This document shows positions 1 to 64,000 of a stretch of DNA of 64,000 nucleotides, piece after piece. This stretch comes from Coraliomargarita sp. Lineage in GTDB: Bacteria > Verrucomicrobiota > Verrucomicrobiia > Opitutales > Coraliomargaritaceae. Both the position numbers and the translations under genes were made by a program. Location of the stretch: assembly GCA_965216325.1 (NCBI GenBank), contig OZ244160.1:2848001-2912000 (forward strand), read 5' to 3'. The notes beneath the pieces are model-generated. The model did not search any database and was not told the origin of the DNA. It worked only from the letters and a program-made list of their open reading frames with translations. Position 1 is the first letter of the stretch. The number at the start of each line of letters is the position of its first letter.

Positions 1-230
1 CTCAAAGGGCTACTGGCGTCTGGCTCAAGCGCTGGGCACACAAACGGCAATGAGCAATCAATGGCTAGAGGAACAAGGCCTGATCAACATCAGGCAACAA
101 TGGTGGAGTTTAAAGCTCCTGCGTATAACCGCCTTAAAACAGACTGCGTAACACTGTGATCAGTCTGGCTGCGGACCCGCACGGCAGGTGGTGTGAGAGC
201 CGGGGGACTTAGGGCCCTCGGCTACTCGAT
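1..230 (+). mobile_element. Group IIC-attC intron B, copy 1, 3' part (RT C-terminus, DV, DVI); continues beyond the left window edge
   Basis: Encodes maturase-X tail SKGYWRLAQALGTQTAMSNQWLEEQGL. DV ACCGCCT...AGGTGGT (128-192); DVI with bulged A ending CTACTCGAT. Identical to 4696-4925 except position 213. Abuts R'' GTCGAA of cassette 4. Confidence 0.9.
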
Positions 231-236
231 TTCGAC

Positions 237-914
237 CTATTTTAGTTTTATCGTCGGGGTGCCCTCTAGGTCGAAAATGACTAGATAAATTTCTTTTCGA
301 TGGTCTCCTTCTACTATCTCAAGCTTTTCAAGTAGAGCTTCATCGGAAAATGTTAATCTGAAAGCGTGGCTGCTTGGCATTGTGACTATGACAACATTCT
401 CATTTTCATTTTCTATGTCTCCGCCTAAGGAGGTAAGTTTCTCAGTGAGGTATTCTCTTTTTCTTCCCAACTGAATGTAGTCATTGCCGATGGGTGACCT
501 ATTCGCTTGGACTGCTAGTTTAAAGCCATCCTGCTTCATCAGAAGAAGTTCAGCCCCACTTCTTCTACCGTTTTCTTTTATTACATAGTATCGAACGTAG
601 TAGACATCTTTGTGAGCAAGAGATTTTTCAGATGGCAGTATGTGAATCTCTGACAGATCAGATGCTTTCAAAACGGTTCTCCACGCTGACTCAGGTTTCT
701 TATTCGATGGCCATTCAATCCAAGTTCTACTGAAGTATGGTTCTAGCTTTTCATACTCTTTATTGTAAGCGGCAGTCAGAATTTTTATCGCGACATGATC
801 GGGTGATCCTGGCTCAACATCATATTCTGTAATGCTCACTGGTGTCGGGCGAGCGGATACGCTGTTTATGCATGCTAAGAGAATGCTGAATGATACAATG
901 ATTTTCTTTTTCAT
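237..914 (-). CDS. Integron cassette 4 gene, hypothetical exported protein (225 aa)
   Basis: ATG follows R' GTTCGAC after a 6-nt leader. N-terminal signal peptide MKKKIIVSFSILLACINSVSA. AT-rich. Stop lies immediately before R''. Confidence 0.8.
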   Translation of the reverse strand: MKKKIIVSFSILLACINSVSARPTPVSITEYDVEPGSPDHVAIKILTAAYNKEYEKLEPYFSRTWIEWPSNKKPESAWRTVLKASDLSEIHILPSEKSLAHKDVYYVRYYVIKENGRRSGAELLLMKQDGFKLAVQANRSPIGNDYIQLGRKREYLTEKLTSLGGDIENENENVVIVTMPSSHAFRLTFSDEALLEKLEIVEGDHRKEIYLVIFDLEGTPTIKLK

Positions 915-920
915 TTTTTC

Positions 921-977
921 GTCGAACGTGGAGGACGGGCGCGGCTTCAGCCGTTGTCCCGCTCCGACTTGATCTGC
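921..977 (-). other. attC: attC site (57 bp, intact) of cassette 3
   Basis: Top strand reads GCAGATC-aagtc-GGA(G)CGGG...CCCGTCC-tccac-GTTCGAC. This is R''/5-nt spacer/L'' with an extra base at position 4, then L'/5-nt spacer/R'. Confidence 0.85.
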
Positions 978-1549
978 TTTGTTTTTTCTATGGATTCGTG
1001 AATATATGCAGGCGCACTGTCTGGCACATCTGAAGCACGAACAAGACGATACCGAATCCAATTTGAACTCTCTGCTTCTCGTTGGGCCTCCTCGTCCACA
1101 AAGGACTGAAAATGAATTCCGGAAGCAGTTAATCCGATAGTGGTTTCGGCGAAACGTAGGATGTAATCTTTAGGGCTAACCTTCCCTGTCGGCCAACCAC
1201 TGCTTTTACTATATAGTTCACTTTGAAGTGGTATTGTTATCGTCGATTTATGGTCTACATCATCAACGAGAATCTTTATTTCATTTGCATCACTGTTTGC
1301 TAAAAATTTGACGCTGCCGCTAGGGGCGGGTGCTTGGAAAGCACTGAACCAATCGCTTCGCCCATCGGACTTCTCTTTCACGAAAAAGTAAAGCTCTTGG
1401 GTCTGGTATGATTCAATCGGCAAATCCATCTCGGCGGGAACGAAGTGAAGTGCACGTGCAAGATCAGATGCCGAAACGATTTCTTTTTCTTTGTTACAGC
1501 CGATTGATAGCAAAACGGCCAAGCCTAATATCACGTTGGTTACTTTCAT
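947..1549 (-). CDS. Integron cassette 3 gene, putative lipoprotein (200 aa)
   Basis: Lipobox LSIGC after a hydrophobic stretch. Starts 7 nt after R' GATCTGC. ORF runs into its attC and stops in the attC loop. Confidence 0.8.
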   Translation of the reverse strand: MKVTNVILGLAVLLSIGCNKEKEIVSASDLARALHFVPAEMDLPIESYQTQELYFFVKEKSDGRSDWFSAFQAPAPSGSVKFLANSDANEIKILVDDVDHKSTITIPLQSELYSKSSGWPTGKVSPKDYILRFAETTIGLTASGIHFQSFVDEEAQREAESSNWIRYRLVRASDVPDSAPAYIHESIEKTKQIKSERDNG

Positions 1550-1556
1550 TTTATTC

Positions 1557-1616
1557 GCAGATCGTAAAGAGGGGTAACTAGTGGGCGCAGCACACTAGTT
1601 GACCCTCTCGCCTGGT
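1557..1616 (-). other. attC: attC of cassette 2, split by intron A (remaining 5 nt of R'' at 3523-3527)
   Basis: Removing the intron gives TGCGAAC-caggc-GAG(A)GGGT(C)AACTAGTG...CACTAGTTACCCCTC-tttac-GATCTGC (65 bp) with two extrahelical bases. Confidence 0.85.
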
Positions 1617-3522
1617 GTGTGCCGAGCATGCGCTCGATGTAAAAGTGGTTAAAGTCCGCTATAGTAAGAACCTAATCATAAAATGAAAGAACTATTACCA
1701 GATGCCAAGGGCGTTGTCGTGAGGCAGGGTCTGAAGGAAGGCTATGGGAAAGCTGCGAGCTGATGAACAAAAACTGCATAGAAGGCCGACGTGGTCTGGT
1801 GAGCTGGCACCACACAGCGAAACCGCTAGGTTCAGCCACGCAGGTAAATGCAGCAGTTGTGCAGCGGAGCATCGAGTGCTTACCTCGGGAGGCCTCAGCG
1901 AGTGGCATGGGTTGGCTTAAAGGTGTCAATCAAGCCCATGCACCTGAGTCAGTAATGACACAGGCGGCACTGGTTGAGGATTCAGCAGCGAGCATAGTAG
2001 TCATGGAACCGCGAGCCATGAGTAGGTCGATAGGCCGAAGAGCATGGAGGTCTCGAACGTGATGAAGGCTCAAACCGTATATGGGCAGTCCGACCCGCAG
2101 GCAGGTTCACCTCTCACTGGCACAGACCCGTGTCGAGAGCTGGGCGATGTTTGTGCAGGGAAGCATGGGGCTGCCGAGCAAGAACTACTGGAGTTGATGC
2201 TGGACCGCGCTAATCTGAACGCAGCTTGGCGGCGTGTGCGCAGCAACGGTGGAGCTTCTGGCATCGACGGTATGTCGATCGAGGACTTTCTGCCGTTTGC
2301 GCGCGAGCACTGGTCACGGATCGAGACTCAACTGAAAGAGGGAACCTACCAGCCAGCCGCGGTGCGCCGCGTCTGGATACCGAAGGACAATGGGGAGAAG
2401 CGCCCACTGGGCATCCCCACGGTGTTGGATCGTGTGATCCAGCAAGCCATCGCTCAGGTAATTGCGCCGATCTTTGAGGCACAGTTCAGTGAGCACAGCT
2501 TCGGCTTTCGTCCAGAACGCCGAGCCCATGACGCAGTCAAGTCGATCCAAAGCGCAGCCACTGAAGGTCACGTGTACGCGGTCGATTGTGACCTGAAGTC
2601 ATTCTTCGACACGGTCGATCATCGTGAATTGATGCAGCGTCTAGCGCGCCGGATCAAAGACGGGCGCGTGCTGCGCCTGATCTACCGCTACCTGAAAGCA
2701 GGCATCCGCTTGCCCGATGGCAACACCGAGGCAACCGCCGAGGGGGTGCCACAGGGGGGACCGCTCAGTCCGCTACTGGCCAATATCATGCTCGATGACC
2801 TCGACCATGAACTCGAACAACGCGGGCACCGTTTCGCACGCTACGCCGACGATTTTGTTATCGTCGTCCAAAGCAAGCGAGCGGCTGAGCGCGTGATGCA
2901 CAGCATCAGTGGCTTCATCGAAGCGAAGCTCAAACTGATCGTGAATCGCGAGAAAACGAAGGCGGGTCGGCTGACACAGTGCAGCTTCCTCGGATTCGTG
3001 ATCTCGCCCAAGCGTATCCGCTGCTTGGATACCAAACTGCACACGTTCAAGAAGACCATCCGTCAAATCACCTGTCGCAGTTGGGGCATCTCCATGGAGG
3101 AACGCCTCGAACGTCTACGACTGTATGTGAATGGCTGGCTGGGTTACTTCGCTATCGGTGTGCCGTTCAAGGATATCCGCAGCATGGATCAATGGCTACG
3201 AAGGCGTGTGCGCTTGTGCTACTGGAAACAGTGGCGTTTACCGCGCACGCGCTACCGCAAGCTACGCGCGCTTGGGATCAACCCGAAGACGATTAAGCAG
3301 GCTAGTCGTTGTCGAAAAGGCTACTGGCGCTGCAGCAAACTGCGAGTGGTCAGTATCGCGATGAACAACCAATGGCTCGCCGAACAAGGCTGCCCCTCAA
3401 TCAAAGAACAGTGGCTCAAACTCTGCTATCCAAACGGATAGCTCTAACGGAACCGCCGTGCTACGGAGCCGTATGGCCGGTGGTGTGGGGGCGGGAGTCA
3501 GTGATGGCTCCCGCTACCCGAT
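1617..3522 (+). mobile_element. Complete group IIC-attC intron A
   Basis: 5' end GTGTGCCGAGCATG and 3' end CTACCCGAT. IIC-type DV at 3452-3484 with CGC triad. Candidate EBS1 ACCA (1809-1812, in a GCTG/CAGC stem loop) is complementary to 5' exon TGGT. Inserted at GT|T of the attC bottom strand, just after the hairpin. Confidence 0.93.
2044..3441 (+). CDS. ltrA: Group II intron reverse transcriptase/maturase, no endonuclease domain (start uncertain)
   Basis: Motifs RPLGIPTVLDRVIQQA, DCDLKSFFD, GVPQGGPLSPLLANI, RYADDF and X-domain GWLGYF. Confidence 0.95.
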   Translation: MEVSNVMKAQTVYGQSDPQAGSPLTGTDPCRELGDVCAGKHGAAEQELLELMLDRANLNAAWRRVRSNGGASGIDGMSIEDFLPFAREHWSRIETQLKEGTYQPAAVRRVWIPKDNGEKRPLGIPTVLDRVIQQAIAQVIAPIFEAQFSEHSFGFRPERRAHDAVKSIQSAATEGHVYAVDCDLKSFFDTVDHRELMQRLARRIKDGRVLRLIYRYLKAGIRLPDGNTEATAEGVPQGGPLSPLLANIMLDDLDHELEQRGHRFARYADDFVIVVQSKRAAERVMHSISGFIEAKLKLIVNREKTKAGRLTQCSFLGFVISPKRIRCLDTKLHTFKKTIRQITCRSWGISMEERLERLRLYVNGWLGYFAIGVPFKDIRSMDQWLRRRVRLCYWKQWRLPRTRYRKLRALGINPKTIKQASRCRKGYWRCSKLRVVSIAMNNQWLAEQGCPSIKEQWLKLCYPNG

Positions 3523-3592
3523 TCGCATTTTGGGCTCCGCCAACAGATCAACTTCAGACTACTACAATTTGATTCAATTTAGCGTGTGAAAA

Positions 3593-4454
3593 TTAGAAGA
3601 AATCATCGACGGCCTGGTCTTCTTTAGCCTCTTCCTGAGCTTTTCTCTGTTCCATTTTATTAATTAAGTCTTCCTCGGCTCCTTTAAAGAGTGGGGTCGA
3701 ATGAGTCAGCAGGTATATTTCCTCGATGTTACGGGAATTCACTTTTTCCCATAGGGCATCGATCATAGCTCGGACTTCGGGCATAGTGTTGTAAGCTGAT
3801 CTGTCTACATTCATATTTCGCATCATCTTATCTTTGGTGAGGCCCTCTTTTGCACTCTCTGATAAATTACCGTAAATTTTAGAATAGATAACTCGACCGT
3901 AATTGGTGCTATTCGAATGTGTTACACGAGTTTGAAAACCATCTATTCTTTCCTCCTTGCTCTCATCGAGCTTACCAAACCTCTTGCGAATCGCTGCGTC
4001 CATTTTAGGTTCAAGATCGATATCAACTTTTTTAATTACCCCGAAAAACCGATTATTTATGGATAGAACTGTTGAACCGTCATGTTGGATCGCAGTGATA
4101 TAATTTCTGATCTCACTTAATTGAGGAAATGCTTTCAAGATGTCTGCGTCTAATTTATTGAGTGATACGTTAGGCAACTGATAGGAATCTAGCTGGGTTT
4201 TCTGATATATCTTGAGGAAATCTTCGATCGGAATTCCCCAGGGAATATCTTTATACCCTTTGTAAACGGACGAATCTGCAGTGACATGATTTTTGACTAG
4301 TTCATCAATTGCGGCTTTGGACTTTTGCTCTTGTCGCTCAATCTCAGCCTTACGCTCCTCTTCGGCAATGCGTCGCTCTTCCGCTTTGCGGGCTTCCTCA
4401 GCCTTACGCTCCTCTTCGGCAATGCGTCGCTCTTCCGCTTTGCGGGCTTCCTCA
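3593..4454 (-). pseudogene. Integron cassette 2 gene, 5'-truncated (charged coiled-coil repeat plus unknown domain)
   Basis: AT-rich ORF. Its apparent N-terminus (4455-4507) is antisense intron-B sequence. Native start and R' (expected GTTCGCA) are missing. Confidence 0.7.
4347..4454. repeat. Two perfect 54-bp tandem units encoding EEARKAEERRIAEEERKA
   Basis: 4347-4400 is identical to 4401-4454. Confidence 0.95.
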
Positions 4455-4925
4455 CCCGTCGCAACTGGAGTGTGAGTATGGAGTATCGTCTGTATCAGAT
4501 CCGCCAATACGTGCGGGGCTGGATGGGCTACTTCGGACTCAGTGAAAACTCCAGTTTATGGATCTGGATTGACCGCTGGCTTCGCAGGCGAGTTCGCATG
4601 TGCTACTGGCGCATGTGGAAACGCCCGCGACGTCGCTATCTCAATCTGGTGAAAATTGGCTCCAATAGTAAGTTTGCTGGTGGCTTTGCTAAAAGCTCAA
4701 AGGGCTACTGGCGTCTGGCTCAAGCGCTGGGCACACAAACGGCAATGAGCAATCAATGGCTAGAGGAACAAGGCCTGATCAACATCAGGCAACAATGGTG
4801 GAGTTTAAAGCTCCTGCGTATAACCGCCTTAAAACAGACTGCGTAACACTGTGATCAGTCTGGCTGCGGACCCGCACGGCAGGTGGTGTGAGAGCCGGGG
4901 GACTTAGTGCCCTCGGCTACTCGAT
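4455..4925 (+). mobile_element. Group IIC-attC intron B, copy 2, 5'-deleted
   Basis: Translates TRRNWSVSMEYRLYQIRQYVRGWMGYF...WLRRRVRMCYWRMWK, homologous to the intron A X domain. DV/DVI as in copy 1. Abuts R'' GCAGAA of cassette 1. Confidence 0.9.
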
Positions 4926-5293
4926 TTCTGCCTCCAGGCGGTTAGTGTGTCGATTTGCTCTAACGTGTGTTTGTTGGTATCCCAAACTGGAGTGAAAAGT
5001 GAGATTCTATTTGGAATAAGTGGCACGACATAAATATGGATAGATGAATTCTCATCTTCTTTATATCTAATGTCGATATAGTTGAAAGTCTTTGGCTTCG
5101 CCGTCCTAGGAAAGGTTCCGAGTTCGATAGATTCTATTTTTTCTTTTTCTATCCTAAGGTTTAGCCTTCCTGATGTGCATTCGATCGAATCTGGGTTGAT
5201 TCTGAACTTTCCTTTACTTTCATAAACCCAGAACCATCTGCCAACGAAAGATGCGTTATGTTCAGGTGTGGAGAAGAATGCTTTAAATTCCAT
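4904..5293 (-). CDS. Integron cassette 1 gene, hypothetical (possibly PH-like fold); C-terminus reads into the intron
   Basis: ATG 7 nt after attI core GTTCTGC. No stop before R''; terminates at TAA inside intron DVI. Confidence 0.7.
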   Translation of the reverse strand: MEFKAFFSTPEHNASFVGRWFWVYESKGKFRINPDSIECTSGRLNLRIEKEKIESIELGTFPRTAKPKTFNYIDIRYKEDENSSIHIYVVPLIPNRISLFTPVWDTNKHTLEQIDTLTAWRQKSSSRGH

Positions 5294-5300
5294 TTCTTTC

Positions 5301-5340
5301 GCAGAACAGTGTTATGTAACGGACTCAGTCCGTGATTAGC
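5301..5340 (-). other. attI: attI recombination site (core G|TTCTGC at 5307-5301)
   Basis: GTTCTGC precedes the first cassette and is complementary to that cassette's R'' GCAGAA(C). No attC-type hairpin upstream. Lies 5' of the divergent intI. Confidence 0.75.
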
Positions 5341-5702
5341 TGGTTTAGGGATTTGTAAAAAACTTACGTTTTTTGATTTAAGTGATCTTGTTAGGGGGCT
5401 TTACACCAGTAGTAGAGGTGGATTGGAATCGAGTGATGGTTTTGAGGTAAGTCAAAATGTGAAATGGCGGCAAGGTTTGTTTCCTCAAAATCATGCATTC
5501 GTGGGCTTTTTTTGGGCAAATGTATGATTTGCTTGTTTTGTGATGTGGTGGTTTGTGTGGTCGGCCTGTTGTAGGGTGTTGATTGCTAGATGTTTGTGTG
5601 TGTTGCGGGGCGGTTTTGAGTGGTTTGGGTCTCCTCAAAAACATGCATTCAAATGTGAGTCTGCGAGTTGAATAATGAACTGATGTTTACATGTTGGGGT
5701 GT

Positions 5703-7016
5703 ATGAAAACAGTTCATTTTCCACGTTGGGCGGAGGTCTTGCGCGAATCCTCTTTAGGGGAGGAGTTGCGTTCGAGTTATAAGGTCACGATTCGCTGGTA
5801 TTTGAGTTGGTGTGCCAAGCAGCATATCGGCTGTTCGGTTGAGTCGGCGCGTGCCTTTGTTGATTGGGCAATCAATGAGAAGCAACCTAAAGATTGGGTC
5901 ATTAGCCGTTGGCAGGCTGCGATTCGCTGGTTCTTCGTGACAGCAAAGGAGCAGGCGGCACCAGGGGGCGGAGTGAGTCAGGAGCAGAGTGGGGACGCTC
6001 CTGCGCTAACTGCACTGGAGCGGCGAGATTTGGAGGCGGAAGAGCGGGTTGAGGCGGCGAACGACGATGAAGGGCGGATTTTAGCGGTGATGCGACGACG
6101 CGGGATGGCTCTGCGAACTGAGCGGGCCTATTTGGGGCACTATCGTAGTTTTGTGCGCCAGTCGGGTTTGGTGGATGGCTGTTTGATGTCGGCTTCGATG
6201 GTTAAGCGCTACTTGGATTATTTGGCGATGGAGCGTGCAGTGGCGTCCTCGACGCAGAAGGGGGCGCTCAATGCCTTGGTGTTCATCGCACAGGCTGTTT
6301 TCGGCATTGAACTGGGGGATATTGGTGACTTTGTGCGCGCGAAGAATCGGAGGCGTATTCCGGTGGTGATGACTAAGGAGGAGTTGCGTTTGTTCTTTCA
6401 GCAATTGAGCGGTGAGAAGCTATTGATGGCCCGGGTGCAATATGCGGCCGGCTTGCGTGTCTCCGATCTATGCCGTTTGCGTGTGCAGGATTTGGATCTG
6501 CAGCGTAATCAGTTGGTTGTGCGCTGTGGTAAGGGGCACAAGGATCGAGTGGCACCCTTACCTGAGTTGTTGAAGTCCGAATTGGAGGCGCAGTTGTCTG
6601 TTGTGCGGAGCCTATTCGATGAAGATTTACAGCGTAGTGATCTTGCGGGGGTTTATCTGCCTGAGGCCTTGGCGCGGCGACACAAGAATGCGGGGCGAGA
6701 TTGGCGTTGGCAATGGGTGTGGCCGAGTCGTAAGATCTCCACGGATCCACGCGGTGGGAAACGTCGTCGGCATCACGTGTTGCCGAATACTTATCAGCGC
6801 ATTGTTCAAGATGCAGGAAAGGACGCTGGGCTGACCAAGCGAATTACGAGTCACACCTTACGGCACAGTTTTGCCACGCACTTACTGGAGGATGGCGTGG
6901 ACATCCGGACGGTGCAGGACTTGCTCGGACACAAGCATATCGAGACGACCCAGATTTACCTGCACGTCATGCAGAAGCCGGGGGCGGGGGTGCGCAGCCC
7001 GCTGGAAACGCTTTGA
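5703..7016 (+). CDS. intI: Integron integrase with N-terminal extension (alternative start 5691)
   Basis: Tyrosine recombinase motifs [17 protein letters not shown] and LLGH...TQIY. IntI-specific insert [11 protein letters not shown]...WQWVWPS...DPR...RRHH. Confidence 0.95.
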
Positions 7017-7100
7017 GTTGGTCCGTGGCATGGGAGATGCCCGAGTTGCGTTGGCACTGCGGCTCGTTGCGGAAAACGAGCCCTACCTTTGTTTTATAGC

Positions 7101-8735
<1,635 letters not shown>

Positions 8736-8838
8736 ATCTTGTTCAGAGGCCAGATGTCGGAGGACAGAGGCCAGATTTTGAATTGGAATAAAACGTTACT
8801 GAGGTCTGGTCTCTGACCTCTGTTCTCTGGCTTCTGAT

Positions 8839-10575
8839 TTACAATTCGATGTCCTTCATCAATTTTGCGGTTTCGACCGGGCCGCTGGGTGACTGACCGA
8901 GGCCGGACTGCATGATCAGTTTGCGGCGATACGGGCGCAAGTGGAGCACTTTTAACAGCGCGACAAAGAGAATACCAAACAGGGTCGAGGCATAGGCCGC
9001 CATCAGGCTGGCTTCGACGATGCCGACCGCGACCAGAATCAGGGAGAGGACGGTGCCGCCGAGGCCTACGTAGAGGCCGAAATCAAACAGCTGCTCTTCG
9101 TTGTCCAAGAGGCGAAGCTTTAACTCCGGTCCGATGGACTGCTTGGAGATCTCGCGTAGCTTGATCAGGCAGAAGCTGTAGATAACGAGCTGAATGATAA
9201 AGAACAGCGCGAGGACGAGGAGGGTGACTTGGTTGAGTTCTTGCATGGCTTTGACTGGTGATTTTAAAGAGTCGAGTGTACTGGCGACGGCGAATTCAAT
9301 CCGTGGTGCGCTGTCGGCAACGTCTTCGTGAGATTTGAGCACGTCAGGCTCGGCGAGTGTCCACAGTGTGATGGCCACGACGAGACTAATCAGGGCGTCG
9401 CGGGCGAGTACACTCGGGTTGTGGCGGGAGACGCGTTCCGTGTCGTTGGACAGGCTGCCACGCCAGGCAGCACCCATCGCAAAGGCGAAGGCGAGGCCCG
9501 CGAGTGTGAGGCTGGCAAACTTGGCGATTAGGCCGAAGTTGCGGTTCTCGGCGGTCAGGCTGACGAAGAAGCTGGGGCGGTAGGCTTGCAGGGGCACGAG
9601 TGTGTCGGCAAGGAGCGAGCGCTCGCGGTAAATGGCTTGTTCGGACTCCAGCAGGTATTGGATGGCCCCCGGGCCGTAGCCGAGTGCTTCGTCGAGGTCC
9701 TGATTGGAGCTTTCGGGGTGCTCGGCGATGTATTGATAGACCGCGCTGGGTTGCTGGCTGAAGCGCAGGGTGGTGTAAAGTGCGTTGATACGGTCCGGCT
9801 GGGCACGGAAGAGAGCTCCCATCTCGGCCCACTCGGTGGGTGTTTCAGTGATTTCGGCCAAGCTGGCAAGCGAGCGGAAGTCCAAGCGACGGGCCAATGA
9901 TAGGGTGCCGACGGTGAAATCTTCAAAGGCGCCGACCGCGGAGACGTTGCCGGAGGCGGCCTCTTGCGCCATGACGCCAATCTCCTGCGCAAGGCCGGGC
10001 TTAAAGTAGTTGCCTTGAATCAACAGGGCCAAACTTAGCACGCCGGCATCGTAGGGTGCGCCTGCTGCGTGGTCGGCCGGGTGTAGTCGGATCAGTCCGC
10101 GCAAATTACGGGTGCTGAGCAGGGAAGCGATGTTGGCGTTACTGGATTCGGAGAGTGTTTCGACTAGCAGGCGACGCTCGGAGCGCGGCAGCAGCAGGGA
10201 CAGCACGGCATTGGGCGTGTCACGCTCGAGGCCGGTGGGATGAGCGCTTTGCAGAAAGGCTTCGAAGTAGGGGGCGGGGCCGCCTGAGATATGATATTGG
10301 CCGTTGCGGGCGAGCAGAATATTTACGCGTTGCTCAAGTTCGTGGCGGGTGGACTCGTCCAGATACAAGGTGGCGGCCGCGATGCGTTGGGCCGGGCCGA
10401 TGTGCGCTGCGCTGAGGACTTCGCGGGCTTTATCCGCCGAGGAGCGGCCCTGTGCGCCTGCCCATTGCAAGACGCTGCTGTCGACCGTGCGCAAGTGCGC
10501 TGGAAAGAGTAACCCGATTACAGCCAGAGCGGAGGCCAGTAATAGCAGTATCAGGGTCTTTATTGTAGGCAGCAT
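8839..10575 (-). CDS. Large membrane protein with C-terminal MotA/TolQ/ExbB-like channel domain
   Basis: C-terminal TM pair GLYVGLGGTVLSLI and AAYASTLFGIL matches GLxGTV / AxxTTxxG. Lies directly upstream of the ExbD-like gene. Confidence 0.6.
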   Translation of the reverse strand: MLPTIKTLILLLLASALAVIGLLFPAHLRTVDSSVLQWAGAQGRSSADKAREVLSAAHIGPAQRIAAATLYLDESTRHELEQRVNILLARNGQYHISGGPAPYFEAFLQSAHPTGLERDTPNAVLSLLLPRSERRLLVETLSESSNANIASLLSTRNLRGLIRLHPADHAAGAPYDAGVLSLALLIQGNYFKPGLAQEIGVMAQEAASGNVSAVGAFEDFTVGTLSLARRLDFRSLASLAEITETPTEWAEMGALFRAQPDRINALYTTLRFSQQPSAVYQYIAEHPESSNQDLDEALGYGPGAIQYLLESEQAIYRERSLLADTLVPLQAYRPSFFVSLTAENRNFGLIAKFASLTLAGLAFAFAMGAAWRGSLSNDTERVSRHNPSVLARDALISLVVAITLWTLAEPDVLKSHEDVADSAPRIEFAVASTLDSLKSPVKAMQELNQVTLLVLALFFIIQLVIYSFCLIKLREISKQSIGPELKLRLLDNEEQLFDFGLYVGLGGTVLSLILVAVGIVEASLMAAYASTLFGILFVALLKVLHLRPYRRKLIMQSGLGQSPSGPVETAKLMKDIEL

Positions 10576-10686
10576 GTGAATGTTAACAGTCGTTGATTAG
10601 CGAATAAGGCGAATTTCGTCCCTCGGTGCAATGGGGAATTTTGAATGGGCTTGCTTTCTAGTCTAGTGCTCGCGTTTGTTTGTTCC

Positions 10687-11421
10687 ATGAAGCATGAGAC
10701 TGTGCAGCAGTATTTCGAATCGGAGGCCGTGGTGGAGCACTATGCGGAGGCGGCTGCACGTATTGGACTCTGGGTTTCGGAGGAGAAGCTGTTTACGCAC
10801 GTCTTTCAGCGGGAGGCAGCGATTCTGGAGCTCGGTTGTGGCGCGGGGCGTATTGCCTTTGGGCTTTATGAGCTCGGCTATCACAATGTGATGGCGACCG
10901 ACTATGCGAAGGCGATGGTCGAGCGGGCACGGCAGATGGCGGCGGTTCTGGAATATCGCATCCCGATGCAGGTGGCGGATGCCACGGCGCTCAAGTTTGA
11001 GGATGCGTCCTTTGATGGTGCGATTTTTGGATTTAACGGGCTGATGCAGATTCCTACAGCTGCTGCGCGCCAGAAAGCTTTGGAGGAGATATACCGTGTG
11101 CTGAAGCCTGGGGCGTGGTTTGTGTTTACCTCGCACGATCGCGAGGCCTCACGCCATCAGCAATTTTGGGCCGAGGAGCAAGCGCGCTGGGAACAATCCG
11201 CGCAGAATCCCGAGCTCGATGAGTTCGGCGACCGCACGGAACAGACTGGGCTCGGGCAGCATTTCATGCATGTGCCGACCACGGGCGAGTTGGAAGCGAT
11301 GCTGACGCGTGTGGGCTTTCGCCTCGAGGCGCATGCCTTGCGCTCGGCTTTGGCTAATGAGCCACAAGAGGTGCGCGAGTTTTCAGATGATTGTCGCTTC
11401 TGGGTGGTGCAGAAGCCCTGA
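10687..11421 (+). CDS. Class I SAM-dependent methyltransferase
   Basis: ILELGCGAG motif [18 protein letters not shown]. Confidence 0.85.
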
Positions 11422-11565
11422 TTGGGAATCCACCAAATGGTAGCGCAGGTGCGTCTCGCACCGCATTTGAACTGCAACGATAGTAAATTAACTAATGGGT
11501 GCGCACCTAGGATAATGCGAATGGCACTACCTTGGGGATAATTGCAGCATATCATTCTGTTTCAG

Positions 11566-11713
11566 GTAGGGTCGTCTCGCCGAGGCGACCGTTTGGCAAA
11601 AGGCTCTAAATCCCTAGATTATATGGATCGCCCTGACGAGCGGTCAGCCATCGAAAGCACTTTGACGATTCGCAGTCAGTCGGCGAACGGCCGCCTCGGC
11701 GAGACGGCCCTAC
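11566..11713. repeat. GTAG-type REP inverted pair (family A)
   Basis: GTAGGGTCGTCTCGCCGAGGCGACCGTT ... AACGGCCGCCTCGGCGAGACGGCCCTAC; another copy at 39798-39828. Confidence 0.8.
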
Positions 11714-11817
11714 CCAAAAACGTGATTAAGATCGTGCCATTGCTTCGACCTCTACACTCTGTTCCGTCAAGGCGCTGTTGCGCTCCTCTGAAGCAATGGC
11801 TGTTCGGGCATCTCAAC

Positions 11818-12462
11818 CTATTTGCGACGGCGTAGCATCACTGACGTTAGACCCATAAAACCAGCGAGCAGGGCGTAGCTGCCAGGCTCTGGCACGACGG
11901 TGACTGTGAAATTTTCGAGAGTGAAGTTTGTGCCACCTGAGATTGAGAGTGTGATTCGCTGACCTGCTATGAAGGCTTCATCGATGCCGCCGAAGAAGTC
12001 GTTGCCGCTCACGGCGATGTTGGAGGTGGCGCCATCAGTCAGGTTGTAAGTATTGCCATCTTGGAAGGAGAGGACTGCAAACTCGGGTGTGTCATCCAGT
12101 AGCGCAAAATCGATCGAGTTGAAGGTGCCATCCTTATCGAAGAAGAAGACCATCGATTCGTTGCCGCTTGCTGTGTCGAAGGCATCGGAGTCGTCACCGC
12201 TGCCTGCTTGGTCTGGGCCAAATCCACTGTTGGTGAGGTTGAAGCTGCCGAAGTCGGTTCCTGCAGAAAGTGTAATGCCTTCCTGTGTGTAGGTGCCACT
12301 GGTGTTGAGGCCCATGCTTGCTGCGTCTGAACCATCTGCAAAGGCTTCAAGTGCAAGTCCGGCAGCACCTGTTGATGAGCCATCGTCGAATACAAAAGTG
12401 GTCTGCGCGACTAGGGAAGTTGTAATGAGTGCGGAAAGGATAAGGAGTCCTGAAGTTTTCAT
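11818..12462 (-). CDS. PEP-CTERM sorting domain protein
   Basis: Signal peptide; acidic, Gly-rich body; C-terminal VPEP + TM + RRRK. Confidence 0.92.
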   Translation of the reverse strand: MKTSGLLILSALITTSLVAQTTFVFDDGSSTGAAGLALEAFADGSDAASMGLNTSGTYTQEGITLSAGTDFGSFNLTNSGFGPDQAGSGDDSDAFDTASGNESMVFFFDKDGTFNSIDFALLDDTPEFAVLSFQDGNTYNLTDGATSNIAVSGNDFFGGIDEAFIAGQRITLSISGGTNFTLENFTVTVVPEPGSYALLAGFMGLTSVMLRRRK

Positions 12463-12984
12463 GAATTGCGTTGAATAGATTAGATATAGGAAGGGCTATG
12501 CCTGAGCTTTTTGAGCGGGGTGTAAATCCTTTTTAGTTTAAAAATAACGTAAATTAGATGATTTATTAGTCATTCTGTAGATGTGTCTTCCCAATTTCTT
12601 GGTTTTGATACGACACGCATCGATCTCAGTTTGGGAAGGGGCTCCGCAGCCAAGACCGCATTGCTCTATACTTACGGCGTCCTGAGGTAGGGCACTCACC
12701 CTGCTGACACGCTAGCATCCACATGATACGTATAAGAAAGGGCCCTGAGACTAAATCGATGAAGGTTTGGCTTGGATGGCACCACCCCGTCTCGCTCAGG
12801 ACCTTCGGCAAGCTCAGGGGCTGGCGAGCCACCCCTCCTCGCCAAGGAGGGGAGCTAATCCTCTGCGAAGAAGGAGGTCATCCCGCTTAACGAGATCGGA
12901 GTGGTGTGTTTGGGCATACCTTTTCACATTGTTATAACTACCAATCTCACACTATTTGCTTGTCGGGTGGCGATGGACTGACAC

Positions 12985-13018
12985 AAAAAAGCGCCCCGAG
13001 GCTGGCTCGGGACGCTTG
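12985..13018 (-). terminator. Rho-independent terminator of the suf operon
   Basis: Hairpin AGCGTCCCGAG...CTCGGGGCGCT followed by TTTTTT on the minus strand, downstream of sufT. Confidence 0.7.
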
Positions 13019-13060
13019 CTAAGTGATTCTGGATCCGCCTAAAGGCGGGACCCCAACCGA

Positions 13061-13609
13061 TTAGATCAGGCCGAGGACCATTTTGCCCTCTTCGGTGATC
13101 ATATCCTGATTCCACGGTGGATCCCAGACGATCTCGACTTCGGCTTCGGCGACGCCGGGCACGCCTTCGAGGTGCGTCTTGGCATCTTCGGCGATGACAG
13201 GGCCCATGCCGCAGCCGGGAGCGGTCAGTGTCATGTGCATTTCCACTTTGTGGCCACCTTCGGGGCGCTCTGCATACTCGAGCGAGTAGACCAGACCGAG
13301 GTCGACGATGTTGACCGGGATTTCCGGATCGAAGACCTTCTTGAGGGCTTCCCAGAGGTTAGCCTTCTCGACAGGGCCATTCGCGCCGGAAGCTTCGGCT
13401 GCCTTTGCCGCGTCGGTGACTTCCTCGCCAATCGCGTCAGCATTGGCTCCACTGATGCGGAACATGCCGTTCGCAGTCATCACCGTAAAGTTACCGCCGA
13501 GGCGGTGCGTGATGGTGACTTGCTCGCCTTCAGGCAAGGTCATCGGAGTGCCCTGAGGAATCAGGGTGACTTCAACTTCGCGGGAGAGTGTGCGTAGATC
13601 GTCGGACAT
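13061..13609 (-). CDS. sufT: Fe-S cluster assembly protein SufT (DUF59)
   Basis: [31 protein letters not shown]; position in the suf operon. Confidence 0.9.
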
Positions 13610-13728
13610 AAATTTAAGGATGAGTTTGAAACCTGAAACTTGAGTGAAGAAATGAGGCTGAGTAAAAAGAAGGCTTAGTTTGAAGCCTGAAATTTTCAAG
13701 TCTCAGGTTTCAGCTTTCATCCTTCAGC

Positions 13729-15018
13729 TTAGCTGATCTTCGATTCGAACTTGTTGCGGATCAAGACACGAAGATTCTCGGCGAGTTCTTCGCTATCGAC
13801 CTTTTCGATCACTTCTTCGAAGAAGCCGAAGACCATGAGCTGCATTGCAGTGCGCTTTTCGATACCGCGGCTCATCATGTAGAAGAGTTCGTCCTGATCG
13901 ACGTTGCCTGTGGTCGCGCCGTGCGAGCACTTCACATCGTTGGCAAGGATCTCAAGTCCGGGCAGTGCGTTGGCTTCCGCGGTTGGATCGAGCAACAGGT
14001 TGCGGTTGGTTTGATACGCATCGGTTTGTTGCGCGCCTTCGGCTACCTTGATCAGACCGGAGAAGATCGTGCGGCTCTTGTCGAGCAGTGCGTTCTTGTA
14101 GAGTAGGTCGGATACTGCGTTGCCCGCGTTGTGGGTTTGGAAAGTGCGTTGGTCAAACTCCTGAGTTTCCTCGGCCACGGTAAGCGAATACATCTTCACG
14201 TCGGCACCGGGGCCTTCGATACGCGTTTGGTTTTCGAAGCGTGCACGCTGTGCACCGATGTTGACCGCGAGGTTCTTTACCTGTGTGTCGCGACCAGCAA
14301 CGGTTGTGTCGAGCTGGAAGGAAACGGTCTTTTCGTTCCAGTCCTGCACCACCTTGCGGAAGATGTTCGCGCCATTGCCAGCGTGGATGTTGCTCACGGC
14401 AATGTTCAAGGCTTCGTTCGCTTCAGTGTCGGAGAAGAAGATGTCGACCACAGATGCCTTGGCGTTGTCCTCAGCGATGATCAGCGTGTGTGGGAACACG
14501 GCAGACTTCGCAGCGCTGGTCCAGTAGTAGTTGACGAACGGTTTCTCGATTTCGACGCCCTTGGGCACGAAGAGAATCGAGCCCGCCTTGACGAGTTGTG
14601 CGTGCAAGCCGAAGAACTTCTCGGAACCCAACTCGGTGGATTCTTGCAGGAAGTATTTCTCCATCAGCTCTGGGTGCTGTGCGATTGCTTCAGCCACTGG
14701 CAGATAGATAACGCCCTTTGCTGCGAGCTCTTCGCTGATGCCTTCGAACTGTGCTTGTGTATCGTCGGCGAAGACGAGTTGGCCGGCGCGTTCGCTTACC
14801 AAGTTGGAGCGTTCAACGAAGCTGTCGAGTTGTTCGCTTGCTGCAGCCGGAGCAAAGCCGTCGATGCTAAGCTTGCCAACGGATGCGAAGCGCCAGCGCT
14901 CGTCGCGTGCACTTGGTGCTGGAAGGATCTCAAACTGAGCCTTGCCTTCGGCGCGACGTGTTTCGAGCCATGCGGGTTCGTTTGCTGTCATAGGTTGTTC
15001 TAAAATTTCTGTAGTCAT
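13729..15018 (-). CDS. sufD: Fe-S cluster assembly protein SufD
   Basis: [26 protein letters not shown]. Confidence 0.92.
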
Positions 15019-15066
15019 TATGTGAATACGGGTTGATGAGTGACATCCCTTAAGGGCGCGTCGGCT

Positions 15067-16491
<1,425 letters not shown>

Positions 16492-16533
16492 TTGAAGAGG
16501 AGTTAGAAGTTAGAATTTAGGAGTCAGAAGCCC

Positions 16534-17295
<762 letters not shown>

Positions 17296-17340
17296 GATAA
17301 TTGGATTTTAGATTTAAGATTTTAGATTTAAGAAAGGACG

Positions 17341-17772
17341 CTAGTCGTGGCAGCAGTTGCACTTACCATCGTAGGCGATGTTGATGTGCTGTGCTTGAAA
17401 TCCTTCGGGGAGGGCGGCTTTGAGTTGTGCAATCAGCTCGTCAGACAGCTCGATGTCGACGATTTCACCGCTTTCCTTGCAGTAGAAGTGGGCGTGCTGG
17501 GTGAGATTCGGGCAGTAGCGGGTCGGTTCACGCTCGAAGTTGACCTGCTTGACCAGACCACTTTCGACCAGTGTTTCGAGGCAGTTGTAAACAGTGGCCA
17601 GCGAAATGGTTGGCATTTCTGATTTGGCGCGGGCATAGACCTCGTCAGCAGTCGGGTGGTCACGCTTCTCCAGAATCACCGAAAAGATGTGTTCGCGCTG
17701 TTTGGTGGAGCGCTGGCCGCTGTGCTCGAGTGCGTGGTCGAGGCGGGCCTTATATTCGGGTGCGAGTTTCAT
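17341..17772 (-). CDS. Fur-family transcriptional regulator (Irr/PerR-like), first gene of the suf operon
   Basis: [24 protein letters not shown]. Confidence 0.88.
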
Positions 17773-17805
17773 GATAAATGTGTTGGTATGGAGGGCTTAA
17801 TTGTA

Positions 17806-17892
17806 TTTGGAATTATTCTAAATTGGCCCAATGGAGAGTGGACTAAATTAGAATAGTTCCAAATATCAAGTAATAATTAGAATTATTCTAAA
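17806..17892. promoter_or_regulatory. Three 17-bp ICE/Irr-like operators
   Basis: TTTGGAATTATTCTAAA (17806-17822), ATTAGAATAGTTCCAAA (17847-17863), ATTAGAATTATTCTAAA (17876-17892). Confidence 0.8.
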
Positions 17893-17984
17893 TAAAATGC
17901 GAATTCTGCTGATCGATATTAGTTTGCGTAAAATCGTTCGAATCTGGCTTGTCTGCCAGGGGAGGCGGCTCCAGCCTGAGTCTT

Positions 17985-18722
17985 ATGGCGCGCTACCGCT
18001 CATTTTTATTTCCTGAAGCGACTGTTGGAGATGGCTTTGTCGTCTTGGATGCGCGTGAAAGTCACCATCTCGTACGCGTTTTTCGGGCAAAAGTGGGTGA
18101 AACGGTGGAAGTGCTGGATGGGCAGGGACGCAGGTATCAGGGCAAATTGGCCGAGGCGAATGCCAAGGGTGCACGCATTGCGCTGGATTCTGTTGTGGAG
18201 CAAGCTCGCTCAGGGCCTGCTGTTACCCTGTTGCAGGCGGTGCCGAAGGGGAAGGCGATGGATCTGATCCTGCGCATGGCCACCGAGATCGGTGCTTCGA
18301 CGATTCAGCCTATTTTCACCGACCAGGGGGAGGTGCAGATCAAGGGGGAACGCTTGAACTCCAAAGTTGAAAAGTGGCGTATCACGATGATCGAGGCCTG
18401 CAAGCAGTGTGGTTTGGCCTATTTGCCCACGCTCGAAGAGCCACTGAGTTTGAAGCAGGCGCTTCAGACTGCACCCGAGAATTGCATGCGTATCGTCGCA
18501 AGTTTAGAGGATGGCAGTCGCCCGCTCGCTGATGTGCTGGCGGCCAATCCCGATGTCGATGCGATTCAGGTCGCGGTCGGACCTGAGGGGGATTTTTCCG
18601 CGGCTGAATATCAGCAACTGCATGAGGCGGGCTTTCAACCCGTGCGTCTCGGTGCAAATGTGCTGCGTGCCGAAACTGCCGCAGCTTACATCCTCAGTGT
18701 GGTGGATCAGTTGGCTTCCTGA
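17985..18722 (+). CDS. rsmE: 16S rRNA m3U1498 methyltransferase
   Basis: [33 protein letters not shown]. Confidence 0.93.
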
Positions 18723-20062
18723 GCGTCGCGAGGGATTTGGTTGAATTGCTGTTTCAATCGCAACGAAAGGATGATGGCGGCAAGTGCTAGCCCAGTGGCT
18801 AGTCCGGTCCAGAGGCCACGTGCTTGCCAGTCTTGTGAGAATGCCAGCCAGATCCCAAGTGGAATGCCAGCCAGCCAGAAGCTGACAAACAAAATACCGG
18901 TTGGCACGTTCACATCCTTCAGGCCACGCAGGGCGCTCATGCTGATCACCTGCGTGCCATCAAAAATTTGGAACAGCGCGACGATGACGAATAGGCTACC
19001 GGCTAGTGAGATGACTTCCAGATCTTGGCTGAAAACACCTGCGATGGCTTCGCCAGAGGTCACGAAGGTGAGTGCACAGATTGTCATCACGATCAGTGAC
19101 ATGGTATGTGCGCTGAGAATGAGTCGGCCGCATTGAGAACGCTGCCCCGCGCTGATGGTGTGGCCGACACGAATCGTCACTGCCATCGCGAGGCCGAGGG
19201 GAATCATGAAAGTAACCGTGATGCAGCTCATTGCGATTTGGTGTGTGGCGAGGGGCACGCTGCCAAAGCGGCCAATGAGCAAGGCAACGATAGAGAACGA
19301 CCCAAACTCAAGCAGTAGCTGTCCGGAGATGGGCATCGCCATTTTGAAGACTTCGCGACAGATCCCGAGATTGAGCGGTTTGAACCATTGTTTGGGCAAG
19401 CAGGTCTTTAGATGTGTGGATCGATGGAGTAGAATGAGTAGCCCTGTCAGGCTGATGAATCGGGCGAGTAGCGTTGCAATACCTGCGCCCGCGAGCCCCA
19501 AACGAGGGCAGCCGAATTTACCAAAGATCAGCATGTAGTTGAGCACGAAGTTCGCTACGACGCCTAGGAGCATCACCCACAGCACCAACCAGGGATGATT
19601 GCGGGCTTCAATATAGCTCTTGATCGTGAACGCTGGGACGATCGGGATGAGTGACAGTGCGATCCAGGTTAGATACTGCGGGGTGAGCTCGACCACTGCT
19701 AATGGTTGTTTGAGTTTGTCGAGAATCAGTAAACTACTGAACATCAGCCCAGCCAATAGCATACCGAGGCCCACTGCAACGAGGAGCCCATGGCGTAAAA
19801 TTTCGGCCAGCCGCTCATGGCTTTCCGAACTTCCGTGTTGATGGGAGACCAGCACAGAGATCGCTGCAAATAAACCGATGCCAAAGACAAAGGGCAGGTT
19901 GAAGAGCACGCTGACAAAAGCGACTGTGGCGAGTTCATCGGTGCCGAGCTTTCCAATCATCACCGTATCGATCAGGCCCATGAGCATTTGGCTGAGCTGC
20001 CCAGCGATGATAGGCAGCGCCAACAAGAATGTCAGCCGGCCTTCTCTGAGTGCCATTTGCAT
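18707..20062 (-). CDS. MATE family efflux transporter (NorM-like)
   Basis: LALPII...IDTVMIG; about 12 TM segments; QIFDGTQV...ALRGLKD. Confidence 0.9.
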
Positions 20063-20078
20063 ACGGTGACCTGGTCGT

Positions 20079-21293
20079 TTAGGTCAGTTCGAAGCCAAGC
20101 AGCGTGATGTCATCCTGCTGCTTGTTATCTACCGTGAACGCATGGACGGTATCATACAGATGTTCCAGACTCTCTTGTAGCGGCATGTGAGCACTTTTTA
20201 ATAGGCACTCTTCCAGACCCGCACGGGTGAATTCTTCGCCATGCGCATCCGAGGCTTCCAAAATGCCATCGGTGTAGGTGAAGAAGCGGTCGCCTTGATT
20301 CAGGTGTAGCTCAAAGGTTTCGGATGCGGTGCCACCGGGGATTCCCATGACCAGTGCGGTCGGAAGGGTGATCGATTCGATGGTCTTTGTGGCTGCCCGA
20401 TAGACCAAGTTTAGCGGATGCCCGCAGTTCGCCAGGTAGAGGATGCGGCTGCCGTCATGTTGACGCTTGCCAAAGTGTCCGGCCATACCGGTGACAAAGC
20501 CCTGATTGAGCTGTCCGGTGAGCTCGCGATTCACAGCATTGAGGAAATCGGTCGGGCTGTTGTTGTAAACTTCTGCTTCGTGGGAAGTGAGGTATTTGAG
20601 CAGCACTGTCGAGAAGGCTGCGGCAACACCGTGTCCACATACATCGCCAAGAAAGAAGAGCAGGCTGTTGTTCGGGTTGCGAGGGAAGCTGTACAGGTCG
20701 CCGCCCACCGAGGACATGGGCTTCCAGACGTGGGCGATGTTGACATTTTTGACGTCTGGAACGCGGCCGGGGATCATGACCCGTTGCACCTTATGAGCGC
20801 TCTCGTAGTCCGACAGCATGATTTCGTTCTGTTCACGTAAACGACGCTCACTCCGTGCGAGCTGCTCTTGAGCGACCACCTCGGCAGTCACATCGCGAGA
20901 GATACCGAAGATGCCAGCAGATGTCGAGGAACTCAGGTGGAGTGGGGCCTTGGAGGAGGATGCCCAAGTTACGGAACCATCCGGCCAAGTCTCTTTCTCG
21001 ACCTTGTTAATAATCGGTGTATCGGTGCGCAGAATCTCCTGTTCGTCGTCGTATGCCTGTTGCGCATGCTCTTCTGAGAATAGATCGAAATCAGTCATTC
21101 CCTCGAGTGCGTGACGATCTTCATATCCATGCATTTCCGCAAGTGCCTTACTGACTGTTATAAAGCGGCTTTGGCGATCCTTGATGTAGATGCGGTCTGC
21201 CGTTTGCTCCATGAGAGTTTCAAACAGACGCTTCGCGGATGCTTTTAACAGCATCGAATTCTCGTCTGGATCTGGAGTTACGTGAGTAGCCAT
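20079..21293 (-). CDS. PAS domain + SpoIIE/PP2C phosphatase
   Basis: [13 protein letters not shown] domain; VGGDLY, GDVCGHG, YTDG and QQDDIT PP2C motifs. Confidence 0.9.
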
Positions 21294-21401
21294 TAACCTT
21301 TCATCTAGGGGATTCGCGCTGGCTGTGGCAACGTTTCCTTTCGCGCAAAACGATAAAAAACGACTGGCCAAATCCTATACGCTCAGTCCTTACTCATCGC
21401 A

Positions 21402-21857
21402 ATGCGAGTTGTGTTACAGAGAGTTTCCATGGCATCAGTCCAAGTTCACGGTCGGGTCGTTGGTGCGATTGGGAAAGGTGTGCTCCTGTTCTTAGGAGTC
21501 GGACAGGAAGATGGCCCCGAAGATATTGACTGGCTGGTGGGGCGTGTCACTCGATTGCGTATTTGGGAAGACGAGAATGACCGTATGAACCAGTCGCTAC
21601 TAGATGTAGATGGCGAGGTCTTGGTGATCAGTCAGTTTACATTATTCGGCAATCTGAAGAAGGGGAACCGACCATCGTTTAACCGAGCTGCGTTGCCGAA
21701 TACAGCGGTGCCATTGTATGAGCAATTTGTGGCTAAACTGTCGGAGGCCTTGTCAAAGCCCGTTCCAACTGGGCGTTTTGGGCAGCATATGGATATCGAG
21801 GCGCACAATGACGGTCCCATTACGCTGATTGTGGATTCGAAACAAAAAGACTTTTAA
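21402..21857 (+). CDS. dtd: D-aminoacyl-tRNA deacylase
   Basis: [20 protein letters not shown]. Confidence 0.95.
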
Positions 21858-21873
21858 GGGGACTCACCACCGG

Positions 21874-22401
21874 ATGGCACGTGTTGTGAATAAGGCTTTT
21901 TTTAATCGCTCGACCACCGAGGTTGCGCGGGAACTCTTGGGAAAGTCACTTTGTCGACGTTTGGACTCGGGCAAGATTCTTCGTGCCCGAATTACCGAGA
22001 CCGAGGCCTATGATGGGCATGAAGATAAAGCATCACACGCGCATAAGGGCCCGACGACACGCAATGTTGTCATGTTTGGTCCTCCGGGGCGCACGTATAT
22101 CTATCTTTGCTACGGTGTGCATTGGCTACTCAATATCACCACCCGAGAGAAAGGCTATCCGGCCGCGGTGCTTATTCGGGGTTTGGAGGAATTGGAGGGA
22201 CCGGGGCGCCTGACCAAGCAATTGCACATCGACAGTGCCTTGAATAATCAGCTCCTTACGCGCGTGAACGGTCTGTGGATTGAAGATGACGGCTTTGTGC
22301 CCGACTCAGCTAAGATCACTGAGCTTCCTCGTGTGGGGGTCGATTATGCGGGCCCCGAGTGGGCGGCGATGCCGTGGCGTTTTCGTTGGGAACTGGTGTA
22401 G
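21874..22401 (+). CDS. mpg: DNA-3-methyladenine glycosylase (MPG/AAG family)
   Basis: ITETEAY, YIYLCYG, AVLIRG, GPGRL, PRVGV. Confidence 0.9.
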   Translation: MARVVNKAFFNRSTTEVARELLGKSLCRRLDSGKILRARITETEAYDGHEDKASHAHKGPTTRNVVMFGPPGRTYIYLCYGVHWLLNITTREKGYPAAVLIRGLEELEGPGRLTKQLHIDSALNNQLLTRVNGLWIEDDGFVPDSAKITELPRVGVDYAGPEWAAMPWRFRWELV

Positions 22402-22444
22402 TCACGGCACTCAGTTGCTGGGGGGTCGCTTCAGCTGAGTCGGG

Positions 22445-23626
22445 CTACAAGACAAAACCGACCGCACCACAAGCGAGCACCACGAGCCATGCCGGAGCCT
22501 TGAACTTGGCTAATGCGAGATAGGCCATCAGTGCTGCGACAGCATCCCAGACATGCTGGACACCATGAGGTAAGACCGGATTGATGAAGGCAGCTGCGAG
22601 CAGTCCAACCACTGCGGCATTGGCGCCATAGAGTCCTGCTTGAGCTACGTGTTTTGAGCGAATACGGTTCCACAGCGGGAGCAGGCCGATCAGCAGCAGG
22701 ATTCCTGGCAGAAAAATCGCGGCGAGTGCGCCGAGGCCGCCAAGCCATGCCGGGGAGGTGCTGTGTGCAGCCGTGCCCAGATTGGCAGATAGTGCGAACA
22801 TGGGGCCCGGGAGTGCTTGGGCGCCACTATAGCCGGCAAGAAACTGTGCTTCGGTGAGTAGGCCGTTGGGTACGATTCCATCATACAGCAAGGGTAAGAC
22901 CACATGTCCGCCGCCAAAGACCAGAGCGCCTGCCCGATAGTGTATGGCATAGATCGCTGCAGCACTGCCGCCGGACACGGCCAATGCCCAGAGCAAGAGC
23001 AAGGCAAAGCCGGCTATCGCGCTCCATGCGATTCTACTTGATGGGAGAAAGGGTTGATCGTGTAAGGCAGGGGCGGTGCTTTGTGCTGACTTTTTGAATA
23101 CAATTATCCCTATGATACTTCCCAGTAAGATTGCTAGTAGTGGTGTGTAAGCGGTGGCCAGAAGGTGAACTAAACCTGCGCTGGTGGCGGCAATGAGGAG
23201 GCGCGGCCAGTCCGGGCAGAGTTTGCGCCCCAAATCAATGACTGCCTTGGCGACCACTGCGACTGCAGCGATTAGTAAGCCGTGAATCACAGAGGCTGCC
23301 GACGCACCGATGGCTACGAGTCCGTAGGCAAAGCCAATCATGAGGACTGCGGAGGGCAGGGTAAATCCCAGCCAAGCCATGATCCCGCCGGCGATGCCAC
23401 GCTGGTTCCAGCCGATCGCAAAGCCTAGCTGGCTGCTGGAGGGGCCCGGAACAAATTGGCAAAGCCCCAGTAATTCGGTGTAATGGGCTTCACTCAGCCA
23501 TTTGCGTCGCGAGACAAAGACTTCTTTGAAATAGCCTAAGTGGGCCACCGGACCACCGAAGGACAGGCAGCCTAGGCGCAGATAGACCAGGAAGATTTGC
23601 AGTAGGCTGGTGCGGTTGTGTGGCAT
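22445..23626 (-). CDS. chrA: Chromate efflux transporter
   Basis: LSFGGPVAH, QFVPGPSSSQ, VFGGGHVVLP. Confidence 0.92.
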   Translation of the reverse strand: MPHNRTSLLQIFLVYLRLGCLSFGGPVAHLGYFKEVFVSRRKWLSEAHYTELLGLCQFVPGPSSSQLGFAIGWNQRGIAGGIMAWLGFTLPSAVLMIGFAYGLVAIGASAASVIHGLLIAAVAVVAKAVIDLGRKLCPDWPRLLIAATSAGLVHLLATAYTPLLAILLGSIIGIIVFKKSAQSTAPALHDQPFLPSSRIAWSAIAGFALLLLWALAVSGGSAAAIYAIHYRAGALVFGGGHVVLPLLYDGIVPNGLLTEAQFLAGYSGAQALPGPMFALSANLGTAAHSTSPAWLGGLGALAAIFLPGILLLIGLLPLWNRIRSKHVAQAGLYGANAAVVGLLAAAFINPVLPHGVQHVWDAVAALMAYLALAKFKAPAWLVVLACGAVGFVL

Positions 23627-23647
23627 GCTTGAGAGCAGTGGTTGGGT

Positions 23648-23711
23648 GTAAAGCAGGCGTCTCGCCTGTTTCTAATTCCCAGCTTGGGCGCAGGCAAGAT
23701 GCCCGTGCTAC
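23648..23711. repeat. GTAG-type REP inverted pair (family B)
   Basis: GTAAAGCAGGCGTCTCGCCTG ... CAGGCAAGATGCCCGTGCTAC; related pairs at 38667-38733, 43523-43585 and 29847/30204. Confidence 0.75.
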
Positions 23712-23713
23712 GT

Positions 23714-24406
23714 CTACAGTTCGAAGCCCGCTTTGGCAATCAGCACGACGAATTCACCTTTTTGGCTGCCTTTGGCTACTCGGTCGCGCACCTCTGCCGC
23801 GGGGCCGGTATGAACCGTCTCATGTAGTTTGGTGAGTTCACGGCAGACACTGATACAGCGGTCCGACCCGAGCGTATCGACGAGGTCGTTGAGGAACTTG
23901 CCAATGCGGTGACAGGATTCGTAGAGCACAGTGGTGTATCCAAAGTCCTGATACTCTGCGAAAAAACGCCTGCGGGCGGCACTTTTGGGCGCGAGGAAGC
24001 CTGCGTAGAAAAAGCCATCGCTGGGGAGCCCTGAAATGGACAGTGCGGTAATCACGGCGCTGGGTCCGGGGGTAGTGCTTACGCGGAGGCCCCGTTTTCG
24101 GCATTCACGCACGAGGCGAAAACCTGGGTCACTAATGGCTGGGGTGCCCGCATCGGCTACCAGTGCGATGTTTTCGCCGGCGGCGATACGGTCAGCCAGT
24201 TGGCTGGCGAGAAACTTCTCATTTTCGTCGCGGTAGGAGAGTAACTCAGGCTTCTCGATTTCGAGTTTACTTAAGAGCTTGCCGGTGACGCGTGTATCCT
24301 CGCAGGCAATACAACTGGCCTTGCACAAGGTTTCGATTGCTCGTTTGGAAATGTCGCCGAGATTGCCAATCGGGACTGCGATGAGGGTGAGGGTGCCTGT
24401 GTCCAC
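23714..24406 (-). CDS. rsmI: 16S rRNA C1402 2'-O-methyltransferase
   Basis: PIGNLGDIS, CEDTR, DAGTPAISDPG, RELTKLHE. Confidence 0.95.
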   Translation of the reverse strand: MDTGTLTLIAVPIGNLGDISKRAIETLCKASCIACEDTRVTGKLLSKLEIEKPELLSYRDENEKFLASQLADRIAAGENIALVADAGTPAISDPGFRLVRECRKRGLRVSTTPGPSAVITALSISGLPSDGFFYAGFLAPKSAARRRFFAEYQDFGYTTVLYESCHRIGKFLNDLVDTLGSDRCISVCRELTKLHETVHTGPAAEVRDRVAKGSQKGEFVVLIAKAGFEL

Positions 24407-24446
24407 AAGTGATTGTGACTATTAGAGTGAGAGTTTGAAGTGCTGA

Positions 24447-24483
24447 TAAAAAAACGCCGTGGTCGTTAAGACGCACGGCGTTT
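24447..24483 (-). terminator. Rho-independent terminator
   Basis: AAACGCCGTG...CACGGCGTTT stem followed by a T-run on the minus strand. Confidence 0.7.
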
Positions 24484-24495
24484 GGAAATTGCTGC

Positions 24496-24642
24496 TTAGT
24501 ATCCGCCCATTCCTGGCGCGCCGCCTTCCCACGATGCCGGGCGTCCCCAAGGGACCGACTGATCATCAACATCGCTGTTGAAGCAGCCGCTTAGAGCGAA
24601 GGCAGTTAGACTGAGTGCGATTAAGAGGAATGTGCGAATCAT
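24496..24642 (-). CDS. Small lipoprotein (48 aa)
   Basis: MIRTFLLIALSLTAFALSGC lipobox; PWGRPASWEG tail. Confidence 0.7.
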   Translation of the reverse strand: MIRTFLLIALSLTAFALSGCFNSDVDDQSVPWGRPASWEGGAPGMGGY

Positions 24643-24664
24643 TTCGAGTTGAAGAAATGGTGCT

Positions 24665-25477
24665 TTAGCGGAGGATGTCAACGACCGCGCCTTCCTTGAG
24701 GCGGCTTGCGGAGGTGCCTGGCAGGATGTTGGCAACTGCGAGGTTGTTATCGACCTTTGCGACGCGAACTTTACCGAGGGCTTTCAGGTCTTGGATGAGT
24801 GTGACATTCATGGCTGGTTCCAAGCCAAGTTCAGGTGCTGCTTCGAGCACGACAATACCGTTGCTGGAGTTGACCGATGCGATGGTGACGTTGTCGGCAA
24901 GCTTTGCAGAGCGAACTGCTTCTGTAGAGTTGAGCGCGAGGCTAGGCTTTGCACTTTGATCACGACCGGCGGTGTAGCTCTTCAGCTTGGACTCGGCGAC
25001 GTTGAGCTCGTCCTTGATGTTTTGATTCTCTGTGGTGAGCGCGGCGACCTTCTCGTTGAGCTCAGCAAGCTCTTCAGTTTTGTCGGCTGCGATCAGTGCG
25101 TCGTTGGCAGTTTCAATGTCTGTCTTCAGCTTCTTGATGTCGTCTTCCAGTGAAGTGATGTCACTGTTTGCGGAGTCGAGCTTGGCCTTGGTGCTGCTGA
25201 GTTCACGGCGAGTGCTGTCGGCCTCGTTGCGGGCAGTGTCGAGCTGAGTGGTCAGGCGTTCGGCTTGACGCTGGGATGTCTTCAGCTTGCCAGTAACATC
25301 GACCACTTCTGCCTTTGTGTCGTTCAGCTCAGTGGTGGTGGCTGTGAGTGTGCCTTGTGTGCTGACCAATTGGCCGTGCTTTTCCTTGAGCTTGCCCTGA
25401 GAGACCAAGAAGAGAGCGCCCGCTGCGATGCCAGCAATGATGGCAACAATGCGGAGGACGAGAGAGACGGTATTCAT
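24665..25477 (-). CDS. Membrane-anchored coiled-coil protein with C-terminal beta domain
   Basis: N-terminal TM, long heptad region, beta-rich C-terminus. Confidence 0.7.
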   Translation of the reverse strand: MNTVSLVLRIVAIIAGIAAGALFLVSQGKLKEKHGQLVSTQGTLTATTTELNDTKAEVVDVTGKLKTSQRQAERLTTQLDTARNEADSTRRELSSTKAKLDSANSDITSLEDDIKKLKTDIETANDALIAADKTEELAELNEKVAALTTENQNIKDELNVAESKLKSYTAGRDQSAKPSLALNSTEAVRSAKLADNVTIASVNSSNGIVVLEAAPELGLEPAMNVTLIQDLKALGKVRVAKVDNNLAVANILPGTSASRLKEGAVVDILR

Positions 25478-25516
25478 ATATACTGTGATCTTATGGGGTT
25501 AATTTGAATAAAGTGA

Positions 25517-27088
25517 CTAGGCACTAAACTGTGTTTGAGCCGGGGTTGCTCCTGCAGTTGCAGAAATGCCTCGATCATTCGCAGCTAGGCGAAGCAGCAA
25601 CTTAAAGATGATTTCAGTCTGTCCTTCAAGCTGTAACTTTGTCGCAACCTCCTCGGCACTGAGCTGTTTGCCCGCATCGGCCTTGAGGGCAGCGATTACT
25701 TTGCCTTCCAGTTCCAGCACGCCGGCCGCGGCCTTCTTGCCCGCTTCGACGCCAGGCTGGTGGTAGGCGTTGATGTTCACTAGGTTAGCGTAGAGTCCAA
25801 CGGCGCGTTCGAAGAGCGCGATCAGTTGTCCTACTGCTGCCGGAGTGACTTCCTTAATAGTAATGGTCACTGACTGGCGGCCGTTTTCATATAGTGCATC
25901 GCGTGTGCCAAGGTAGAAGCCTTGCAGGAAATCGCCTGTGGTAATGCCGTCTTCGACTTCGATGGAGCTGCCGGAGCGGTCCTTGAGCACTTCGATGAAG
26001 GTCGCAAAGAAGTTGTGCACGCCCTCGCGGAGTTGCTGCACGTAAGCGTGTTGGTCGGTGGAGCCCTTGTTGCCGTAAACTGCGATGCCTTGGTTGACGG
26101 TCTTACCGTCGAGGTCGAATTCCTTGCCCAGCGACTCCATGACGAGCTGCTGCAGATACTTGGAGAAGAGCATCAGGCGGTCCTTGTAGGGCAGGACAAC
26201 CATATCCTTGCTGCCCTTGGCGTCGGTCGCGAAATACCACATGAGCGCGAGTAGGGCGGCCGGGTTCTTCGCGGTTTCGGTGCCGCGGGTTGCGGTGTCC
26301 ATTGCTGCGGCGCCGTCAAGCATGCCTTGGATGTCGAGGCCTTGCAGTGCAGCTGGAAGGAGGCCAACTGCGGCGAGTTCGGAGGTGCGGCCACCCACCC
26401 AGTCCCACATCGGGAGGCGAGTGAGCCAACCTTCGGATTCGGCAACGCCGTCGAGTTTGGAACCTGCACCCGTGATCGCGATCGCGTGCTTGGCAAAGTC
26501 GAGGCCGGCTGCCTTGTAAGCGGCTTGCGCTTCGAGCATGCCGTTGCGGGTTTCCGGTGTGCCTCCGGACTTGGAAATCACCACTGCGAGGGTTTCGCCA
26601 AGCTGACCGTCGAGCGCCGCGAGTGTGCGGTCGATGCCGTCCGGGTCAGTGTTGTCGAAGAAAAACAAGTCCATCTTGTCTGCCTTCGGGCAACCGAGTG
26701 CGTCCGCAACGAACTGCGGGCCGAGTGCGGAACCGCCGATGCCAATCACCAGACAGTTCTTGAACGCGCCCTTGGAGCCGGCGATGGCACCGCTGTGCAC
26801 GTCGGCTGCGATTTGCTTGATGTCTGCGAGGCACTTCTCGATCTCTGCTGTTAGCTCAGGCTGTGGTGCGAGTGCAGCATTGCGCAACCAGTAGTGGCCA
26901 ACCATGCGGTTTTCGTCTGGGTTGGCGATTGCGCCAGCTTCGAGTTCCTGCATCGCCTTGTAGGCGGCTTGGATCTTGGGCTCCATTTCTGCGAAAAAGC
27001 CGTCGCCAAAATCGATGCGGCTGATGTCGATCGCGAAATCGAGCTCGTTGAGTTCAAGATAGTGTTGGTTGAAGCGTTCCCAGGACAT
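25517..27088 (-). CDS. pgi: Glucose-6-phosphate isomerase
   Basis: [40 protein letters not shown]. Confidence 0.97.
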
Positions 27089-27218
27089 GATGTGAAATGT
27101 GAATTTTGAAGTGTGAAAGATTAAGGGGGTGAGACGTCGAACGTCGAACGTCGAACGTTCAACTTCGAACCTCGAATGATTCGATGTTCAGCGTTCGCTG
27201 TTGGAAGTTCGGCGTTCG

Positions 27219-28934
<1,716 letters not shown>

Positions 28935-28960
28935 AATATTTGCGGATTTGTTGGACTAAA

Positions 28961-28998
<38 letters not shown>

Positions 28999-29073
28999 CA
29001 TTGCGGACCCAACGACAATACCCTTTTTACTGTTCAAGCGCACAAACATCGATTTTCTTTCCGCTACTGCACT

Positions 29074-29850
29074 ATGGAACTCGACCTTAAGAAGACCCTC
29101 GAAGCCTTACTCCTATCGACTGCGGAGCCGATTTCGCTCAAAGATATCGTTAAAATCTTTGCCCGCTACCACGAGGAGCTGGTCGAGCAGGCCGAGGAGG
29201 CAAAGCAGTCCAAGGAAGAAGATGCCAACGACATCGTGGTGCCGGATAAGATCACCGAAGCTCCGATCCGCGAGGCGCTGAAGGTGCTGACCGATGAGGC
29301 TGAGGTCGAAGACAAAGCCTACCGTTTGGTCGAAGGTCCAAATGGTTTCCAGGTGGTGACCGCACCGCAGTTTGCCGAATTTGTCCGCCTACTACGCGGA
29401 GAGCCTCGCCCGATGAAGCTGAGCCCTGCGGCGCTCGAGACCATGGCCATTGTTTCCTATCGTCAACCGGTGACCCGCGCTGAACTCGAAGCGATCCGTG
29501 GCGTGTCGGCGGACAGCGCGCTCAATAAATTGATCGAGCTTGAACTGGTGCATGTGACTGGCCGCGCCGAACTGCCGGGCCGCCCGATCCAATACGGAAC
29601 CACCGAAAAATTCCTCGAATTCACCGGCATTAAGGAGCTCGACGAGCTGCCTGCTTCGGATGTGCTCAGCAACCACCAGATCGACGACTGGATGCGTAAA
29701 AGTGAGGAGCCGGAAGAAGACATCACCGACGAAGACGTGGGCCTCGCCAAAGAGCCGAATCCCGACGAGTTGCCGCTCGACCAGGAGTTTGCCGAGATCG
29801 ACTGGCAAAAAGAAAACGCTGAAAGCGATGCCGCAGGTGGGAAAGAGTAA
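29074..29850 (+). CDS. scpB: SMC-Scp complex subunit ScpB
   Basis: LSPAALETMAIVSYRQPVTRAELEAIRGV, GRPIQYGTT. Confidence 0.93.
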   Translation: MELDLKKTLEALLLSTAEPISLKDIVKIFARYHEELVEQAEEAKQSKEEDANDIVVPDKITEAPIREALKVLTDEAEVEDKAYRLVEGPNGFQVVTAPQFAEFVRLLRGEPRPMKLSPAALETMAIVSYRQPVTRAELEAIRGVSADSALNKLIELELVHVTGRAELPGRPIQYGTTEKFLEFTGIKELDELPASDVLSNHQIDDWMRKSEEPEEDITDEDVGLAKEPNPDELPLDQEFAEIDWQKENAESDAAGGKE

Positions 29851-29885
29851 AAGCGGCATCTTGCCGCTTTTTGTGACGACTTAAT

Positions 29886-30182
29886 ATGAGACTTTTCCCT
29901 CCATCGCCAGAACCGCGCGATAACGCACTGGCTTATGTTGAAAAGCTTCGGGGCAATTCCGAATGCAGTGAATTCCAAGCGGGTCGGTCGGCAGTGGTGC
30001 GGAGGTTTCAGTCGGCATGGATGCTGATGATCCTTAGTATACTTCCACTGCGATGTGATAACTTATGGTTTTATGCTGCCGTATTGGTCTTTGCGGTTTG
30101 GGCTTATGTTAGTGGGATTAGAATGGAGCGACTTTTAGACTTATTTGAGCCCAGGAAAATTAAATATGAAACCGATGCCTAA
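29886..30182 (+). CDS. Small hypothetical membrane protein flanked by inverted REPs
   Basis: Two hydrophobic segments; fills the space between REP copies. Confidence 0.5.
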   Translation: MRLFPPSPEPRDNALAYVEKLRGNSECSEFQAGRSAVVRRFQSAWMLMILSILPLRCDNLWFYAAVLVFAVWAYVSGIRMERLLDLFEPRKIKYETDA

Positions 30183-30290
30183 AGCGGCAAGATGCCGCTT
30201 CTACTTTATGATTCCTCTCGTGATAGATTAACGTTAATTGACGTAAATTAACGGTTCCAACTTTCCCACTGCACCTTTCACTTTCCCTCC

Positions 30291-31586
30291 ATGTCCGAAG
30301 ACATTAATACCAAGCTCCAGCGTAACCGCGATGCGATCGACGCGATCGACAAACAGGTGGTGCAGCTGCTCAATCAACGCGTCCGTCAGGATGGCGGCCT
30401 CGATGAGGCGCAGATGCTGGAAAAGGTCGCGCGCTTCAATCCGGGCCCGCTGACCAACGAGACCGTGCAGGCGATTTACGATACGCTCATGTATGCCGGT
30501 ATCGCTCCGGATGCGGAGCCGACCGATCCCGAAAAGGTCGATGCGTTGGATCAGCAGATCATCGACTTGCTCAATGAGCGGGTTGGGCACGCAAGTGTGA
30601 TTGGTAAGATCAAGCACGCGAACGGTGCCGACTACTACGACCCGACCCGCGAGGCTCAGGTCATGGCAAAAATTGCCGCACTCAACCCGGGCCCGATTCT
30701 GAATACGACTTTGCAGTCTGTTTACCGTGAGGTGATCTCCGGTTCGATCAGCCTGGAGAAGAAGCTGGTGATTGCTTATCTTGGGCCTGAAGCGACTTAT
30801 ACGCACCAGGCGTCCTTGCGTAACTTCGGCGTGAGTCTCAACCATCAGGCGATTAAGACTATTCCGGATGTCTTTGCTGCGGTTGAGCGTGGTGAGGCCG
30901 ACTATGGTGTGGTGCCGATTGAAAACTCCACAGAAGGCGCGGTCTTCCACTCGATGGATATGTTAGTCGAGTCCGATCTGCACATCTGCTCGCAGGTCTA
31001 TTTGCCGATTGAGCATTGCTTGATTTCACAGTCGCCACTGGCCGAGATCAAGGAAGTCCGTTCCAAGGATCAGGCGATTGGTCAGTGCCGTGAGTGGCTC
31101 CACGAGCAGCTTCCACATGCGACGCTGGTCGATGTGGTGAGCACCGCTGAGGCGGTTTGCACGGCAAAGGAAAACCCGGAAGTCGCTGCGGTTGCCAGTG
31201 CATTGTCGGCGCATCGTTACGGAGTGCCTATTCAGCAACGCGGTATTCAAGAGCGCGACGACAACGTGACCCGCTTTCTGGTGATTGGTAAGACTCGCGC
31301 CAAGCCTTTGGGCGATGGCCGAGACAAAACTAGCTTGGTGATCTCGTTAAAGGATCAACCCGGCGCGCTTGAAAAAGCCCTGCGTCCCTTTGCCTCTCGC
31401 GACATCAACCTGAGTAAGATCGAATCACGCCCAACCCGTAAGAAGGCGTGGTCCTACCTGTTCTTTATCGACTTTATTGGTCACTATCAGGACGCCGAGG
31501 TGCAAGCTGCCTTGAAGGAACTCGAAGCGCACTGCGATTTGGTCAAATGGCTTGGGAGTTATCCGAATGTCCATCGAGAAGGCTAG
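30291..31586 (+). CDS. pheA: Chorismate mutase/prephenate dehydratase with duplicated CM domain
   Basis: AYLGPEATYT, PIENSTEG, NVTRF, SKIESRP, LGSYP; two N-terminal AroQ-like repeats. Confidence 0.93.
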   Translation: MSEDINTKLQRNRDAIDAIDKQVVQLLNQRVRQDGGLDEAQMLEKVARFNPGPLTNETVQAIYDTLMYAGIAPDAEPTDPEKVDALDQQIIDLLNERVGHASVIGKIKHANGADYYDPTREAQVMAKIAALNPGPILNTTLQSVYREVISGSISLEKKLVIAYLGPEATYTHQASLRNFGVSLNHQAIKTIPDVFAAVERGEADYGVVPIENSTEGAVFHSMDMLVESDLHICSQVYLPIEHCLISQSPLAEIKEVRSKDQAIGQCREWLHEQLPHATLVDVVSTAEAVCTAKENPEVAAVASALSAHRYGVPIQQRGIQERDDNVTRFLVIGKTRAKPLGDGRDKTSLVISLKDQPGALEKALRPFASRDINLSKIESRPTRKKAWSYLFFIDFIGHYQDAEVQAALKELEAHCDLVKWLGSYPNVHREG

Positions 31587-31604
31587 GGGGGGGAGCGATA
31601 CAGA

Positions 31605-31883
31605 ATGATGGCTCTTTCTGTTGAACTCAGAGTGCGTGTCATTCCTAATGCATCTGGCGATGAGATCGTTGGCTGGCATGCTGGAGCGCTAAAGGTCAAA
31701 ACCCGTACAGCACCGGAAGAGGGCAAGGCGAACAAAGCGATCTGTGCACTCATCGAGAAGCAGCTCAAGTTGTCGAGGAAGTCGGTTGCTGTCCTGCGTG
31801 GACAGACCAATCCGAATAAGACCTTGTTGATCGAAGGTGTTGGCGAAGCTGAATTGAGTGAACAACTCAGTCGCACGGGATAG
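31605..31883 (+). CDS. DUF167/YggU family protein
   Basis: VRVIPNAS, APEEGKAN. Confidence 0.85.
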   Translation: MMALSVELRVRVIPNASGDEIVGWHAGALKVKTRTAPEEGKANKAICALIEKQLKLSRKSVAVLRGQTNPNKTLLIEGVGEAELSEQLSRTG

Positions 31884-31931
31884 GGCGCGTTATCCAAGGG
31901 ATATCGAACCCTACCTTCTGCAAATTACTGG

Positions 31932-32858
31932 CTACCCCTTCGGCAAAAAGTAGCCCTGTTGCTTCTCGTTGATCGGCATGCCGACCTTTTCCATGACCTT
32001 GAGCATGTCTTCCCAAGCCATGCGTTTGGTCTTCATGGTATCGTTACGCAAGAGATAGGAAGGGTGGAAACTAATCATCAACGGCGTGCCTTCGAACTCA
32101 TGCCACTGACCGCGCACTTGCCCGAGTTTACGATTTGGATCGTGCCCAAGAAGGCCGGTGACCGTAGTGTTGCCCAGTGCGACAATTACCTTTGGCTGAA
32201 TGATCTCGAGTTGTGCCTTCAGGTAGGGTAGGCAGAAATTCATTTCCTCCAGTGTGGGCGGGCGATTGCCATAGGGCTTGTCGTGTTCCGGACGCCATTT
32301 GAGGATGTTGCCGATATAGACCTCTTCGCGCTTGAGGCCCATTGCACCAATGATCTTGGTCAGCAGTTGACCAGCTGCGCCCACGAAGGGTTCGCCTTTC
32401 TTTTCGTCGTCGGCGCTGGGTGCCTCACCGCAGAAGAAGATGTCTGCTTCGGGATTGCCTTCGCCGAAGACAATTTTTCCGAATTCACTGAGGTGCTCTT
32501 TACAGGTTTCACAGCCTTCAACGAGTTTGCGTAGCCATGCCATACGGCTTGCGGAATCGCCTTCAGGAAGCTCGATGGCGGGTGCCTGCTCGGGGAGCGG
32601 CTTGATGTGCGAAGGCGCCGCCTTGGGCTCAGTTGTTGCGGGAGTTGGCGCCGCCATTGCTTGTGTGGCAGGGGAATCGGTGCCGAGGGATGCGAGAGCG
32701 CTGTTGAGCTTTTGTGGTGCCGCTCGTAACGGCGCGGACTCCTCCTTGGGTTGCTTGATCAGGCGCAGCGTGTCGTCGTCCAAGAACACGCGATCCACGC
32801 CTTCTGACTGTAGTCGCTTAAGTTCGGTGTGGATCGCTTGGACGGCTGGGTTCGACAT
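31932..32858 (-). CDS. Uracil-DNA glycosylase family 4
   Basis: GEAP, PFVGAAGQLL, NILKWRP, HPSYLLR. Confidence 0.92.
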   Translation of the reverse strand: MSNPAVQAIHTELKRLQSEGVDRVFLDDDTLRLIKQPKEESAPLRAAPQKLNSALASLGTDSPATQAMAAPTPATTEPKAAPSHIKPLPEQAPAIELPEGDSASRMAWLRKLVEGCETCKEHLSEFGKIVFGEGNPEADIFFCGEAPSADDEKKGEPFVGAAGQLLTKIIGAMGLKREEVYIGNILKWRPEHDKPYGNRPPTLEEMNFCLPYLKAQLEIIQPKVIVALGNTTVTGLLGHDPNRKLGQVRGQWHEFEGTPLMISFHPSYLLRNDTMKTKRMAWEDMLKVMEKVGMPINEKQQGYFLPKG

Positions 32859-33207
32859 GCCTCGAAAGTTGTCGATCTGTGGCAGAGCGTCGAGACCGAA
32901 TCATGGTTCATCCAATAATTCTGTCAGCAATCATTCAGTATATTTTCGACAGTCCTGGTCTCAACCCAATCGAAAAACTGTGGGACCTGATTTAGGATCA
33001 CACTTCAAACAAGCACTGGCCATCAATCACACGACTTGATGAGGTCGTCGCACTTCACCTGAAGGACTGGTGAGAAGCCCCAGAACGAGTCATACGTTTA
33101 ATGGGGAGTGGATGGATAGCCCTGCAGCTAATGTAGTCGCATGCTCGGCACTTCGCGATTCTTGACTTGCAGGTTCCTTTGCGTATTGCTTTGAGTGAAA
33201 TGTAAAA

Positions 33208-33304
33208 ATTTCACATAAGTCTAGACCTCAATTTATTTCACATAAGTCTAGGCCCCAATTTATTTCACATAAGTTTAGAGCGTTTTGTTCAGACTTATGT
33301 GAAT
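33208..33304. repeat. 27-bp tandem repeat (2.6 units) plus one inverted copy
   Basis: ATTTCACATAAGT(C/T)TAG at 33208, 33235 and 33262; inverted AGACTTATGTGAA at 33291. Confidence 0.85.
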
Positions 33305-33338
33305 TTTTTCACCTCAATTCTTAGGACACTACAGAAAC

Positions 33339-34091
33339 ATGTCAGGACATAGTAAATGGGCTACAATTAAGCGCGCAAAGGGTGCAGCCGATGCCAAGCG
33401 CGGTAAGATTTTCAGCGTCATCAGTAAAGAAATCACGCTCGCTGCGCGTGATGGCGGTGGCGACCCGGGCTTCAATCCACGTCTGCGCACTGTGATCGCT
33501 AAGGCGAAATCGAGTAACATGCCTGCGGACAACATCGAGCGTGCGATCAAAAAGGGCACCGGCGAACTTCCGGGTGTGATTTATGAGGAAGCCCTCTACG
33601 AAGGTTATGGTGCAGCGGGTGTCGGGATTATCGTTGAAATTACCACCGACAACAAGAACCGTTCCGCCTCTGAAGTGCGTAGCACGATGGGTAAGAACGG
33701 CGGCAACCTCGCCGGTGTCGGTGCGGTTGCATTCCAATTCGATCGCAAGGGGCAATTTATCATCGATGCGTCCAAGACCGACGAGGAAACTTTGATGGAT
33801 GTCGCACTCGAAGCAGGCGCGGAAGACATTATCACCGAAGACACTCACTTCGAAGTGCTCTGCCCCATGTCTGAATACGACAACGTCGCACAAGCTTTGG
33901 AGGAGAAGGGCATCGAAACTGAGTCCTCCGAGCTCGCCTATCTACCAAACATTGAAGTGCCGGTGAACGACAAAGAAACTGCACGCAAGGTGCTGCACCT
34001 CGTTGAGAAACTCGACGATCTCGAAGACGTCAAAGCCGTCCACCACAACATGGACATCGCCGAAGGCGTCTTCGGTGACGACGAAGAGTAA
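33339..34091 (+). CDS. yebC: YebC/PmpR family protein
   Basis: MSGHSKWATIK, YEGYG, TDNKNR. Confidence 0.95.
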   Translation: MSGHSKWATIKRAKGAADAKRGKIFSVISKEITLAARDGGGDPGFNPRLRTVIAKAKSSNMPADNIERAIKKGTGELPGVIYEEALYEGYGAAGVGIIVEITTDNKNRSASEVRSTMGKNGGNLAGVGAVAFQFDRKGQFIIDASKTDEETLMDVALEAGAEDIITEDTHFEVLCPMSEYDNVAQALEEKGIETESSELAYLPNIEVPVNDKETARKVLHLVEKLDDLEDVKAVHHNMDIAEGVFGDDEE

Positions 34092-34115
34092 GCTTTGTTA
34101 CAGCTTGAATTTTCT

Positions 34116-34147
34116 AAAGGACTCAGCCTGTGGCTGGGTCCTTTTTA
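34116..34147 (+). terminator. Rho-independent terminator after yebC
   Basis: GGACTCAGCC-tgt-GGCTGGGTCC followed by TTTTT. Confidence 0.75.
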
Positions 34148-34533
34148 TTGGTCGAGTTCAATATCCCGTCTGAGAGGAGCTTGTCGAAAAGCGGTATGAA
34201 TCCACTTAGGCGATGACACGCTTATTGACGTCCATTTAGAGCAGCTCCATCACGAAGCTTGGAGGGCCTAGGCAGCCCTTTGGGCTCTTGATTGCCTTGC
34301 AGAGGACGAGTTGTGATGGGCGCAGGGTGTGAGTGCTCTGCACGGTCGAAAGTGCATTGCTAAGCCATTTTCGCTTTGCTACGTCGCTCTTCCGCGACTC
34401 GCGGACGGCTCCTGTATTTGTGTGACTCTCTCGGTTTGGTGCGTCAGCGCTTTTGGAACATCCGACACTTGATCCGAAAACCCTTGCGGCGCGGTTTTCG
34501 AATCTGCTACGGTTGCGGGTTCTTAGTATCTGA

Positions 34534-37086
<2,553 letters not shown>

Positions 37087-37159
37087 GGGGAGAGTTCGAT
37101 GTCCCTATCGAACCGCAATCATTGCCTCGTGGCGCGTTAAGGATAACGCGCCCTGCCTA

Positions 37160-38620
37160 TTACAACAGTGGCGTAATCAAATGCACGATGCCCTCGATCG
37201 TGCGGTGGGGCATGATGTTCTTATCGGTGATGGCTTCCTGGTAGGAGATGCAGTTGCCTATGATCTCGGTGGCCCATTCGTCGAGGTCCTGAATGTCGGC
37301 GGGGCTGTAGTGGAGTTGGGCGACTTCGAAGTTCACGAATAGGGAGCGCATGTCGATGTTGGCGGAGCCGGTCAAGGCTACCATGCCGTCAGCAAGGATC
37401 AGCTTGGCGTGTAGCATACGCGGGGTGTAAAAGAGGATTTCGACGCCGGCTTCATTTAGCTGACGCAAGTAGTGGTAGCGGGCGATGTCGGTGACCGGAT
37501 GGTTCGACTTGAGCGGCAGGATTAGGCGTATCTGACGCCCGGTGTGCGCCTTGACGATCAGTGAGCGCAGCAGTACTTCGTCGGGGATAAAGTAGGGCGT
37601 GATGATGGTCAGTGTTTGGCGGAACTCCTGAATAATGCGTAGAATCTGCTCCCAGAGAGGGTCGCTCTCCACATCGGGGCCACTAGCCATGACTTCGATG
37701 GTGCGGTTGCCGGCGGGCTCGGGGTGATAGCTGAGCTCTTCGATAAAGTTGTCTGCGGGCTCTTTACTGGCGAAGGCCCAGTCTGCGATAAAGATGCGGT
37801 TCAGGTGCGCGACAGCGGGCCCTTGAGTGATCAGGCTGAAGTCGGTAAAGCGCTCGCGGCTGGGTTCGGCGCCCATGAAACGCATATCCAGATTCTGCCC
37901 GCCGGTGATCGCGCGATAGTTGTCGAAGATTGCGATTTTACGGTGGTTGCGGAGATTGGTCGATACGCGTGACTGGAAGGGAATCACTGGGATGAACATG
38001 GAGACCTGTCCGCCTGCCTTACGGATGCGGTAGCGTGCCTTCCGCGTGCAGTTCCAACTGCCGAGCGAGTCGAGCAGCAGGCGCACGATAATGCCCTCGC
38101 GGGCGCGTCGTTCCAAGAGGTCGACGATGGCACGGCCAGTCTCGTCGTCACTCATGATGAAGGTGGCAATGTGGATGGTATGCTCGGCGTTGTTGATTTC
38201 TTCGCAGAGACGCTCGAAGGCGATCTCACCGTCGCGCAGCAGCAGGGTGTGGTTGGCTGTGGTGGTGGCACTATTGCCCTCGTAGGCGAGAATGTCGTGC
38301 GCTTGCTGTTCTTCGTCGGTATCGAGCGCGATGGAGCGGGCTTTGTCGAAGATGGCCTTTTTGCTTCGGGTCAATCGGCGACTTTTACGTCCGCCGAACA
38401 TGAAGTAGGCGAGCACCCCAAGTGGTGGAAAGAGCACGATTACGAAGAACCATGCAAAGAAGTTGGACGGACTACGCTTTTCGACCAGCACACGGCGAAT
38501 TACGATCAGCGCCAAAATGAAACCGGCGATGGTGAAGATATTGGTGATCAGGAAGCCGAAGATCTCGGTCGCCCAGTTATTCAGGGGGAGTACAATCGAA
38601 TCACGAAACCAGCGCCACAT
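37160..38620 (-). CDS. cls: Cardiolipin synthase
   Basis: Two HKD motifs (RNHRKIAIFD, LHAKLILAD); N-terminal TMs. Confidence 0.9.
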   Translation of the reverse strand: MWRWFRDSIVLPLNNWATEIFGFLITNIFTIAGFILALIVIRRVLVEKRSPSNFFAWFFVIVLFPPLGVLAYFMFGGRKSRRLTRSKKAIFDKARSIALDTDEEQQAHDILAYEGNSATTTANHTLLLRDGEIAFERLCEEINNAEHTIHIATFIMSDDETGRAIVDLLERRAREGIIVRLLLDSLGSWNCTRKARYRIRKAGGQVSMFIPVIPFQSRVSTNLRNHRKIAIFDNYRAITGGQNLDMRFMGAEPSRERFTDFSLITQGPAVAHLNRIFIADWAFASKEPADNFIEELSYHPEPAGNRTIEVMASGPDVESDPLWEQILRIIQEFRQTLTIITPYFIPDEVLLRSLIVKAHTGRQIRLILPLKSNHPVTDIARYHYLRQLNEAGVEILFYTPRMLHAKLILADGMVALTGSANIDMRSLFVNFEVAQLHYSPADIQDLDEWATEIIGNCISYQEAITDKNIMPHRTIEGIVHLITPLL

Positions 38621-38812
38621 GTTGATAAAATAGGTGAATAGCGTTTCTGCAGCGAGCTTTTTTGACGTAGCACAGGCGTCTCGCCTGTGTCATCCAGATC
38701 AGCATGAGGACACCGGCAGAATCCCGGCGCTACGATTTTCTCAGAATCGGTGGTTGTGCCGCTGGCGGGATTCCTTTCAGTGGGCTTTTCAATTTTTAAT
38801 ACCTCAAGAAAC

Positions 38813-39592
38813 ATGTCATCCGAATCTCAGCCAAATCCAGGTCAGCCACAGCAACAGCAAGTCAACTTGCAGCAAATCGCCCAGCAGTTCATGGCGGGTA
38901 TGCAGCGTCACTTTGATATGCTGGCCTTCAACCTCGCGTCGCGTGAGGCCGCGACTGAGGAGGCCTACAACGCGCACGTGCACGCCACCAAGATCATGCC
39001 TGCGGCACCGCGCCACCAGAATTTTGAGCAAATGCAGGCCTATGCGCGCGATCTGCTGGTGCGTCAGGTGATCGGTGATTCCTTGAATCTTGCGGTCACT
39101 GCGATGAACAACGCACACTTCTTCCTTGCGCTGGTGAAGGCGACCAACGCCAATAGCAACGTCGACCCTGAGGCACAAAAGACCGCTCAGGAATCACAAC
39201 AGAGCTTCGTGCCTGCGCCCTTGGATGAGAAGTTTAACCGCCTCGAGAAGGAGTACGGAATCATGTGCGAGCTGGAGGATACGCTGGTGTCCTTAGGTTT
39301 TGCCATTCAGGCACTGATGCAGAGTCGTGGCATTGTGCAGAAGGCGCACGTTGATGATGATGGTGAACTCGTGATCGAGCTCAAGGCCGTTGAAATCCTC
39401 AAGCCAGGTGAAGGCCCGCAGCAACCGGCTCAGGGCAAGCTGGTGGATCAGCGCAAGGCCTTCCGCGAAGGCGAGCAATTGATATTTGACAATTCCGACC
39501 TGCAGTTGGTGCTGGTGACGATCGCTTCGTTTGCTGACTCGCTCTTTAAGTCCGTTGCGGAATATGCGCGTTCGGTTAAGGAAGGGAAGTAG
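38813..39592 (+). CDS. Hypothetical protein
   Basis: Long ORF with core-like codon usage; no motif recognised. Confidence 0.7.
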   Translation: MSSESQPNPGQPQQQQVNLQQIAQQFMAGMQRHFDMLAFNLASREAATEEAYNAHVHATKIMPAAPRHQNFEQMQAYARDLLVRQVIGDSLNLAVTAMNNAHFFLALVKATNANSNVDPEAQKTAQESQQSFVPAPLDEKFNRLEKEYGIMCELEDTLVSLGFAIQALMQSRGIVQKAHVDDDGELVIELKAVEILKPGEGPQQPAQGKLVDQRKAFREGEQLIFDNSDLQLVLVTIASFADSLFKSVAEYARSVKEGK

Positions 39593-39922
39593 AGGGAGAA
39601 CGTCGAACCTCGAACGTTCAACCTTGAACATTGAATAGATGGGGTCGGGCAGTCTCGCGGGTTCGACAAGCTCACCGCCCTGAGCCCGTCGAAGGGCGGA
39701 GGCTGTCGTTCGCCCGTTGGTCTGAATTGCATTGCGATCTTGGATTGATGATAGGTCGTTTGGCGATCCGCTTGATTTTGATATTCGGTTTCGTCTGCCG
39801 AACGGTCGCCTCGGCGAGGCGACCCTACCAATGAAATACCTGCGAGATGTGCCTGCGCTACCTGTGGGATTCCTCAATTTTAGTCTAGCCGCCGACAGAG
39901 AGTCTGGCAGCATGTTCGAGCT

Positions 39923-40516
39923 GTGAATCTTCCGAATCTTCTCACTCTGTCGCGCATCCCGATCCTTTTCATCGTGGTCGGTTTGCTGTATGCACCCTTT
40001 CCGGGGGCGAGCACGGCTGCGTTCGTGATGTTTGTGATCGGTGCGCTCACCGATTGGGCAGACGGCTATTACGCGCGCAAGCAGAACCTTGTGTCAAATT
40101 TCGGCAAGCTGATGGATGCGCTGACCGACAAGGTGTTCATGGTCGGTTTGTTTATCGCTTTGTTGGCGATGGGCGTCTTACAGGGCTGGGCCTTGCCGCT
40201 CTTGTTGTTGATCCTTAGCCGCGAGTTCTTGATTACCGGTTTGCGCCTGGTTGCCGCGAGTTCGGGAATCGTGCTGGCTGCGGAAAAGTCCGGGAAGCAT
40301 AAGACCGTGTCGCAAATGGTCTCGGCCATTATGCTGTTGCTGGCGATTGCGGTGCGTGAGGACTTTTCCACGCTGCTGCCGCAGGTCCTGGGCGATGCAT
40401 TGCACTGGGGCGGGGTCGGCTTCTTTGTAATCGCGACGCTGCTGACGGTGTCGTCGGGCACGATGTATATGACCAAGTATTGGTCGGTCTTCACCGGTGA
40501 AGGCGAGAAGAAGTAG
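39923..40516 (+). CDS. pgsA: CDP-diacylglycerol--glycerol-3-phosphate phosphatidyltransferase
   Basis: [28 protein letters not shown]. Confidence 0.93.
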
Positions 40517-40629
40517 GAACTATGAGCTGTCAGCAAAGGCTTTGTGTAGGGCCTTTGCTTGCAAAGTGCCGTATTGGGCCTGACTATATCGGTTTGGCGT
40601 CGTGCAAGCACGAGCCCTACAACTAAGAT

Positions 40630-41148
40630 ATGAAAATGCGTTTAAATTTCTTTTGGACTCAGTTTATTTCCACGCCAGTGCTGGTGAATCTTGCGACGCT
40701 GGGGCCACTCGGTCGGGTTAAAAAAGGTCCGGGCACGGTCGGAAGTGTGGCCGGCATTGCGCTGTATGCGCTGCTGTTCCATTTCGCCTCTTTGCTTGGC
40801 TTTGTCTTCCTCGCGGTGCTCTTGGCTTATCTGGCGATGGCCATCTGTGATGGCGCAGAGAAGCGCCTCGGGATGCGTGATCCGGGCATGATTGTGCTCG
40901 ATGAGTTCGTCGCGGTGCCGCTGGTCTTTATCGGAATGAATGGTCCGGGTGGTTTGCTCGAAGCACATGGCGGCTGGCCAGTGCTGATCGCCGGCTTTGC
41001 ACTGTTCCGTTTTTTCGACATTTTGAAGCCGCTGGGGATTTCGAAGCTGCAGAATCTGCCGGGGGGAATCGGCTGTGTTGCCGATGATTTGGCGGCTGGC
41101 TTGGCAGCCTGTGTTAGCCTGCACCTACTACTTCATTTCGTCTTTTAG
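40630..41148 (+). CDS. pgpA: Phosphatidylglycerophosphatase A
   Basis: [30 protein letters not shown]. Confidence 0.93.
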
Positions 41149-41151
41149 ATC

Positions 41152-41958
41152 ATGACCTTTCTGGATCGCTTGGAAAAACGCTTTGGCAGCTGGGCGGTGC
41201 CGAATGTCGGCCTGTATCTGGTGCTGGCACAGATTGCTGCCTATACGCTGATTCTCTCGCAGCGGGTCACGATTGAGTCGCTCTTGCTGGCGCCGACGAT
41301 GGTGCTGGGGGCCAATGAGTATTGGCGGCTGATGACTTTCCTGTTTTGCCCACCCTTTGTGGCAGGCTCGTTTATCAATATGCTCTTCTTGGGCTTTTAT
41401 TGGTATATTTTCTGGATGGTTTGCAATGCACTCGAAGGAATTTGGGGTGCTTTCCGGTTTAATTGCTATGTGCTGCTGGGCATTGTCTGCGCGATTGTCG
41501 GCGTGTTTATCGGGCATTTTATTTCACCGCAGCCAGCCGTGGTGGTCCTGCCGAAGGCGATCTATTGGAGCATGTTCCTCGCCTTTGCGGTCTTTCACCC
41601 GAATATTCAGTTTATGCTGATGCTGGTGATTCCGGTTAAAGTGAAATGGCTGGCCTGGCTGCTTGCCGGTTACATTGGTTACTTGTTTTTGATTGTGCCA
41701 ACGATTGGCTATAAGGTCGCACTGATTGCTCCCTTGCTGAACTTCTTCCTGTTTTTTCGCCGTTCCTTCATTGGTTCGGTGCAGGCAACACAGCGACGTA
41801 AGCAATTTCAGGCAGAAAAAAATGCGCGCGATAATGAGGCTTTTCACATTTGTTCAGTTTGTGGGGCAACGGATCAGACACATCCGGATCGCCACTTTCG
41901 CTATAAAACAATGGAAGGGGAGGCGGTCGCTATTTGTGATCACTGTCGCAAAGATTAG
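41152..41958 (+). CDS. Rhomboid/Derlin-like membrane protein with C-terminal Cys/His motif
   Basis: EYWRLMTFLF; multiple TMs; IPVKVKWL; CSVC...CDH. Confidence 0.65.
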   Translation: MTFLDRLEKRFGSWAVPNVGLYLVLAQIAAYTLILSQRVTIESLLLAPTMVLGANEYWRLMTFLFCPPFVAGSFINMLFLGFYWYIFWMVCNALEGIWGAFRFNCYVLLGIVCAIVGVFIGHFISPQPAVVVLPKAIYWSMFLAFAVFHPNIQFMLMLVIPVKVKWLAWLLAGYIGYLFLIVPTIGYKVALIAPLLNFFLFFRRSFIGSVQATQRRKQFQAEKNARDNEAFHICSVCGATDQTHPDRHFRYKTMEGEAVAICDHCRKD

Positions 41959-42029
41959 TCATATTGACTAATCTTTGCTGAATTAAAAGGCGTTTGACAA
42001 TTTTGAGTTAGACCGTCAGGGTTTGAGGT

Positions 42030-42470
42030 ATGGAAATCGAACCCCTGATTTGGACTGTCGCCGGCATTCTGTTGATTCTCGCAGAATTTGCGGTGCCCGG
42101 ATTGATTGTCATTTTCTTTGGCACATCCGCTTTGATGGTTGGCATCGGTTTGTATTTCGGTCTGCCAACTGCCTACGGAATCCCGTTCATCTGCTTTTCG
42201 GTTTTGTCGGTGCTGCAAGTTATCTTCCTACGTCGATTCTTTAAGAGTCTCTTTGTTGGAGCCAGCGTTGAAAATGCCGAAGCCCTTGAAGAGTTCATTG
42301 GCCACGAGGCGATTGTGATCTCAGGCTTTGAAGAGGGAGACCTTAGAGGCAAGGTCGAATTCAAGGGGAGCAGCTGGTCGGCACGCTCCGAAGGTCCACT
42401 GAAGCCAGGTGAGCGTGTGCAGATCACTGCACGTGATGGCCTGAATCTGACGGTTTCTGCTCCGAGATAA
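42030..42470 (+). CDS. NfeD family protein
   Basis: Three TMs plus OB-fold GKVEFKGSSWSA; upstream of the SPFH gene. Confidence 0.88.
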   Translation: MEIEPLIWTVAGILLILAEFAVPGLIVIFFGTSALMVGIGLYFGLPTAYGIPFICFSVLSVLQVIFLRRFFKSLFVGASVENAEALEEFIGHEAIVISGFEEGDLRGKVEFKGSSWSARSEGPLKPGERVQITARDGLNLTVSAPR

Positions 42471-42591
42471 TTTAGAACCGTTAATTGACGTCAATTTACG
42501 TGAATCGATTCTGACGTGAGAGAAGATAATTAGCGTTAATTCACGTAAATTAACGGATTAAGTAATAACGTGTTATAGAAAAGAAAATATT

Positions 42592-43515
42592 ATGCCAGAA
42601 CTCCTAACAATTCTTGGTCTTGGTTTCACTGCGCTGGTCGTAGTGGCCCTGTTTAAAACCGCACGTATCGTGCCGCAGCGTCAGCAGTTTGTGGTCGAGC
42701 GTCTCGGGAAGTATTCCCGTTCGTTGGATGCGGGCTTCCATATCCTGATTCCGTTTTTGGATAAGGTGGCCTATAAACACTCTCTAAAGGAGGTCGCGAT
42801 CGATGTGCCTTCGCAGATGTGTATTACAAAGGACAACATCGCGGTGGAGATTGACGGGATTCTTTACCTGCAAGTGGTGGATGCGAAGGCCGCGAGTTAC
42901 GGCATTGAGAATTACATGTTCGCGTCTTCACAGTTGGCGCAAACCACGCTGCGCTCCGAGATTGGTAAGATCGAGCTAGACCGCACCTTTGAGGAGCGTG
43001 AGACGATTAACTCTGAAGTGGTGCAAGCGGTGGACAAGGCGTCTAACCCATGGGGCGTCAAGATCCTGCGCTATGAAATTAAGGACATCCTGCCGCCGGC
43101 AACGGTGCGTGATGCGCTCGAGAAGCAAATGCGTGCGGAGCGTGAACGTCGGGCGGTGGTTGCGGAGTCGGAAGGTGAGAAGGAAGCGAAAATCAACGTC
43201 TCTGAAGGTCTGAAGCAGGAAGCGATTAACCTCTCCGAAGCGGAAAAGCAAAAGCAGATCAACGAAGCCGAAGGTAAGGCCGAAGAGATTCAGCTGATCG
43301 CGACTGCGACTGCACAGGGTATTCGCAAGGTTGCGGAAGCGATTGAAGCCCCAGGCGGTTCCGAAGCGGTCAACCTTCGCGTTGCTGAGCAATACATTAA
43401 GGAATTCGGCAACCTCGCGAAGGAGAACAATACGATGATCCTTCCGAGCAACTTGACGGATGTCGGCAGTATGGTCGCGACCATCACCAAGACGTTGGAT
43501 ACCGTTAAAAAGTAA
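42592..43515 (+). CDS. SPFH/stomatin-like protein (paraslipin/QmcA type)
   Basis: VVERLGKY, ITKDN, AQTTLRSEIG, QMRAERERRA. Confidence 0.93.
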   Translation: MPELLTILGLGFTALVVVALFKTARIVPQRQQFVVERLGKYSRSLDAGFHILIPFLDKVAYKHSLKEVAIDVPSQMCITKDNIAVEIDGILYLQVVDAKAASYGIENYMFASSQLAQTTLRSEIGKIELDRTFEERETINSEVVQAVDKASNPWGVKILRYEIKDILPPATVRDALEKQMRAERERRAVVAESEGEKEAKINVSEGLKQEAINLSEAEKQKQINEAEGKAEEIQLIATATAQGIRKVAEAIEAPGGSEAVNLRVAEQYIKEFGNLAKENNTMILPSNLTDVGSMVATITKTLDTVKK

Positions 43516-43629
43516 CTGATGAGTAGCGTAGGCGTCTCGCCTGCGTTCGTTTGCGCTGCCTGAACAGGCGAGACGCCTGTTCTACTTTTGACAGCCGCAC
43601 TCGATTGAAATCGGGTGCGGCTTTTACTA

Positions 43630-44481
43630 TTATCCTGCGTAAGCTTGGGCCAGCATTGTCTTGAGGCGTTCTGGATCGTTGGCGGACGTTTTTGCGATGA
43701 AGCCTTGGGCGTGGGTGAAGTGCACATCCGGTTCGTCGTTGAGCTGGGTGAAGTCCATGCGCTTGTCGTCGTTGTAGCGGCGCATGCCGTAGCCTTCGCC
43801 ACGACGGTCGGGATACACGAGCGCGAGCACTTCGTCTTCAAGGCCCAGTGCTTCGACATGGTAGCCCAGTCCAGACGAGGGCTCGTCTGGCAGTGGTTCG
43901 GTGCGCGGCATGAAGATCACCTTGAACTGATCGAACTCCCAAACCTCCGCGTGCTCGCTGACGAAGTCGAGCCGTGTGCGCAGGGTGGTTACATAGTCGA
44001 CGAGGTCTTGCCCGATCATGCGCATGATTTCCCAGATCGGTTCGCCGGGTTTGTGGAGTGTTTGCGAGGCGAAACGGCGCAGGATGGTGATGTCGAGGGG
44101 GGAGTTGAGTTTGCCGAGTGTTTCACGATCGATGCCGAGCCATTCGGCAGTGTCGTTGGGGCCGCGGCAATCGAACCACTCGGCGACTTCCAGCCAAGCG
44201 CAGAACTCTTTGCTGTCTTCATAGATACCCAAGTGCTGCAGTACGAGAGAGAGTGCGCAGGTCGGCACGTGCTCGCGAGGCAGTTGGTGGTGGTCGAAGT
44301 TGTGTAGTGTCGCACTGTGCTCATTACCGATATCGACTACGGCAACCCTGGCATCATTGAGATCGGCTTCGGTCGGATCACGACGCTCGATGTTGACGGG
44401 TGCTTCGGTGAGGAGCACGCAACATGCAAGGAAGTCGTCCTTATGTGCGCCGCCTGGGTGGGTTACGATAGATTGGATCAT
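43630..44481 (-). CDS. MYG1-family (DHH-like) hydrolase
   Basis: THPGGAHKDD, VVDIG, FDHHQ, FTHAQGF. Confidence 0.85.
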   Translation of the reverse strand: MIQSIVTHPGGAHKDDFLACCVLLTEAPVNIERRDPTEADLNDARVAVVDIGNEHSATLHNFDHHQLPREHVPTCALSLVLQHLGIYEDSKEFCAWLEVAEWFDCRGPNDTAEWLGIDRETLGKLNSPLDITILRRFASQTLHKPGEPIWEIMRMIGQDLVDYVTTLRTRLDFVSEHAEVWEFDQFKVIFMPRTEPLPDEPSSGLGYHVEALGLEDEVLALVYPDRRGEGYGMRRYNDDKRMDFTQLNDEPDVHFTHAQGFIAKTSANDPERLKTMLAQAYAG

Positions 44482-44544
44482 TGCGAGGGAAGCACAGCGG
44501 CTTTGAGGCGCGGTGCGAGCCTTTTATGCTTAAGGTCAAGATGT

Positions 44545-44838
44545 GCAAGGGATTGGTCGGCGGCGATTGATGGCGATGGAGACAGCTATGTTGAGCTTCC
44601 GGGGACAACGCATGGGGCCAGCCCGCGTTCGGTGGTTTTCGAGTTCACCGAGCCACAGATTGTTCGCTCGCTAAATGTCGAGATGCAGGAGAATAGTGAA
44701 GCACGTTGCCTCAAACTCTTTGCAAGTCATGATGGCCAGTCATGGAAACAAGTGGGCTTCTTTCACCGCTGGATTAAGCACTTTGACCCGCGCCGTGAAG
44801 AGTTGGTGCAAGGCTTTCCGGATGCGACAGCGAAGTAT
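44545..44838 (+). pseudogene. Fragment encoding an F5/8-type (discoidin-like) domain of a glycoside hydrolase
   Basis: AAIDGDGDSY...FEFTEP...FASHDGQSWKQV...ATAKY; no start codon; fused out of frame to the next fragment. Confidence 0.5.
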
Positions 44839-46260
44839 TCCAATTCAGCTCAGCAAGAATTGGCATGATATGACGACTGGCCAATACATTCGCTGCTTTA
44901 GCTCGTTACCCGTCGAGCCCGGCAAGCAGGAGTTTCTATTGCGTATTGTCTACGGCTTCTACGGAAGTCTGCCAGCTGCCAGCCATGCACAGCTTTCACT
45001 GGTCGGCTGGGGCAACCATGGTCGTTGGGATCAGTTGGCTATCGGCACCTGGGGTGAGACGATTTGTTTCGATACGGATATGAGTTGCGTCGATGTGGCG
45101 ATTACGGATGTGCGTATGTTGATGGCGCGTAATGGTGCCGAAGGCCAATCATGGAATTGGACGGATGCCGGCTGGGGTGGTGACTGGTTGGGCGTATTCG
45201 ATGCGGCAGGAAAGAAGCTGACAACGACTGAGATGAAGGCGGCTTACCTTGCACAGGGGCCCTGTCTCACCGATGTTCGTTTTAATGGTCATTACGGTGC
45301 GGACCGTCAGGTCGATGTTCAGGTTGATACCAGTACTTTACGAACCGACGATTTTGCCCGAACTTTCTTTAAGGTTCGTTATGATTTCGATCAGGCATTG
45401 GCAGCAGATAAGGCGTGGTTCTTCAAGGCAGGCCGGACCGGTTCATCGGTCTCGCCGAAATTTGCCCATGGTAACGCCGCTGGGCTGATTGAAGACTTGG
45501 AGGTGCCGATTAGCTTGCAGGAGGGACAGGCGCTTTTTGATCGGATGCAAGCCGAAGGCGAGGGGCCATGGTGGGCCGGCTTTCCCGGCGGGTATTTGGT
45601 GGATGGACGCGATTGGGGCATCGGTAGTCGCGCACTCATCGTCCGCTCCTATCGGGCGAGTTTCGGTGGGGTGGAGTATGACCGCCCTTCATTTTCGACT
45701 CCGGTTCATCGCCAGCCACGACCTGAAGGTGCAAATATTGATCTGTTGATTGCGCCTCCAGCCGGTGTGACTGAGTTCCAGCCAGGCGACTATGTGGAAA
45801 TGGAAGTTGAGTTCATGACCTTCCACCGCATTGCGGATGACTATTATGGGCCCAATGAACTTTATCGCCAGCACCTGACTGAATATCCACGATCTTGGAA
45901 GACCATTTACCGTGAAGTTGCGGGCAATGAGCTGGATGTCATTGTCACGGGGGGGGGGAATTACTGTCCTCGTATCCGATTCGTATTCAAGCGACGGATG
46001 TTGAACTGGGCATTACGATTACCGGTGGCAACGGGAAGGTCCCTTTGCAAATCGAGGGGCTGCCTTCGGTTGATGGCTATGAGCTTTATCAACTCGTGGA
46101 TGGCGCTGTGCAACCCTTGGACCAATCCGTTGCTGGCAACGACTTTTGGCAGGTGAATTTTGACCAAAGTTCGCAATTCTTCCGCATCACATACAATCTG
46201 CCGCTGGATCAAGGCGGGCTGACTCGCTGGGTTTTTAGACGCTCGCTGGCCACGAACTAG
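44836..46260 (+). pseudogene. 5'-truncated, frameshifted paralogue of 59987..62410
   Basis: IPIQLSKNWH and AQLSLVGWG..G.W.Q.A.G.WGE.IC are shared with 59987..62410. Frameshift in G10 at 45949-45958. Confidence 0.75.
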
Positions 46261-46323
46261 GCTGCGATCCGAGGTTTTGTGTTTAAGCTTGTTAGTGAAA
46301 ACATTTTGTGAATGTTAACTAAC

Positions 46324-47355
46324 ATGAAGCAACAGTCTGTTAGCATGAAGCAGATCGCCGAGCGTGCGGGCGTATCGATGATGACCGTCTCACGCGTATT
46401 GCGTAATGAATCGAATGTCGCTCCGAAGACGGAAAAGCTGATTCGAGGTATTGCCGACGAATTGGGTTACAAACCGAACCGCCTGGTGCGTGGTATCCAA
46501 AGCGGGCGCAGCGGCATTGTGAGTATTGTGGTCCCTGCGGGCCACGCCATTGCTCCAAGCATCCTTGAGGGCGCCTACGATTATTTCCATGAGAAAGACA
46601 TGATCATGGCGCTCGACCTCGTGCATGGACACTATGGACAGCAGGCATCTGCTGAGCAGAGTAAGGTCATCAATCGATTGCTCGAGAGCCGTGTCGATGG
46701 ATTTATTCTGCTGCCTGTGGACGAAGAGGCGGGCCCGCTGTACTACAAGGAGGTCGTGGACCGTAAGATTCCGCTGGTATTAGTCGACCGTCAACCGACT
46801 GGCTTTGATGTCGACTTTGTGGGCACGGACGATGTGGCGGGAGGCTATGAGGCGGCCCGTGTGCTTGCGAAGAATGGCTGCAAATCAGTCGTGTTGCTCT
46901 CTACCGGCGACTATGTGAGCACCAGTCGTATGCGTTCGGAGGGCTTCCGCAAGGGGGTGCAAGATTTTGGCATGAAATTGGTCGGCGACATCGCGGCGCA
47001 GGACATTGCTGCAAACGCCAATTTGGTAGATACTGAGTTGAAGAAATTGAAAGGGCAGTTTGATGGTGTCTTTGGAATTGCCGACCGTTTGGCGATTAGT
47101 GCTTGGCATAGTTGCAAAGCACTGAAGCTTTCCATCCCCAGTCAGGTGAAGATCATCGGCTTCGGTGCGTTGAATTTGCGTGACCCGCGTGTGGCGCTTT
47201 CGACCTTCGACCAAGAAGCCTACGAAATCGGACAAAATGCGGCGAAGCTTCTGGTGGAACGCATCGAGAAGGGACCGGGCGTGCGCCGTCCACGGTCCAA
47301 GTCGATTTTGAATACACCGATTTTCCTTGAGGGCACCTCGTGCCCAGCTGTCTAA
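46324..47355 (+). CDS. LacI-family transcriptional regulator
   Basis: MKQIAERAGVSMMTVSRVL HTH; LGYKPN; sugar-binding domain. Confidence 0.93.
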   Translation: MKQQSVSMKQIAERAGVSMMTVSRVLRNESNVAPKTEKLIRGIADELGYKPNRLVRGIQSGRSGIVSIVVPAGHAIAPSILEGAYDYFHEKDMIMALDLVHGHYGQQASAEQSKVINRLLESRVDGFILLPVDEEAGPLYYKEVVDRKIPLVLVDRQPTGFDVDFVGTDDVAGGYEAARVLAKNGCKSVVLLSTGDYVSTSRMRSEGFRKGVQDFGMKLVGDIAAQDIAANANLVDTELKKLKGQFDGVFGIADRLAISAWHSCKALKLSIPSQVKIIGFGALNLRDPRVALSTFDQEAYEIGQNAAKLLVERIEKGPGVRRPRSKSILNTPIFLEGTSCPAV

Positions 47356-47370
47356 GGCTCTTGGTCGCCG

Positions 47371-47727
47371 CTAGTCGCGGCTAGTCTTGGCCAAATCCTG
47401 GCAAACGCCAGCGAACCACTTGTTGAGTTCGGCCTCGAGCCGTTGTACTTTCTGCTGGTTCGCGTCCGCCAGGTTGTTCTGTTCGAGTGGATCGTCTTTC
47501 AAATTGTAGAGCTCCATCGGTGGAGGAGGTGGTAAGTCGACTTCAGGCGCTGGGTCGCGCGGATTGCGTTTGAGGAAATCAATCGCCTCGTCGGTCCAGA
47601 ATTCGGTCAGGTAGCGGCCGTCGGCGCGGATGACTTTAGAGCCGGATTCCAAGCGCCAGTCATAATAATCATGCATGCCCCCGCGGAAGCAGATTGCTTC
47701 GTTGAAGCCACGCTGCGCGGGCCATTC
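47371..47727 (-). pseudogene. Sulfatase remnant with internal deletion
   Basis: PAQRGF...YLTEFWTDEAIDF is joined directly to C-terminal ELYNLKDDPLEQNNLA. Confidence 0.7.
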
Positions 47728-48291
47728 ATGAGCATTTCGGATTTTGTGAATCATCGCGTAGGGCCGTTGGATACTGCCACCTCATATACTGGAGCGCTTC
47801 AAGCTGCCATTGACTTAGAGTCTGGAGTGGGCGGTAGTGGTATTAACTCCGGCTCTCGTGCCGCTGCAGCCAATAGTGCCGCCGTTGATGCGAACGCTTT
47901 GACTGGAACTTTGGCCCCTGCAAACAAGTATGTGCTGTATCCTGGACCAAGTAACGAGAGGAAAAGTACGACAGGTATCCCAGGGGATATTACCCAAGCG
48001 GATATTTTACGCCCCATAGCACCACGCCTCAATGCACGTTCGGATACCTTTCGGATTCGTGCTTATGGAGAAGTTCAAGATTCTTTTGGGAATGTATCGT
48101 CAGCCATCTGTGAGGCCGTGGTTCAGCGTGTACCAGAGTATCTAGAGCAGGATATTTCCTCTGGCGGAAATGATCCTTGGGACGATAGTGATACTTTAAC
48201 GAGTGATCGACCGCTGGGTTCGATCAATCAACAGTTTGGGCGTCGTTTCAAAATTCATAGTGTCCAGTGGCTGAATTCCAATGATGTATAA
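47716..48291 (+). pseudogene. C-terminal fragment of a large Verrucomicrobial pilus-assembly (Verru_Chthon cassette A/PilX-like) protein
   Basis: RGPFMSISDFVN, ITQADIL, ARSDTFRIRAYG, CEAVVQR.P, GRRF.I....WL. Confidence 0.6.
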
Positions 48292-48772
48292 ATATTTGCG
48301 CAAGAGACAGGCAGGGATATGGTTTTCATCCTTCCCCCAGCGAATCCTGGGGGACGAGTTATTGTAAAGCTGCTCCCGCAACTCATTGCATTTTCGCGTC
48401 AACGAGCAGCATCCCCTTCGAGGTGATTTTCCGCAGGGGAGTTGCCTGAGAGCTCAAGAAGTGGATCAACTAGTTTCTTTTGCCTTCGTTTTATGCTTCG
48501 GTCACAACTTGCGGCCACGCGAACTCTATCATCAATCTGAAATGGGATAGGCTCTAAGTGTCACATCGGGCTTTTTAAGGCACGACTAAATAGACTGCCT
48601 ACCGGTCAAATGCGTAAAGGTTGGAATACTGCCTGTGCTCAACAGATTGTTGACTGGGTTCCAGAGGTGCCCTTTTGTCTGATGTCTCCTGTGTTTGCGG
48701 GATTACGTGTGTATGTCATTCGCATATACTGGTGTATATTGCATTCTGTTTAACTTAGAAAGAACTCCACTA

Positions 48773-50152
48773 TTGAAGAAGCTAATTTTGACTTGGCTGG
48801 CAGCAGCTGTGCTGTTGCCTATTTGCGCGCAGGCGAACGACTCGAAAATGGACTGGTGGCTGGACGGTAAGTTTGGCCTGTTTGTGCACTGGGGGCCATC
48901 GAGTGTGGCAGGGGTCGAAATCAGTTGGGCGCGTCAATCGCACCCCTTTGACCATGAGGGACGCTTGAACCTGGTTCCCGATGAGGAATACGACGCACTC
49001 TATAAGCAGTTCAACCCGGTGAATTTTGATGCCGATGCCATGGCACTTGCAGCTAAACAGGCGGGCATGAAGTATCTGGTCTTCACGGCGAAGCATCACG
49101 ATGGCTTTTCGAATTGGCCGACGGAGCTGTCCGATTACAACATCATGAACACGCCCTATGGTCGTGATATTTGTCAAGAGATTGCGGATGCCTGCCGTAA
49201 ACATGGGCTGAAGTTGGGTTGGTATTACTCGACCCGCGATTGGTATCACCCGGACTACCTCGTGGGGGACAATGAGAAATACAATGATTTCTATCATGGT
49301 CAGATTCGTGAACTGCTGACCAACTATGGCGATGTGGCGGTGCTCTGGTTCGACCATGTTGCCGGGCGCTGGGATCAGTATCGTTTTGAAGAGCTGTTTG
49401 AGATGATCTATGAGCTGCAGCCGAACATCATTGTGAATGATCGTGCGGCTAAGTTTATTTTCAGGCACAAGGCGGGAGCGCCGACACCTGAGTTGGAAGC
49501 GCTCACCCGAGGGGATTTCAAGACACCCGAGGGGAAAATCGGGGTGTTTCATAAGGACTTCCCATGGGAGACCTGCATGCCGATGTCGAAAGGCCCGGAT
49601 GGCCATGGTGGTTGGTCGTATCGCCCGGAAGCCATTACTGCGAGCTTCGAGAAGTGCGCTGAAATGTTGGCGGCCTGTGTCACGGGCTGTGGCAATATGT
49701 TGCTGAATATCGGCCCGATGGCCGATGGTTCGATTCGTCCGTCGGAACTGGAAAATCTTGAAAAGTTTGAGCCATGGATCGCGACCTATGGTGAAAGCAT
49801 TTATGGCACCGAGGGTGGTCCTTACGTCAGTGGCCAATGGGGAGGTTCCTGCATGAAGGGGGATACGCTCTATTTGCACATTTTTCAATGGAATGACGGT
49901 GCACTTCACCTGCCGTCGTTGCCTCGCCGGGTGCTCAGTGCAGAAGAGCTCGGTGGTGAGTCGGTTCAGTTCAGGCAGGGAAGGGCAGGTTTGGTCCTGA
50001 CGCTTGAGGGCGGCAAGCAGCGCGCGCTGCACAGTGTGGTTAAGCTCCAGTTGAAACCGGGTGCGGAGATTGATTTGATTCCTGTCGAAGGTTGGCAGCC
50101 GAAGGAGCAACATGGGGGGCTGGTGAACCCCATGAAGGACGCTAAAAAGTAG
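48773..50152 (+). CDS. Alpha-L-fucosidase, GH29
   Basis: KFGLFVHWG, TAKHHDGF, LWFD, LLNIGP; signal peptide; TTG start inferred. Confidence 0.92.
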   Translation: MKKLILTWLAAAVLLPICAQANDSKMDWWLDGKFGLFVHWGPSSVAGVEISWARQSHPFDHEGRLNLVPDEEYDALYKQFNPVNFDADAMALAAKQAGMKYLVFTAKHHDGFSNWPTELSDYNIMNTPYGRDICQEIADACRKHGLKLGWYYSTRDWYHPDYLVGDNEKYNDFYHGQIRELLTNYGDVAVLWFDHVAGRWDQYRFEELFEMIYELQPNIIVNDRAAKFIFRHKAGAPTPELEALTRGDFKTPEGKIGVFHKDFPWETCMPMSKGPDGHGGWSYRPEAITASFEKCAEMLAACVTGCGNMLLNIGPMADGSIRPSELENLEKFEPWIATYGESIYGTEGGPYVSGQWGGSCMKGDTLYLHIFQWNDGALHLPSLPRRVLSAEELGGESVQFRQGRAGLVLTLEGGKQRALHSVVKLQLKPGAEIDLIPVEGWQPKEQHGGLVNPMKDAKK

Positions 50153-50497
50153 CGGTTCGATTGAGTTTTGTCGCGGGGCACTCGCTGAGTGCGCTGCTTT
50201 TCTATGAAGTGGAGAGCAATGCTCCGTCATTGCTGCTACCGAGCCGAGGCGCACATCATCGTCTGGCAACGACGGAGCGTTGCCCTCCAGTCTTATACCA
50301 TTTTGAATCAAATGTGGGCGGATCATACCCCTGCGTCGTAGCCAGCGAAGCCCCCCCTTAACTGCGGAGGAGTTTTCTTCTCATTTAAGCTCCCTCCGCT
50401 GAGGAGGCGTGAATCGCAAGCCCTGAGCTTGTCGAGGGTGGGAAGCGAGACCGGGGGGGGAGCCGGATTCAACCTATTGCGAATCAGTATTATCTAT

Positions 50498-51910
50498 ATG
50501 TCATTTCTAAGAGCCTGCCTTTCTTTGTTCGCCGTGATCGGTCCCGTTGCTGCACTGCCTGCGACTGCGGAACCGGATGAGCGTCCCAACATCCTGTTTA
50601 TTTTTGCCGATGACTGGGGCTGGGGCGACTTGAGTTGCCATGGGCATCCGTATGTGAAGACGCCAAATATTGATCGTCTCGCACACGAAGGCACCGACTA
50701 TCATCATTTCACGGTCGCGAGTGGGGTTTGCTCTCCAAGTCGGGCAGCAGTGATGACAGGGCACTTTCCGGCGCGTTACAGCATCGACGGGCACTTTGCC
50801 TGGGTACCGGATAATGCGCGTCGTGGCATGCCGGATTGGCTGTCATTGGACGCACCCTTGTTACCGCGCATGCTGCAGGAAGGTGGCTATGCGACTGCGC
50901 ACTATGGCAAGTGGCACTTGGCGAACGATATGATTCCGGACTCTCCGTTGCCGGGCTTGTATGGCTACGACCACTACGGTGCGTTTAATTGTGCGGGTGA
51001 GCAGATGCCGTTTCATGAGGATGCGCTCAATACGATTCAGTTTATTGAGCAGGCGCATGCCGCGGGGAAGCCTTTTTTTGTGAACTTGTGGATCCACGAG
51101 CCGCATACACCCTTTCATGTTTTGCCCAAGTATCGCTGGCGATTTCCGGAGCTGGAACCTGCAGACAATATCTATGCTGCGACCTTGGCGCATGCGGATG
51201 CGCGCATCGGTGAGGTCTTGGATGCCTTGGATCGCCTGGGAGTGAGTGAAAACACGCTGGTGATTTTTAGTTCGGATAACGGACCTGCCCGTGCGGCCGG
51301 GCCTACGGAGTTGAAATTGAGCTACGACACGGCGACTGGTGCGGGCTTCGGTATCGGTGCTGCGAAGGGGCTCACTGCCGGACGCAAGGCATACAAAGGC
51401 TCTCTGTTTGAGGGGGGGATTAATGTGCCATTTATAGTCCGTTGGCCGGGGAAGGTTGCTGCGGGTGAAGTGGATGCAGTCTCGATGCTCTCAGCGGTAG
51501 ACTTGCTGCCGACCTTTTGTGAGCTCGCACAGGTGGATTTGCCGAATGCTTATGAGCCGGATGGCTTGAGCCAGGTTTCTGTGCTGATGGGCGAGCGCAA
51601 GCCTTTGCGCGAAAAGCCCTTATTTTGGAAGATGGATGCTGCGTGGCCCGCGGCTGATGCGCGCCCGGACCACTGGGCTGCTTATGCGATTGTTGTGCAA
51701 GAGTGGAAGCTGCTGACCAATACGGACGGTCGCTATGTTGAACTGTATCGTATTGCTGAAGATCCCTATGAGTCGAATGATTTGAAGGAAGCTTATCCGG
51801 AGGTCGTTGCTAGCTTGCAAGCGCAGTTGAAGGCGTGGCAGCAGTCGCTTCCGGGGGAGCCTACCGGCAATGTGTTCTCTGCGGAGCGACACTCTGTTAA
51901 ACTACCATGA
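50498..51910 (+). CDS. Sulfatase (S1 family)
   Basis: PNILFIFADD, CSPSRA, GKWHL, SDNG. Confidence 0.93.
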   Translation: MSFLRACLSLFAVIGPVAALPATAEPDERPNILFIFADDWGWGDLSCHGHPYVKTPNIDRLAHEGTDYHHFTVASGVCSPSRAAVMTGHFPARYSIDGHFAWVPDNARRGMPDWLSLDAPLLPRMLQEGGYATAHYGKWHLANDMIPDSPLPGLYGYDHYGAFNCAGEQMPFHEDALNTIQFIEQAHAAGKPFFVNLWIHEPHTPFHVLPKYRWRFPELEPADNIYAATLAHADARIGEVLDALDRLGVSENTLVIFSSDNGPARAAGPTELKLSYDTATGAGFGIGAAKGLTAGRKAYKGSLFEGGINVPFIVRWPGKVAAGEVDAVSMLSAVDLLPTFCELAQVDLPNAYEPDGLSQVSVLMGERKPLREKPLFWKMDAAWPAADARPDHWAAYAIVVQEWKLLTNTDGRYVELYRIAEDPYESNDLKEAYPEVVASLQAQLKAWQQSLPGEPTGNVFSAERHSVKLP

Positions 51911-52089
51911 CCGAGGCCGGAGCATGTTTGATTTTTGAGAAGGCGATTCTGTGCGCAGGAGGGCCGCAAGGAGTGCCTTTGGGGAGCTGGACAGGTGGAC
52001 TGTGGGGGTGATACGGATCTAATCGGTTAACATGCAAAAGTTGTTGCCATTCCGCTGATACTATTAACATTTTGACGTAAAATTGTTTT

Positions 52090-53646
52090 ATGAAAGTGAC
52101 TACGCATCTATTTCTGTCTGCATCCTGTTTGTTGGGTGCACTTGTTTCCGTGACTGCTGAAGCGGCGTCGGAGCAGCCGAACATTCTTTTCATTCTGGCG
52201 GATGACCAAGGCTATGGTGATATCCAGCGTCATGGGCACCCGTATCTGCAGACGCCGAATTTGAATCGTTTGTATGACTAGAGTGTGCGGATGGATAACT
52301 TTTATGTGAGTCCATCCTGTTCGCCGACGCGTGCGGCGCTGATGACGGGCATGCACGAGTTTCGCAATGGTGTGACGCATACCTTGATTCCTCGTGAGCA
52401 TCTACATATCGATGCCACGACTTTTCCGCAGTTGCTGCAAAATGCTGGTTATTTCACTGGCTTTATCGGTAAATGGCATTTGGGAGATGGGAAAGGCTAC
52501 TCACCACAGTTTCGTGGTTTTGACTGGTGCTCGACCAATACTCAGGGGCCGCGCAAGCACTTTGATGTAGAGATTGTGCGCAACAACAAGCGGATCCAGA
52601 CCCAGGGCTACCGCGAGGATGTTTATGTGGATGAAGCCTTTGCGTTTATCGAAGACAGTGGTGATCAGCCGTTCTTTCTGTATTTTTCTACATACTCACC
52701 GCATACGCCGTTGGCTGCACCGGAATCCTATATCAAGCCCTTCAAAGATGCAGGCTTGAACGATACCCATGCGACTTACTTGGCAATGATTGAGAATGTA
52801 GACTACAATGTCGGTCGTCTTTTGGACTATTTGGAGGACAAGGGCATTGCTGACAACACGATCGTGATCTTCATGAACGACAATGGTGTCACTGAAGGTT
52901 TGGATGTCTACAATGCGGGGATGCGGGGATGTAAAGCGACGGCATGGCAGGGTGGTTCGCGTGCGATGTCTTTCTGGCGTTGGCCGGGAAAGTGGCAGCC
53001 TTACACTTCAGATAATCTCTCAGCGCATTTGGATGTCTTACCCACGCTGTGTGAGGTAGCCGGAGCGAGGATCCCGGAGGACTTACAAGCTGATCTAGAG
53101 GGCTATAGTTTACTGCCTGTGCTGGAAGCGGGAGAGCCGATTAGTTGGCATGATGATCGCTTGCTCTATCATCATGTTGGGCGTTGGCCGAGTGGTTTGG
53201 CCGAGTCGCATAAATACGCGATGGTGAGTGTGCGTCGTGGCAAATACCTACTGGTGCGTAGCAATGCCTGTGGTGATCCGAAGTGTGAGGAATTTATGAG
53301 TCAGTGCACGACTATGCGTGCGGTGGAGAAGGGGTTAACTACAACGACGTATGCCTATGGCACCGCGCAGGAGCATTGGGCTTTGTATAATGTGGAAGAG
53401 GACCCCGCTTGTCAGAAAGACCTCGCGCGCTCGTTACCGGAATTGGCTGCAAGCTTAGTCTCGGCGTATGATCGTTGGTGGGATGGAATGTATCCCACCA
53501 TGCTTGCAAACGGTGGTGATTCCGGTGATCCATGGGCGAGTGCCAAAGCTTCGAAGAAGGCGCGTTCCTGGAAGGGACCGACTTCAGACACGGAAGCTGC
53601 TAAAGCTAAGGTAGAAGCGACAGAGGGCACGGCCAACGAAGAGTGA
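52090..53646 (+). pseudogene. Sulfatase interrupted by in-frame TAG (52279-52281)
   Basis: PNILFILADDQG...TPNLNRLYD*SVRMDNFYVSPSCSPTR all in one frame. Confidence 0.88.
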
Positions 53647-53686
53647 GCCATTGCTGTGTTTGAATTTTAAGTATTTTGAAAGGGCT

Positions 53687-55467
53687 ATGGATTCAAATTT
53701 ACAGTTTAAATGTCGCTGTGCAGCCATCGGCAGTCTATGTGTGACTGCGAGTCTGGTATCTTACGCAGATACGGCTCAGGTGTTTAATACGATGGACCGG
53801 AACCAAGACGGGCAGGTGACGGACGGGGAGTTTTGGACTTTCTGGAACAACAAGTTCAATGAGCGTGATAAGGATGGCGATGGTCGATTGAGCCAGTCTG
53901 AAGTGGGGGAGAGGCATCAGAGAAATGCCGACGTTAACCAGGATGGCTATGTGAGTCTGGCAGAGGAAAAGCGTTTCCGTATGGGTCATTTTGAAACGAT
54001 GGATACCAATCAGGATGGTGTGCTTCGCTTGGCTGAGATGCAGGGGGGATCCAGTGCTCGAACGCCAACGCAGAACCATCAGACTAAATTGCACGGACAG
54101 ATGGATCGCAATCAGGATGGAGTGCTTTTTGGGGCAGAAGTGAGTGCGATGGCCTTGGCGCAAGCGGATACGAATGGCGATGGGAAGGTCTCATTTGCGG
54201 AGGATCAGGCGATGCGTCGAGTGCACTTTAATTCGTTAGATAAGAATGGAGATGGGCGTGTCACATTGCAGGAAATGCAGGGCAATGCTCCGTCACCGAA
54301 GACAGTTATGGGAGAGCGGGATTTTTCGGCAGAGTTGGCTGCGTTTGAAGCACTGGCTGGACTCACGGATGCGCCAGCGGTTTGGTCTGCCGAGTCGGCG
54401 GATGCGACCGAGTCGTTGGCGGCGATTTATTATGATGCGCTGGAATGGAAGGGCAAGCCGACTAAAGTGTATGCATGGCTGGGGCTGCCCAAGAACGTCA
54501 AAGGCAAAGTACCCGGAGTGGTCCTAGTGCATGGTGGTGGCGGCACCGCTTACAAGGAGTGGGTCGAACGTTGGAATGAGCGTGGCTATGCTGCGATCAG
54601 TATTGCGGTCGAAGGGCAAACGGACGTGAAAGACAACAGTGCCTCGCGGCATAGCCCGTGGGAGCGGCATGAGTGGGCTGGCCCGCAACGCTCAGGCATT
54701 TACCATGATTCGAAACTGCCGTTTGAGGAGCAGTGGATGTACCATGCGGTGGCTGATACGATTTTGGCCAATTCGCTGCTGCGTTCTTTTCCGGAGGTCG
54801 ATTCTGAACGGATCGGTATTATGGGTATTTCATGGGGGGGGTGATTACCAGCACCGTGATCGGTATTGATCCCCGCTTTGCATTTGCCATTCCGGTGTAT
54901 GGTTGTGGCAGCTTGGCGACGGCTCCGAATCAATATGGAAAGTCTTTGGGTTCCAATGCGCTCTATCAGCAAGTGTATGATCCTGCCCTTCGCTTGAATC
55001 GCGCATCCGTGCCGACCTTATGGCTGTCGTGGGCGGGTGAAAGTCATTTCCCTTTGGATGCGCAGCAGCGTAGTTATGCGCTTCAGCCTGGTCAATATAT
55101 GGTATCCTTGGTTCCTGATATGGGGCACGGTCACGGTTCGGGGTGGATCCGCCCTGAAAGCTATGCCTTTGCGGATAGCGTGCTCAATGGCGACATGTGG
55201 TGCCGGCAGTTGAGCTCATATCTGCAAGGCCCTGCGCTGCGGGTGGACTTCACTGCCACGAAGCCGATTACCCAGGCTACACTTTGGTGGACCCGGGATA
55301 CGGGAGCAACCGGTGAGCGGGAGTGGCATTCTCTGCCTGCGACGGTTTCGCGTCGGCAAGGCAACTGGGTCGCTAAAGCATCCCTACCGGATGAGGCGAC
55401 TGCATGCTTCGTCAATGTTGAGTCCGGTCGACTGATTGCGACTTCGGACTACATGGAGCTGAAATAG
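53687..55467 (+). pseudogene. Multi-EF-hand + alpha/beta-hydrolase esterase, frameshifted at G8 (54834-54841)
   Basis: Seven DxNxDG/DxDxDG loops; VLVHGGGG; GISWGG nucleophile elbow continuing as GGVITS in another frame. Confidence 0.8.
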
Positions 55468-55602
55468 CTGCCAGAGCGATGGCATCCGGAGACTGGCTAT
55501 CCCGTGCATACGGGATGGATGGAAGTGGATTGCCTGCTACAATAATCACAAAGTAATCCTAGACTTAGGTTTGGTTGCTATTAACAATCTTACCTCATAG
55601 CT

Positions 55603-57459
55603 ATGTATTCACTGCAATTAATTGATTACCTCGTAATTCTTGGAGTTCTGCTCTCACTCATAGGCGTTGGCCTGTATTTTACCAAAAAGGGAGGCGAGGA
55701 TATGGACTCGTTCTTCGTGTCGGGACGCTCGTTACCGTGGTATATTGGAGGTACTTCTATGATCGCGACGAGCTTCGCTGCAGATACGCCACTGTGGGTG
55801 AGCGCATTGGTGCGTAGCCATGGGGTGCACTACATTTGGCAGTTCTGGGCGCCTTTGATTGGCTCGGCGCTGGCAGTGGTCTATTTTGGCCGTAAATGGC
55901 GTCGTATGGCCTTTGTGACGGATATTGAATTTATGGAGGCCCGCTATGGCGGCACGCCGGCGAAGGCGCTGCGTGGTTGGTCCGGTGCTTGGGGCGCATT
56001 GATTATCTGCCCGCTGATTTCTGCCTGGGTGATTAAAGCGATGGAGACCATCGGTCGTGAAGCGGTTGGTCTGCCACCTGAATCTCAAGTGACGGTCACG
56101 ATTGCCGTGGTCGCAGTGGCGATCCTGATGTGTGGCCTTTCGGGCTTGTTCGGGGTTGTCTATACCGACTTTATTCAGTTCTTACTTGCGACGCTGGGCA
56201 CCTTGACTTTGGCGATTCTGGCGGTGAATGAGGTCGGTGGATTGGCGGTGTTGATCGAAAAGCTCAAGGTGATGGAGCTTTGGGGCGGCAAGGAACTCAG
56301 TATTGCACCACAAGTCGGCGGCGATGCGGGGCAGATGTCGGTCTGGAATGCGATTGGTTATTTTGGCTTTCTGTGGATCGGTGTTGGCTTGAGCGGTGCC
56401 TATCAAGCACAGCGCTTGCTTGCGAGTAAGGACGCTAAGCACGCGAGTTATGCGCAGCTGTTACACACGATTGTGTACTACGCGCTCATGGCATGGCCAT
56501 GGATCATTGTGGCGCTGTGCTCTTTGGTCCTGATCCCAGAGTTGGATACGACAGATCAAAGTGCGGCCTATCCGCGCATGATCGTTATGATTTTGCCAAT
56601 CGGTTTACGGGGCCTTCTGGTTGCCGCTCTGCTTGCAGCATTCATTTCGACAATCAGCACCCTGTTCAACTGGGGCTCCTCCTATTTGGTGAACGATATC
56701 TATCGTCGCTTCCTTAATCCGAATGCGACTGAACGGAATTACGTCTTGATTGCACGTGTCGCGACCTTCTTGATGGCGGTTGCCGGTGCATACATTTCGA
56801 TTCAAGCGGAGAACATTCAACAGCTGTTGACCTTGGCCTATGTGCTCGGTTCTGCCGGTGTGGTGCCGGGTGTCTTGCGTTGGCTCTGGTGGCGCACGAC
56901 CGGTAAGGGGGAATTGATTGCATTGGTCGTTGGCTGGATCATGACCATCTTGCTGGTCTTCGTGAATGCATTCGATGGGCCCGCGTTCGCATGGTTTGGA
57001 ATGGAGGATTTCAGCTCTAACCCGGATCTCGTCGGAGCACGTATGTTGCTGATGGTCGTGAGCGTTGGCGCTGCAGTCGTCATCGGTTCGCTGCTGACCA
57101 AGCCGGAAGAAATGGAGCAGCTGAAGCACTTTGCCTACCGTGCGCGCCCCTTCGCCTTCGGTTGGAAGCCTGTCATCCGCGAAATGAATGTCGTCTACGT
57201 TGAGCAGGAGCCGCTTGGGCGCACACTCTGCTCATGGGCCATCGCGATGACTGCGGTGATCGGCATTCTTGTCGGCGTCGGTAAGCTTCTTCTTGGTGAG
57301 CCAGTCTTCGGATTGGTGATGCTGGTGATTGGTGGCGTGGCACTGCGAGTGACGCTGCTACGTATCCGCCAAGACACCAAGGACGATGTGAACCAACCTG
57401 ACTTTTTGGAAGAACTTGAAGAAGAGGTGAAGCATCCAAGGGCATCCGCTTCGGAATAA
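55603..57459 (+). CDS. Sodium:solute symporter family protein
   Basis: FFVSGRSLPW, SMIATSFAADTP, GVVYTDFIQF, AAFISTIST. Confidence 0.92.
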   Translation: MYSLQLIDYLVILGVLLSLIGVGLYFTKKGGEDMDSFFVSGRSLPWYIGGTSMIATSFAADTPLWVSALVRSHGVHYIWQFWAPLIGSALAVVYFGRKWRRMAFVTDIEFMEARYGGTPAKALRGWSGAWGALIICPLISAWVIKAMETIGREAVGLPPESQVTVTIAVVAVAILMCGLSGLFGVVYTDFIQFLLATLGTLTLAILAVNEVGGLAVLIEKLKVMELWGGKELSIAPQVGGDAGQMSVWNAIGYFGFLWIGVGLSGAYQAQRLLASKDAKHASYAQLLHTIVYYALMAWPWIIVALCSLVLIPELDTTDQSAAYPRMIVMILPIGLRGLLVAALLAAFISTISTLFNWGSSYLVNDIYRRFLNPNATERNYVLIARVATFLMAVAGAYISIQAENIQQLLTLAYVLGSAGVVPGVLRWLWWRTTGKGELIALVVGWIMTILLVFVNAFDGPAFAWFGMEDFSSNPDLVGARMLLMVVSVGAAVVIGSLLTKPEEMEQLKHFAYRARPFAFGWKPVIREMNVVYVEQEPLGRTLCSWAIAMTAVIGILVGVGKLLLGEPVFGLVMLVIGGVALRVTLLRIRQDTKDDVNQPDFLEELEEEVKHPRASASE

Positions 57460-57481
57460 AGCCCTAAGATTTTTGAGAGAA

Positions 57482-59941
57482 ATGAACTTAAAGACATATC
57501 ATACTGAGTTTAGTGAGCAGTCATCTGTATTGCAGATGGCTCAGCCTGCAGGCTGGTGGCGTGATGCCTGGCCACTGGGGAATGGTCGCCTGGGAGCGAT
57601 GCCCTATGGTCGCTTGTGCGAAGAGCGCATCCTGATTAACCATGAGCGCCTCTGGTATGGCGGTATTATTCCCGATCTACCGGATATCTCCGACTTATTA
57701 CCGAAGTGCCGCGAGTTGATTGAGCAAGGTGAGCAGCTCAAGGCGAACGAACTCTACTGGGATGCTTTGAAAGAGCAGGGCAAAGAAGGTCGTTGTGCGG
57801 TCTACCATCCAGCTGCGGACCTTTGCTTTAGCTCGATCTCGCAGTCCTGCTTTAAGAATTATCAGCGTTACCTGAGCCTACGTGATGCCGAAGCGCTCAC
57901 TTATTGGGAGTGGGATGCACAGCCACAGATTCGCCGCAGCTTTGTCTCGCGTGCGGATGATTGCATCGTTGTGGAACAGCAGGGGACTGGCCTCGCGGCT
58001 CAGGATTGGGAGTTGAAACTCGAACTTCACGAAATGCTGGATGCGATTCGTTTCGACGGTGAGCTGTTTGAGCCGGAAATCGACTTTAAGGCCTCGGCCG
58101 ATGGTGAATGGCTCGTCGGCCTGGGGCGCTATACCGATCCAGTCTATGACAATGCCGAGTATGGTATTGTGGCACGTGTGCTGACTGACGGTGCGGCTGC
58201 ATCTGTTGTAGTGAAGGACAGTTCATTTGTGCTTTCCGGTGCGGAGTCGGTCCTGGTTGTCGCAAAGGTCTTTGTTTATGAAGACTCGGCGGCTGCAGTG
58301 GATCGCTTGAAGGCGGAGATCCTTGAGCTGGGTGGCGACTACGCGAAGCTGCAGCAACGTCATGTAGCTGAGTTCCGTCCACGCTACGATGCGTGCACGG
58401 TCGAATTCGACAATGCGGATGCGACGGCACACACGAACGAGCAACTATTGCTGAATGCTTACTCCGGGAATGTTCCGGTAGAACTCTTGCAGAAGATGCT
58501 CAACTATGGCCGCTATCTGTTGCTCAATAGTTCTGATGAGACTTCAGTTCCCTCCAACTTGCAGGGGATTTGGAATGGTGATTACGCCCCGCCTTGGGAC
58601 TGTTTCTTCATGATCAATGAAAACTTGCTCATGAACTACTGGCAGGCCTTGCCTGGTGGTATGACGCACGAGGCGCTTGGTGTGTTTGAATTCTATGAGT
58701 CCAACTTGAAGGACTATCAGGAGAATGCAAAAAAGCTCTATGGTTGCCGCGGTATCTTTATTCCTGCGCTGACTTCGCCTGAAACTGGGCTTTCAACGCA
58801 CGGTGGCTCTTGGATCGTAAATTGGATCTCGGGTGCAGGCTGGCTCTGCCAACTGTTCTACGATTATTACCTCTTTACTCGTGATGAGGCATTCTTGCGT
58901 GACCGTCTCTTGCCGTTCATGCGTGAAGTTGCGCTCTTCTATGAAGATTACTTCAGTTTTGATGCTGCGGGCAAGGTGGTGATCTCACCATCAACTTCAC
59001 CTGAGAACTGGCCGAAGGAAGCGTGCGCGATTAAGTCGCCCACTGCGATTCATCCACGACTGACGGTGAATGCGACAATGGACGTTGCGATTGCACGCGA
59101 GTTGCTGTCGAACCTCCTGTCCGGTTGCCGCCAGTTTGAGCTGTTTGCGGAGTCTTACGAGCGCTGGGAATGCATTCTTGAAGGCCTGCCTGGTTATGAG
59201 GTGAATGAAGATGGTGCGATCCGTGAATGGTTGGATCATCGCTTCTCCGACAACTACGAGCACCGCCACTTGTCACACATTTATCCCGTGTTCCCTGGCT
59301 TTGAAGTCACTGAGGAGTCGCATCCGTCGCTGTATCCAGCGTTTAAGACTGCGGTTGCGAAGCGTGGCACGGTGGGCTTGAAGGATCAAACTGGTTGGTC
59401 GCTCTCACACATGTCCAATATTCTTGCTCGCATGGGGGAGGGGGCACAGGCCTTTGAGTGTTTGGAAATTCTAATGCAGACCTGTGTCGGCAAAAACTTC
59501 TTTACTTACCACAATGACTACCGCGGTTCAGGGGTATCCGTTGATTGGTATTTCGGGCGTTCCACTCCATTTCAGATTGATGCCAATATGGGTTTCACTT
59601 CTGCGGTTTATGAGATGCTGGTGCAGTCTGATCCACAGCGTATTAAGTTGTTGCCTGCGCTGCCTGCGCAGTTGCCTGCAGGAAGTGTTCAGGGGATGCG
59701 TACTCGTGCTGCAGTGACCGTAGATATGGCATGGCAGTTTGAGCCATACGAACTTGATTGCAGCTTTACATCGGCTGTGGATCAAACAGTTCTGGTCCAG
59801 CTGCCGGACGCTGCCAGCTTGGATGCAGGTGAGGGCGTGCGTTCTGTTAACGAGCGTTGCTACGAACTCGAACTGAAAGCTGGTGTCTCGGTAGAGGTGA
59901 AGTGGGCGTTGCCTCAGCAGAAAACTGCGACTCAGGTTTGA
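57482..59941 (+). CDS. Alpha-1,2-L-fucosidase-like, GH95
   Basis: PLGNGRLGAM, YGRYLL, NLQGIWN, MNYW, HRHLSH, FQIDAN. Confidence 0.92.
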   Translation: MNLKTYHTEFSEQSSVLQMAQPAGWWRDAWPLGNGRLGAMPYGRLCEERILINHERLWYGGIIPDLPDISDLLPKCRELIEQGEQLKANELYWDALKEQGKEGRCAVYHPAADLCFSSISQSCFKNYQRYLSLRDAEALTYWEWDAQPQIRRSFVSRADDCIVVEQQGTGLAAQDWELKLELHEMLDAIRFDGELFEPEIDFKASADGEWLVGLGRYTDPVYDNAEYGIVARVLTDGAAASVVVKDSSFVLSGAESVLVVAKVFVYEDSAAAVDRLKAEILELGGDYAKLQQRHVAEFRPRYDACTVEFDNADATAHTNEQLLLNAYSGNVPVELLQKMLNYGRYLLLNSSDETSVPSNLQGIWNGDYAPPWDCFFMINENLLMNYWQALPGGMTHEALGVFEFYESNLKDYQENAKKLYGCRGIFIPALTSPETGLSTHGGSWIVNWISGAGWLCQLFYDYYLFTRDEAFLRDRLLPFMREVALFYEDYFSFDAAGKVVISPSTSPENWPKEACAIKSPTAIHPRLTVNATMDVAIARELLSNLLSGCRQFELFAESYERWECILEGLPGYEVNEDGAIREWLDHRFSDNYEHRHLSHIYPVFPGFEVTEESHPSLYPAFKTAVAKRGTVGLKDQTGWSLSHMSNILARMGEGAQAFECLEILMQTCVGKNFFTYHNDYRGSGVSVDWYFGRSTPFQIDANMGFTSAVYEMLVQSDPQRIKLLPALPAQLPAGSVQGMRTRAAVTVDMAWQFEPYELDCSFTSAVDQTVLVQLPDAASLDAGEGVRSVNERCYELELKAGVSVEVKWALPQQKTATQV

Positions 59942-59986
59942 TCCACTCGATTAACGAAATCTCTTCCACCTACCAATACTTCCCGT

Positions 59987-62410
59987 ATGCGTTTCCGTAT
60001 TACTTCAATCCTCGCTTCAATCTTCACTGTGGGCCTGTTGGGCTCACCAGTTATTGCTCAGGCGGATAAACCGCTCATGCCTGATGGCGTTGACCAGATC
60101 TACTTGGCGTGGGTCAACGGGCCGCCGCAGTTGCAGGCCTTTTTACCTGAAGATGAGCACTTGGCGGGCTTCCGCGAAGAACATGCCTTGCTTGGGCTGC
60201 GAAGTGGTCAGTGGGGGATGGTCTTGGACCCGCGTAAGCTGGAGATTACGCATCTGACTCACAAATCGACCGATGCCTCTGTGGAGGATCTGCTCGACTT
60301 TGAACAGATTCAAAAAGCTTGGGCGACTGCAAAACTAAAGCTTGAGGTGGGCCATCGTGATCAGGTCTATCGGCCGAAGGGAGGCCCGCTCCCAAGTATT
60401 AAAGAGGATTACAAGTATTCGCCGATTCATATCGTTGAGAGTGGTGAGTGGTTTCAACACATTGCGATCTACGATTTAGTGCTGGAAAATGACGGGGGGG
60501 AGACCTTGGAGGCGGACACTTGGATTGAAATCCGCGCCTGGGGTGATCAGTTGCTGGTCGAGTGGTTTGTGCATCCCAAAGTGAAGGGACTGACGAAACT
60601 CTACTTGGATTTCGAGGCAGAGGGAATTGAACGCTCAGTGATCTCGCATGCGGGCAGCGTTCAGTTGAGCATCGTGTTCGAGGACGACAAGCTTCTCGAG
60701 ATCCCCGATCAAGCAGGTGTTGAGATGGCCGTCAGCGCGCGCGAAGGTTTCTCGGATTTGCAGCCGAGTGTGAATTATTCAAAGAGAACGGATGCTTGGG
60801 AGCTGCAAATCCCACGACAGGATTGGGACAATCCTACGGGGGCAGCTTATCCAGAAGCACTCTTGGATCGCGTGTCCAAGTTCGATCTCACGCTGCGGAA
60901 TACTTCGGACCACGTGCGTGAGGTGCGCTTGCGTATGCTGCATGATTACCACCCGCTGACCGGTTACGTGCCGATGTTGCTGGATGCGGATGGCCAACAC
61001 ACAGGTCTGCCGATTCAGAATAGCAAGAACTGGCACGTTCTGAAGAAGGAACCGTTCCCTTATGAAGGCAGCTGGATTAATCAGACTGCCCGCTTGAAGC
61101 TCGAGCCAAATTCAGAGGTCGAGCTTCGCTACGAGGTGGTGCACGCTCTCTGGCAGGGCTTGCCCGCTTCTTCAGTGGCTCAATTGAGCTTGGTCGGATG
61201 GGGCTTTAATGGTTTTTGGACGCAGATGGCGCTGGGTGCCTGGGGGGAATCGATTTGTATTCAGCCAGGCCGCACGATGCGTCGTTCCTACATCACGGAT
61301 GTGCGTCCCTTCATGGTGCGTTCAATGTATGATATGAACTACGATTGGACGGCTAACATGGGCGGGGCCGACTTGCTCAAAGTCGTGGATGCAGATGGGA
61401 AATACATCCCATGGGTCGGCTCCATTACGGATTACAAGATGATCGGTCCGAATCTCTCGCATGTAGAGGTTGTTGAGCGTAGTAGTGACGATCGCTTGCG
61501 TGTGAAGATCGATACCTACTTGCCGATCAGCAATTCGATCAACCGCTCTTATTTTAAGGTCCGTATGGATGTGCTAGAGGACCTCGATCTTAGTGAGCTG
61601 ACTTTGATGCAGCTCGGCGCGGATTACTATAATGATGCGAATTCGTCCAAGGTTGCTTGGGGTAATGCAGATCAACTGATCAAGGAGCTACAGCCCAAGA
61701 AGAAAGAGCGGGGCAACAAGGAAGAGCAGCCCATGCAGCTCGCCGCGAAGGACTCGTGGTTGTGCCTCTTTGGCAATATTTCGCCCCATAAAAATGTGGG
61801 TCAAGGCGTGCGTGGCGTCGTCTTACGTAACTTCACTGCCAAGCTTGGTGAGCAGGAATATGATTCCGCCTGGGCGCAAGCAATCTGGTCGGGCAATCAG
61901 AGCTTGGGGGCTGAGTTACAATTGGCTCCTGATACGACGAAATTAACCGCAGGCGACTACATTGAATTCGATTTTGAATTCCTCATTCTGCCGATTACTG
62001 CGGAGTCCTATTTCGGTCCGGATGCAGCTCTCAAGGAGCGTCTTGCTGCCGATGAAGACAACTGGCCTTTGGTCGCACATGAGGTGACACACCAGAAGCT
62101 TTTTGTAAATGGTGAGGAGGCTGGTTATCCGGCAGTTCTGGAGTCCTCTGCAATTAATGGCCAAATCATTGAAGTGGAATCTGCCGGCACCTTAAACGTG
62201 TTGTTGGTGACGGGGCTACCAGATGCAGGAGCCACTTGGGGATTCTATGAACTGCAAGGTGAGGAAATCTCAGCGATGGGAGCGCGCTACAAAGTAGAGG
62301 CGAATCCACAAGTCGACTTTGATCCTAAATCCGGCACATGGACCGCAGTCTTCTGTATCCAATTTGAGGATACCTGCCGTAAGCGTCAGTTTAAACTAGA
62401 GCTTCAGTAA
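59987..62410 (+). CDS. Exported protein of unknown function (807 aa)
   Basis: Signal peptide; intact ORF; paralogous to 44836..46260. Confidence 0.75.
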   Translation: MRFRITSILASIFTVGLLGSPVIAQADKPLMPDGVDQIYLAWVNGPPQLQAFLPEDEHLAGFREEHALLGLRSGQWGMVLDPRKLEITHLTHKSTDASVEDLLDFEQIQKAWATAKLKLEVGHRDQVYRPKGGPLPSIKEDYKYSPIHIVESGEWFQHIAIYDLVLENDGGETLEADTWIEIRAWGDQLLVEWFVHPKVKGLTKLYLDFEAEGIERSVISHAGSVQLSIVFEDDKLLEIPDQAGVEMAVSAREGFSDLQPSVNYSKRTDAWELQIPRQDWDNPTGAAYPEALLDRVSKFDLTLRNTSDHVREVRLRMLHDYHPLTGYVPMLLDADGQHTGLPIQNSKNWHVLKKEPFPYEGSWINQTARLKLEPNSEVELRYEVVHALWQGLPASSVAQLSLVGWGFNGFWTQMALGAWGESICIQPGRTMRRSYITDVRPFMVRSMYDMNYDWTANMGGADLLKVVDADGKYIPWVGSITDYKMIGPNLSHVEVVERSSDDRLRVKIDTYLPISNSINRSYFKVRMDVLEDLDLSELTLMQLGADYYNDANSSKVAWGNADQLIKELQPKKKERGNKEEQPMQLAAKDSWLCLFGNISPHKNVGQGVRGVVLRNFTAKLGEQEYDSAWAQAIWSGNQSLGAELQLAPDTTKLTAGDYIEFDFEFLILPITAESYFGPDAALKERLAADEDNWPLVAHEVTHQKLFVNGEEAGYPAVLESSAINGQIIEVESAGTLNVLLVTGLPDAGATWGFYELQGEEISAMGARYKVEANPQVDFDPKSGTWTAVFCIQFEDTCRKRQFKLELQ

Positions 62411-62440
62411 CAGACGGAGCGTATTGAAACGGCCAACCTT

Positions 62441-63112
62441 ATGCCCAGTATGTTTCAGCGAGTCGCGGTGATGATGACACTATTTGCTGGAACAGTATGG
62501 GGCGAGGGGCCAGTTGCAGGATGGCCGAGTCGGGCGGATGATTTGGATGTCTTGCCTGGCTTTCAGAATCCGCCTCCCGGTTAAGGAGAGGTGCCGTTTT
62601 GGTGGTGGTCAGGTGAGGCGCTGGATGTTGATCGTCTGTTGTGGCAGCTGCATGAGTTGCATGCTAAAGGTGTCAGCGGTGTGCAGGTCAATTATTCGCA
62701 CACCGATACACCCGGTTGGCCGACGGATGTCAGTGAACCGGCGATCTTTTCGGACGCTTGGTGGGGCATTTATTCTCAAGTGTCTGAGGAGTGCGGAAAA
62801 CACGGCATGGGCATTGGCTTGAGCACCTACACTTTGGATTGGCCATGGGGCGGGGAGAATCTCTTTGGAGAGTTGTTTTATTCAAAGCCGGAGCTCAATG
62901 CACGGGAGATCCATGTGGTTGCACGCAGGCAGGTGCCCGAGGGAGAGACCATGAAGCACGATGTGAGTGAGCGTGCGATTGCGATCCGAGCCTATCCATA
63001 TACTGAAGGAAAATTACAACATGGAGGCATCGACCTCAGTGCTGCGATTGTGGATGGTCAGTTGTCATGGACTGCGCCCCAGGGAGATTGGGAAGTGTGG
63101 GAGTTTGAAGAT
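62441..63112 (+). pseudogene. GH106-like (alpha-L-rhamnosidase family) N-terminal remnant with TAA at 62582-62584
   Basis: GFQNPPPG*GEVPFWWW, QLHELHAKGVSG, FSDAWW; 3' end replaced by transposase sequence. Confidence 0.7.
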
Positions 63113-63656
63113 GTGAGCGAAGCGCCCGAGCAGGTATACGCGCACTACTGCGAGCGGGGCGAAATGGAGAATAAAATCAAAGAACAAATGATGCTCTTCA
63201 GTGACCGCACCAGTGCTTCAAACTGGTGGGCGAACCAGTGGCGGGTGCTCCTGTCTTCACTCGCTTACGTGCTCATGGACACGATTCGCCGTATCGGATT
63301 GGCAGGCATCAAATTGGAACGCGCCACCGTGCACAGCATACGGATCAAACTCGTGAAGATCGCTTGCCTGATTGAACGAAAACGCAGCCGCTGGCTGTTC
63401 CGGCTCAGCGTCGCATGTCCCGATCAACAAGCCTTTGCCGCATGTGCGGCCAAACTACATCCCACTTAAAATCCACCTTCGCGCTTCACCCTGCGGCTCA
63501 ACTCCAGAGGAAGCCAAATATACGCAGGGATAGAGCTAAGCTATGCTTACAGATAAAAGCTAACGCTTTTTACCTGCGATTCGGTAGTCCCTTTACACCA
63601 ACTGAGCGAAAAAAGATCAACCTGACCAAGACAAACCCATTCATGCAATATACGGG
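63113..63656 (+). mobile_element. IS1380-family element, right-end remnant
   Basis: YCERGEMENKIKE...DRTS...ANQWR transposase C-terminus (stop 63469); terminal ATGCAATATACGGG; left boundary approximate. Confidence 0.75.
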
Positions 63657-64000
63657 CTAAAAGGAGCCAATCGCTTTTGGGGTATGTATGCAGGAGAGCA
63701 TGCGGCTGGAACTGAGTTCATGATTGGGCCTCTATTCCTCCTGAATGGAGTGAGCTTGCAGAATATCATACTTGGCCTGCTGATCGGTAATTTGTTAGCA
63801 GTCTTATCATGGCGCTATTTGTGCGCACCGATTTCGGTGCATGCCCGCTACACGCTCTATTACCATTTGGAGAATCTGGCGGGCGGCTGGTTGGTCAAAG
63901 TTTATAACTTAGCCAACGGCATCTTATTTTGCTTCCTCGCTGGAGCGATGATTACAGTGTCGGCGACAGCTGTGGGAATACCTTTTGGCATGCCGATGCC
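63657..64000 (+). pseudogene. NCS1/purine-cytosine permease-like transporter, N-terminus cut by the IS; runs off the window
   Basis: Open frame LKGANRFWGMYAGEHAAGTEFMIGPLF...GLLIGNLLAVLSW begins directly at the IS end. Confidence 0.65.

What the first reader, a model, noticed from the sequence alone, without database searches (positions are those of the whole stretch)
128..192. Group II intron with a 33-nt hairpin inserted inside catalytic domain V, with the RT ORF ending in that hairpin
Seen: intron B DV folds as ACCGCCT-[TAAAA CAGACTG cgtaacactgtgat CAGTCTG]-GCT GCG GACC CGC AC GGC AGGTGGT. Without the bracket (135-167; 4830-4862 in copy 2) this is a regular IIC DV: 10-bp lower stem, CGC triad, AC bulge, 3 bp and a tetraloop. 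The insert has its own perfect 7-bp stem. It sits exactly where intron A has a single bulged T (3459). The RT frame runs through the triad and stops at TAA 149-151 in the insert loop. Known: DV is the most conserved, least insertion-tolerant domain of group II introns. Inference: the same insert is present in two copies at two different attC sites, so the intron was mobile with it. This suggests a functional DV variant and possibly an undescribed IIC-attC subgroup.
Basis: partly seen in the sequence, partly recalled or inferred. Interest (0 to 1): 0.85.

Follow-up and report, generated by a model that had tools for sequence, protein, structure and literature searches.

The report
Group IIC intron with branched domain V
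A family of mobile self-splicing introns carries an extra hairpin inside its small catalytic domain, which is normally treated as unchangeable, and these introns still appear to jump, with a similar variant common in gut bacteria.

Summary
At window 128-192 and 4823-4887, domain V (DV) of a class C group II intron is 65 nt, not 31-34. A 33-nt UAAAA-plus-hairpin sits between base pairs 7 and 8 of the lower helix, where intron A has a bulged U. The reverse-transcriptase frame stops at TAA 149-151 in the hairpin loop.

It is a lineage feature, not an artefact. The genome holds five such elements at five different attC sites, two of them ORF-less. They differ by 9-23% in domains I-III and by 3 nt in DV. 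A genome of another genus in the same family has three full-length copies, two 100% identical at different attC sites, which implies recent retrohoming with the insert.

Terminator-targeting IIC introns from gut metagenomes carry UAAAA plus a 5-6 bp stem, usually GNRA-capped, at the same place. Four of the six stem pairs show compensatory changes. The RT tree puts the two groups in separate IIC clades beside normal-DV relatives.

No RNA or splicing data were available. Six literature searches found no description.

The scan had earlier noted a different DV oddity in Bacteroidota, a hairpin at the bulge, but not this insert.

Verdict: a new structural variant of a known kind, very probably functional.

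The parts
1..230 (+). Last 230 nt of full-length intron B1. The whole element is genome C1:2846339-2848230, 1892 nt, and starts 1662 nt left of the window.
   Evidence: The 5' end reads GTATGCCCGGCATG after an attC-like hairpin ending gactgg. The 3' end reads CTACTCGAT at window 230 and is followed by ttc.
2..151 (+). C-terminal coding part of the B1 RT/maturase. The first in-frame stop is TAA 149-151, inside the inserted hairpin's loop.
   Evidence: stop-to-stop frame of 622 aa ending ...RITALKQTA. RVT_1 + GIIM, and TIGR04416 at 358 bits.
128..192 (+). Domain V, 65 nt. Base pairs 1-7 are 128-134 with 186-192 (CGC triad 130-132). Base pairs 8-10 are 168-170 with 183-185. The AC bulge is 181-182, the upper helix is 171-173 with 178-180, and the loop is 174-177.
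   Evidence: and alignment A2.
135..167 (+). The 33-nt insert: linker UAAAA 135-139, 7-bp stem 140-146/161-167, and loop 147-160. Probable inner pairs are G148.U160, U149-A159 and A151-U157.
   Evidence: the stem is invariant in 12 of 12 distinct sequences, and pair 151/157 is G-C in 10 and A-U in 2.
193..230 (+). J5/6, domain VI with a candidate bulged branch-point A at 224, and the 3' splice site after 230.
   Evidence: fold. The 3' end fits the class C consensus CCUACYCGAU quoted in PMC4028801 (passage). The branch point is inferred.
4449..4925 (+). 5'-truncated B2-like copy (99.4% identical to B2 over 473 nt), fused at 4449 to an unrelated minus-strand frame. DV is 4823-4887 and the insert is 4830-4862.
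1617..3522 (+). Complete intron A, a IIC-attC type. Its DV is 3452-3484 (33 nt) with a bulged U at 3459. The RT stop is TAG 3439-3441, before DV.
5691..7016 (+). Integron integrase, divergent from the cassette array that holds the introns.
   Evidence: TIGR02249 integron integrase, 356.5 bits against a cut-off of 265. Phage_int_SAM_4 + Phage_integrase.

Best explanation
This is a sublineage of class C (attC-targeting) group II introns whose catalytic domain V is a three-way junction and not a simple hairpin. The extra arm is a 5-nt UAAAA linker plus a stem-loop. It leaves the 5' strand between base pairs 7 and 8 of the 10-bp lower helix, two pairs above the CGC triad and three below the A-Y bulge. 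Both catalytic elements and the continuous 3' strand are left intact.

The arm is compatible with splicing and retrohoming, because the introns that carry it have spread recently. It is probably a peripheral element that projects out of the core at a point where sister introns already flip out one U. It most likely helps DV fold or dock. In the gut lineage its GNRA cap suggests a tetraloop-receptor contact.

In the marine lineage the RT gene has come to end inside the arm. A ribosome finishing the RT therefore has to unwind the DV 5' strand, so translation and ribozyme folding exclude each other on one RNA.

What is shown: the anatomy, the copy distribution, the conservation, the covariation and the phylogenetic placement. 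What is inferred: catalytic competence, from identical copies at different sites. What is speculative: the docking role and the translational coupling.
For: Anatomy.

In this genome, 5 of 5 B-type elements carry the 65-nt DV, at five sites with different attC-like 5' flanks ending gactgg and 3' exons starting ttc. These are two full-length elements with intact RVT_1+GIIM frames, two ORF-less minis of 652 and 659 nt, and one truncated copy. All four complete elements hit Rfam group-II-D1D4-3 and D1D4-1 above gathering. They are only 77-91% identical in domains I-III, yet DV differs by 3 nt: two loop positions that change together, A-U to G-C, and one bulge base.

Genome G291, from another genus of the same family, has three full-length copies with the same DV. 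Two are 100% identical over 1892 nt at different attC sites, and the third is 98.2% identical.

Metagenomes add 15 group-2 hits with 13 distinct 3' flanks. The stem is invariant in 12 of 12 distinct sequences while the apical loop and domain VI vary.

The second lineage, group 1, has 93 hits with 67 distinct 3' flanks. Its anatomy is UAAAA plus a 5-6 bp stem, GNRA-capped in most sequences, at the same position. In the 24-sequence alignment, 4 of 6 stem pairs have changes on both sides and 96.2% of cells are paired. The covariation score is 0.251 against 0.068 in shuffles (0 of 500 reach it) and at most 0.082 when the partners are slid.

Sister introns (A type, L249, L250) have a single extra U at the same place.
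Against: There is no splicing, RNA or structural evidence. No RNA run holds the element and the reads laid were DNA contigs only.

The near-identity of DV among the genome's own copies may partly reflect gene conversion. The last ~340 nt of B1, B2 and the truncated copy are identical, and the two minis share their 3' halves.

In the marine group the main stem never varies, so it gives no covariation. The single compensatory pair, seen in 2 of 12 sequences, could be one event.

The fold energy of DV alone is not unusual (z -1.26).

The metagenome pattern required TAAAA, so the universality of that linker is partly an artefact of how the hits were collected.

No 3D model was available to test whether the arm clears domain I, J2/3 and domain III.
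Confidence: 0.75

Rival explanations
1. Dead-intron reading. The hairpin is a parasitic or slippage insertion that inactivated DV, and the copies were spread by cassette shuffling, DNA duplication or homologous recombination, not by retrohoming.
For: Copy 2 in the window is a truncated relic fused to an unrelated frame. The copies are mosaics with identical 3' segments, so DNA recombination does act on them. The homologue in L057 is a decayed fragment. An unrelated 20-nt palindrome turns up in the DVs of other IIC introns, in L036 and L056 with a similar one in L117, so small palindromes do land in DV.
Against: Every copy ends exactly at intron boundaries, and the flanking attC hairpins and cassettes differ. 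The RT frames are intact. G291 has 100% identical 1892-nt copies with different flanks. The insert is kept across genera and in at least 13 distinct metagenomic sites. The equivalent stem in group 1 covaries.
Confidence: 0.08
2. Trans-complementation reading. The B-type DV is crippled, and these introns splice only with help from co-resident normal introns (A or C type) or their proteins, DV being able to act in trans.
For: The genome also holds 5 A-type and 10 C-type copies with normal DVs. ORF-less minis must in any case borrow a protein. That DV can work in trans is recalled biochemistry, not a result of any call.
Against: All pairs of the B-type DV core, the triad and the bulge are kept in 12 of 12 distinct sequences, apart from two single mismatches. 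That would not be expected if the cis DV were unused. Group 1 shows the same architecture in many unrelated hosts.
Confidence: 0.05
3. Coding or DNA-level reading. The insert is kept because it encodes the RT's C-terminal tail and stop codon, or because it works as a DNA or transcription signal, and the RNA hairpin is incidental.
For: In the marine group the stop codon UAA/UAG is always at loop positions 3-5, and the RT has about 7 extra residues encoded by the DV 5' strand plus insert.
Against: The ORF-less minis keep the whole insert. In group 1 the RT stops about 14-16 nt before DV, yet the hairpin is present and covaries as RNA, mostly with a GNRA cap. No T-run follows the hairpin, so it is not a terminator.
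Confidence: 0.07

Closest known systems
Group IIC-attC introns (S.ma.I2 type; Leon and Roy, PMC3001079, passages seen)
   Same: They insert antisense into attC hairpins of an integron array beside an integron integrase. The RT/maturase lacks an endonuclease domain. They have a IIC ribozyme with a CGC triad and class C end sequences.
   Different: DV is 65 nt with a third helix, against 32-33 nt in the nearest sampled relatives. The RT frame ends inside DV. Phylogenetic placement relative to S.ma.I2 itself was not tested.
Canonical terminator-targeting IIC introns (O.i.I1, B.h.I1, GsI-IIC, the E. rectale intron)
   Same: The group-1 relatives with the insert, such as L028, sit after a terminator-like hairpin. 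Their RT is related to GsI-IIC RT (364 bits) and the 7uim RT (306 bits).
   Different: A UAAAA-plus-hairpin arm, mostly GNRA-capped, lies between DV base pairs 7 and 8. Whether any solved IIC structure has such an arm could not be checked. No nucleic-acid structure search was available.
HYER / ORF-less group IIC introns (Liu et al. 2024, seen only as cited in passages of PMC12990946 and PMC11754743)
   Same: The two 652- and 659-nt ORF-less minis have the size and organisation of ORF-less IIC ribozymes.
   Different: They sit in attC sites next to ORF-bearing relatives that could mobilise them, and they carry the branched DV. No endonuclease activity was tested.
Lineage-specific ribozyme additions already described: class B 3' extension ('domain VII') and CL1 5' insertions (PMC4424553 and PMC4028801, passages)
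   Same: A conserved extra RNA element confined to one intron sublineage and compatible with activity.
   Different: Those additions lie at the intron's ends. This one lies inside the catalytic domain itself.
Degenerate organellar introns with insertions or mispairs in DV (PMC4424553 passage)
   Same: Extra nucleotides in DV.
   Different: Those introns are regarded as unable to self-splice and are immobile. These are bacterial retroelements with intact RTs and identical copies at different sites.

Membership tests
Group II intron, class C (IIC) | Class C boundary sequences: 5' GUNYGCCNRGCAUGG and 3' CCUACYCGAU (PMC4028801 passage) | tested here: met
   B1 starts GUAUGCCCGGCAUGU, matching 14 of 15 positions, and ends GCUACUCGAU, matching 9 of 10. 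The mini in L005 ends CCUACUCGAU, matching 10 of 10.
Group II intron, class C (IIC) | Domains I-III of the IIC ribozyme | tested here: met
   Full-length Rfam hits to RF02001 (100-116 bits) and RF01998 (41-53 bits) for B1, B2, both minis and the G291 copy.
Group II intron, class C (IIC) | DV hairpin of about 32-34 nt with a CGC triad and a 2-nt bulge | tested here: not met
   The triad, the G.U wobble and the A-Y bulge are present, but DV is 65 nt with a third helix. The length and single-hairpin criterion fails. This failure is the finding itself.
Group II intron, class C (IIC) | Match to the Rfam DV/DVI model RF00029 | tested here: inconclusive
   There is no hit at E up to 10 in window 1-5000 or at gathering in six loci. 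The normal-DV intron A is missed as well, so the model is uninformative for these IIC introns.
Group II intron, class C (IIC) | RT/maturase without an endonuclease domain that clusters with class C | tested here: met
   RVT_1 + GIIM only. TIGR04416 at 358 bits. The tree places the RT with other IIC RTs.
Group IIC-attC lineage | Insertion into attC sites, antisense to the cassettes, in an integron or CALIN array | tested here: met
   Five sites follow imperfect hairpins ending gactgg, the cassette frames lie on the opposite strand, and an integron integrase is at 5691-7016.
Group IIC-attC lineage | RT falls inside the IIC-attC clade defined with S.ma.I2 | not tested
   No reference IIC-attC RT was in the tree. 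The clade holds only verrucomicrobial introns with attC-like 3' ends.
Active mobile intron | Splicing and retrohoming demonstrated | not testable with these tools
   Only indirect evidence: 100% identical 1892-nt copies at different sites in G291. No RNA holder was listed.

The most novel reading that the evidence does not exclude
The lower helix of DV, between the catalytic triad and the bulge, is a natural attachment point for an additional ribozyme domain. A UAAAA-linked hairpin there makes a previously unknown tertiary contact, a tetraloop-receptor contact in the gut lineage. It has either passed between distant IIC lineages by recombination or arisen twice at the same base-pair step. The first 14 nt of the insert are 13 of 14 identical between the gut type in L028 and the marine type, although their RTs are only about 40% identical and sit in different clades.

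Together with the many other DV expansions seen in IIC introns (apical-loop, bulge-side and 5'-strand hairpins), this would overturn the view of DV as an invariant 34-nt hairpin. It would also give a natural example of a multi-helix catalytic junction in a group II intron.
Probability: 0.35. Interest if true: 0.8.

Novelty: new variant of a known kind. Interest (0 to 1): 0.66.

Why it matters
DV is the catalytic heart of group II introns and the counterpart of the U6 stem-loop of the spliceosome. It is the one domain that search pipelines rely on because it is thought not to vary (PMC4028801 and PMC4424553 passages).

A naturally mobile intron with a branched DV shows where the active-site helix tolerates an added domain. 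It offers a natural site for engineering tags or scaffolds into IIC ribozymes and ORF-less IIC (HYER-type) tools. It also suggests that DV-based surveys may under-count IIC introns. RF00029 finds neither these introns nor their normal-DV neighbour here.

Material for experiments is therefore easy to find.

Tried and rejected
- **Rfam DV/DVI model, with and without the insert.** RF00029 gave no hit even to intron A's normal DV at E up to 10 or at gathering in six loci. I did not build a deletion construct.
- **RNA evidence.** No RNA holder was listed. The four runs laid were DNA contigs. They showed a related B-type intron covering the DV region in metagenome contigs, and attC-like sites that continue ...gactgg|TTC without an intron, but no expression or splicing data.
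- **Kissing-loop idea.** I looked for a domain I sequence complementary to the variable apical loop (CACUG here, CACGU in G291). Domain I has GCAGUG here and GGAGUG in G291, so there is no matching covariation. Dropped.
- **Automatic sorting of the other long DVs by insert position.** The rules were too rigid: 47 of 64 fell in 'other', and duplicated ACCGCC motifs were miscalled. One search gives only a rough split, 28 apical against 36 not.
- **Assembly artefact or simple DNA duplication.** Rejected, because the flanks differ and the element appears in independent assemblies.
- **Solved structures.** The protein search shows only that the L028 RT is related to GsI-IIC and E. rectale RTs. It says nothing about their DVs.
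- **Literature.** Six searches and passages of nine papers found no bacterial DV insertion. Simon et al. 2008 (PMC2525955) is not held, and Liu et al. 2024 was not seen. The bacterial group II intron database could not be consulted, so prior description there cannot be excluded.
- **Failed calls that were corrected.** (term too short; script error; structure string one character too long; wrong frame coordinates).

Full report
**1. What is in the window**

The window is G000:C1:2848001-2912000 of a complete 3.06-Mb genome.

Window positions 1-230 are the 3' end of a group II intron that I call B1.
- Seven pairs, 128-134 with 186-192, hold the CGC triad (130-132) with its G.U wobble.
- Thirty-three extra nucleotides follow at 135-167: UAAAA, a perfect 7-bp stem at 140-146/161-167, and a 14-nt loop.
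- Then come three more pairs, the AC bulge, a 3-bp upper helix and the loop GACC.

The ViennaRNA centroid of DV alone and of 100-232 is this three-way fold, followed by a domain VI with a bulged A. The energy of DV alone is unremarkable (z -1.26), so the case rests on comparison with other sequences.

I use the register with an A-Y bulge because the review PMC4424553 describes the active site as the triad plus the 'AY bulge' (passage).

Intron A (window 1617-3522) has a 33-nt DV whose only irregularity is one extra U (3459) after the same seventh pair. The RT frame of B1 passes through the triad and stops at TAA 149-151.

**2. Copies in the genome**

A search of the genome with window 4449-4925 found five places. 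A scan for the DV strands sorted the genome's IIC introns into three families:
- A: 33-nt DV, 5 copies.
- B: 65-nt DV, 5 copies.
- C: 34-nt DV, 10 copies.

The B elements are:
- B1: 1892 nt, ending at window 230.
- B2: near 552-554 kb, with an A-type intron nested after its first base.
- Two ORF-less minis of 652 and 659 nt.
- The window's second copy (4449-4925), which is 5'-truncated and fused to an unrelated minus-strand frame.

All five follow different imperfect hairpins ending gactgg and are followed by ttc. The array lies next to an integron integrase at 5691-7016 (TIGR02249, 356.5 bits).

B1 and B2 have open RT/maturase frames with RVT_1 and GIIM. B1, B2 and both minis give full-length Rfam hits for domains I-III.

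The elements are not recent duplicates of one another. B1 against B2 is 79.8% identical. The minis are 84% identical to each other and 77-91% identical to B1 and B2 in domains I-III. DV differs by only three bases: two loop positions that change together (A..U to G..C) and the second bulge base.

There is a caveat. The last ~340 nt of B1, B2 and the truncated copy are identical, and the minis share their 3' halves. Recombination therefore homogenises this end and weakens the conservation argument within this one genome.

**3. Relatives with the same insert**

I searched 401 genomes of the phylum with the B1 RT, and 77 had a match at E <= 1e-30. Of the 28 best loci from other genomes, my pattern found a DV in 16 and none in 12. 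One of the 16 (G291, same family, another genus, 71% RT identity) has the 65-nt DV. The other 15 have 31-34 nt.

G291 holds three full-length copies. Two are 100% identical over 1892 nt at different attC-like sites, and the third is 98.2% identical at a distant site. Identical copies with different flanks are the usual signature of recent retrohoming. This is the strongest, though indirect, evidence that the branched DV works.

A Puniceicoccaceae MAG has a decayed fragment with the same insert (L057).

It gave 118 matches, of which 108 were followed by a class C 3' end. Fifteen of these are the 65-nt type, with 13 distinct 3' flanks, and 12 of the 15 are preceded by an open frame.

I aligned 12 distinct sequences: the window, one mini and ten others. 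The 7-bp stem never varies, while the three apical loop bases and domain VI do vary. One inner pair is G-C in 10 sequences and A-U in 2. The purine of that pair is the third base of the stop codon (UAA or UAG), which is kept in every sequence. This is weak covariation and possibly a single event.

**4. A second lineage with the same architecture**

It returned 125 matches, of which 66 were followed by the strict 3' motif (60 distinct DVs); a relaxed 3' motif gave 64 distinct DVs.

Two of them, a Bacteroidales MAG (L028) and a Sutterella MAG (L071), have UAAAA plus a 6-bp stem with a GNRA loop directly after the seventh pair. L028 is a complete intron sitting after a terminator-like hairpin with a T-run. 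It has a 437-aa RT that stops 14 nt before DV and is related to GsI-IIC RT.

The metagenome scan found 93 such DVs with 67 distinct 3' flanks, largely in gut assemblies. Of 26 distinct sequences I aligned 24. I dropped L145, a 46-nt deletion form, and L048, in which a normal DV follows a second ACCGCC.

On that alignment the inserted helix is paired in 96.2% of cells, and 4 of its 6 pairs change on both sides. The covariation score of the whole structure is 0.251, against 0.068 in shuffles (0 of 500 reach it) and at most 0.082 with slid partners. The core DV pairs are almost invariant, so the signal comes from the insert. This is good evidence for a selected RNA helix.

Because the pattern demanded TAAAA, the constancy of that linker is partly built in.

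**5. Phylogeny**

In an RT tree of 22 rows, B1, B2 and the G291 intron form a 100/100 clade. That clade is nested within a 100/99 clade of 11 rows whose other members have 32-33-nt DVs. L028 lies in a different starred clade, beside rows with 32-nt DVs. B RTs are 48-49% identical to A and about 40% identical to L028.

The two insert-bearing groups are therefore separate IIC sublineages with normal-DV neighbours. Yet the first 14 nt of the insert are 13 of 14 identical between the L028 type and the B type (by eye). The three possible histories are transfer of the DV module by recombination, old ancestry with many losses, or convergence. I cannot decide among them.

The single bulged U of the A type, which is among B's closer relatives, suggests a simple route by expansion of a flipped-out nucleotide.

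**6. How it probably works**

The 3' strand of DV is continuous, and the insert joins the upper part of the lower helix without spare nucleotides. The lower and upper DV helices can therefore stay stacked while the arm is tethered by the A-rich linker. This is inference.

The triad, its wobble and the bulge are untouched. I therefore read the arm as a peripheral domain, tolerated at a backbone position that already extrudes a base in sister introns. The GNRA cap in the gut lineage points to a docking contact. The invariant stem sequence in the marine lineage points to sequence-specific recognition, by RNA or by the intron protein. None of this could be tested here.

The overlap of the RT frame with DV is not special to the insert. 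The C-type intron's RT also reads through the DV 5' strand and stops in the DV loop, and group 1 stops before DV. The overlap implies only that translation and DV folding are mutually exclusive on one molecule.

**7. Rivals**

- A dead intron spread by DNA events is contradicted by exact intron boundaries with different flanks, intact RTs, identical copies in G291 and covariation in group 1.
- Dependence on a DV supplied in trans is unlikely, given the strict conservation of the cis DV core.
- A purely coding or DNA-level role is contradicted by the ORF-less minis and by group 1.
- Assembly artefact is excluded by independent assemblies.

**8. Comparison with what is known, and novelty**

Everything except DV fits class C group II introns of the attC-targeting kind. 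The minis resemble ORF-less IIC ribozymes (HYER, known to me only from passages citing it).

The reviews I could read describe DV as small, highly conserved and the one reliably identifiable domain (PMC4424553 and PMC4028801, passages). They list as special variants only a 5' insertion, a 3' extension and degenerate organellar DVs.

Six full-text searches found no bacterial DV insertion. Subscription papers, Simon et al. 2008 (not held) and the intron database were out of reach.

The scan's own notes hold a different DV oddity: a hairpin at the bulge in ORF-less Bacteroidota introns (e1-4184712). I also saw that type among the long DVs (for example L053). No look-alike of this stretch was on record.

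I rate the finding a new variant of a known kind.

**9. Broader point**

The scan for long DVs suggests that DV expansion is not rare in IIC introns. By a rough rule, 28 of 64 distinct long DVs have the extra bases at the apex and 36 do not. Some entries on both sides of that split are miscalls caused by a second copy of the DV 5' strand (ACCGCC) inside the match, for example L027, L048 and L118 among the non-apical and L107 and L126 among the apical. The non-apical 36 also include the bulge-side hairpins of Flavobacteriia and other 5'-strand hairpins (L024, L037, L056, L069, L079). These were not analysed further.

Noticed in passing
window 5691-7016 (+): Integron integrase (TIGR02249, 356.5 bits against a cut-off of 265), divergent from the minus-strand cassettes at window 1-5400. 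The intron-laden array is therefore a complete integron, not an integrase-less cluster like the array reported near 554 kb.
   Followed up: partly
window 4300-4449 (-), junction at 4449: The truncated B2-like intron copy is fused to a minus-strand frame (3596-4447, no Pfam hit) that contains a direct repeat of about 60 nt (about 4337-4396 and 4397-4447). A deletion has probably removed the intron's 5' part together with the start of that cassette.
   Followed up: no
genome C1: 10 copies, e.g. 1098010, 348923 (outside the window): A third IIC family (C type, 34-nt DV, 10 copies) lies outside integron arrays. Its RT frame also runs through the DV 5' strand and stops at a TGA in the DV loop. Several copies have broken frames.
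   Followed up: partly
L053, L076, L085, L090, L113 and similar (Flavobacteriia genomes): IIC introns in which a hairpin of about 28 nt replaces or adjoins the 2-nt catalytic bulge on the DV 3' strand. This matches the earlier scan note e1-4184712.
   Followed up: no
L036 (Nitrospira MAG), L056 (Subsaximicrobium), L117: The same 20-nt palindrome (CCTGCCTGCCGGCAGGCAGG, or a close variant) sits at different positions of DV in IIC introns of different phyla: the apical loop, the 5' strand opposite the bulge, and the 3' side. It could be a small mobile palindrome or a recurrent structural module.
   Followed up: no
L049, L059, L075, L077, L083, L084, L094, L098, L101 (Pseudoalteromonas): A IIC family with an A/U-rich, apparently unstructured loop of about 20 nt in place of the DV tetraloop. 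It is present in many Pseudoalteromonas species, sometimes as two copies about 2.2 kb apart.
   Followed up: no
L048 (Proteobacteria MAG): A normal DV is preceded, 23 nt upstream, by a second copy of the DV 5' strand with the same AACCGCCTTAAAA start as the B-type insert region, here serving as the RT's last codons. It is possibly a relic of how ORF ends and DV strands get duplicated.
   Followed up: no
L002 1-80 and genome C1:550373-554175: Twintron: an A-type intron is inserted after the first base of B2. The two families cut the same attC motif one base apart (gactgg|ttc for B, gactggN| for A).
   Followed up: partly
L002 ~566 versus L003 567; L246: The ATG that could start the B1 RT is CCG in B2 and is also not an ATG (GAT CGG) at that place in the G291 copy. 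The real start is therefore probably an upstream TTG or another non-ATG codon in the conserved segment GGACTTGCCTCTGGA.
   Followed up: no

Follow-up and report, generated by a model that had tools for sequence, protein, structure and literature searches.

Introns of the group IIC-attC kind at the attC sites of a probable sedentary chromosomal integron in a marine Coraliomargarita-like bacterium

Group II introns of class C are defined by a reverse transcriptase (RT) with an X/maturase domain and without endonuclease domain (PMC4424553), and those inserted in attC sites have been published as one monophyletic RT lineage within this class (PMC3001079). The group IIC-attC introns of class 1 integrons, such as S.ma.I2, E.c.I7, and Kl.pn.I1 (PMC3001079; PMC7923331), encode an endonuclease-less RT, lie in the bottom strand of attC within the R'' box, antisense to the cassettes, and use the attC hairpin as 5'-exon stem-loop, IBS1 being short and IBS3 a T. 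The introns described below resemble them in all these respects. They also share the RF02001 family, the protein domains, and the combination of a hairpin with a short IBS1 with the terminator-homing class C introns of the B.h.I1 type (Robart et al., 2007, via PMC4424553). Nearly all work on IIC-attC introns has concerned clinical class 1 integrons, in which they occur rarely and one at a time. Transposable elements that target attC sites specifically are also known, namely the IS1111-attC insertion sequences. Parasitism of attC sites by homing introns is known; at the present locus its density is unusual and its host is new.

The stretch of DNA that we analyzed (64,000 nt as a whole, hereafter the window; coordinates are window positions unless marked as genome positions) very probably belongs to a marine Opitutia (Coraliomargarita-like) bacterium and carries a small sedentary chromosomal integron, the attC sites of which have been colonized by endonuclease-less, hairpin-targeting, attC-homing class C introns. 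The parts of the integron that lie in the window are as follows.

5691–7016, plus strand: intI; the integron integrase has 441 aa, of which about 130 form an extension at the N-terminus
5301–5460, no strand assigned: junction between cassette 1 and attI (GCAGAAC/AGTGTTATGTAAC) and attI region
4926–4931, plus strand: TTCTGC, sole remnant of attC1 (R'' box), complementary to GCAGAA at 5301–5306
3523–3527, plus strand: TCGCA, remainder of the attC2 R'' box (GT/TCGCA)
1557–1616, plus strand: 5' part of attC2, bottom strand, with R' box GCAGATC, L', loop, L'', and ...CTGGT
921–977, plus strand (bottom strand of the site): attC3, uninterrupted, R boxes of the GAT/ATC variant
231–236, plus strand: TTCGAC, remainder of the attC4 R'' box, bottom strand; the final G of the 5' exon plus TTCGAC gives GTTCGAC
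4904–5293, minus strand: cassette 1 ORF, 129 aa, no family
3593–4452, minus strand: cassette 2 ORF, probably 5'-truncated, coiled-coil-like repeats, no family
947–1549, minus strand: cassette 3 ORF, 200 aa, lipoprotein-like N-terminus, no family
237–914, minus strand: cassette 4 ORF, about 225 aa, hydrophobic signal-like N-terminus, no family

IntI matched TIGR02249 with 356.5 bits (cut-off 265) over profile positions 7–315 of 315, and its alignment with IntI1 contained the catalytic R, K, HxxR, H, and Y residues as well as the integron-specific insert. The integrase, which the initial annotation had called apparently intact, is thus intact, and the verrucomicrobial origin suggested there for the chromosome agrees with the full-length relatives of IntI, which were MAGs of Coraliomargarita, Puniceicoccaceae, and Opitutales. 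The attI region has two further copies in the genome (95% and 91% identical), which end two other arrays at the same junction. This junction is conserved in the three copies (xxxxAAC/AGTGTTATGTA), and the geometry is that of an attI beside intI with divergent cassettes. As to Pc, a consensus scan for E. coli-type sigma-70 promoters recovered no promoter above the level of shuffled sequences.

The 15 uninterrupted attC sites of the genome exhibit one common architecture, in which the boxes read AAC...GTT, the spacer is unpaired (5+5 nt), the stem is bulged, and the loop varies; compensatory changes were present in 9 of the 12 stem pairs. A covariance model, R1, was built from these 15 sites of this same genome only; attC3 is one of them, so that its score of 63.2 bits is high by construction. 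Searched against the 3.06-Mb genome, R1 gave 26 matches at E ≤ 0.1, every one of them within six clusters, three of which adjoin an intI gene and two more of which terminate in an attI copy. The model also detected three occupied hairpins of the array, none of which was in the seed (E values of 4.7e-10, 1.1e-5, and 0.0012 in a search of 82 kb), the last value being that of attC2 (1557–1620, 22.7 bits). With intron A removed in silico, attC2 folded at -16.6 kcal/mol (z -3.9). When R1 was applied to four class 1 integron loci, its top match was the aadA1 attC in which the plasmid intron resides (E 0.005); one canonical attC was found there at E < 0.01, and the remaining sites had E > 0.4.

The array leaves the window at its left edge and extends 6.4 kb; following it leftward, as had been suggested, confirmed that it continues and brought its attC sites to seven, with the cassettes on the minus strand. 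Four of these sites carry introns, one carries an IS91-family element, and two are free. The initial annotation had three of four attC sites occupied; intron 3' ends do lie at three R'' boxes, but attC1 is the scar of a remnant and the proportion in the array is really 4/7. With the introns and the insertion sequence taken out in silico, the cassette ends were complementary in all six testable cassettes, five being already perfect and the sixth (GTTAGGC) matching once the IS91-like element was excised; attC2 stands outside this count, its partner box having been lost together with attC1. The three pairs in the window are GCAGAAC at 5301–5307 with TTCTGC at 4926–4931 (6/6), GTCGAAC at 921–927 with G plus TTCGAC at 231–236 (reverse complement, 7/7), and GCAGATC at 1557–1563 with GATCTGC at 971–977 (7/7), whereas among 43 non-cognate box pairs only 2 agreed at all four variable positions. 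The complementarity of R' and R'' reported earlier is therefore real, and IntI, the attC structure (judged by the genome's own sites), and the complementary cassette ends each place the locus among integrons.

Two of the cassette ORFs are affected by an adjacent intron remnant. The stop codon and the last seven residues of the cassette 1 ORF (the first of these partly) come from it, and the cassette 2 frame, which is without start codon, continues into its antisense strand. A single, weak relative of cassette 2 was found among 100 other genomes of the host family, and the cassette 4 ORF gave no Pfam or NCBIfam match. The introns of the window are the following.

1617–3522, plus strand: intron A, full-length, of group IIC-attC type, 1906 nt; RF02001 match of 126.6 bits at 1713–1878
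2044–3441, plus strand: reverse transcriptase/maturase of intron A, 465 aa; TIGR04416 match of 397 bits (cut-off 300)
1–230, plus strand: 3' end of intron B1; the whole intron, 1892 nt, is at genome positions 2846339–2848230 and begins 1661 nt to the left of the window
4453–4925, plus strand: B2 remnant, the 3' 473 nt of a B2-type intron, with the RT X domain (GIIM match) and domains V–VI

Identities, boundaries, copy numbers, insertion registers, and pairings were established here, and the intron boundaries given earlier had to be corrected, the ends being 230, 3522, and 4925. Intron A is present in five copies that are 99.5–100% identical, all five with open RT frames and located after an attC hairpin. 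Its domains V and VI fold; domain V is of the 34-nt type, domain VI contains a bulged A, and about 508 nt lie outside the ORF. The copy nested in B2 defines the 3' boundary, because there the next T restores the GTATGCC start of B2. Intron A splits R'' at GT/T, the target being TGGT/T in three of the five copies and TGGG/T in the other two. It was also found in two marine metagenome runs, where 1705 and 1879 nt of it showed 13 differences and were followed by other flanks; like the near-identical copies with open RT frames, this may speak for activity of the intron. On its complementary strand, we noticed by eye a weak promoter look-alike (TTGGCA, 17-nt spacer, CATTTT) at about intron positions 64–92.

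The RT frame of B1 is open through the window edge (622 aa, no stops), its 5' end GTATGCC directly follows the attC4 hairpin, and its domains V and VI fold. The remnant is 99.8% identical across 446 nt to the full B2 (genome 553728–554173), the homology beginning at 4453. At this place attC1 has lost its hairpin and the cassette 2 ORF its start, so that attC1 is a deletion scar and no intact occupied site. The reported count of A once and B twice thus holds for the full-length A and B1 but not for attC1, where B is just the 473-nt 3' remnant. The two B copies had also been taken for one intron; they belong to differing sublineages, their identity in blocks of 100 nt being 68–89% through the first 1600 nt, although the last ~290 nt are 99–100% identical. 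One ORF-less B derivative interrupts an attC to the left of the window, and the ORF-less copies are mosaics. All five B-type copies adjoin an attC, with the hairpin at the 5' exon in four of them, the fifth being the remnant, which has kept R'' alone. Intron B cuts the box at G/TT (5' exon CTGG/TT), one base before intron A, and the nested A-in-B2 copy of the array at 550–558 kb exhibits this offset. The predicted domain V of intron B contains a 33-nt insertion, conserved in three genomes, which could impair catalysis.

All ten A and B copies adjoin an attC site, and the 4-nt EBS1/IBS1 pairings agree with the insertion registers: in the RF02001 alignments, the EBS1 loop is ACCA in A (5' exon UGGU), CCAG in B (CUGG), and ACAGA in a third family (UUUGU). 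A and B occupy the R'' box on the bottom strand of attC and run antisense to the cassettes; that three R'' boxes are split by antisense introns was correctly recognized at the outset, the boxes lying directly 3' of the intron ends on the plus strand and the cassette ORFs on the minus strand. The third family comprises ten copies, all ten located after a GC hairpin with a T-run; it belongs to RF02001 and is about 45% identical in protein to A and B, and it behaves exactly as the terminator-homing introns of the B.h.I1 type. Only Pfam RVT_1 and GIIM, and no HNH, were found in A, B1, and the terminator family, whereas HNH was detected in the control L113; RF00029 gave no match to the introns at E ≤ 1. 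The proposal of two co-resident attC-homing group II intron lineages is thus supported, both being without endonuclease domain. Among 100 other genomes of the host family, 11 contain relatives, and the 12 family loci with a labeled 5' exon comprise nine attC-like sites, two terminators, and one other hairpin; an Opitutaceae locus (L042) and a plasmid locus (L007) also follow attC-like hairpins. The four closest plasmid relatives examined (44–49% identity) each lie within a class 1 cassette array, in antisense orientation.

In a tree of 26 RTs, labeled by insertion context and not by curated class references, intron A fell in a clade of four (support 95/100) and intron B in a clade of seven (100/99). 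A and B clustered with the class 1 and terminator introns, apart from L111 and L112 (branch 89/98), two of the three distant plasmid RTs that served as outgroups; the third, L113, was not separated. The sample is small, and the backbone received poor support. One clade uniting all 17 attC-inserted RTs, as opposed to six others, was rejected by an AU test (p 0.015), for a group that was named post hoc and with a result driven by L095; the published single attC lineage was therefore not reproduced in this small sample. The class C label thus rests on behavior, domain content, RNA features, and nearest relatives. Judged from their sequences, A and B belong to the known group IIC-attC introns, for which this host is new.

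Splicing, the retrohoming pathway, the loss of attC function, and recombination are what we infer from here on. The spliced intron RNA and its RT would recognize the folded attC bottom strand as a class C stem-loop, the 4-nt EBS1 would pair with the final bases of the 5' exon (ACCA-UGGU in A, CCAG-CUGG in B), and the RNA would reverse-splice into the GTT of R'', at GT/T for A and at G/TT for B, before being copied to DNA from a replication primer; the ORF-less B derivatives would presumably be mobilized in trans. A, B, the ORF-less B derivatives, and the IS91-family element all hit the same three nucleotides. The latter element carries Y2_Tnp/Zn_Tnp_IS91 and a tyrosine recombinase and was attC-targeted in all three of its copies, at /GTT. 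Each insertion would shift R'' by 0.65–1.9 kb from R', and only attC3 and attC7 would stay usable. Since the R box cannot form when R'' is separated from the rest of the hairpin, an intron-occupied attC is probably dead for IntI, and freezing of the array can reasonably be supposed. The repeated introns would moreover offer homology for RecA-type exchange, as suggested by the final ~290 nt, which are identical in B1 and B2, by the mosaic structure of the ORF-less copies, and by the attC1 deletion. Ordinary parasitism of a favorable target is the simplest reading of these data, and the step to a dedicated intron-integron system, as had been proposed, is not supported.

Three other explanations have to be weighed against this parasitism. 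In the model of Leon and Roy, the same intron is needed at an attC site and at a gene terminator (PMC7923331), and cassettes would be built when the terminator and attC copies recombine and join the gene to attC; such a model of cassette genesis is in print (PMC7923331; PMC3001079), intron copies do recombine here (B1 and B2 with their identical 3' ends, the ORF-less mosaics), and an intron remnant is fused straight onto a gene body at 4452/4453. We nevertheless consider it very improbable that the introns are working parts of cassette genesis. None of the ten A and B copies is at a terminator or otherwise outside attC, which leaves the earlier suggestion that they build cassettes without support, the ten terminator-homing introns being another family, too divergent for homologous exchange, and the fusion at 4453 has cut short the intron as well as an ORF that is antisense to it, which is the outcome of a deletion and not a gene-to-attC join. 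Should the hairpins instead be a genome-specific repeat or terminator family, the introns would be ordinary terminator-homing class C introns. The training of R1 on this genome only, and its weak performance on most sites of the class 1 loci, would be compatible with this idea, which is hardly credible given that the R1 matches are confined to six clusters with intI or attI at five of them, that the sites carry the attC boxes, spacer, bulged stem, and variable loop, that the cassette ends are complementary, and that the attC hairpins lack a T-run, unlike the ten true terminator targets.

It is also improbable, if less so than the two preceding explanations, that the introns have been retained for a benefit to the host, either by freezing useful or addictive cassettes or by providing promoters to distal ones. 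The YefM/YoeB and ParD-like/ParE-like toxin-antitoxin cassettes do have an interrupted attC on both sides, S.ma.I2 and other IIC-attC introns have documented outward promoters (PMC3001079), and intron A has its weak look-alike on the complementary strand. However, a scan with the E. coli consensus, from which verrucomicrobial promoters may differ, found no outward sigma-70 promoter in the 5' parts of the introns, the total of 4 sites in the region being below the 6.0 ± 2.2 of the shuffles. The uneven occupancy among arrays fits chance invasion better than a maintained function, and the near-identical copies point to a recent burst rather than long retention.

A more far-reaching proposal runs as follows: replication orientation would set the intron load, three elements would disable most sites, intron exchange would drive array change, and domain V of intron B would tolerate a 33-nt hairpin inserted between its two helices. 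Bottom strands on the lagging-strand template would expose folded attC hairpins to invasion; B (G/TT), A (GT/T), and the IS91-family element (/GTT) would be unrelated competitors for three nucleotides of R''; and homologous exchange between intron copies, not IntI, would be the main motor of array change. Intron occupancy by array was 4/7, 2/4, 2/7, 1/2, 0/7, and 0/2 (29 attC sites), with 0/7 in the opposite-orientation array (813–819 kb) against 9/20 in the four plus-strand arrays (one-sided Fisher p ~0.036, computed by hand, with sites treated as independent though they are not). The orientation was taken from GC skew alone, and this skew is odd, dnaA being at 866 kb and not at the skew turn. 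We regard this proposal as rather unlikely.

The parasitism of attC sites described above has several implications. One cultured-type marine genome contains three target-specific class C families together, two for attC and one for terminators, and the EBS1 differences among them can be read directly as the cause of targeting. With its ORF-less derivatives, nested copy, truncated scar, and recombinants, the genome is a compact natural system in which hairpin choice, the death of occupied attC sites for the integrase, and protection by replication orientation could be studied. For integron annotation, arrays can be badly under-called when most attC sites are split.

Within the same genome, the array at 550–558 kb has the same A and B2 introns, the same attC family, and the nested A-in-B2 copy, but it is without intI and its attI copy is 95% identical to that of the window; the window array, by comparison, is a complete integron with a truncated remnant, an ORF-less copy, and an insertion sequence in further sites. 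In the passages of PMC5371416, up to 22 cassettes occur in the array orientation inferred here and 25 of 30 chromosomal integrons are in the other; our array is likewise small (7 cassettes) and contains introns, which are outside the scope of those passages. The IS91-family element shares attC targeting with IS1111-attC but has a transposase of another family. A and B differ from the terminator-homing class C introns in that they never follow a T-run terminator and in their EBS1 (ACCA and CCAG versus ACAGA). Compared with the class 1 IIC-attC introns, which have an outward promoter in domain I or II (PMC3001079), A and B yielded no consensus one in the scan, and B has the insertion in its predicted domain V. 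Their targets (TGGT for A, CTGG for B) do not match the published consensus TTGT/T (PMC7923331) although they are at the same spot of R'', because the attC of this host reads CTGGTT. With 44–49% protein identity to the class 1 introns, A and B form separate clades and have a verrucomicrobial chromosome as host.

The genome is a single contig of 3.06 Mb (window: G000:C1:2848001-2912000), and the integron array could be followed leftwards beyond the window, through the locus L001, in which position 11926 is genome position 2841926. Cassettes (C) and attC sites are numbered leftwards from attI. All ORFs of the array left of intI lie on the minus strand, except those within an IS91-like element, and all introns lie on the plus strand.

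Window 5691-7016, plus strand: intI, coding for a 441-aa tyrosine recombinase
Window 5301-5307: attI junction
Window 4904-5293, minus strand: ORF of C1
Window 4926-4931: attC1, of which only TTCTGC is left, preceded by a 473-nt intron remnant (4453-4925)
Window 3593-4452, minus strand: ORF remnant of C2
Window 1557-1616: attC2, with intron A inserted (1617-3522)
Window 947-1549, minus strand: ORF of C3
Window 921-977: attC3, intact
Window 237-914, minus strand: ORF of C4
L001 16279-16338: attC4, with full-length intron B1 (genome 2846339-2848230, end at window 230)
Between attC4 and attC5: C5, a YefM/YoeB pair
L001 14992-15059: attC5, with a 652-nt ORF-less B-type intron (genome 2845060-2845711)
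Between attC5 and attC6: C6, a ParD-like/ParE-like pair
L001 11871-11925: attC6, split by a 2.5-kb IS91-family element
Between attC6 and attC7: C7, a 78-aa PLDc_N protein
L001 11554-11610: attC7
Beyond attC7, plus strand: dgkA, ftsZ and ftsA

Four of the seven attC sites thus carry introns, one carries an IS and two are free. The initial annotation had counted three of four sites as occupied by introns, which is right for the window but understates the array once it is extended to the left; the observation is real and stronger than first stated. Relatives of C2, whose ORF has probably lost N-terminal sequence, were limited to one weak match in 100 other genomes of the family.

The integrase gene is intact, as had been supposed from the sequence. 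IntI scored above the NCBIfam cut-off for integron integrases (TIGR02249, 356.5 bits vs 265, profile positions 7-315 of 315), and in the alignment with IntI1 the catalytic R, K, HxxR, H and Y as well as the integron-specific insert were all matched. In contrast to IntI1, it bears an N-terminal extension of about 130 aa (residues 1-132, window 5691-6086) without Pfam match. This extension is common to the three integron integrases of the genome, the other two being 74% and 39% identical to that of the window, and was also found in full-length relatives from Coraliomargarita, Puniceicoccaceae and Opitutales MAGs (many Opitutia matches start at residues 1-13), which supports the verrucomicrobial host that had been guessed. 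The survey of IntI relatives covered 69 loci, most of whose contigs stop just upstream of intI, so that array occupancy was rarely readable. RT matches were present at two of them, an Opitutaceae MAG (L042) with two intact intron copies upstream of intI and on its strand, and a second locus (L029) with a broken copy.

Rfam returned no attC family match, the intact attC3 giving nothing at E <= 1, and we therefore built our own covariance model. Seeding a profile search with six hairpins led to about 25 similar sites across the genome. Fifteen uninterrupted ones, from which the model (R1) was made, share a common order of xxxxAAC, a 5-nt spacer, a bulged stem with a variable loop, a second 5-nt spacer and GTTxxxx, and in RNAalifold 9 of their 12 stem pairs show compensatory changes. 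Over the whole genome R1 yielded 26 matches at E <= 0.1, every one inside six clusters, three of which adjoin an intI gene while two more end in a copy of the window attI. In the window and the 18 kb to its left it found six sites, two of them seed sites. Non-seed matches comprised attC4 (E 4.7e-10), attC5 (E 1.1e-5) and attC2 (E 0.0012, window 1557-1620), that is, the 5' parts of intron-occupied sites; attC7 was matched at E 2.4e-7. On four class 1 integron loci, the best match was the bottom strand of the aadA1 attC, just upstream of the plasmid intron (E 0.005), the remaining sites having E > 0.4. R1 is host-flavoured, yet able to recognise a canonical attC site.

For the intron-split sites R1 scored the contiguous 5' parts, the joined sites were folded by script, and the 3' exon was checked to restore GTT. 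The restored sites gave -16.6 to -18.5 kcal/mol (z -3.9 to -4.8) and three intron-free sites -8.5 to -12.7; the restored sites are predicted to fold as well as intact ones. A cassette should begin with bases complementary to its own R''. Once the mobile elements had been taken out by coordinates, the ends were complementary at 6/6 positions in C1 and at 7/7 in C3, C4, C5 and C7, C3 carrying a GAT/ATC variant in both boxes (a compensated change). C6 also reached 7/7 after removal of the IS91-like element, at whose right end the expected GTTAGGC was found. C2 fell outside the test because its partner box was deleted. All four variable positions matched in only 2 of 43 non-cognate control pairs. 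The complementarity noted earlier for cassette ends in the window thus holds for every testable cassette and extends over the whole array, whose attC sites are real.

The two attI copies ending clusters elsewhere (genome 558788-558942 and 2278688-2278882) are 95% and 91% identical to window 5305-5530. Both cap arrays resembling integrase-less attC clusters, with an identical cassette junction, xxxxAAC or ATC|AGTGTTATGTA. Loss of intI from an integron, or duplication of an array head, is the probable origin of these two attI-ended arrays, on which the window IntI could act in trans. In another cluster, half an attC (R' box and L' arm) is fused straight onto a complete attC (L005 12941-12965, genome ~818941-818965, minus strand), which suggests a past deletion or an illegitimate exchange between sites.

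Intron A matched RF02001 with 126.6 bits and encodes an RT/maturase of 465 aa (TIGR04416, 397 bits) with RVT_1 and GIIM and without HNH; its fold includes an ordinary domain V and a bulged A in domain VI. B1 has the same domain content, also without HNH, a domain which a control RT from a Bacillus thuringiensis plasmid does show. RF02001 had 19 matches in the genome, of which 24,000 bases are read as N and may hide further intron copies. A is present in five copies (99.5-100% identical), all following attC hairpins, one of them nested in B2, one base from its 5' end. The five B-type elements (B1, B2, a B2 remnant and two ORF-less copies) all adjoin attC sequence.

A third class C family has 10 copies (e.g., at 1096, 1142 and 2599 kb), all directly after a GC hairpin and T-run resembling an intrinsic terminator, which is described in PMC4424553 as the classic class C intron target. 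Its RT gave a full match in six copies (43-45% identity); the remaining copies, which show only a short RT segment, are probably ORF-reduced. For each of the three families, the final four or five bases of the exon are complementary to the loop that the Rfam model aligns to EBS1: ACAGA with UUUGU in the terminator family, ACCA with UGGU in A, and CCAG with CUGG in B. These EBS1 differences account for the different cuts made in the same CTGGTT, at GT|T by A and at G|TT by B. The boundaries are fixed independently: in the nested copy, the T 3' of A restores the GTATGCC start of B2, and exons rejoined across B give boxes perfectly complementary to their partner boxes.

In all B-lineage introns (window 128-196 and 4823-4891, L001 15609-15677, and loci L083, L090 and L091), the conserved lower helix of domain V (ACCGCCT with AGGTGGT) and the upper helix are held apart by a 33-nt hairpin that is itself conserved and contains the RT stop codon. 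The last pair of the lower helix is G:C in A, whose domain V is normal, and T:A in B, a compensated difference. Our literature search turned up no published insertion in domain V.

The same attC triplet as that of introns A and B is used by a third element, of the IS91 family (L001 11926-14444, genome 2841926-2844444), which codes for a tyrosine recombinase (279 aa) and a Zn_Tnp_IS91/Y2_Tnp transposase (367 aa). Further copies lie at ~815.8-818.3 kb and ~1299.8-1302.3 kb, the three being 99.5-99.7% identical. All three sit between ...CTG and GTT/GAT of the attC bottom strand, in the orientation of the introns. The element has the appearance of an IS specific for attC, a behaviour for which, to our knowledge, the IS91 family is not known.

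Signs of activity are seen in the A copies, which are near-identical and have open RT frames. In two marine metagenome runs A was recovered with 13 differences over 1705 and 1879 nt, on contigs running into other flanks at both intron ends, so that A occupies other sites in other strains. The four sequencing runs consist of contigs only, which cannot show splice junctions, empty sites or excised circles. Two joints in run X1 (3523->5305 and 3524->5336) were uninterpretable, having 30-letter sides, below the threshold for bridging, and right-hand ends that coincide with the starts of two attI paralogues. Two short contigs of the A RT region in an RNA library of another organism (X19, depth 2-4) are no proof of transcription. 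RT matches at E <= 1e-60 occurred in 11 of 100 other genomes of the family and in none of three genomes of the same genus (76-99% complete); most relatives with a readable 5' flank follow attC-like hairpins. In one genome (G079, contig 391, L091/L098), two B-type introns are arranged head to tail, with the GTATGCC start of the second directly after the 3' end of the first; the second RT has stop codons.

Over 1600 nt, the identity between B1 and B2 is 68-89% per 100-nt block, but over the last ~290 nt it is 99-100%. The two ORF-less copies have a common core (~99% identical), 5' parts that are B1-like and B2-like, respectively, and different domain VI sequences. The remnant at attC1 begins within the RT gene and abuts the interior of the C2 ORF. 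Together, the identical 3' ends, the mosaic copies and the remnant point to exchange and deletion between intron copies in this genome.

The introns had been proposed to form, with the integron, a system that either freezes the array or builds it. In the established model of attC recombination, as set out in PMC5371416 and PMC7923331, the integrase needs the R box on the folded bottom strand. Since an insertion parts R'' from R'-L'-loop-L'', the R box of an occupied site would probably be unable to form according to that model. If so, only attC3 and attC7 would be usable, and cassettes 1-3 and 4-7 would be mobile only as blocks. As for cassette building, no copy of A or B lies at a terminator or outside attC, and the terminator family is too divergent to recombine with them; the evidence does not support it, nor does it back a special intron-integron system beyond ordinary parasitism with side effects. 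A consensus promoter scan scored no better than shuffled sequence and detected no outward-facing promoter within the 5' parts of the introns. On the intron strand, ftsA-ftsZ-dgkA lie immediately upstream of the array, which makes read-through a possible, if speculative, source of intron RNA.

Occupancy may be linked to array orientation. The GC skew keeps a positive sign from 1.805 Mb across the contig ends to 1.085 Mb and is negative in the remaining stretch; the cumulative skew has only two turns (~1.085 and ~1.805 Mb), giving very unequal arms of ~2.3 and ~0.7 Mb. The pattern could reflect strong asymmetry of the replicon, a recent large inversion or a problem of the assembly. Replication directions are uncertain, as dnaA (866 kb) lies inside the long positive stretch, away from the turns. 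With the skew at face value, the lagging-strand template would contain the attC bottom strands of five arrays, including that of the window, a minority orientation that Loot et al. report for 5 of 30 chromosomal integrons and tie to easier folding and small arrays (PMC5371416). The four plus-strand arrays have 9/20 sites occupied vs 0/7 in the array of opposite orientation (813-819 kb), several of whose sites carry CTGGTT (one-sided Fisher p ~0.036, calculated by hand, sites within an array not being independent).

Our literature search on integrons and group II introns in Verrucomicrobia gave nothing beyond the mention of a BLAST hit, and no account was found of group II introns at attC of sedentary chromosomal integrons. 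In a maximum-likelihood tree of 26 RTs, labelled beforehand by insertion context and not including curated class references, A belonged to a four-member clade, all from the same bacterial family (support 95/100), B to one of seven members (100/99) and the class 1 introns to another of four (91/86). Together with the terminator family, these clades clustered on short branches, with a backbone lacking resolution. Outgroups L111 and L112 were set apart by a branch with 89/98 support; the third, L113, was not separated. The RTs of IIC-attC introns have been claimed in print to be monophyletic (PMC3001079). In our tree, the AU test rejected the grouping of all 17 attC-inserted RTs in one clade (p 0.015), a group named post hoc, the rejection being driven by the long row L095. 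The best plasmid matches of the A RT were 44-51% identical, and remoter ones (31-38%) are located elsewhere than in class 1 cassette arrays. The four relatives examined from Enterobacteria and Pseudomonas plasmids lie antisense between class 1 integron cassettes (aadA1/qacEdelta1, blaIMP-4/qacEdelta1, aadA11/qacG and arr-2/aac(6')-Ib) and are classical IIC-attC introns. On the strength of their behaviour, their domain content and their nearest relatives, we class A and B as attC-homing introns of class C, and their initial reading as IIC-attC introns in an integron was right.

Follow-up and report, generated by a model that had tools for sequence, protein, structure and literature searches.

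GAT/ATC cores among the attC sites of verrucomicrobial chromosomal integrons, and the group IIC introns of the same arrays

Core triplets and attC introns in described integrons

Of all features of integron sites, the GTT/AAC triplet is the one usually taken to be invariant, and both attC finders and cassette-boundary calls lean on it. For Cury et al. 2016, AAC/GTT is the triplet that is conserved, "more conserved than the others" (PMC4889954), and GTT was described as absolutely conserved in the integrons known to Frumerie et al. 2010 (PMC2811028). In the latter study the triplet was mutated in attC and in attI1, and its second position was found to be "quite tolerant": changing T2 to A2 together with its complement gave wild-type or higher attC x attI1 recombination by IntI1, and GAT was cited as a preferred secondary site (PMC2811028). 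A non-complementary site, with GTT opposite ATC, lowered recombination by IntI1 from 2.2e-3 to 6e-6 (PMC2811028). The consensus of IntI1 insertions in genomes is GWT (bioRxiv 10.1101/2022.09.11.507474). Group IIC-attC introns, such as S.ma.I2, insert in the bottom strand of attCs, in R'', at the consensus TTGT/T (PMC7923331; PMC3001079).

The window, which is the whole stretch of 64,000 nucleotides analysed here, corresponds to positions 2848001-2912000 of a genome that consists of a single contig of 3.06 Mb. The attC of its third cassette (attC 3) has a GAT/ATC core and shows, in the folded bottom strand, the same T2-to-A2 change with complement as the GAT/ATC mutants of attCaadA7 and attCVCRd studied with IntI1 (PMC2811028). 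However, those sites were engineered mutants used with IntI1, whereas the sites described here form a natural class, seen in sequence, in chromosomal integrons of a different phylum, and the integrase here carries an N-terminal extension of about 130 aa. The attG or secondary sites of the form 5'-GWT-3' likewise accept A or T in the middle of the triplet (bioRxiv 10.1101/2022.09.11.507474); there the W lies in a double-stranded genomic target, whereas here it lies in both halves of the cassette's own R box.

Similar to the sedentary chromosomal integrons and CALINs of Cury et al. (PMC4889954), this genome possesses intI with a divergent attI, promoterless cassettes, homogeneous attCs and integrase-less arrays. 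Unlike those systems, the single genome studied here combines three intI, two attI remnants without intI, and a heavy intron and IS load. The resident introns resemble the S.ma.I2 kind in being antisense to the cassettes, in the bottom strand and in R'', with a 4-nt EBS1-IBS1 pairing and T as first base of the 3' exon (PMC7923331; PMC3001079). In place of TTGT^T, the target of that kind (PMC7923331; a caret marks an insertion or crossover point), type B uses TGGT^T and type A uses CTGG^T, which lies at the integrase crossover point; attC 3 offers TTGA^T or CTTG^A.

Tolerance of GAT by IntI is already accounted for by published work and is not new biochemistry. A literature search for natural GAT-core attCs, of incomplete coverage, returned only the mutant and GWT work, and the variant may be published. 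The new element is that GAT-core cassettes appear as a natural, widespread class in this bacterial family (14-23% of attCs), where the position-2 tolerance known from experiment would actually be used in nature; cassette-boundary calling should accept GWT. We consider it probable that attC 3, in a sedentary chromosomal integron, is an attC of the functional type, that cassette 3 belongs to a GAT/ATC minority class, and that the absence of an intron there is mainly a matter of spacer mismatch and chance.

The attC of cassette 3, its integron and its integrase

attC 3 is located at 921..977 on the minus strand, the plus strand being the recombining bottom strand, and was delimited by sequence, covariance-model matches and folds. 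The plus strand reads GTCGAAC...CTT GATCTGC at 921-977, and GCAGATC at 1557-1563. The site comprises a hybrid R' box at 921-927 (bottom strand GTCGAA^C), a CTT spacer at 968-970, and R'' at 971-977 (bottom GATCTGC, top GCAGATC). The mobile unit of cassette 3 (927..1562, minus strand, 636 bp) extends on the top strand from the start ATCTGC (1562-1557) to the G at 927; its crossover points were placed from the complementarity of start and R'' common to all arrays. The sequence-only reading had placed a GAT/ATC core at both ends of this cassette, and both are read in the sequence (R'' GCAGATC, 977-971; start G^ATCTGC, 1563-1557). It was also right that TTGA (969-972) forms the four bases preceding the intron-type insertion point in attC 3.

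Cassette 3 encodes an ORF of 200 aa (947..1549, minus strand) with a hydrophobic N-terminus, and its final codons overlap attC 3. The protein had no match among Pfam or NCBIfam families. Homologues were sought as a way of following the core along a single cassette lineage; they were found in two of 60 relatives, with 40% and 38% identity, and the one examined lies outside any recognisable cassette.

The cassette ORF has no promoter and ends in attC 3, and the array adjoins intI and attI, with its cassettes on the opposite strand. attC 3 matches the covariance models of the genome's attC family with 56 bits (R1) and 63.2 bits (R2, E=3e-14), the models having drawn on the attC family of this genome and its relatives. 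The imperfect palindrome R''-L''...L'-R' is present, although the energy of the array form is by itself not distinctive: the fold is unexceptional (-9.2 kcal/mol, z=-0.04) and no better than shuffles. With the cassette's own first six bases sliced opposite R'', as in the excised circle, attC 3 closes completely into a hairpin (-15.2 kcal/mol) whose R box has 7 bp, a fold equalled by 2 of 300 shuffles, and the unpaired bases and bulges lie on the R''/L'' arm (3' arm), as expected of a bottom strand. R'' pairs with G plus the first six cassette bases at 7/7 positions, which has a chance of about 6e-5 for two fixed positions; the same complementarity of the first six bases to the cassette's own R'' is found in cassettes across the arrays. 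Where the conserved triplet would have GTT in R' and AAC in R'', attC 3 has GAT and ATC (971-973 and 1561-1563). The stretch 921-977 is confirmed as a genuine attC carrying a GAT/ATC core.

In the folded bottom strand, the IntI cut would fall after the second base of 5'-AAC-3' and before the third, the triplet being ATC in this case. A cassette would then carry its first six bases along with its own R'', and the two would pair again once the circle is excised. The change looks "compensatory" at both ends because these two elements travel together; given the position of the integrase cut, start and R'' belong to one mobile unit.

The cassettes lie to the left of intI on the minus strand, and the array extends left beyond the window. 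At the left edge is the 3' end of an intron of type A, copy A1 (group IIC-attC; 1..230, plus strand), which starts left of the window and is inserted at G^TT in R'' of the attC of cassette 4; its 3' exon is TTCGAC (231-236). Cassette 4 encodes an ORF of 225 aa without a family match (237..914, minus strand). To the right of cassette 3, the 5' part of the attC of cassette 2 (1557..1616, minus strand, read on the bottom strand) ends at the IBS1 TGGT (1613-1616). An intron of type B (group IIC-attC; 1617..3522, plus strand; RF02001, 126.6 bits) is inserted there at GT^T in R'', with its EBS1 ACCA at 1809-1812 and an RT/maturase ORF at 2044-3441 (TIGR04416, 397 bits). The remaining R'' of attC 2, TCGCA (3523-3527), is directly 3' of this intron.

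The ORF of cassette 2 (3593..4507, minus strand) has lost its 5' part in a deletion that also took the 5' part of intron copy A2, a truncated type A copy in the attC of cassette 1 (4465..4925, plus strand, start approximate; 3' exon TTCTGC, 4926-4931). Within the truncated ORF there is a tandem duplication of about 52 bp (window 4340-4450), adjoining the deletion that joins the ORF to A2 (about 4465).

The junction of attI and cassette 1, GCAGAA^C on the bottom strand, is located at 5301-5307 (minus strand), and the attI sequence of this integron recurs at three other arrays. The genome also has two more intI genes (74% and 39% identity). In addition, intI is missing from two attI remnants, and one cluster of attCs has no integrase. 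The region between attI and intI of the window integron is present in two further copies with no integrase gene behind them (genome 558790-559000 and 2278655-2278900), and these integrase-less attI copies are integron remnants.

IntI is a protein of 441 aa with an N-terminal extension (5691..7016, plus strand). It matches the IntI-specific profile TIGR02249 with 356.5 bits against a cut-off of 265, and aligns without gaps over 308 residues with VchIntIA (PDB 2a3v), a span that includes the IntI-specific insertion region; profile match and insertion together mark it as an integron integrase. K281 of IntI is aligned with K160 of VchIntIA, the lysine which contacts the triplet (PMC2811028). Judged by these alignments IntI appears ordinary, and a special integrase would be unnecessary for GAT.

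In its array form, attC 3 has an R box that combines AAC with GAT, and A.A results at 926/972. In attC 2 the R box combines ATC with GTT: its R' box (GCAGAT^C, 1557-1563) is a hybrid with the cassette 3 start, and T.T is found at the middle core position (1562/1616). T.T is the very mismatch that costs IntI1 about 370-fold (PMC2811028), so by analogy mixed GAT/GTT junctions may be poor excision substrates. These arrays offer a natural system for asking whether mismatched hybrid R boxes stabilise arrays, and whether the core shapes the traffic of attC-homing introns and IS elements.

GAT cores in this genome and in its relatives

The genome was counted as having 30 attCs, 29 from two model searches plus the remnant of the attC of cassette 1, distributed over five loci that are integrons or remnants of them, and an attC cluster that lacks an integrase. 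Searching for attC arms by regular expression was too noisy (63+41 and 315+375 matches), and the covariance models were used in its place. Three R1 matches outside the arrays (near 1380818, 2396482 and 2360978; E 0.38-8) were judged false and dropped. The count leaves out divergent hairpins near 549,640-549,763 and, at about 818,940-818,970, a fused half attC. A hairpin to the left of the window (genome 2844396-2844451), considered as an odd attC, aligned poorly and is the conserved end of an IS91-family element; it was removed from models and counts.

The R'' triplet of the 30 attCs is GTT in 22, GGT in one and GAT in seven. Besides attC 3 (In1-3), the GAT sites are those of the first cassette of the second integron (In2; ACAGAT^C at attI, R'' GATCTGT), the first cassette of the integrase-less In4 remnant (ACATAT^C, R'' GATATGT), a cassette at genome 2276221 (AGCCAT^C, R'' GATGGCT), two cassettes of the third integron (ACACAT^C with GATGTGT, and GTCGAT^C with GATCAAC), and one site near 1.30 Mb whose cassette start is lost. 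All six GAT cassettes with a readable start begin with AT, and all GTT-R'' cassettes with a readable start begin with TT. Among the attI-proximal cassettes two of five are GAT (In2 and the In4 remnant).

The earlier proposal that this IntI can integrate GAT-core cassettes is supported by these figures (GAT in 7/30 attCs, AT at 6/6 readable starts, two cassettes at attI), and we infer that IntI is competent to recombine GAT sites. Position 2 of the triplet would not be read strictly by integron integrases, W being accepted, and GAT cassettes would therefore be captured at attI like others.

The R1 search gave matches in 26 of 61 genomes, including the genome of the window (150 matches listed and 40 further ones). 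All listed matches outside the window genome, except four from one genome (G057), made up a set of 80 loci from 22 genomes, and a renewed search of these loci yielded 146 attC matches with E <= 1e-4. Among the matches listed, R'' of these 146 attCs in 22 genomes has GTT in 123, GAT in 20 and ATT in three, and the R' side has AAC in 112, ATC in 30 and another triplet in four. GAT is present in nine of the 22 genomes (among the matches listed). Pairs of neighbouring attCs that match at >=5/6 positions were GTT-AAC in 34 cases and GAT-ATC in two, with none discordant (36/36 concordant at the middle base, among the matches listed). One relative (G014) carries GAT in 5 of 12 attCs, and in several of these sites the R' side reads ATC as well (among the matches listed), which suggests runs of GAT cassettes. 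With GAT in 7/30 attCs here and 20/146 in relatives, GAT appears to be a widespread natural minority class of this attC family and not an oddity of one cassette. The three ATT triplets likewise end attCs of relatives, among the matches listed.

GAT could also mark a decayed, non-recombining attC of a sedentary array, a product of mutation and not a functional variant, or the cassette boundary could have been misplaced. The array-form hairpin is no more stable than shuffles, and introns and the deletion have damaged neighbouring cassettes, as such decay would have it. However, decay would not alter both ends in step, as is seen in all six readable GAT cassettes; GAT cassettes hold the attI-proximal position in two arrays, the class recurs in nine of 22 related genomes among the matches listed, the R box is a perfect 7 bp in the fold of the excised form, and the covariance-model scores are high. 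We regard decay as very improbable. Another reading is that selection favours the motif for its GATC, say as a site of methylation or restriction, and not as a variant of the recombination core. Four of the seven GAT R'' sites here do read GATC, but the other three are GATA or GATG, which are also frequent in relatives; the GATC reading was rejected on the three non-GATC cores, and is extremely improbable. A natural minority class of recombination cores remains the preferred reading.

Resident introns and their occupancy of attCs

The genome has 19 matches to RF02001 (group IIC): five introns of type B, four of type A, and ten of a third type outside the arrays. Type B introns carry the EBS1 loop GCACCACA (ACCA), follow TGGT and are inserted at GT^T; type A introns carry the loop GCCCAGGA (CCAG), follow CTGG and are inserted at G^TT, one base upstream of type B. 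This is in agreement with the sequence-only reading, which had matched TGGT with an EBS1 of ACCA: the window intron at 1617-3522 follows TGGT (1613-1616) and has ACCA in its EBS1 loop (1809-1812). In relatives, introns with the loop GCACAACA (ACAA) sit at TTGT^, with 17 more in the scan of the genome collection, and type A introns of Thalassobacterium maritimum have loops containing CAAG and CCAG. The EBS1 assignment is shown, at the level of sequence, by this covariation of EBS1 and IBS1. EBS3 was not located. All 11 type A 3' exons begin with TT (5/5 in this genome, 6/6 metagenome matches). Type B is found at TGGG^ in two of five copies with the ACCA loop unchanged, and IBS1 position -1 is not strict for this type.

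A target of the resident introns consists of a hairpin, next 4 nt complementary to EBS1, and finally T as first base of the 3' exon, and attC 3 lacks such a target. Against type B it presents TTGA^T in place of TGGT^T, matching two of four IBS1 positions; against type A it presents CTTG^A in place of CTGG^T, with three of four IBS1 positions matched and IBS3 mismatched.

Cassette 3 had been described as the only one free of introns. This holds among the four attCs touched by the window, but neither for the array, which extends past the left edge of the window, nor for the genome, where 21 of 30 attCs are intron-free, 14 of them non-GAT. Introns occupy nine of these 30 sites, all with cores other than GAT. 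The count of GAT against GTT cores and of intron occupancy that the sequence-only reading had called for shows that GAT recurs here and in relatives, but its occupancy trend is weak: GAT 0/7 against 9/23 for the other cores, one-sided Fisher p=0.057, numbers that are small and come from attCs of one genome, which are not independent. The same caution applies to the spacer, where non-CTG attCs are occupied in 0/9 cases and CTG attCs in 8/20 (one-sided Fisher p=0.029). All eight occupied attCs with a readable spacer have CTG, and the canonical attCs with CTT or CTC contain an intron in none of six cases. Within the CTG spacer class GAT is occupied in 0/4 and the other cores in 8/16 (one-sided Fisher p=0.10), and within the intron-holding arrays in 0/4 and 9/16 (p=0.068). 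Neither In3 nor the attC cluster near 1.30 Mb has an intron in its array. The spacer predicts intron occupancy better than the core.

It had further been proposed that the core change may protect the attC from introns. In its full form, the GAT core itself would protect attCs from IIC-attC introns and may be selected for that, type B losing the IBS1 -1 pair and type A the IBS3-EBS3 pair. The occupancy trends overall and within intron-holding arrays (p=0.057 and p=0.068), the invariant TT of the type A 3' exons, and the covariation of EBS1 with IBS1, by which single mismatches plausibly matter, agree with it. So does a junction scan of 80 of at least 121 loci, with one genome per species and either base allowed at -1, which returned 58 intron-like matches, 18 unclassified or chance matches and four that were too short: B-register intron-like matches follow GT in 57/58 and GA in 1/58, proportions that depend on how frequent GAT is in these genomes. 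Named records with the intron type of this genome are mostly Verrucomicrobiota, among the 80 of at least 121 loci listed.

However, 14 non-GAT attCs are empty, which is the finding of many intron-free canonical attCs that the sequence-only reading had itself named as telling against protection, and the premise taken from the window alone fails. The CTT spacer of attC 3 already mismatches both introns, and canonical attCs with CTT or CTC are likewise empty. Type B tolerates TGGG^ with the same ACCA loop, a one-base change of EBS1 would retarget an intron (cf. the ACAA and ACCA variants), and the IS91-family element did insert at a GAT attC. The sole GA case among the 58 comes from Thalassobacterium maritimum (L147), where an attC contains a B-like intron that follows ...GCGTCTGGA (CTGGA^). 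This attC resembles a GAT attC of the present genome, and the contig ends 133 nt into the intron, so that its EBS1 is not seen. Other RF02001 matches in T. maritimum were considered as a source of this EBS1, and belong to other introns. The evidence given for protection is an effect of the window edge, protection by the core is not established, and we consider it doubtful.

Probably, then, the GAT core is not the reason why cassette 3 escaped introns. Under the preferred reading of spacer mismatch and chance, the spacer-plus-core sequence CTT-GA^T would mismatch EBS1 of both lineages, ACCA of type B needing TGGT^T and CCAG of type A needing CTGG^T. Chance would also contribute, because the majority of the genome's attCs have no intron. 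One more contact, IBS1 -1 for type B and IBS3 for type A, would be removed by the A at core position 2, and the GAT core may add partial protection that is neither necessary nor sufficient. A partial core effect, larger for type A through IBS3, fits the data and is possible but unproven; as for the relative weight of spacer and core, we infer it from these patterns.

A broader proposal is that GAT and GTT form a maintained core dimorphism in verrucomicrobial integrons, with GAT attCs refractory to IIC-attC introns and mixed junctions locking cassettes. If this were true, introns of the G^TT register would lose IBS3 and those of the GT^T register IBS1 -1 at GAT attCs, and A.A or T.T at the cleavage site of hybrid R boxes would lock cassettes in place. 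We consider such a dimorphism unlikely. Intron protection, if true, would link two mobile-element systems.

An IS91-family element of about 2.5 kb is present in three copies inside attC bottom strands, at genome 2841920-2844445 (just left of the window), 815791-818315 (minus strand) and about 1299807-1302330 (minus strand). It encodes a transposase with Y2_Tnp and Zn_Tnp_IS91 domains, preceded by a tyrosine recombinase ORF. The left flanks end in ...CTGG, and the right flanks start with the remainder of the local R'' (TTAGGC, ATGTGT, TTCGGT). The insertion point is that of intron type A and of the integrase crossover, and one of the targets is a GAT attC. Either the element targets attCs itself or it was inserted by IntI as an inverted cassette, and we are undecided between the two.

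One pair of adjacent cassette ends in the array at 0.55 Mb does not match, which suggests a rearrangement, perhaps through repeated introns. At genome 550373-552278, introns are nested in one attC: a type A intron is interrupted by intron B, one base in from its 5' end. A further B copy (genome 2273965-2275927) lies in an attC reading ...CTGGG^intron^TCTAT, where the cassette start ATAGAA^C predicts GTTCTAT and G is found before the intron, not T. This CTGGG junction could be a post-insertion mutation, or a conversion from the nested copy with the same junction. The ten copies of the third group IIC type, none of them in an array, are nearly identical; 347946, 1096274 and 2978080 are examples of their positions. 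In relatives, two introns related to this type (L086 and L088) are located just after terminator-like hairpins followed by T runs.
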